From an uncultured archaeon (GTDB lineage Archaea; Altiarchaeota; Altiarchaeia; JAFGQM01): a stretch of 29,093 nucleotides of DNA. Under the pieces are notes generated by a model. The model was not told where the DNA came from and ran no database searches. It was given only the letters and a program-made list of their open reading frames with translations. Position 1 is the stretch's first letter. The number at the start of each line of letters is the position of its first letter. Shown here piece by piece: positions 1 through 29,093 of the stretch. Position numbers and translations under genes: made by a program. The stretch is taken from contig CAZQBY010000009.1 in NCBI GenBank assembly GCA_964592405.1, positions 20,087-49,179 of the forward strand, in the 5' to 3' direction.

Positions 1-8
1 GTATGTGG

Positions 9-752
9 ATGGACTTCAGACTGCTTGACACCGGAAAGGGCCCTGCGGCCATGAACATGGCCATAGACGAGGCCCTCATGCTCAGCGGCAAGCCCGCCCT
101 GCGGTTCTACGGCTGGGAGCCGCCTGCTGTGAGCATAGGCTATTTCCAGGGGATAGAGCAGGAGGTCGACCCCGGAAAGTGCGCGCAACTGGGGGTGGAC
201 GTGGTGCGCAGGCTGACCGGCGGAGGAGCAGTATATCACGACCAAGAGCTTACCTACAGCTTTGTAGCGCCAGAGGAAGGGCCCATCGCACGCAACATAC
301 TAGAATCCTACCGGCAGATATGCGCACCAATTGTAAGGGGGCTGAAAAACCTTGGCCTTGTGGCAAAGTTCAAACCCATAAACGATATAATTGTCAATGG
401 TAGGAAGATCTCCGGAAATGCCCAGACGCGCAGGAAGGGCATGATCCTGCAGCATGGCACGATACTCCTGGATGTCAATATCAGGAGGATGTTTTCTCTG
501 CTGAAGGTCCCGAATGAGAAGATTAGGGATAAGATGATATCTGCAGCTGAGGATAGGGTAACATCGGTCAGCAGGGAGCTGAGTGCTGCAATATCCCGCG
601 ATGCAGTCAAAGAAGCCCTAGTAGAGGCATTCAGGCAAGAGTCGTATGTCCGAGGGTTGGAGCCGGAAGCGCTTTCTACAGAGGAGCTAAAGAATGCCAG
701 GAAACTGGCCGAAACAAAGTATTCGACCGAAGAATGGAACTTCATGAGGTAG
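9..752 (+). CDS. lplA: Lipoate-protein ligase A, catalytic (N-terminal) subunit
   Basis: NMAIDEAL, VSIGYFQ, VRRLTGGGAVYHD, NDIIVNGRKISGNAQ and LQHGTIL are BPL/LplA/LipB-family motifs. Start is ATG at 3 or 9. Confidence 0.92.
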   Translation: MDFRLLDTGKGPAAMNMAIDEALMLSGKPALRFYGWEPPAVSIGYFQGIEQEVDPGKCAQLGVDVVRRLTGGGAVYHDQELTYSFVAPEEGPIARNILESYRQICAPIVRGLKNLGLVAKFKPINDIIVNGRKISGNAQTRRKGMILQHGTILLDVNIRRMFSLLKVPNEKIRDKMISAAEDRVTSVSRELSAAISRDAVKEALVEAFRQESYVRGLEPEALSTEELKNARKLAETKYSTEEWNFMR

Positions 753-1018
753 ATTGTAAGGTCCCGGGTGGGAAGCTCATACGCCTGCGAGCGCAGATAG
801 AGGACAGCAGGATTAAGGAGATTAGAATCACAGGCGACTTCTTCCTCCACCCAGAGGAGCGGATAGGCGAGCTGGAGACGGCGCTCGCCGGAAAAAAGCT
901 GGAGCGGGTTACACTACAAAAGACTGTAGAACAAGCCCTCTCGGATTGCGAGATTGTAGGCTTCTCAGAGAGCGACATGGTCAACGCCCTGATGCGCCTT
1001 CAGAGCGACTCCCCGTAG
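734..1018 (+). CDS. lplB: Lipoate-protein ligase C-terminal domain protein (LplB-like accessory subunit)
   Basis: KVPGGKLIR...IKEIRITGDFFLHPEERIGELETALAG is typical of the LplA C-terminal domain. Overlaps the end of lplA. Confidence 0.85.
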   Translation: MELHEVDCKVPGGKLIRLRAQIEDSRIKEIRITGDFFLHPEERIGELETALAGKKLERVTLQKTVEQALSDCEIVGFSESDMVNALMRLQSDSP

Positions 1019-2172
1019 ATGCGCATTATGTCCTCCCGATTCGGCTGGATGGGGTTGCAGCTTATGGCGCCCATGCCCAGTTCCAGGGAGTAATCTGTAA
1101 GCCTCTCTATTGAGCTTTCAGCAACACCACAGTCCCCCAAGCCCTTTCGCATATCTATGGCCTTCTGGATGCGCACCACAGCCTCCACGGACTTCATGGC
1201 ATTTGTCCTGTCTATGCGCGTGATGTCTTCTCCCAAGGCCCTCGCAATGTCGCAGTATTTTGAGACCGTCTTATCATCCCCACTCTCAATGTTATAGCGC
1301 ATTATCGGCGGCGTGAGGCAGGCCAGCGCCTGCCCGTGGGCAATGTCTGGATATAAGCCGGATACCGTATTCCCCATGCCATGAACCAACACAGTGCGGG
1401 AGGATGTTATACATATGCCGGCGTAGGTATCTGCCAGCGCCATGGCCCGCCGGGAGTCTAGATCCGGAGCAGTATATGCGCGTATCAGATTTTGTGCTAT
1501 CAGCTCCATTGCGCGCAGGCAGAGAACATCACTCAGTGGGTTTGCCCTTTTTGAAACATACGCTTCCATGACGTGCGCAAGTGCATCAAACCCAGTCTCG
1601 GCCGTTAGTTTCGGTGGCATGGTGGAGACAATATCCAAGTCGACGATAGATTCTATCGGGAAGATATGCCTTGAGCTGTATGCCGCTTTTTCTCCCGTCT
1701 TCTCATTTGTGATGACTGTGTACCATGTCACATGCGAGCCTGTCCCGCTCGTAGAGGGGACGGCAACTATAGGAAGTGTTCTTTCAGTTGTTTCCTTTCT
1801 GCAGCGTATGTATGGCCAGATATCGCTGTCCTCATGGCCTATGCCGACTGCCATCGCTTTTGCCGCATCTATGGAAGAGCCTCCGCCCAAGGCGACCACC
1901 ACATCACATCCGCTCTTTAGGCCAGCAGTTATGCCCTTTTGAACAGTGGCCACAGTCGGATTTGGCTCTACGCCTTCCAAGATTTTGACCCTCAATCCGG
2001 CCTTTTCCAAACTCTCCCGAGCCTTCTGCAGGAAGCCATGCCTGCGCATAGATGCGCGGCCCGTTACCAGGAGGACACTGTCCCCGTGTTTTTCCGCCCG
2101 CATGCCCAGCTCTAGAAGGGTCTTCTGTCCGAACAGCAGATTTGTTTCAGGAATGGTAAAAGAGAAGTCCAT
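1000..2172 (-). CDS. Iron-containing alcohol dehydrogenase family protein
   Basis: GVEPNPT, ALGGGSSIDAAK, VPSTSGTGS, GFDALAHVMEAY and metal-ligand His motifs (VHGMG, IAHGQA). Substrate not assignable. Confidence 0.9.
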   Translation of the reverse strand: MDFSFTIPETNLLFGQKTLLELGMRAEKHGDSVLLVTGRASMRRHGFLQKARESLEKAGLRVKILEGVEPNPTVATVQKGITAGLKSGCDVVVALGGGSSIDAAKAMAVGIGHEDSDIWPYIRCRKETTERTLPIVAVPSTSGTGSHVTWYTVITNEKTGEKAAYSSRHIFPIESIVDLDIVSTMPPKLTAETGFDALAHVMEAYVSKRANPLSDVLCLRAMELIAQNLIRAYTAPDLDSRRAMALADTYAGICITSSRTVLVHGMGNTVSGLYPDIAHGQALACLTPPIMRYNIESGDDKTVSKYCDIARALGEDITRIDRTNAMKSVEAVVRIQKAIDMRKGLGDCGVAESSIERLTDYSLELGMGAISCNPIQPNREDIMRIYGESL

Positions 2173-2222
2173 ATTGTAATATTGATTAGGGAAGAATGTT
2201 TAAAAGATTGCGCTTTTTGCAA

Positions 2223-2263
2223 GATTGTAGTTTGATTGTAGTTTGTTAATAGGATTTTAGTTT
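2223..2263. repeat. GATTGTAGTTT direct repeats (2223-2233, 2234-2244; one-mismatch copy 2253-2263) in divergent promoter region
   Basis: Read directly from the sequence, in the AT-rich spacer between the ADH gene and the giant adhesin gene. Confidence 0.6.
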
Positions 2264-2341
2264 AAAATTTTTTAAATGTTTTTAAATCATGTTTCATAAC
2301 CATAACGTCGCGGGAGGTTTCTAGAGGGCTTGACAGCAGTG

Positions 2342-5300
2342 ATGAAATTGGGATACCCTCTGGCAGGAATTAGCATTATAATATTGGTCTTAGGTTTCAC
2401 ATACGCCATAAGCGCAAATACCACAGACAACATCGCCCTCAACACTGATAAGACAAACTATACGCTGGGTGAGACTGTCAATATAAGTCTTACAGCTCCG
2501 GACAATACATCCGCTTCACTGTATCTGCTTCCGCCATCCGGAGATGTCCTCTTTCTGTTGAACAACAAGACAGGTTCATTCTCAACCCTCTACACCCCCC
2601 GGGAGGTCGGCAACTACACCACTGTCTGTGAAGTCCTGAACCTCTCTGCGACACTGAACGCCGACTTCACGGTAACAGGACCGCTCCCGGGGGGGTCAGG
2701 GGGCAACCTGACGAATGTTATGGATGAGGAAAAAGCGCCCGCAGTCAACATCTCCGAGACTCCTTTTTCCAATGGGAGCAGCAGGGAGCCGGCTAACAGG
2801 ACAGATGTCCTGACAGCCAATAGAACAATCGCATCCAACAAGACTGGTTATGAACCTGCCGACAATAGAGACATTCCATCCAACAGAATACCAGAGGTTG
2901 CGCCCTCTGATGCCTCTTTGTTCATAGAAAACAGGACCTATGCACCGGGGGATGAAGTGGTCATACAGCTTTATATACCTGAAAATCTCAGCCCATCTCT
3001 GACGCTGATTACCCCGGATGGAGATGCCCTCTCACTGATGCTCAATGAAACAGGTGTGGTCTGGAAGAGATACACGCCGAGGGAGCCGGGGCATTATAAC
3101 GTCTTTTACAGGATAGCAAAGATCGGAGTGGACCTGAAGGACGCATTTACAGTAATTAATATGACTCTCCCAGAGAATGCTTCAGAGAAGAGTAATGAGA
3201 CTGGGGAAGAAGGTGTTGCATCCAACCGGACAATTCCGTCCAACAGAACAGCGCCATCCTACAATATCACCACCAGTATCACAATCCCCAATGCCTCCAA
3301 TATCACAATTCAAACTGATAAAAGGGAATATCATCCATGGGAAGAAGCCGAAATACGGCTGGAGCTTCTCTCAAACCAGTCATGCCAGTTGGAAGTCATA
3401 ACCCCCTCCGGGGAAGCACTAGTACTCATATCGGCTCATGCCGGTGTATTCTCGGCCCAATACCGCCCGCAGGAGAAAGGAACATATACCGTCACCTGCA
3501 AGCCGCTGAATCTCTCAACAAGATTTACGGTCCTAGAGCCTGTCTTCCATGTCGGCTCATGGCAGGAGGCCAGACTCACGGCAGGAGCAGGCGGGCAGGT
3601 GGCCGCAAAAATACACCGAATCTCGGCAGGCCGTTTGGAGGTTTTCCCAAAATCCACTCCAATTAAAAAAATTGAATTTGACAGCATAAACCTCACCCAA
3701 AGGTTTGATCTTGGTCTGGATGAGATACCCCCGGGGGCGGTTAGCGAACATGATTTCATCCGGGTGTATGCCATAGATCCAAGCAGGCTGGAGTTCGCCT
3801 ATGCCAACGTTACCGTAACCGCCACAGGCACAGAGCTCTACAAGTGCAAAGACTGGGACTTCACCAGCCAGAAATGCCTTGGCGAATGGGAGCTCTTCAA
3901 GAGGGATCTTGTTCCCGGTCAGAACTACACCTTCCAGCTCACTAAGGAGGATCCGGGCTTTGGCGAGAGCATAACGATAATCGACATCCAGAGCTACCCT
4001 ACGGTGGGTGGCAACTGGACTGTTAGGTTCACCACCAACGGAACGGCGAACCTGACGATTACGGCAGTGAACGGGACTACCTGGAGCGACTCCGACGAGG
4101 ACGAGGATTTGAGGTTCCTGGAGGTGAAGTGCGGAGAGGATGTCCTAAGTTATGATTGGGTAGGCAATTCCATCTTCATCGCCGATTATTCCTGCAATGA
4201 GACGGGTTATGAGGTGAGCAGGGTACTGACATCCGGCAAGCACACGCTGGAGTTCAGGTTCGGCGACCAGACGAAGTATGCGCACAATTATGCCGGGTAT
4301 GAGGGCGACAACGTGACCCTCATCTACGCCACCACCTTCGGGCAGGACGTGGAGACCCCGACACCGCTGAACCTGAGCGCGGAGATGCGCAAGGACTCCG
4401 GCTTCACGCACAGCACGACCGTGAACCCGGAGAGGCTCTACGTGAACGTGGCCGGATGGTATAAGGTCTCTTATGGATGCCACTTCACGCAGCAGTCGAC
4501 GGGAACTAACCACCGGCTTATAGTGGAGACCTGGGTTGAGAACACAGGGACGGAGATAGTGCCCAGCAGGACCTCCTGTTACATAAGGGACAGTGAGTCG
4601 GACAGGAACAGGTGCTCCAACAAGGGTACGTTCATAGTCAGTCTGAACGATGGGGACTACCTAGAGCTGTGGGCGAATAAGACGAAGGGTACCGGGACCA
4701 ACCCGGCCACGACGGAGTCCTGCTACATGTACGTCCAGATGGTGAACAACGATGTCGCCCAGATGTACGACGCAGACGGTGAGGATGACTTCCACGAGAC
4801 GAATGAGATAACAGTCAGCATCGACACGACGACCTTCGCGGATTCGGACTTCGCAGCCGACACGGACGAGTATGCGTTGAACGTGACCTCGGGAGGGTGG
4901 TACAAGATATACTACCACACCTGCTCCCACAACTATTTGACTACCAACAGGAACAGCGTTCAGACGTACATAAGGAGGAACGGGACCAAACTAGAGCCGA
5001 GCGATGTCTTCTCATACCTGAGGAACGAGGATGCCGACGGGACCCCCGGAGACCGAAACTGTGAGGCCGGATACCTGCTGTACAACCTGTCCGCCGGAGA
5101 TTCCATCGACATGAGGCACACCAAAATCGGCTGGGAGACCGCCTCCCAAAACTCCAGGACGCTGCCCGGCCAGAGCTGGCTGCTGATGGAGAAGATAAAC
5201 CACAGCGACGTCTTCATGGCCTACGATGAGGACATCCACACCGGGACGACCATGATAAACCTCACCACAAACTACCATGTGGGGAGCTCCTACAGCCACA

Positions 5301-8284
5301 GCGACAACGCCTCAAGGATTTACATAAACCGGGACGGTTGGTACGAGGTGTCCTACACAATGGGCTACAATGAGACAACAGGCAGCAACAATCGCAACAT
5401 CCTCTGCGGCGGCCTGTACAAGAATGGGGTAGTTTACTACCCGTCATGGCAGTGCCACTACTCTAAATTCCAGGGCGGGGGCCAGTATGCGACAATAAGC
5501 GCCAACGTGATTATGAACATCATGAGCGGCGAATACATCGAGCTCCAGTTCGCCCCAGAGGAGGCCACCGGGACGACAGTCAGGAACGCCACCTGGGTGA
5601 CGATAATCCCACTGGACACGCAAGACCTCACGCCGCCCACACTAAACTGGGACTGGGCGGACATAAACTCCACAACCAGCTACAACTCCACAACCATCTG
5701 CGTCAGCCTGTCGGAAACCAGCAACTGCACCCTGCACTTCAACGGCACGGACTATGTGAATACCACCACAGGAACACATATCTGCTGGAACCAGACAAAC
5801 AAGCCCAACGGCAATTACTCAAGCATCAACGCGACCTGCGAGGACGCAGCTGGCAACGGCGCCAACACCACCACGGCGTGGTGGAACGTGAGTTTCAATT
5901 CCCTTGACACCACGCCCCCAAAGATAACCTGGACCTGGTCGGACATAAACTCGACATCCACCACTACCCGAACCACCAATGTTACGCTGACTGTGGATGA
6001 AACTGTGCCGGAATGCAATCTGACGGTCAACGGCACTGTATATCTCATGAACTATGCGGGGAATAATGTCTGGTGGCAGAACCTGACCAACTTTGCCAAC
6101 GGCAACTACACCGTGTGGGCCAACTGTTCTGATGCAGCTGGCAATCTCGGAAACTCGACAATCGCATGGTGGAATGTGAGCTTCTTCCAGGCGCCGCGGT
6201 GGTCGAACAATGAAACCAATGCCACCACCAATGTCACTCACTATGGCAACACTGTATATTTCAATGTCACACTGAGCGACGATTGGGAGGGCAATTACTC
6301 GATATTCTACTTCTACAACGGGACGGACTGGAACAGCGACCCGCCACAGGCATGGACAACACCACAGGAGCTTCAGAGAATCATACAGATAAATGCGACG
6401 AGGGGCGCACTAATCAAATGGTACTGGTGGTTCAACGACTCGCACGGCATTTCCAACCAGACCGATGTCTGGAACTTCACAGTCGGCAACAGCCCGCCGA
6501 CGCAGGGGACACCCATACTCAACTCCAGCTGGGATACCAACTACACCTATGAGAACCTGACCTGTTACAACCAGAGCACGGCTGATGCTGATGGAGACTC
6601 GGTCAAAAACATTTATAACTGGACTGTAGATGGAGCCTCCATCTTCCTGACGCTGGCACCCTTTGAGGGTGGTTCCAATGACACTTGGACCAGAGACTAT
6701 TCGGGGGCGCTCGGCTATAACCTGACAGCATCCGCCACATGGAACAAGACAGGCGGTTATGACGGCAGGGGAGCATATGAATTTAACGGTATTGATGAGT
6801 ATATAGATTTGGATGAAGACGGTGCTAGCCCTGTCTATGATGCGGCCTTCAACACAAGGACGGTGGCGCTTTGGTTCAAGGCAGATTCTGTGGCAGGAGC
6901 AACCTACAGGATGCTCTATGAAGAGGGGGGTAGCGTGAACGGTATGAACATCTACATCTATGACGGCAGGATATATGCGGGCGCCTGGAGCGAGGGCGAC
7001 GGCTGGCAGGGCAACTGGAGCAGCTTTCCGGTTACAGCTGATGAATGGCATTTTGCGGCGCTGATCTTTGATGGTCCGGGAGGCAGTGTTTCCCTGTTCT
7101 ATGATGGGCACCTAAACACAAGTAACAGCTATAGCACCCAAGTTGCGGGCCACAGCGGCGACGATGGCATAGGCTGGATGGATGGTTCCTCCAAGGGGCA
7201 TCTTGGGGACTTGAGCGGGGGCGGGAACTACTTCAACGGGACAATAGACGAGTTCATGGCATTTGGCCGGGCCCTTAGCAATGAGCAGCTGAATGCGACA
7301 TACTGGAGCCGGACCAATACTATAGTCGCTCAAGAGACTGCCGTGGGCGAGACATGGCAGTGTAGTATAATCCCAAATGACCTCTACGACGACGGAGAGG
7401 GCATAGCCTCAAATACCCTCTTGGTCCTGCAGGACAACAAACCCCCAAACCTGGACTGGAACTGGTCTGATATAAACTCCACAATCAATGTAACCTCAAC
7501 CACTGTTTGCGTCAACGCATCAGAAAGGGTGAACTGCACCCTCCACTTTGCAGGATCGACATATACAAACACAACCAAAGGGACAAACATCTGCTGGACC
7601 ATAACAGGCCTGAGCAAGGGCAACTACACGCCCGTCAATGCAACATGCGAGGATCTAGGAAGCAACAAGGCGAATACAACCAACGCTTGGGTCTATGTGA
7701 GGCCGGATATGTGGCATGTCTTCTGCGGCAACGTCAGTGGGAGGCTCTACCTGCGGAACTTTTCGATAATGTATAACTGGACATGGGATGGGGATAGTAA
7801 AGGGGATGGCAATGTCTATGCATATGCGAGCGGCGCAGATATAGACTGGGAGAGTCTAGTAGCCCTTGGCAGGACCACTCTGGGCGGACCAGCCAGCGAT
7901 GATTTTGAGGAAGTAGACACTGTCCTTGGAACCGCAAGCTACGTCAATGACACAAACCGGACCTTCAGCACGGACGGGAGCACACCAAAGAACACCACAA
8001 CCTTTGTGGTCAAGACACGAACTATAAGCAATGTCCCCATAGTCAACTCCACGGATACGTGGGCGTTTGTTACCGGGATACTCTGGGATTCATCTGATAC
8101 AGTGGGCGACAACGAGTTTGATGCCTTGGACAACGAAGATCTGGTGTTCGTAACGAAGATAAATGTGACGGCCTCCAGTTCCTGCTCACCGGGGGCAAAG
8201 TATGAGATACGCCTCCCGGACACGCTCGACACCTACAAGGGAGGCTCCGGCAGGGTCAATTTTCAGGCTGAAATCTCGCTATAG
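2342..8284 (+). CDS. Giant secreted multidomain surface protein/adhesin (3x MG2/Ig-like, 3x C1q/TNF-like, Ig-like repeats, LamG, C-terminal putative pilin-like domain)
   Basis: Signal peptide MKLGYPLAGISIIILVLGFTYAISA, very many N-x-S/T sequons, LamG motifs (YEFNGIDEYI, TVALWFK, WHFAALIFDG, FNGTIDEFMAFGRALS), internal repeats, no C-terminal TM. Start may be TTG 2330 or ATG 2342. Confidence 0.85.
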   Translation: MKLGYPLAGISIIILVLGFTYAISANTTDNIALNTDKTNYTLGETVNISLTAPDNTSASLYLLPPSGDVLFLLNNKTGSFSTLYTPREVGNYTTVCEVLNLSATLNADFTVTGPLPGGSGGNLTNVMDEEKAPAVNISETPFSNGSSREPANRTDVLTANRTIASNKTGYEPADNRDIPSNRIPEVAPSDASLFIENRTYAPGDEVVIQLYIPENLSPSLTLITPDGDALSLMLNETGVVWKRYTPREPGHYNVFYRIAKIGVDLKDAFTVINMTLPENASEKSNETGEEGVASNRTIPSNRTAPSYNITTSITIPNASNITIQTDKREYHPWEEAEIRLELLSNQSCQLEVITPSGEALVLISAHAGVFSAQYRPQEKGTYTVTCKPLNLSTRFTVLEPVFHVGSWQEARLTAGAGGQVAAKIHRISAGRLEVFPKSTPIKKIEFDSINLTQRFDLGLDEIPPGAVSEHDFIRVYAIDPSRLEFAYANVTVTATGTELYKCKDWDFTSQKCLGEWELFKRDLVPGQNYTFQLTKEDPGFGESITIIDIQSYPTVGGNWTVRFTTNGTANLTITAVNGTTWSDSDEDEDLRFLEVKCGEDVLSYDWVGNSIFIADYSCNETGYEVSRVLTSGKHTLEFRFGDQTKYAHNYAGYEGDNVTLIYATTFGQDVETPTPLNLSAEMRKDSGFTHSTTVNPERLYVNVAGWYKVSYGCHFTQQSTGTNHRLIVETWVENTGTEIVPSRTSCYIRDSESDRNRCSNKGTFIVSLNDGDYLELWANKTKGTGTNPATTESCYMYVQMVNNDVAQMYDADGEDDFHETNEITVSIDTTTFADSDFAADTDEYALNVTSGGWYKIYYHTCSHNYLTTNRNSVQTYIRRNGTKLEPSDVFSYLRNEDADGTPGDRNCEAGYLLYNLSAGDSIDMRHTKIGWETASQNSRTLPGQSWLLMEKINHSDVFMAYDEDIHTGTTMINLTTNYHVGSSYSHSDNASRIYINRDGWYEVSYTMGYNETTGSNNRNILCGGLYKNGVVYYPSWQCHYSKFQGGGQYATISANVIMNIMSGEYIELQFAPEEATGTTVRNATWVTIIPLDTQDLTPPTLNWDWADINSTTSYNSTTICVSLSETSNCTLHFNGTDYVNTTTGTHICWNQTNKPNGNYSSINATCEDAAGNGANTTTAWWNVSFNSLDTTPPKITWTWSDINSTSTTTRTTNVTLTVDETVPECNLTVNGTVYLMNYAGNNVWWQNLTNFANGNYTVWANCSDAAGNLGNSTIAWWNVSFFQAPRWSNNETNATTNVTHYGNTVYFNVTLSDDWEGNYSIFYFYNGTDWNSDPPQAWTTPQELQRIIQINATRGALIKWYWWFNDSHGISNQTDVWNFTVGNSPPTQGTPILNSSWDTNYTYENLTCYNQSTADADGDSVKNIYNWTVDGASIFLTLAPFEGGSNDTWTRDYSGALGYNLTASATWNKTGGYDGRGAYEFNGIDEYIDLDEDGASPVYDAAFNTRTVALWFKADSVAGATYRMLYEEGGSVNGMNIYIYDGRIYAGAWSEGDGWQGNWSSFPVTADEWHFAALIFDGPGGSVSLFYDGHLNTSNSYSTQVAGHSGDDGIGWMDGSSKGHLGDLSGGGNYFNGTIDEFMAFGRALSNEQLNATYWSRTNTIVAQETAVGETWQCSIIPNDLYDDGEGIASNTLLVLQDNKPPNLDWNWSDINSTINVTSTTVCVNASERVNCTLHFAGSTYTNTTKGTNICWTITGLSKGNYTPVNATCEDLGSNKANTTNAWVYVRPDMWHVFCGNVSGRLYLRNFSIMYNWTWDGDSKGDGNVYAYASGADIDWESLVALGRTTLGGPASDDFEEVDTVLGTASYVNDTNRTFSTDGSTPKNTTTFVVKTRTISNVPIVNSTDTWAFVTGILWDSSDTVGDNEFDALDNEDLVFVTKINVTASSSCSPGAKYEIRLPDTLDTYKGGSGRVNFQAEISL

Positions 8285-8316
8285 TTATGGGACTGAAGGT
8301 TTATGGGGCTGAAAGT
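8285..8316. repeat. Imperfect 16-bp tandem duplication (ttatgggactgaaggt / ttatggggctgaaagt)
   Basis: Two adjacent copies with 2 mismatches immediately after the adhesin stop codon. Confidence 0.6.
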
Positions 8317-8330
8317 TAAAAGTTTAAACC

Positions 8331-8356
8331 AAGCATTTATATAGATGCTTATATAA
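8331..8356 (+). promoter_or_regulatory. Putative archaeal promoter: TATA box (TTTATATA) inside a 20-bp near-perfect palindrome, second TATA-like element TTATATAA
   Basis: aagcatttatatagatgctt (8331-8350) is self-complementary except for one pair. It lies 55-80 bp upstream of the ATG at 8411. Confidence 0.55.
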
Positions 8357-8410
8357 AATCCAGTAGTAAATACACATTCATAAATCAAACAAAACTAAAA
8401 AGCCCAAAAA

Positions 8411-15148: not shown

Positions 15149-16801
15149 TTACATATAATCTGAAAGCGTACCGCTTTTCTCTTCAACTGCTTCTTCATTG
15201 GACTCATCCCTGGCAGCCTCCTCCCTGACCACTTCTTCAGGTTCTTCGTCCTCAAGGGTCTCCCCTACATGATTTTCAACCAGTTTTTTCCATTTATCCT
15301 CGAGCTCCTTTTTGTCGCGGTTTATTATCTCCGCCAGTGGTGGAACTATCTCCGTAACATATCTGAGGAGTTTGTCTCTGCGTGCAGAATGTTCCTGCAA
15401 TCTGCGCCGGTGTGAGTGAAAGCGGTTGAACTTTCTGCCCACCTCCATCAGGGCGAAACGTATCTCTTGGACTATCTCTTCTATATCGGAGACAGATTGC
15501 TTACCGGCACTGGTATAGGGGATATGTGTAGAGACAATATTGACAAATATTGTTGTGGGAGAGGTCTCAATGTCCCTGAGGCCATATCGCTTCCATTCCA
15601 CTCCCTGAACAGCCTTGGTTATGGCACAGCCACCCGCATCGAAAAGCAGGGGGGCACGATTGGCAAACCTCATTATCTCATAGCGCTGTTCTCCGCCGGA
15701 GAGTCTCCTTCCGGCATGTCCGCCGTGAGCCAGGCCAACCTCCACCTGAAAGGCATAACCGCCTCCATAAACAGTGGGCCTTCTCTCAACAACAGAAAGA
15801 AACTCCGGAGCTAGGATGCTTTCTATAGCCCTCTCTATGTTGGCCTCACCGATGGGTCTGAGGCAGTCCATGGCCGGAGCCAAGAAACTCATTTTCTTGA
15901 AGGCCTTGACCATCTGCTCAGCATCCCCCCAAGTGAGGCTCTTGGGCGACTTGCCCAGCGAGAAATCTACATATTGCTGGACCTCTGCAGCCTTGGCTGC
16001 ACTCATTCTTGAGAATTCGGTCTGGAGCATTCCCTTAACTGTTCTGTTTTTGCTGGCCTTTGCCATGAGGACGATGTCGTCCACTATCACGCCCTTTGGA
16101 TGCGGCTTGACCTCATGTGGGGGTTTTGGAAGATGCTCTGTAGTCCGGGGGAAGTGTATTTTGGCTCCCGAGGGATCTATGTATGTTATATCGGCGTGCG
16201 GATTTGCCAAAGCCGTCCTCCTGAGGTATTCGTAAGGCCCCTGCTCACCGCTTGAGAACTGCACTTCCTTAAACCGGGCTATGTATTCAACGCCAGTCTC
16301 AGGTGGAACCGGCTCGAGCTGATGGTGGGAGACTATGTGGGCCCTGTTGTGCCTTATGTCAATGTTGAGCTCTATATCATGGGCCTCCTTCTTTGTCACT
16401 GTAATTACTTCTATGGGCTTGCCGGTGGTCATCTGGGAGAACATTGTTACCCCTGCTACACCAATCCCCTGTTGACCCCTGAGCTGAATATTACGGTGAA
16501 ACTTGGTCCCGGCCAGCATCTTGCCAAAGACATTGGATATGTGTTTCTTTGGTATACCGGGACCGTTGTCCTTGGATCTCACCATTATGCTTCCGTCATC
16601 CATCTGTGATATCTGGACTGTTATTGCCGGAAGGACATGAGCCTCTTCACAGGCATCCAAGGAGTTGGTCACCAGTTCATGGACTACCGTTGTCAGTGAC
16701 CTTATCTTCCCACTATAGCCGAGCATTTGTGAGTTCTTGCGAAAGAACTCCGCAATGCTGTGCTCGCGCAGTTCCCTAAACAGCTCGTCAGCCTTGGGCA
16801 T
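15149..16801 (-). CDS. top6B: DNA topoisomerase VI subunit B
   Basis: GHKL motifs HELVTNSLDA, DNGPGI, RGQQGIG, plus RFANRAPLL and PYTSAGKQS. Likely start ATG 16801 (MPKADELF). Confidence 0.96.
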   Translation of the reverse strand: MPKADELFRELREHSIAEFFRKNSQMLGYSGKIRSLTTVVHELVTNSLDACEEAHVLPAITVQISQMDDGSIMVRSKDNGPGIPKKHISNVFGKMLAGTKFHRNIQLRGQQGIGVAGVTMFSQMTTGKPIEVITVTKKEAHDIELNIDIRHNRAHIVSHHQLEPVPPETGVEYIARFKEVQFSSGEQGPYEYLRRTALANPHADITYIDPSGAKIHFPRTTEHLPKPPHEVKPHPKGVIVDDIVLMAKASKNRTVKGMLQTEFSRMSAAKAAEVQQYVDFSLGKSPKSLTWGDAEQMVKAFKKMSFLAPAMDCLRPIGEANIERAIESILAPEFLSVVERRPTVYGGGYAFQVEVGLAHGGHAGRRLSGGEQRYEIMRFANRAPLLFDAGGCAITKAVQGVEWKRYGLRDIETSPTTIFVNIVSTHIPYTSAGKQSVSDIEEIVQEIRFALMEVGRKFNRFHSHRRRLQEHSARRDKLLRYVTEIVPPLAEIINRDKKELEDKWKKLVENHVGETLEDEEPEEVVREEAARDESNEEAVEEKSGTLSDYM

Positions 16802-16835
16802 AGACCGTAAGTTAAAGGTAGAAAGCATAAAAAGA

Positions 16836-17720
16836 TTAGGACTTTCCTCTGCTCCAGAACATGACCGGGACCAATGCCATGTTGTGCATTATGGTTGTTA
16901 TGACACCAACCAGTGCTGCAGAAGGACCAAAGACCTCAAGGGCTACAACCATTGCTAGGGTTCCATTTCTGAAGCCGTTGCCAAAAGCCATGACCATTCT
17001 CTCCTCTCCGGCTGCAAGGAAACCCATGAAAAAGGTTATCACGATATAGATGAGCGTTATCAAAGCGAGCCATCCCATCTCCCATACCTTGTCCGAAGCA
17101 CTGGAGATTACTCCTAGAATGACAAAAAACATGCAGACTGTGGTTATGGGGGCAGAGTTTGAGAGAAGGATTTGTGCAGCCCCCTTTGCATAATGTCTTA
17201 TCAGCCCGGCCAAGCCAAATGGCAGAAGTATAAGCTTTATCAGAGAAAGGAAAAGATCAAACGGGTTCATATCCAAAAACACACCGGTCAGTAGTTTGAC
17301 AACTAGTGGTGTGATAAAGGGTGCCATGAGGGTAGTGAAGACGGTTATCAGCAGGGCCAGTGCCGCATTCTTCCGCAACCGCCTGATGTAGAAGGCATTG
17401 GCCATGGCGGAGGGTATTGCCGAATAGAGAATGAGGCCCACAGCAAGTTTCTTTTCCAGAGTAAAGGATAACAAAAATGCCACCAAAGGGCTCAGCACAA
17501 ATACCAGAAGCAGGGCTGTAAGCAGGTGTCTTACATGGGTGAGCGCTCCTCTAATATCGGCCAGTTCAATTCCAAGGCTGGTCAGGAACATAACCACCAG
17601 CAGGAAGTAAATAGAATAGGGCGTTATATGACGGCCAGCCCCCGGGACGGCCAGACCCAGCAGGACTGCCAGAAGCAGAAAGAGCCAGAGCTCCTCTGAG
17701 AGGAAGCTCCGCAAGTTCAT
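16836..17720 (-). CDS. Bile acid:sodium symporter (BASS/SBF) family transporter
   Basis: About 10 hydrophobic helices. VMFLTSLG, SAIPSAMAN, LMAPFITP and GFRNGTLA resemble SBF motifs. Confidence 0.8.
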   Translation of the reverse strand: MNLRSFLSEELWLFLLLAVLLGLAVPGAGRHITPYSIYFLLVVMFLTSLGIELADIRGALTHVRHLLTALLLVFVLSPLVAFLLSFTLEKKLAVGLILYSAIPSAMANAFYIRRLRKNAALALLITVFTTLMAPFITPLVVKLLTGVFLDMNPFDLFLSLIKLILLPFGLAGLIRHYAKGAAQILLSNSAPITTVCMFFVILGVISSASDKVWEMGWLALITLIYIVITFFMGFLAAGEERMVMAFGNGFRNGTLAMVVALEVFGPSAALVGVITTIMHNMALVPVMFWSRGKS

Positions 17721-17724
17721 CCTT

Positions 17725-18015
17725 TTATTTCTTGATAACGGTCAGGGTTCCAAACCTGCCAGCAGTAAGCTGGAGGTTGCCCTGCCACTCAGAGACATAG
17801 CCGTTGCTTATTCTAATCCTATCGCCCGGACTGACCTCATCCACCTGTTCATTCCACAGCGAGAGATCAACCTCACCGGTATCGTCCTTCACCTTGGCAG
17901 TTGCTACCCTGCCAGTCCTGCCATATTTCTCAAATTCACGCGGCTCACCAACCGAGATAACCTCCACCTCTATATCCACATTCCCCATGCGGGGTTTCAG
18001 TTCATTTATTTTCAT
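17725..18015 (-). CDS. ssb: Single OB-fold single-stranded DNA-binding protein (SSB/RPA-like)
   Basis: MKINELKP...V..KDDTGEVDLSLWNEQ...GDRIRISNGYVSEWQGNLQLTAGRFG is a typical archaeal SSB/RPA OB fold. Confidence 0.85.
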   Translation of the reverse strand: MKINELKPRMGNVDIEVEVISVGEPREFEKYGRTGRVATAKVKDDTGEVDLSLWNEQVDEVSPGDRIRISNGYVSEWQGNLQLTAGRFGTLTVIKK

Positions 18016-18084
18016 TTTACTTTTTGCGGCTTATTTTGTGAGGCAATTATAAAAACTTTTTCTTGTCAGGGACATAAACAAATC

Positions 18085-18360
18085 ATGAACATTCAATTCT
18101 CCGGCGTCAAATTGGATGATGTGCAGCGATCTCTGGTAAACGGCCTCAGCAAAAGATTTTGCAAGGCATGCCCAAAGATAGATATCCTTCATATAAACAT
18201 CAAGAAGCACCAGAAGGCCGGCAACAGGGTTAGTTATACGATAAACCTGCGTGCCAGAAGAGAGGGAAGGGATGCAAGGAGCGTGGAAGTCACTGACTGG
18301 GATTTTGCCTGGTGTGCTAGAGAGGTATTCAAAAAGCTCGAAAAGGAACTCAGGTGCTGA
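18085..18360 (+). CDS. Putative HPF/RaiA-like ribosome-associated (hibernation) protein
   Basis: 91 aa with a beta-alpha-beta-beta-beta-alpha pattern (MNIQFSG; helix; LHINIKKH; YTINLR; VEVTDWD; AREVFKKLEKEL) matching the HPF/YfiA fold. Confidence 0.55.
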   Translation: MNIQFSGVKLDDVQRSLVNGLSKRFCKACPKIDILHINIKKHQKAGNRVSYTINLRARREGRDARSVEVTDWDFAWCAREVFKKLEKELRC

Positions 18361-18904
18361 TGGAGCGGAGATAGCTCTCAAGCTCCTCTGCCACTCCGGC
18401 GTTGTTGAGTATTACATTTGCCTCATGATTTCTTTCCAGACTGTAGTAGGACCAGTTTGTTGAGCCCACAACAACTATCCGGCCGTCTATTATTATCAGC
18501 TTGTTGTGAAGTGAGCCCTCTCCGTGAATTATTGTAACAGGAATATTGGCCTCCTCAAGATATGCTTTTGCCTTTTCATTGCCTTCTGGCCACTCATCCA
18601 TAACCACCCACACGTCCACCCCCCTGCTATGTGCAGCTGCCAGCTGTGAGATGAGCCGGTTTGCACAGGACATTGTATATTCACGGCCGGTATGACGGCT
18701 CATGGAAAACATCGCCACATGGATGCTACTTTCAGCCTCCGAGAGCAGTTGGGAGACTCTGGTGCAGTATTCTCCATCTATTACAACCTTAACGGCGTCC
18801 TCTGGGAGAATCATCGGATCAAAGGTGTAGTAAACTGCCTCGGCAACCACTATACCAACTACGAAGCCCATACACAGGGGCAGTAAGAAACTCCTGTAAT
18901 CCAT
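18350..18904 (-). CDS. Phospholipase D/nuclease-family protein, single HKD motif, N-terminal membrane anchor
   Basis: LHNKLIIIDG...VGSTNWS...NHEAN, AESSIHVAMF, and a hydrophobic N-terminus. Confidence 0.85.
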   Translation of the reverse strand: MDYRSFLLPLCMGFVVGIVVAEAVYYTFDPMILPEDAVKVVIDGEYCTRVSQLLSEAESSIHVAMFSMSRHTGREYTMSCANRLISQLAAAHSRGVDVWVVMDEWPEGNEKAKAYLEEANIPVTIIHGEGSLHNKLIIIDGRIVVVGSTNWSYYSLERNHEANVILNNAGVAEELESYLRSIST

Positions 18905-19018
18905 GGATAATTTCCTTGGAATAAATACTAATAATTCAAAATATGAAATGTTACAGCATGGGAATAATTGGGAGGACAGGCAGAGAAGAGATAAATACAG
19001 GGGTTGAGGGATGACCCT

Positions 19019-20221
19019 TTAGGCAGTGAGGTATTTTCTCGCATATAAAAGGAGCTTTGGATTCTTTGCGACAAGCTTCAGGATAGATGCAGTACTGCCC
19101 TTTTGTATATCCTCCAGCTCATGACCATCCATAACATCGGCAAAGTATTCAAAATCCTTGTCCGATAATCCCTCAAGAAAATATCTCAATTTGAGCATCT
19201 TTTCCATCCGGATGCCATCAGTCCGGCGCCATTCCTCTTCATATTCCAAGAGCTTATTCTTTGAGGTATCACCGGACCTGACGGCTTCAGCTGCAACCCT
19301 GCCGCATATCTTGGCAGCAAAGAGCCCTGTGGACATGCCGCCACCATGTATCGGGTTCACCATCTGGGCAGCATCTCCAACCAGCATGACATTATCTGTA
19401 ACAAAATGCTCCTTCACATACCCCGAAACCGGAACTCCCCCGGCATTGACCTCAACCGGTGAGGCGTTCTTGAAGAATTCCGGATGGTGGGCTATGAAGC
19501 GTTCAAGATACTGCCTCGCACTAATTTTGGCGTTTTCGGTGGAAACCACACCAATTCCCACATTTGCCAGATCATCGCCCTTGGGGAAGACCCACAAATA
19601 GCCCTTGGGGGCTATATGATTGCCAAAAAACATGTGTATCTTGCTTGTATCAAGGTTTTCCACACCTGCCATTTCATACTGGAAGCCTGAGATATAGTCC
19701 TTTAGGGAATTGACTGTCCTTATCCCTGCCATACGGCCAATCATGGTTTCAGTTCCGTCAGCCCCTATAACAATCCTCGACCTAAATTCTGTCATGTCTC
19801 CAAGGAAGTTTACTCTAACTCCCGTCACCTTGCCTCTATCCTTTATCAAATTTGTGACCATGGCCCGTACCATGCAGTCTGCACCTGCCCTGATGGCGTC
19901 CTTTGCCAGATGCTTTTCAAAGACCTTTCTTTCAAGGATGTAACCCCATGTCTCGGGTCTTTCCATAACCACGGACTTTCCGCTGGGGGACCAGAGGGCC
20001 GCTCCATTGATTGGCTGGACACACCACCTTTGGTGGGGCTTTATACCACTCCTTTCAAAGCCGTGGATACTCAGCCCCTCTGCACAGCGTTTGGGGGCAC
20101 CTATCTCTGCATCTTTTTCCAGAAGCAGGACAGACAGTCCTGCCTCCGCACATGTTTTGGCCGTCATGCAACCCGCCGGACCTGCACCCACAACAACCAC
20201 ATCATAGTCAATAGTCGTCAT
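19019..20221 (-). CDS. Digeranylgeranylglycerophospholipid reductase (geranylgeranyl reductase family)
   Basis: DVVVVGAGPAG, PKRCAEG (PxxC), IGADG, APKGYLWVFPKG (YxWxFP), LVGDAAQMVNPIHGGG. Confidence 0.9.
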   Translation of the reverse strand: MTTIDYDVVVVGAGPAGCMTAKTCAEAGLSVLLLEKDAEIGAPKRCAEGLSIHGFERSGIKPHQRWCVQPINGAALWSPSGKSVVMERPETWGYILERKVFEKHLAKDAIRAGADCMVRAMVTNLIKDRGKVTGVRVNFLGDMTEFRSRIVIGADGTETMIGRMAGIRTVNSLKDYISGFQYEMAGVENLDTSKIHMFFGNHIAPKGYLWVFPKGDDLANVGIGVVSTENAKISARQYLERFIAHHPEFFKNASPVEVNAGGVPVSGYVKEHFVTDNVMLVGDAAQMVNPIHGGGMSTGLFAAKICGRVAAEAVRSGDTSKNKLLEYEEEWRRTDGIRMEKMLKLRYFLEGLSDKDFEYFADVMDGHELEDIQKGSTASILKLVAKNPKLLLYARKYLTA

Positions 20222-20391
20222 TTTATAGTCATTGCCTTAACCGGGCACATCTTGACACAGGCGCCACAATCAATGCACTTGGTTCCATCAATAACTATGA
20301 CATTTTCCTCCAATGTAATAGCACCAACAGGGCAGACACCCACACACCCTCCACAATGGATACATATCCTGTGATTGTTCTTGGCTACCAT
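20218..20391 (-). CDS. 2x[4Fe-4S] ferredoxin (57 aa; not in the supplied ORF track)
   Basis: Manual translation MVAKNNHRICIHCGGCVGVCPVGAITLEENVIVIDGTKCIDCGACVKMCPVKAMTIK has two CxxCxxCxxxCP motifs. Its stop overlaps the reductase ATG (ATGA). Confidence 0.92.
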   Translation of the reverse strand: MVAKNNHRICIHCGGCVGVCPVGAITLEENVIVIDGTKCIDCGACVKMCPVKAMTIK

Positions 20392-20502
20392 CTTTTCTAC
20401 CAGACAACCTCCTATTTCGAATTAGAACTTTTAAAAATCCTTAAAAGTTGCGATTATTAAATCCTCAAAATATAAATATCATGGAGACTATGGGGACTCA
20501 AC

Positions 20503-21054
20503 ATGAGGGTCGTTGGCATAGATCTGGCAGGTAGTGAGAAGAATGATACTGGTTTTTGCATGCTTCTGAGTGATAACAGGCTAAAAAAGATAAAAACCAG
20601 CTTACTGAAAACCGACCACGACATACTACTCCAGTGCAGACTCGTCCGGCCGGACATTATAGCGATAGATGCACCCCTGACGCCAGCTGAAAACGGCTAT
20701 ATGAGAGCGGCTGATGAAGAGCTGAGGGAATACGGTGCCCTGCCACAAAATCTGCGTGGTATGACCTATCTTGTGGAGCGTGGCATAGGACTGGGGAACA
20801 AACTCAAAACCGACTACAAGGTTATTGAGGTCTTTAGCACCGCCACTGCAAAGATACTTGGTTTCTATGACAAAGAAGACATTGAAATGCAAAAGAAACT
20901 TTCCAGACTTGTTGAAGGTGATCTGAAAGACAGGATAATGAAACGCGATGAGCTGGATGCCATAGCCGCAGCATTAACGGGCTTTCTCCATCTTCAGGGA
21001 AAAACCCTTGAAATCGGTGATGAGGAGGGAAAAATAGTTATCCCAAGGGTATGA
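20503..21054 (+). CDS. DUF429-type predicted nuclease (RNase H-like fold)
   Basis: VVGIDLAG, IIAIDAPL, R.ADEEL, VIEVF and DELDAIAAALTG motifs. Confidence 0.8.
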   Translation: MRVVGIDLAGSEKNDTGFCMLLSDNRLKKIKTSLLKTDHDILLQCRLVRPDIIAIDAPLTPAENGYMRAADEELREYGALPQNLRGMTYLVERGIGLGNKLKTDYKVIEVFSTATAKILGFYDKEDIEMQKKLSRLVEGDLKDRIMKRDELDAIAAALTGFLHLQGKTLEIGDEEGKIVIPRV

Positions 21055-21106
21055 GCTTTTTTATATGTAACCATTAATTTAGGTTTGTTAGTTAGAATTA
21101 ATCAAA

Positions 21107-21463
21107 ATGTTTGGCATCTTTGCCTCATTTATAGGAGACCTGTTCAGCTTCGGCTCGATGACCACAGAGGTAATGTTCGGGCTCAAGATAGTTGCCCTTG
21201 TCATGCTCTACGGCTACATGCACATGAACCTCGGGGGCGGCGTGCTCTCCACAGCCATATTCCTGATATTTGGCTACTATTTCGTCTTTTATGCCAATGG
21301 CATGCTAGCGATAATGATACTGGTGCTGTTCTTTCTGATGATACATGGTTTTGACATACTTTGGGGAGGCGATATAGTAAAGGGCAATATAGCAGAGATG
21401 AGAGCTGCAAAGAGCCCCGAGATGATGGGCAGCCCATACAGGCCCCATGTGCCACCGCTATAA
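21107..21463 (+). CDS. Hypothetical small membrane protein
   Basis: Three hydrophobic helices. Resembles the downstream 80-aa protein. Confidence 0.7.
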   Translation: MFGIFASFIGDLFSFGSMTTEVMFGLKIVALVMLYGYMHMNLGGGVLSTAIFLIFGYYFVFYANGMLAIMILVLFFLMIHGFDILWGGDIVKGNIAEMRAAKSPEMMGSPYRPHVPPL

Positions 21464-21469
21464 AACAGG

Positions 21470-21712
21470 ATGGACATATTCGCAGATGTGGAAACTGTGT
21501 GGTTGCTGATCAGGATATTCTTGGTTATAACAATATTTGGCTTTGTCCGCAACTGGACCGGAAATACCACGGTAGCACTGGTTATAGGAGGCATATTAAC
21601 CTATCTGTTTGTCTTCCGCTATCCTGTTCTGGGAGTGGGTTATCTCGTGCTGTCAAACATATTCATCCTCATATTCTTCATATGGATAATCTTTATGTTC
21701 ATTCCTAAATAG
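21470..21712 (+). CDS. Hypothetical small membrane protein (paralog of upstream gene)
   Basis: Three hydrophobic helices. Shares the pattern I..L+.++G+.....G...+...+..I..Y.FVF with the upstream gene. Confidence 0.72.
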   Translation: MDIFADVETVWLLIRIFLVITIFGFVRNWTGNTTVALVIGGILTYLFVFRYPVLGVGYLVLSNIFILIFFIWIIFMFIPK

Positions 21713-21782
21713 AGACATGCCTTCATGAACCTGTGGCGGGTCTCGCTATGCTCGAGCCCGCGAGCTCGTCCTTGGTAAACCC

Positions 21783-23525
21783 ATGATGAGAATCACATTT
21801 GTTGAACGACAGGAAGCCAGGCTGAGGTGCATACCAGACCTTGGAATCGCCTATCTTCTGGGCCAGTGCAGGGAAAACGGCATCAGGGCCAGCCTTATCC
21901 AGGGCTCGCCGAAAACACTCAAATGTCTGCTGGACGACTCGGTATTCGGACTCTTCTGCAGGGGCTACAGTAATGTTGTGGAGGAGCGTGGAGAGTTATG
22001 GCTCAAGGAGTTCCTGAGGTTTAATCACAAAATAGCCACATCAAACAATGTCTGGGACAAGACCAACCCAGATGCATTGAAGGAGCTATGGGATTTGACA
22101 GGCTTCATAAAGGAACACATCTGGCCAGAATGGCTGGAGGATTACCTCTTTACAGAGATCATGAAAACCCGTCCGGATGTTGTCGGCTTCTCACTCTGGG
22201 ATTTCTACAGCCACCCGGAGGTGAGTGTAGCTATCAGGGATGTGATAAGACGGTTAAGGCAGGAATCGGATGTCCGGATTTTGATAGGCGGACCGGGGAC
22301 TGTCACAAAAACTGCGCGCAGGGATATCTTCCGCATATTCAGCCCTGATTTTATAGTGCACCATGAGGGAGAAGATGCGCTCATAGAGGTGTTGGATATG
22401 ATAGAGAGGGGAGTGGTTGAGAAAAGACCCAACATAAGCTTCAGGGGTTATGATCCGGATGCCAGCCCAATTGCGGATCTGGACTCGCTGGCGCTACCGG
22501 ATTTTTCCCAGTATGATCTGGATGGTTTCTTCCTTCCGCTACGTGTCCTACCTGTGATGACCTCCCGCGGATGCCCATGGGCGAGATGCGCCTTCTGCAA
22601 CCATCATGCGACATACAAGGGTTATAGGGAGTATAGCCCAGAACGCGTGGCCGAGACTGTTGAGATGTATAAAAGGAAGTACAAAACCAAGATGGTAATG
22701 CTCCATGATGAGACGCTTACTGCCGGCCGTGTGCACAGTATAGTGGATTTCCTGCCGGATGCTTATTACTATTCATATGCCTATCCCAAGGGATTTGACA
22801 AATCCCTGCTCAAAAGGATGTATGACAGGGGCTTCCGCGTGCTTGTCTGGGGTGTGGAGTCGGGGTGCCAGCAGATTTTGAACAGCATGAGAAAAGGCAC
22901 TGATATCAGGGAGGTGGAGCGCATAATCAGAGATGCATACGCGGTTGGGATAACCAATGTGGCATTCATACTCTTTGGCTTCCCGGGAGAGACAAGAGAA
23001 CAGGCATGGGAAACAGTCAGGTTCCTGCAGCGCAATGCCGGTTATATCGAGCGCCATGCAACTACAGTCTTCCGCCTTGAAGAGGACTCGCCAATATGGA
23101 ATGAGCCGGAAAGGTGGGGGGTCCGGAAACTGGAAAATGGACGATACCGGGTTGAAAGAGGCATGCAGACAGAGGAGGTACAGCAGTTTCTTGCAGATCT
23201 GGACAGGAAAGGTATAAAAACCTGTGCCAATACCAAGTATTACATGCCCGGCGACTCCGAATTCCGAGCCTATTTCTTTATGCAGGTGGTTTATGGTGAG
23301 GGGTCGGGAGAGTATCCGGTGAGGAACGGCATCCTCAGGGGCAATGAGGTCTGGCCGTCGATGCTTATGACAGATACCTCAAGGCCTCTCCTAAGACTGA
23401 CAGAAGCACAGAAGAGGACCTATGAGATGTGTGATGGCCGGCACAGGATAGATGCACAGGAGTTTCTGACATATCCCTATGTTGTTTATTATAAAAAGCC
23501 ATTTGGAGCTGATTTTGAGATGTGA
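21783..23525 (+). CDS. B12-binding-domain radical SAM protein
   Basis: PDVVGFSL, ILIGGP and HEGEDAL (cobalamin-binding-like domain); TSRGCPWARCAFC; WGVESG...LNSMRKG; LFGFPGET. Confidence 0.88.
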   Translation: MMRITFVERQEARLRCIPDLGIAYLLGQCRENGIRASLIQGSPKTLKCLLDDSVFGLFCRGYSNVVEERGELWLKEFLRFNHKIATSNNVWDKTNPDALKELWDLTGFIKEHIWPEWLEDYLFTEIMKTRPDVVGFSLWDFYSHPEVSVAIRDVIRRLRQESDVRILIGGPGTVTKTARRDIFRIFSPDFIVHHEGEDALIEVLDMIERGVVEKRPNISFRGYDPDASPIADLDSLALPDFSQYDLDGFFLPLRVLPVMTSRGCPWARCAFCNHHATYKGYREYSPERVAETVEMYKRKYKTKMVMLHDETLTAGRVHSIVDFLPDAYYYSYAYPKGFDKSLLKRMYDRGFRVLVWGVESGCQQILNSMRKGTDIREVERIIRDAYAVGITNVAFILFGFPGETREQAWETVRFLQRNAGYIERHATTVFRLEEDSPIWNEPERWGVRKLENGRYRVERGMQTEEVQQFLADLDRKGIKTCANTKYYMPGDSEFRAYFFMQVVYGEGSGEYPVRNGILRGNEVWPSMLMTDTSRPLLRLTEAQKRTYEMCDGRHRIDAQEFLTYPYVVYYKKPFGADFEM

Positions 23526-23633
23526 TTGAGCATGGTTGCATGACTTGCATAATTTAACAAGACTGTTAACTAGGTTGTCCACTATCACCCTCAACCATCA
23601 CCTTTTTAAAACAATAGACATAATAATATCAAA

Positions 23634-23918
23634 ATGCCCCAAAAATCCAAAACCAAAACAAAATCCAAAACTCCCAAAAACATTCACAAGAGGGTAAGCG
23701 AGCTGGAAAAAGGCCACAGTAAGCTGGTTGACATCAAGGAGGAGCTGAGGGTTATCAGCATGGAGTATGCTGATATCCGTTCACGCATCGAAGCCACGGA
23801 CGTGCTGATAGACCATGTGATACACCAGCTGGACGCCGACCGCAGGATGAGGGAAATAAGTCTTGTGCTGGCCCTCATCATACTTATACTAGTAGTGATG
23901 GTTGTCCTAGCGTTGTAG
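23634..23918 (+). CDS. Small coiled-coil protein with C-terminal TM helix
   Basis: Lys-rich N-terminus, heptad-like middle, hydrophobic C-terminal 20 aa. TTTTAAAA lies ~25 bp upstream. Confidence 0.75.
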   Translation: MPQKSKTKTKSKTPKNIHKRVSELEKGHSKLVDIKEELRVISMEYADIRSRIEATDVLIDHVIHQLDADRRMREISLVLALIILILVVMVVLAL

Positions 23919-23965
23919 ATTTTTAAGCTTTTAGCAGGTAATTTGTTACTAAGAAGTGGTGAAAG

Positions 23966-25243
23966 ATGCCAAGAAATTCCCCAAGAGAGAACAGGAGAGG
24001 GGTTAAACGCGAACATAAGCCCGGAAGAGCCAAAATACCAAAAGACCTGCGGAAAAGGATAGATGTGCTCAAGAGAGATAAACAGGTAATTAACAGGCAT
24101 ATATCACGCGTCAAAAGTCTGCTTGATGCCGAAGTCAGAAAGCCCGCAGAGAGAAGAGACCCCGAGTTCATAAGAAGGAGAGAGATAGAACTAGAGAGGT
24201 TGCAACATGCGCTGGCTAGGAACAAGGAACAACTGAGGCTCATTGGCCGGAATGTTGGGACTAAGGAGGCCCTGAGAAGAGAGAAGGTTGCAGCTGATAG
24301 GAGAGAGTTTGCTGCCAGGAGAGATGCAGCACTCGTAGCCAAAACAGCGCGCAAGAAAATCGCTAGGCTTGAAGGAAATCTGAGGGGATATCAGGAGGCT
24401 GTCAGCGCCCTAAGGAGGGCCCGGGATGACCTGTTCAACAGACTTCGGGCTGCCGGTGGAAGAAATGCAGACCTTGAGAGAAAAATCGAGAGACTGAATG
24501 TAGAGATAGGCGCCCGGGAAGAAGCCTTAACCAAGACAAAAAGAGAGCTTATGGAGCTCAGGCAAAGGATGAAGAAAGGCGGTAGAAAGGCTGCACAGGT
24601 TATAGCCGTGGAAAGGGAGAGAAGCAGGACGGCTAGAAAAGCTGCGGAGGAACATCGCCAGAGGGTGGCCCAAATCGAAGGGGGGAGAAATCAGCTCTCA
24701 GAAGAGCTGAGGGACTTGAGAAGACAGCTCACCAGGGCAAGACAGGAGGGCAATAACAGGGAAATCCAAGAGCTGAGAGACAGAATTAGCCGTGTAGAAG
24801 GCCAATTAGCAGCAACAGGCGTTCTCGGAGGTGCCGGCAGTGAGGGTAGTGCTGCCGCTACAGCAACTGCAGGTGGGGGAGGATTGGCCCCCGAGGTTAT
24901 AGAATCTCTCAGGCAAGGTGGTGTCAGCGAGGAGCTAATACGGCGCCTACTGGAGGCAAGAGGCAGCCCGGGTGAAGATCCCATCGCTCAGAGGATACGT
25001 GCAGCAAAGGAAGCCGGCCTCACTGGTGAGGCGCTGGAGAAAGCCGTTATGGCCGCCCTTGGAAAAGAAGAGAGGGAGAAGGAAAAGAAAAGCGGCGCAG
25101 CCAAGTTTAGAGAGGGTGCAACCGAGATTGCTGGCGGGCTTAGTGCATCCATATTCAATCCAGCAATATATGGCAATATCCTCCTTATAGTGATACTGGT
25201 CCTCATGATGTGGATAGTTATCCAGTTCTTCGGGATGGTCTGA
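23966..25243 (+). CDS. Long Arg/Glu-rich coiled-coil protein with C-terminal TM helix
   Basis: ~280 aa of charged heptads, a Gly/Ala linker, a short helical domain, and C-terminal TM ILLIVILVLMMWIVIQFF. Confidence 0.78.
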   Translation: MPRNSPRENRRGVKREHKPGRAKIPKDLRKRIDVLKRDKQVINRHISRVKSLLDAEVRKPAERRDPEFIRRREIELERLQHALARNKEQLRLIGRNVGTKEALRREKVAADRREFAARRDAALVAKTARKKIARLEGNLRGYQEAVSALRRARDDLFNRLRAAGGRNADLERKIERLNVEIGAREEALTKTKRELMELRQRMKKGGRKAAQVIAVERERSRTARKAAEEHRQRVAQIEGGRNQLSEELRDLRRQLTRARQEGNNREIQELRDRISRVEGQLAATGVLGGAGSEGSAAATATAGGGGLAPEVIESLRQGGVSEELIRRLLEARGSPGEDPIAQRIRAAKEAGLTGEALEKAVMAALGKEEREKEKKSGAAKFREGATEIAGGLSASIFNPAIYGNILLIVILVLMMWIVIQFFGMV

Positions 25244-25249
25244 GAAGGT

Positions 25250-27151
25250 TCAGGTCAACCCAACCTTCAGTTTCCTAAGTATCCGGCCCCCATCCTCAAC
25301 TACGTGTTTTAGGACATCACGTATTGTCCCAGCGTAAATGACCCTTATTTTCCGTGCCTTTGCCGGATCCAGAACCAGATCCCCCTTGTTGGCCTTCGGA
25401 ATTATTACCTCTTTTATCCCTGCCTCAATGGCAGCCTCGACCTTGGGGGTTATGCCCCCTACAGGGAGGACTTCCCCCCTGACATCTATTGACCCAGTCA
25501 TAGCAATGTCCTGTCTAACAGGGATATTCTCCAAGGCAGAGAGTGCAGCTACCGCTACACTAATCGATGCTGAATCACCTTCCACACCCTCATAGGTCTG
25601 CAGGAACTGCACATGAATGTCATAATCCCTGATGTTCTTGCCCATATACTTCTTGACTATGGCCGAAACATTGTGGACAGCCTCCTTGGCTATATCCCCC
25701 AGCCTGCCCGTAACTATAACCTTGCCCTCATTCTTGCTCTCGGCAGCGGTAACTTCCGAAACTATGGGGAGAACTATACCACCGTTTCCTATAACTGCAA
25801 GTCCGTTCACCCGTCCAACCTCGGCACCCCTGGTGCGTATGACCTCATACTCCCTTCTCCTCTCAACATATTTATCAGCCGCCTGTTCCTCCAAGGTTCG
25901 CGAGGCCTTTAGTGCATCCCTGACATCCTGTCGTGTCACATATTTGTGTTTCCTCTCCACGGCCAAGTCACCGGCGGCCCTCACCAAGCCTCCGAGCTCT
26001 CTGAGCCTCAATGTCAGGCGACCTTTTCTGCCGGCACGCCTCTTGGACTCTATATGAATCTCCCTGACTGCATCCCTCACAAAGTGGGGTATCTTGCCGT
26101 CTTTGGAGACCTCCTGAGCCACAAACTGCACCAGCCTCTTTCTCTCCAGCTCTGTATCTGGTACGGAGTCGTTCATATAGACCTCATATCCATAACCCTG
26201 TATTCGGGATCTCAGGGCAGGATGAATGTGTTTAAGGACCTCTACATTCCCTGCAGCCACCAGAACAAAATCACAGGGAACCGGCTCCGTAACAACCATT
26301 GCTCCGGATGACATCTCGCTGCGCCCTGTTATATGCATCTGCCGGTTCTGCATAGCTGTCAGTAAATCGTGCTGTACCTTCAGATCCATGGTGCCTATCT
26401 CATCTATGAAAAGAACTCCCTTATTGGCCTTGTGTATCAGACCGGGGAGAACCCTCATATGGGCAGGAGTCCCGAGTCCGCCGCTTTGAAGCGGATCATG
26501 CTTGACATCACCTAGGAGGGCACCGGCATGTGCACCGGTAGCCTCTATAAATGGTGGCTTCTTCACTCCGGCATTATTTATCAAGAGTTTTGGGATTTCC
26601 CTCTTCTCAGTCTTGACCAGTTTTGTGGCAAGTATCATAACTGAGACTAGTAGTATACTGACTATCATCTGTGCCGCAATTATGACGGCATCGATATCCG
26701 TCAGCCAGTGGAGGATCCAGGGGTAGAGAAGGAGCAGGAAGGAGAAGAGAGTCAGGAAGAATTTGGAACTGCTTGGGGCCTGTGCGCGTGCTTTTTTCAG
26801 TACCTTTATTCCATTGCCTGCTTTAACGACCTTGACCCTCGGGTTGTTCTCATCCTCGGGATTTGGCAGAATCAGGACATCCTGCATCTCTTCCATAGGA
26901 AGCAGCTCGGCCATTGCTTGTCCAAGCAGGCTCTTTCCAGTTCCAGGTTCACCTATGAGCAGGACATTTCGCCTCTGGGCTGCTGCCTTTTTTATGATCT
27001 CCACAGCACCATCCTGACCAATTATCTGGTTGGCAAGTATTTTAGGGACATATATCTCCTCTGTTGTTTTGAAATCGTCCCATTTCCTAAGTTTGAGAGC
27101 ATCCTTCTTCTTGGTTTCGTTCTTCTTGGTTTTTTTGTCTTCTTTGGCCAT
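25250..27151 (-). CDS. lonB: Archaeal membrane-anchored Lon protease (LonB)
   Basis: IIGQDGA, Walker A GEPGTGKS, two TM helices inside the AAA domain, [14 protein letters not shown], catalytic EGDSASI and KVEAA. Confidence 0.96.
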
Positions 27152-27157
27152 TATAGT

Positions 27158-28213
27158 ATGATTGTTTTCCGGTTTTCAGGAGAGCATGAGACGCTCCCCA
27201 TTGAGGAGGTGAGGGCGCTCTATGAGGCGTATGGTAGGGAGTTTGAGATCCTGGAAAGGACAGACAGGCTGTTACTTGTCAAGGGCAGTCTCAGCCCACA
27301 TATCCTATCACGCCTAGCCCTAACCCATGGATTTTATCCGACAGATATAGTCACAGACATAAGAGGTCTGGACAGGATATTATTATCCCTAGACCTTAAA
27401 AAAGCCAAGAGTTTCTGTGTCCGGTGTCTGGGCTTCCGGCACAATAGAGCGGAGGAAAGGCGCACAGGGGAAATAATCCTCAGCAGCCACAAAGCTAAGG
27501 TTGATCTGGAGAAGCCAGATGCCATAGTCTACATCATCAGGATAAACAAGAGAGTGGCAGTCTCCCTTAGGAGATATGAAACAGGGAATTTTACCGCACG
27601 CAATCCCAATAAGAGACCATTCTTTCACCCCCTCGCCCTGAGCCCAAAACTGGCATGCCTGTTCCTGAATCTGGCCAGACTGCGGGAGGGAAACACAGTT
27701 CTTGACCCCTTCTGCGGCTCTGGGTCAATATTGATAGAAGCTGGTTTGATGAATCTAAAGGCAATAGGTATTGATAAGGATATAGAAATGCTTTGGGGGT
27801 GTGCCCGGAATCTAGAGCACTATGGTGTGGAAGCCGAGATTATGGAGGGAGATGCCACAGATATCAGGCTGGTGGACAGTGAGGGAAAACCGAAAACTGT
27901 AGATGCAATAGTCACTGACCCCCCATATGCACGCGCAAGCAAGGTATTTTCAATGCCTCCGGAAGAGCTTTACAGTGCCTTCTTGAAATCAGCCTACCGG
28001 ACGCTCAGGCCGGGCGGATATCTGGTCTTTTCAGTCCCTCATGACACAAGAATTGGTTATCCGATTAATAAAGTGGAGGGCCGGCAGGAGCCATCATCTA
28101 ACCAAGGTGGAGATCTGAAAGCCGGTTTTGAAGAGAGGGGAAACTTCTTATATTATGTCCACAAATCGCTCACTAGGAGGATTTATGTTTTGAGAAAGGC
28201 TGTCCAAGACTAA
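27158..28213 (+). CDS. trm11: tRNA (guanine(10)-N2)-methyltransferase, THUMP + Rossmann MTase (Trm11/TrmG10)
   Basis: [13 protein letters not shown] (SFCVR, VDLEKPD), [42 protein letters not shown]. True start is ATG 27158, not 26708. Confidence 0.88.
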
Positions 28214-28265
28214 CTTATTTGGCTGGTGGCCGAAAAGCTTATTTTCATCCAGCTTCAAAATCTCT

Positions 28266-29057
28266 GTGGATTTCTATCTGGACAAAAACCTAATATTGGA
28301 GTCAAACTGCGAGCTTGAAGAAGCGGAGTTTGGCATAATTGGGGTGCCCTTTGATTCCACCTGCTCATATCGACCCGGCTGTCGCTTTGGGCCGCTGGCC
28401 ATACGAACGGAATTCCTAGAGCTGGAAAAGCCGGACGAGTTCTTCAAGCGGAAGATCTGCGATTTGGGCAATCTTAACGTCGTCCATGGCAATCTCCAAG
28501 AGACCAACCGCCGCTTTGAGGAAACCCTGCAAAAGGTCTTTCAGGAGAACTCTGACCTTACCCTCATAACCCTAGGAGGTGAGCACTCAGTCTCTTACCC
28601 ACCAATAAAGGTTCTCAAAGAAAGGCACAAGGGTCTGCAGGTCGCCCACTTCGACGCCCACGCAGACCTGAAGGATAATTATCTGGGTGAGAAGTGGTCG
28701 CATGCAACGGCCATGAAAAGGGTTTACGACCTGGGTGTGGATATAGTGCAGTTTGGTGTCAGGGCGGCTGATAAGAGCGAGAAGGCAATCCGGAAGAAAC
28801 TGAAGAACAAATTGGAAGACAAACCGACCTACATAAGCATAGACATGGATGTGCTTGATCCGGGCCTCTGCCCCGGTGTGGGGACTCCGGAACCGGGAGG
28901 TCTAACACTATCCAAGATATTATCGATAGTCAGAAAGGTCAGAAACCTCGCAGGCTTTGACATAACCGAAACCAATCCCCTTTTTGACAAGGGCAATGTA
29001 ACCTCCGTAACTGCCGCGAAACTAATGCTGGAGCTCATTCAATCTTCTCCTCAATAA
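28266..29057 (+). CDS. speB: Agmatinase (ureohydrolase family)
   Basis: GVPFDST.SYRPG.RFGP, LGGEHS, HFDAHADL, SHAT, YISIDMDVLDP, GTPEPGG. GTG start. Confidence 0.9.
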   Translation: MDFYLDKNLILESNCELEEAEFGIIGVPFDSTCSYRPGCRFGPLAIRTEFLELEKPDEFFKRKICDLGNLNVVHGNLQETNRRFEETLQKVFQENSDLTLITLGGEHSVSYPPIKVLKERHKGLQVAHFDAHADLKDNYLGEKWSHATAMKRVYDLGVDIVQFGVRAADKSEKAIRKKLKNKLEDKPTYISIDMDVLDPGLCPGVGTPEPGGLTLSKILSIVRKVRNLAGFDITETNPLFDKGNVTSVTAAKLMLELIQSSPQ

Positions 29058-29093
29058 AGAAGTTCTTGATCCGGCCAAGAAGCCTTTTACCGA
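29035..29093 (-). CDS. Possible 3' end of a convergent gene entering from outside the window
   Basis: Open minus frame ...GKRLLGRIKNFFIEEKIE* ending at 29035. Too short to be sure. Confidence 0.3.
   Translation of the reverse strand, partial: GKRLLGRIKNFFIEEKIE

Follow-up and report, generated by a model that had tools for sequence, protein, structure and literature searches.

A putative strand-donation surface fibre built on one beta-sandwich domain in three roles in a small-genome archaeon

The window analysed here, a stretch of 29,093 nucleotides from a small-genome archaeon, carries on its plus strand a four-gene cluster encoding a giant adhesin, a small subunit, a partner protein (ORF3) and a membrane anchor. 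The adhesin gene (2330..8284, +) specifies a Sec-secreted protein of 1984 aa when read from the TTG at 2330, the database copy starting 4 codons later (1980 aa). The protein combines Ig/filamin-like repeats with a Laminin_G_3 (ConA-like) domain at residues 1507-1654 and contains 103 N-x-S/T sequons, against 35 expected by composition. Its last Ig/FN3-like repeat (7430..7711, +) closes with a strand (..NAWVYV) that lies 4 residues ahead of the W of the C-terminal domain (7712..8284, +), which starts with WHVFCGNVSG and runs to the protein C-terminus. The small, or major, subunit (8411..9103, +; 230 aa) is divided into a Sec signal peptide (residues 1-23), an N-terminal segment (24-67) and a core (68-230). 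ORF3 (9192..10949, +; 585 aa) opens with a signal peptide, followed by a CWB2-like region (~44-300) and by beta-rich domains, and a membrane helix lies at its C-terminus; it contains no N-x-S/T sequon, and its stop codon overlaps the start of the anchor gene by 4 nt. The anchor (10946..12265, +; 439 aa) has a signal peptide (1-24), its own copy of the segment and the family domain (23-209), followed downstream by a Cys-rich stretch and then a beta-rich stalk, which leads to a membrane helix (393-412) near the C-terminus. With cleavage sites placed by eye, the Sec-type signals end between LLPTGLGA and ESDV in the anchor and between TAYA and VSPAG, ahead of a polar segment, in the small subunit, where A23 is shared by 104/110 family members.

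The adhesin C-terminus, the secreted subunit and the anchor N-terminus hold three copies of one beta-sandwich domain of ~165 residues, and a family-profile search of the whole 1.13-Mb genome returned these three copies only. Profile matches span positions 3-227 for the small subunit, 42-224 for the anchor (E=6.2e-13, segment included) and 60-211 for the adhesin (E=1.3e-11, segment excluded); the corresponding ranges with a deeper profile are 1-228, 42-225 and 65-212. In BLASTP comparisons, the alignment of the small subunit with the anchor (E=2e-7, 26% identity) begins inside the segment, that with the adhesin C-terminal domain (E=2e-5, 24% identity) begins exactly at the W, and the adhesin domain and the anchor show no significant similarity (E=0.055). 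Across the database, 1547 representative clusters match the family profile. The domain ends no more than 4 residues from the C-terminus in all 150 profile matches listed, unlike in the anchors, where further protein follows it. All domain copies end in a strand-like manner (YYFYVELS, VNFQAEISL, YYIYALFS), and DSSP assigns strands to residues 224-229 of the small-subunit model and 276-283 of the adhesin tail model; an alternating hydrophobic C-terminal strand had been proposed for all three copies, and strict alternation is found in the adhesin alone.

In type 1 and P pili (FimH, FimG, FimA, PapH), the pilin domain of the tip adhesin lacks the N-terminal extension, shaft subunits possess the extension as well as the groove, and the base is occupied by a specialised terminal subunit. 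The original prediction likened the cluster to these pili; no similarity of fold to chaperone-usher pilins was detectable, and neither fold nor sequence likeness to solved pilins was found. The domain family had no match in Pfam, NCBIfam or PDB, the 110-member family profile, run against every PDB chain sequence, yielding 0 hits with E<=10 and the single-protein search against PDB nothing relevant.

The N-terminal segment precedes the W.GY.G strand and has the family consensus TEGGN-I/V-T/S..N-L. In the window it reads SDITEGGNITVLNI in the small subunit (8543-8584) and SDVAEGGIISVLVL in the anchor (11021..11062, +), with 8/14 residues identical, exactly where it had been located; the WHVFCGNVSG start of the adhesin copy at 7712 is likewise confirmed. 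Its conserved core in the small subunit, the proposed donor element, is TEGGNITVLNIT (8552..8587, +; residues 48-59). Within it G51 is invariant (110/110 family sequences), N52 (103/110) and T/S54 (107/110) form a conserved N-x-S/T sequon, and T48, E49, G50, G51, N57 and L58, which lie outside the sequon, are as conserved as the sequon itself. A second conserved sequon is present at N74, and no Lys is conserved, position 67 being occupied by K in 54 and by R in 48 of the 110 sequences. The pattern of the segment is not that of a simple strand with alternating hydrophobic residues.

The distribution of the segment among protein classes is asymmetric, and the profile ranges given above bear out its presence in the small subunit and the anchor and its absence from the adhesin copy. 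It lies 24 residues past the predicted cleavage site in the small subunit and 2 residues past it in the anchor. Anchor-type proteins in general carry the motif 2-8 residues past the signal peptide, in its strict form in 14/23 and in a loose form in 18/23. None of the adhesin-type tails carries it (0/16 derived from loci, 0/24 from the database), and in these proteins only 0-4 residues link the preceding Ig/CARDB-like strand to the W. These counts support the asymmetry as a conserved property of the operon type and no accident of one genome. It should be noted that loss of the segment by adhesins does not hold as a family rule, as 44/57 giant relatives among the best profile matches retain a strict TEGGN motif, and 55/57 a loose form, at an internal position between large passenger regions and the C-terminal domain; a free N-terminus is therefore unnecessary and the loss not universal. 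In the examples read, the spacing from motif to W is nearly fixed at 14-16 residues, which would suit a hairpin in cis as well.

The loci covered numbered 77; gene order around the subunit was compared over 67 unique loci that have a gene for the major subunit. ORF3 adjoins this gene in 44/67 loci, or in 42/53 of those whose downstream sequence extends for 400 nt or more; an anchor-type gene is found in 21/67, an adhesin-type gene in 14/67 and all four genes in 6/67. Tandem paralogous small subunits occur at loci such as L044, L049, L050, L056, L061 and L095. The ORF3 family profile matches Cwp6 of Clostridioides difficile (PDB 5j72) with E=4.6e-9 over profile positions 108-269, and Pfam CW_binding_2, the sole family matched, is hit by 7/12 ORF3 homologues at E<=0.1 (best E=4.2e-6), the window's own ORF3 scoring 16.2 bits, under the gathering cut-off of 24.9. 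Its structural neighbours in the Atlas are CWB2 proteins as well (TM 0.38-0.47 by query); ORF3 differs from CWB2 modules in being archaeal and held by a C-terminal membrane helix. Searches of the four operon proteins against Pfam and NCBIfam detected no chaperone or usher family (E<=0.1) and no sortase, archaeosortase, peptidase or transpeptidase family. Peptidase_M73 or a similar Pfam family had no match in them at E<=0.1, and no SipW-type signal peptidase was present among these proteins or the ten neighbouring ORFs scanned. Both the small subunit and the adhesin stop just past their last strand and lack a hydrophobic tail or sorting signal.

Partners from the same locus resemble each other in specific elements. 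Segment identity between an anchor and the subunit of its own locus is 0.585, compared with 0.413 for subunits of other loci, the own-locus value being higher in all 16 anchors; 0/10000 label permutations reach the observed value, either with all anchors or with 10 non-redundant ones. The rest of the domain shows no such excess (own 0.19, other 0.20; 9156/10000 permutations), and small-small pairs of equal divergence have a segment identity of just 0.39. In the window, the DNA of the small-subunit and anchor segments differs at synonymous sites, so recent gene conversion is not the cause. A second signal involves the beta3-loop-beta4 region, the candidate acceptor element, which is SGRLYLRNFSIMYNWTWD in the adhesin (7736..7789, +) and ..SLIVLANSNLDIFYNWSW in the small subunit (8648..8701, +; residues 80-97). 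Here identity between the adhesin and its own-locus subunit is 0.441, against 0.335 for others (0/10000 permutations, or 12/10000 with 9 non-redundant loci), while no significant own-locus excess is seen in the W-strand or elsewhere in the domain. The corresponding region of the anchor is degenerate, with 0.08 identity to subunits, a value lowered by the gappy alignment there, and no own-locus excess. The permutation tests cover 15-16 columns and 9-16 loci and treat loci as unrelated. The two reciprocal lineage-specific signals fit the polarity adhesin <- subunit <- anchor. A shared third partner such as ORF3 could also produce co-variation of this kind. Within the family (247 sequences), MI with APC and mean-field DCA gave no credible contact for the segment, the DCA output being noise; the top MI pair consists of two conserved cysteines, C106-C190.

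In the AF2 monomer model of the small subunit, which has ~11 strands and 2 short helices, residues 22-61 have a pLDDT below 50 and the segment is left unplaced, a result compatible with insertion of the strand into another subunit, not proof of it. The W/beta3/beta4 region, including the proposed acceptor, is the weakest part of both cores: its pLDDT block means are 58-69 (small subunit) and 58-74 (adhesin tail), compared with 86-97 elsewhere in the core. The adhesin domain is modelled confidently (pLDDT >90) in the absence of the segment. An uncontrolled three-copy complex prediction for the mature small subunit, based on the 110-row alignment, scored 0.48, 0.31 and 0.00 in separate runs, the mark being 0.42, and carries no weight either way on binding. 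Self-complementation of the anchors by another TEGGN-like strand, internal to them, was considered and rejected, the profile alignment having only insertions of 4-8 residues there.

Taken together, the cluster may encode a Sec-dependent archaeal surface fibre in which one domain family plays three roles, a reading to which we give about even chances. In the small subunit, the N-terminal TEGGN segment would act as donor and the W-strand/beta3-beta4 edge of the core as acceptor, and as it has both, head-to-tail linking becomes possible. The adhesin has an acceptor and no donor, so that only the distal end would be open to it. In the anchor the donor immediately follows the signal peptide, the beta3-beta4 region is degenerate and a C-terminal membrane helix is present; its only possible place would be the cell-proximal end, plugged into the last subunit. 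It is this distribution of donors and acceptors over the three proteins that leads to the polarity adhesin <- subunit(n) <- anchor. The contact itself would most likely be beta-strand donation or augmentation in trans, resembling that of other strand-donation pili of archaea. Assembly would do without chaperone and usher, and likewise without a sortase or a signal peptidase of its own, ORF3 presumably serving as an accessory CWB2-like membrane protein. The homology of the domains, the class-specific presence or absence of the elements, the synteny and the co-variation are direct observations. Of the earlier proposal of a donor strand with this polarity, the asymmetry stands and the co-variation agrees with it; polymerisation, the physical donor-acceptor contact and insertion of the strand into a groove are what we infer from them.

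A rather unlikely alternative dispenses with strand exchange. TEGGN would then fold in cis as the initial strand or hairpin of the domain, or be a tag recognised by ORF3, and the domain a shared surface-attachment module, so that adhesin, small protein and anchor are displayed separately and the adhesin-type variant has lost its first strand through direct fusion to an Ig-like domain. The internal segment retained by the giants, the nearly fixed motif-to-W spacing, the confident model of the adhesin domain lacking the segment and the lack of likeness to known pilin folds all fit this reading, as does the position of ORF3, related to glycan-binding CWB2 modules, as the most constant neighbour. 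Local hairpins are, however, usually easy to predict, and AF2 leaves the segment unplaced in cis; moreover, the anchor segment tracks that of the same-locus subunit and not the divergence of the anchor core, the reciprocal adhesin-subunit beta3-beta4 signal finds no ready explanation, and several loci carry tandem paralogous small subunits, as pilus operons do.

Improbable is a covalent or processing-based assembly, in which GG-N is a cleavage or ligation site joined to the C-terminus or a side chain of the distal subunit, with the same polarity. A domain ending so close to the C-terminus in the matches listed, with the anchors continuing past it, would suit head-to-tail joining, given an adhesin with a free C-terminus and no motif and an anchor with the motif and no free C-terminus; the invariance of G51 is tighter than usual for a donor strand, and threads of Sulfolobus acidocaldarius are reported to use an N-terminal isopeptide (PMC9715654). 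Against it speak the lack of any sortase, archaeosortase, peptidase or transpeptidase family in the four proteins, of a conserved Lys and of a C-terminus resembling a sorting signal. Marginally less probable still is a segment serving mainly as N-glycosylation site and linker, its absence from adhesin tails being incidental to assembly: the conserved sequons at N52 and N74 and the excess of sequons in the adhesin would agree with it, but the positions outside the sequon are equally conserved and the co-variation touches them too.

The strand-donation reading finds its closest parallel in the threads of S. acidocaldarius, whose subunit Saci_0406 is reported to have a Sec signal, heavy N-glycosylation and an N-terminal tail inserted into the next subunit (PMC9715654, PMC11607397). 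The thread cluster also encodes a paralogue, Saci_0405, which carries one joining element instead of two and is a proposed end cap, and no usher is found (PMC9715654, PMC11607397); the thread structure is described as solved, with thread polarity and the role of the cap still open (PMC9715654). Shared with the threads are archaeal origin, the Sec signal peptide, probable heavy N-glycosylation, a beta-rich globular domain with a conserved N-terminal tail, a paralogue carrying one element of the two, and the lack of an usher. With 0 hits of the family profile at E<=10 against PDB, no sequence match to Saci_0406 is seen; no fold match is reported for the domain family, and the thread homologues are described as crenarchaeal. 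The proposed thread cap carries a donor and lacks an acceptor; in the present cluster it is a giant adhesin that has the acceptor alone, and the terminal protein with the donor is anchored in the membrane. The CWB2-like partner is a further feature of this cluster. Chaperone- and usher-independent assembly through an N-terminal strand would be common to the jelly-roll strand-donation filaments TasA, ABP (AbpA), Tafi (TafA, TafE) and cannulae, and for Tafi loci TafC is proposed as tip protein and TafF, which has a jelly-roll-like domain, as membrane anchor (PMC12337348). TasA, ABP and Tafi loci have a SipW-type peptidase (TafD), which the cluster here lacks, and Tafi pilins use Tat, unlike the small subunit with its Sec-type signal.

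Gram-positive sortase-dependent pili likewise have a tip-shaft-base order set by which subunit has which joining element, but no LPXTG-like signal, sortase or archaeosortase, or conserved pilin-motif lysine is seen here. Archaeal filaments of type IV pilin-like proteins rely on a class III signal with a retained hydrophobic helix, absent from these proteins, which have a Sec-type signal instead. With chaperone-usher pili the adhesin domain lacking an N-terminal extension is shared as an analogy only: the cluster has no PapD-like chaperone or usher, the family domain is larger than their pilins, and the base subunit is an integral membrane protein. To our knowledge, archaea have no outer membrane.

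The cluster is probably a new variant of strand-donation pili, and it seems, as far as sequence features can tell, to carry a bacterial-pilus logic in an undescribed protein family. More tentatively, and at somewhat below even chances, it may represent a widespread, undescribed class of archaeal pili (Micrarchaeota, Iainarchaeota, Woesearchaeota, Methanosarcinales, Nitrosotalea) that would depend on Sec and lack chaperone, usher, sortase and SipW-type peptidase. Its order from tip to base would be encoded by the distribution of donor and acceptor: giant lectin-bearing adhesins with the acceptor alone, pilins with both, and a membrane anchor with the donor alone, accompanied by a membrane partner of CWB2-like type. 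Strand-donation pili lacking chaperone and usher have been recognised in archaea just recently (threads, ABP, Tafi, cannulae), and here an unannotated family arrives with tip, shaft and base together with a constant fourth gene. If the reading is correct, the fibre may hold small-genome DPANN archaea to their host, and thousands of "hypothetical" archaeal surface proteins would gain a name. Polarity is predicted from sequence features alone, which opens to test the order of assembly, the anchoring and what giant adhesins do in episymbiotic archaea with small genomes.

The domain in question occurs three times within four genes that, in the window ORF calls, follow one another on the + strand. 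The first, a secreted giant adhesin of 1984 aa (2330-8284, +), combines Ig/filamin-like repeats with a lectin-like Laminin_G_3 domain. Next come a secreted small subunit of 230 aa (8411-9103, +), ORF3, a CWB2-like partner of 585 aa (9192-10949, +), and a 439-aa anchor (10946-12265, +) whose start overlaps the ORF3 stop; both ORF3 and the anchor have a signal peptide as well as a C-terminal membrane helix. Archaeal housekeeping genes (topoisomerase VI A and B, geranylgeranyl reductase and LonB) flank the cluster, and the source genome measures 1.13 Mb at 87% completeness. By BLASTP, the small subunit matches the N-terminal part of the anchor (E=2e-7) and the last 190 residues of the adhesin (E=2e-5), the latter alignment beginning exactly at the W of the conserved W.GY.G strand (W strand). 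A whole-genome search with the family profile returned exactly these three copies, the small subunit aligning to profile positions 1-228, the anchor to 42-225 and the adhesin to 65-212. The TEGGN-type segment ahead of the W strand is thus present in two copies and absent from the third, as the original prediction held; its quoted peptides and coordinates proved exact on checking.

Neither Pfam nor NCBIfam has a family that matches the small subunit, and a search of PDB sequences yielded no relative. Of 1293 candidates from a word-indexed search, 31 proved to be relatives, every one unnamed or "hypothetical"; searched exhaustively, the profile matched 1547 representative clusters at E<=0.001, 304 of them at E<=1e-30. 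Named records come from Micrarchaeota, Iainarchaeota, Woesearchaeota, Methanosarcinaceae, Methanoperedens and Nitrosotalea MAGs; in the phylum to which the window belongs, the family occurs in 6 of 61 searched genomes. A search of the main text of open-access articles found no account of the family or its motif. Conservation peaks in the columns of a Sec-type cleavage site, TEGGN-I/V-T/S..N-L, T..W-A-G-Y/F-Y-G-N, Y.W.W, GGEVC, F-C, DYEL.VP and a terminal TETYYFY.EL, and the match stops at most 4 residues from the C-terminus in 150/150 of the matches listed. Cysteines 106 and 190 of the small subunit (8726-8728 and 8978-8980), each conserved in 93/110, form the top co-varying column pair (MI-APC 0.375) and are probably joined by a disulfide across the sandwich.

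A strict form of the motif is found in none of 16 locus-derived adhesin-type C-terminal domains and none of 24 database tails; a broader, loose pattern adds one unrelated IGGD/TGGD match among the former (1/16) and none among the latter (0/24). In these tails an Ig- or CARDB-like domain comes first, and 0-4 residues separate its last strand from the W. The motif is carried by 14 of 23 anchor-type proteins (18 by the loose pattern), where it lies 2-8 residues past the signal peptide; the remaining anchors show degenerate versions, for example PGGNIT or AEGGVIS. It is also carried by 90/116 database small subunits (loose 107/116) and by 48/71 locus-derived ones (loose 59/71); the small subunits that lack it belong to divergent lineages, in which variants such as AAGGNIT occur. 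Giants above 300 aa among the best profile matches mostly keep it too (44/57 strict, 55/57 loose), at an internal position ahead of their C-terminal domain. Loss of the segment therefore stands for one adhesin class and fails as a rule for the large proteins of the family. Proteins of 513-576 aa at five loci (L028, 16629-18269, −; L031; L052; L073; L100) match the profile only at the segment and W strand (42-77); a divergent full domain follows. In these anchor-like proteins, conservation is highest in the segment.

Co-variation was assessed over short segments by permutation tests that ignore the relatedness of loci, with the other regions as internal control. Between anchors and small subunits (16 anchors with a profile match reaching position 200; 19 pairs), identity in the N-terminal segment (45-59) is 0.585 within a locus and 0.413 between loci, a difference reached by 0/10000 permutations, likewise 0/10000 with 10 non-redundant anchors, and own exceeds other in 16/16 anchors. 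Corresponding values are 0.33 and 0.31 for the W strand (60-76; 1690/10000), 0.08 and 0.09 for beta3-beta4 (77-97; 7583/10000), where the anchor alignment is poor, and 0.21 and 0.22 for the rest (98-228; 8676/10000). Small-small pairs of comparable divergence have a segment identity of 0.39 (76 pairs). The window's two segments differ at synonymous sites, which rules out recent gene conversion as the cause there. Between adhesin tails and small subunits (14 adhesins, 15 subunits) it is beta3-loop-beta4 that stands out, with 0.441 within and 0.335 between loci (0/10000; 12 with 9 non-redundant loci) and own above other in 10/14 adhesins; the W strand gives 0.48 and 0.42 (877/10000), the rest 0.23 and 0.22 (1072/10000). 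These patterns indicate that the segment co-evolves in subunit and anchor and is absent from the adhesin, and that beta3-loop-beta4 co-evolves in subunit and adhesin and is degenerate in the anchor.

Most simply, a cell-proximal protein would use its N-terminal segment to bind the W/beta3-beta4 edge of a cell-distal one in trans. The analogy with threads, with TasA/ABP/Tafi and with chaperone-usher pili suggests that this contact would be a donated beta-strand. The adhesin would form the tip, accepting only and turning its lectin-bearing passenger outward; the small subunit, donor and acceptor at once, would build the shaft; and the anchor, a donor with a degenerate acceptor and a membrane helix, would be the base. 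The resulting polarity, adhesin <- subunit <- anchor, is the one originally proposed, and its logic resembles that of FimH, FimG and PapH in chaperone-usher pili. Giants that keep the segment may be subunits able to sit anywhere in the fibre.

Less probably, the segment would be a strand of its own domain in cis, with no polymer formed. The small subunit model (28-row alignment; mean pLDDT 73, pTM 0.67) does not pack it on the core, residues 22-61 having pLDDT <50; the W strand to beta4 (residues 61-100) has block means of 58-69 versus 78-94 elsewhere, and the same stretch is the sole weak one (58-74) in the C-terminal domain of the adhesin tail model (27 rows; mean pLDDT 85, pTM 0.79). A covalent or processing motif and a mere glycosylation site are less likely readings still.

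Among known systems, archaeal threads resemble this cluster in the Sec route, in glycosylation, in an N-terminal tail that is conserved and in a paralogue with one of the two elements, there proposed as a cap, and their polarity is given as unknown (PMC9715654, PMC11607397); no homology to this family is detectable. For Tafi loci a tip protein and a membrane anchor have likewise been proposed (PMC12337348), but these loci rely on Tat and on a peptidase of the SipW type. A CPR bacterial pilus reported in 2026 is described as combining donor-strand exchange with chaperone-like genes (PMC13278184).

For neighbourhoods, ORFs were called in 77 loci and scored with small subunit, adhesin-type tail and ORF3 profiles. 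L038 (L014's contig) and L015 (a second adhesin contig) had been left out beforehand; L048 (no match), L080 (a duplicate of L044) and 9 loci without a complete major-subunit gene were also left out, and the counts rest on 67 unique loci. ORF3 lies at most 700 nt from the subunit gene in 44/67 (42/53 where the downstream sequence spans 400 nt or more), an anchor-type gene occurs in 21/67, an adhesin-type gene in 14/67 and all four in 6/67, lower bounds since many contigs are short. Several loci have two or three small subunits in tandem. In one lineage including a Nitrosotalea MAG (L081, L082, L087, L043), a shaft-like subunit of 340-365 aa has an extra N-terminal domain of ~130-160 residues, then a divergent segment, A-Q/K/R-GGF-V/I-TEI.

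ORF3 is the constant companion of the subunit gene, and part of it is related to the CWB2 cell-wall-binding repeats of bacteria: its family profile matches C. difficile Cwp6 (5j72; E=4.6e-9), Pfam CW_binding_2 is matched by 7/12 homologues, and its structural neighbours in the Atlas are CWB2 proteins. It has 0 N-x-S/T sequons in 585 residues (2.8 expected), though predicted extracellular. The adhesin has 103, or 5.2 per 100 residues (~35 expected from composition; 0-0.6 per 100 in four cytoplasmic proteins of the window), which suggests very dense N-glycosylation. Directly after the anchor's family domain comes a Cys-rich stretch, C.WCGDGIC....DC..CP.DCG.C (~11582-11665, +; residues ~213-240); in other lineages the anchor's last strand is followed after 3-5 residues by a conserved Cys, then by Pro/Gly-rich linkers.

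A tRNA-Asn(GTT) gene (12893-12966, −) lies just downstream of the cluster, overlapping the 3' end of an ORF that was called mechanically (12332-12955). Taken with the family's patchy occurrence in the phylum, this might mark a transferred island. A further adhesin of this type is encoded on a different contig of the sister genome (L015, G002:C27, 6278-11794); the 1.4 kb examined downstream of it showed no subunit gene. The window's assembly seems to hold another giant, P0178 (2014 aa), which has the Ig-like repeat in common (61% identity over 29% of the query) and ends in a membrane helix in place of the family domain.
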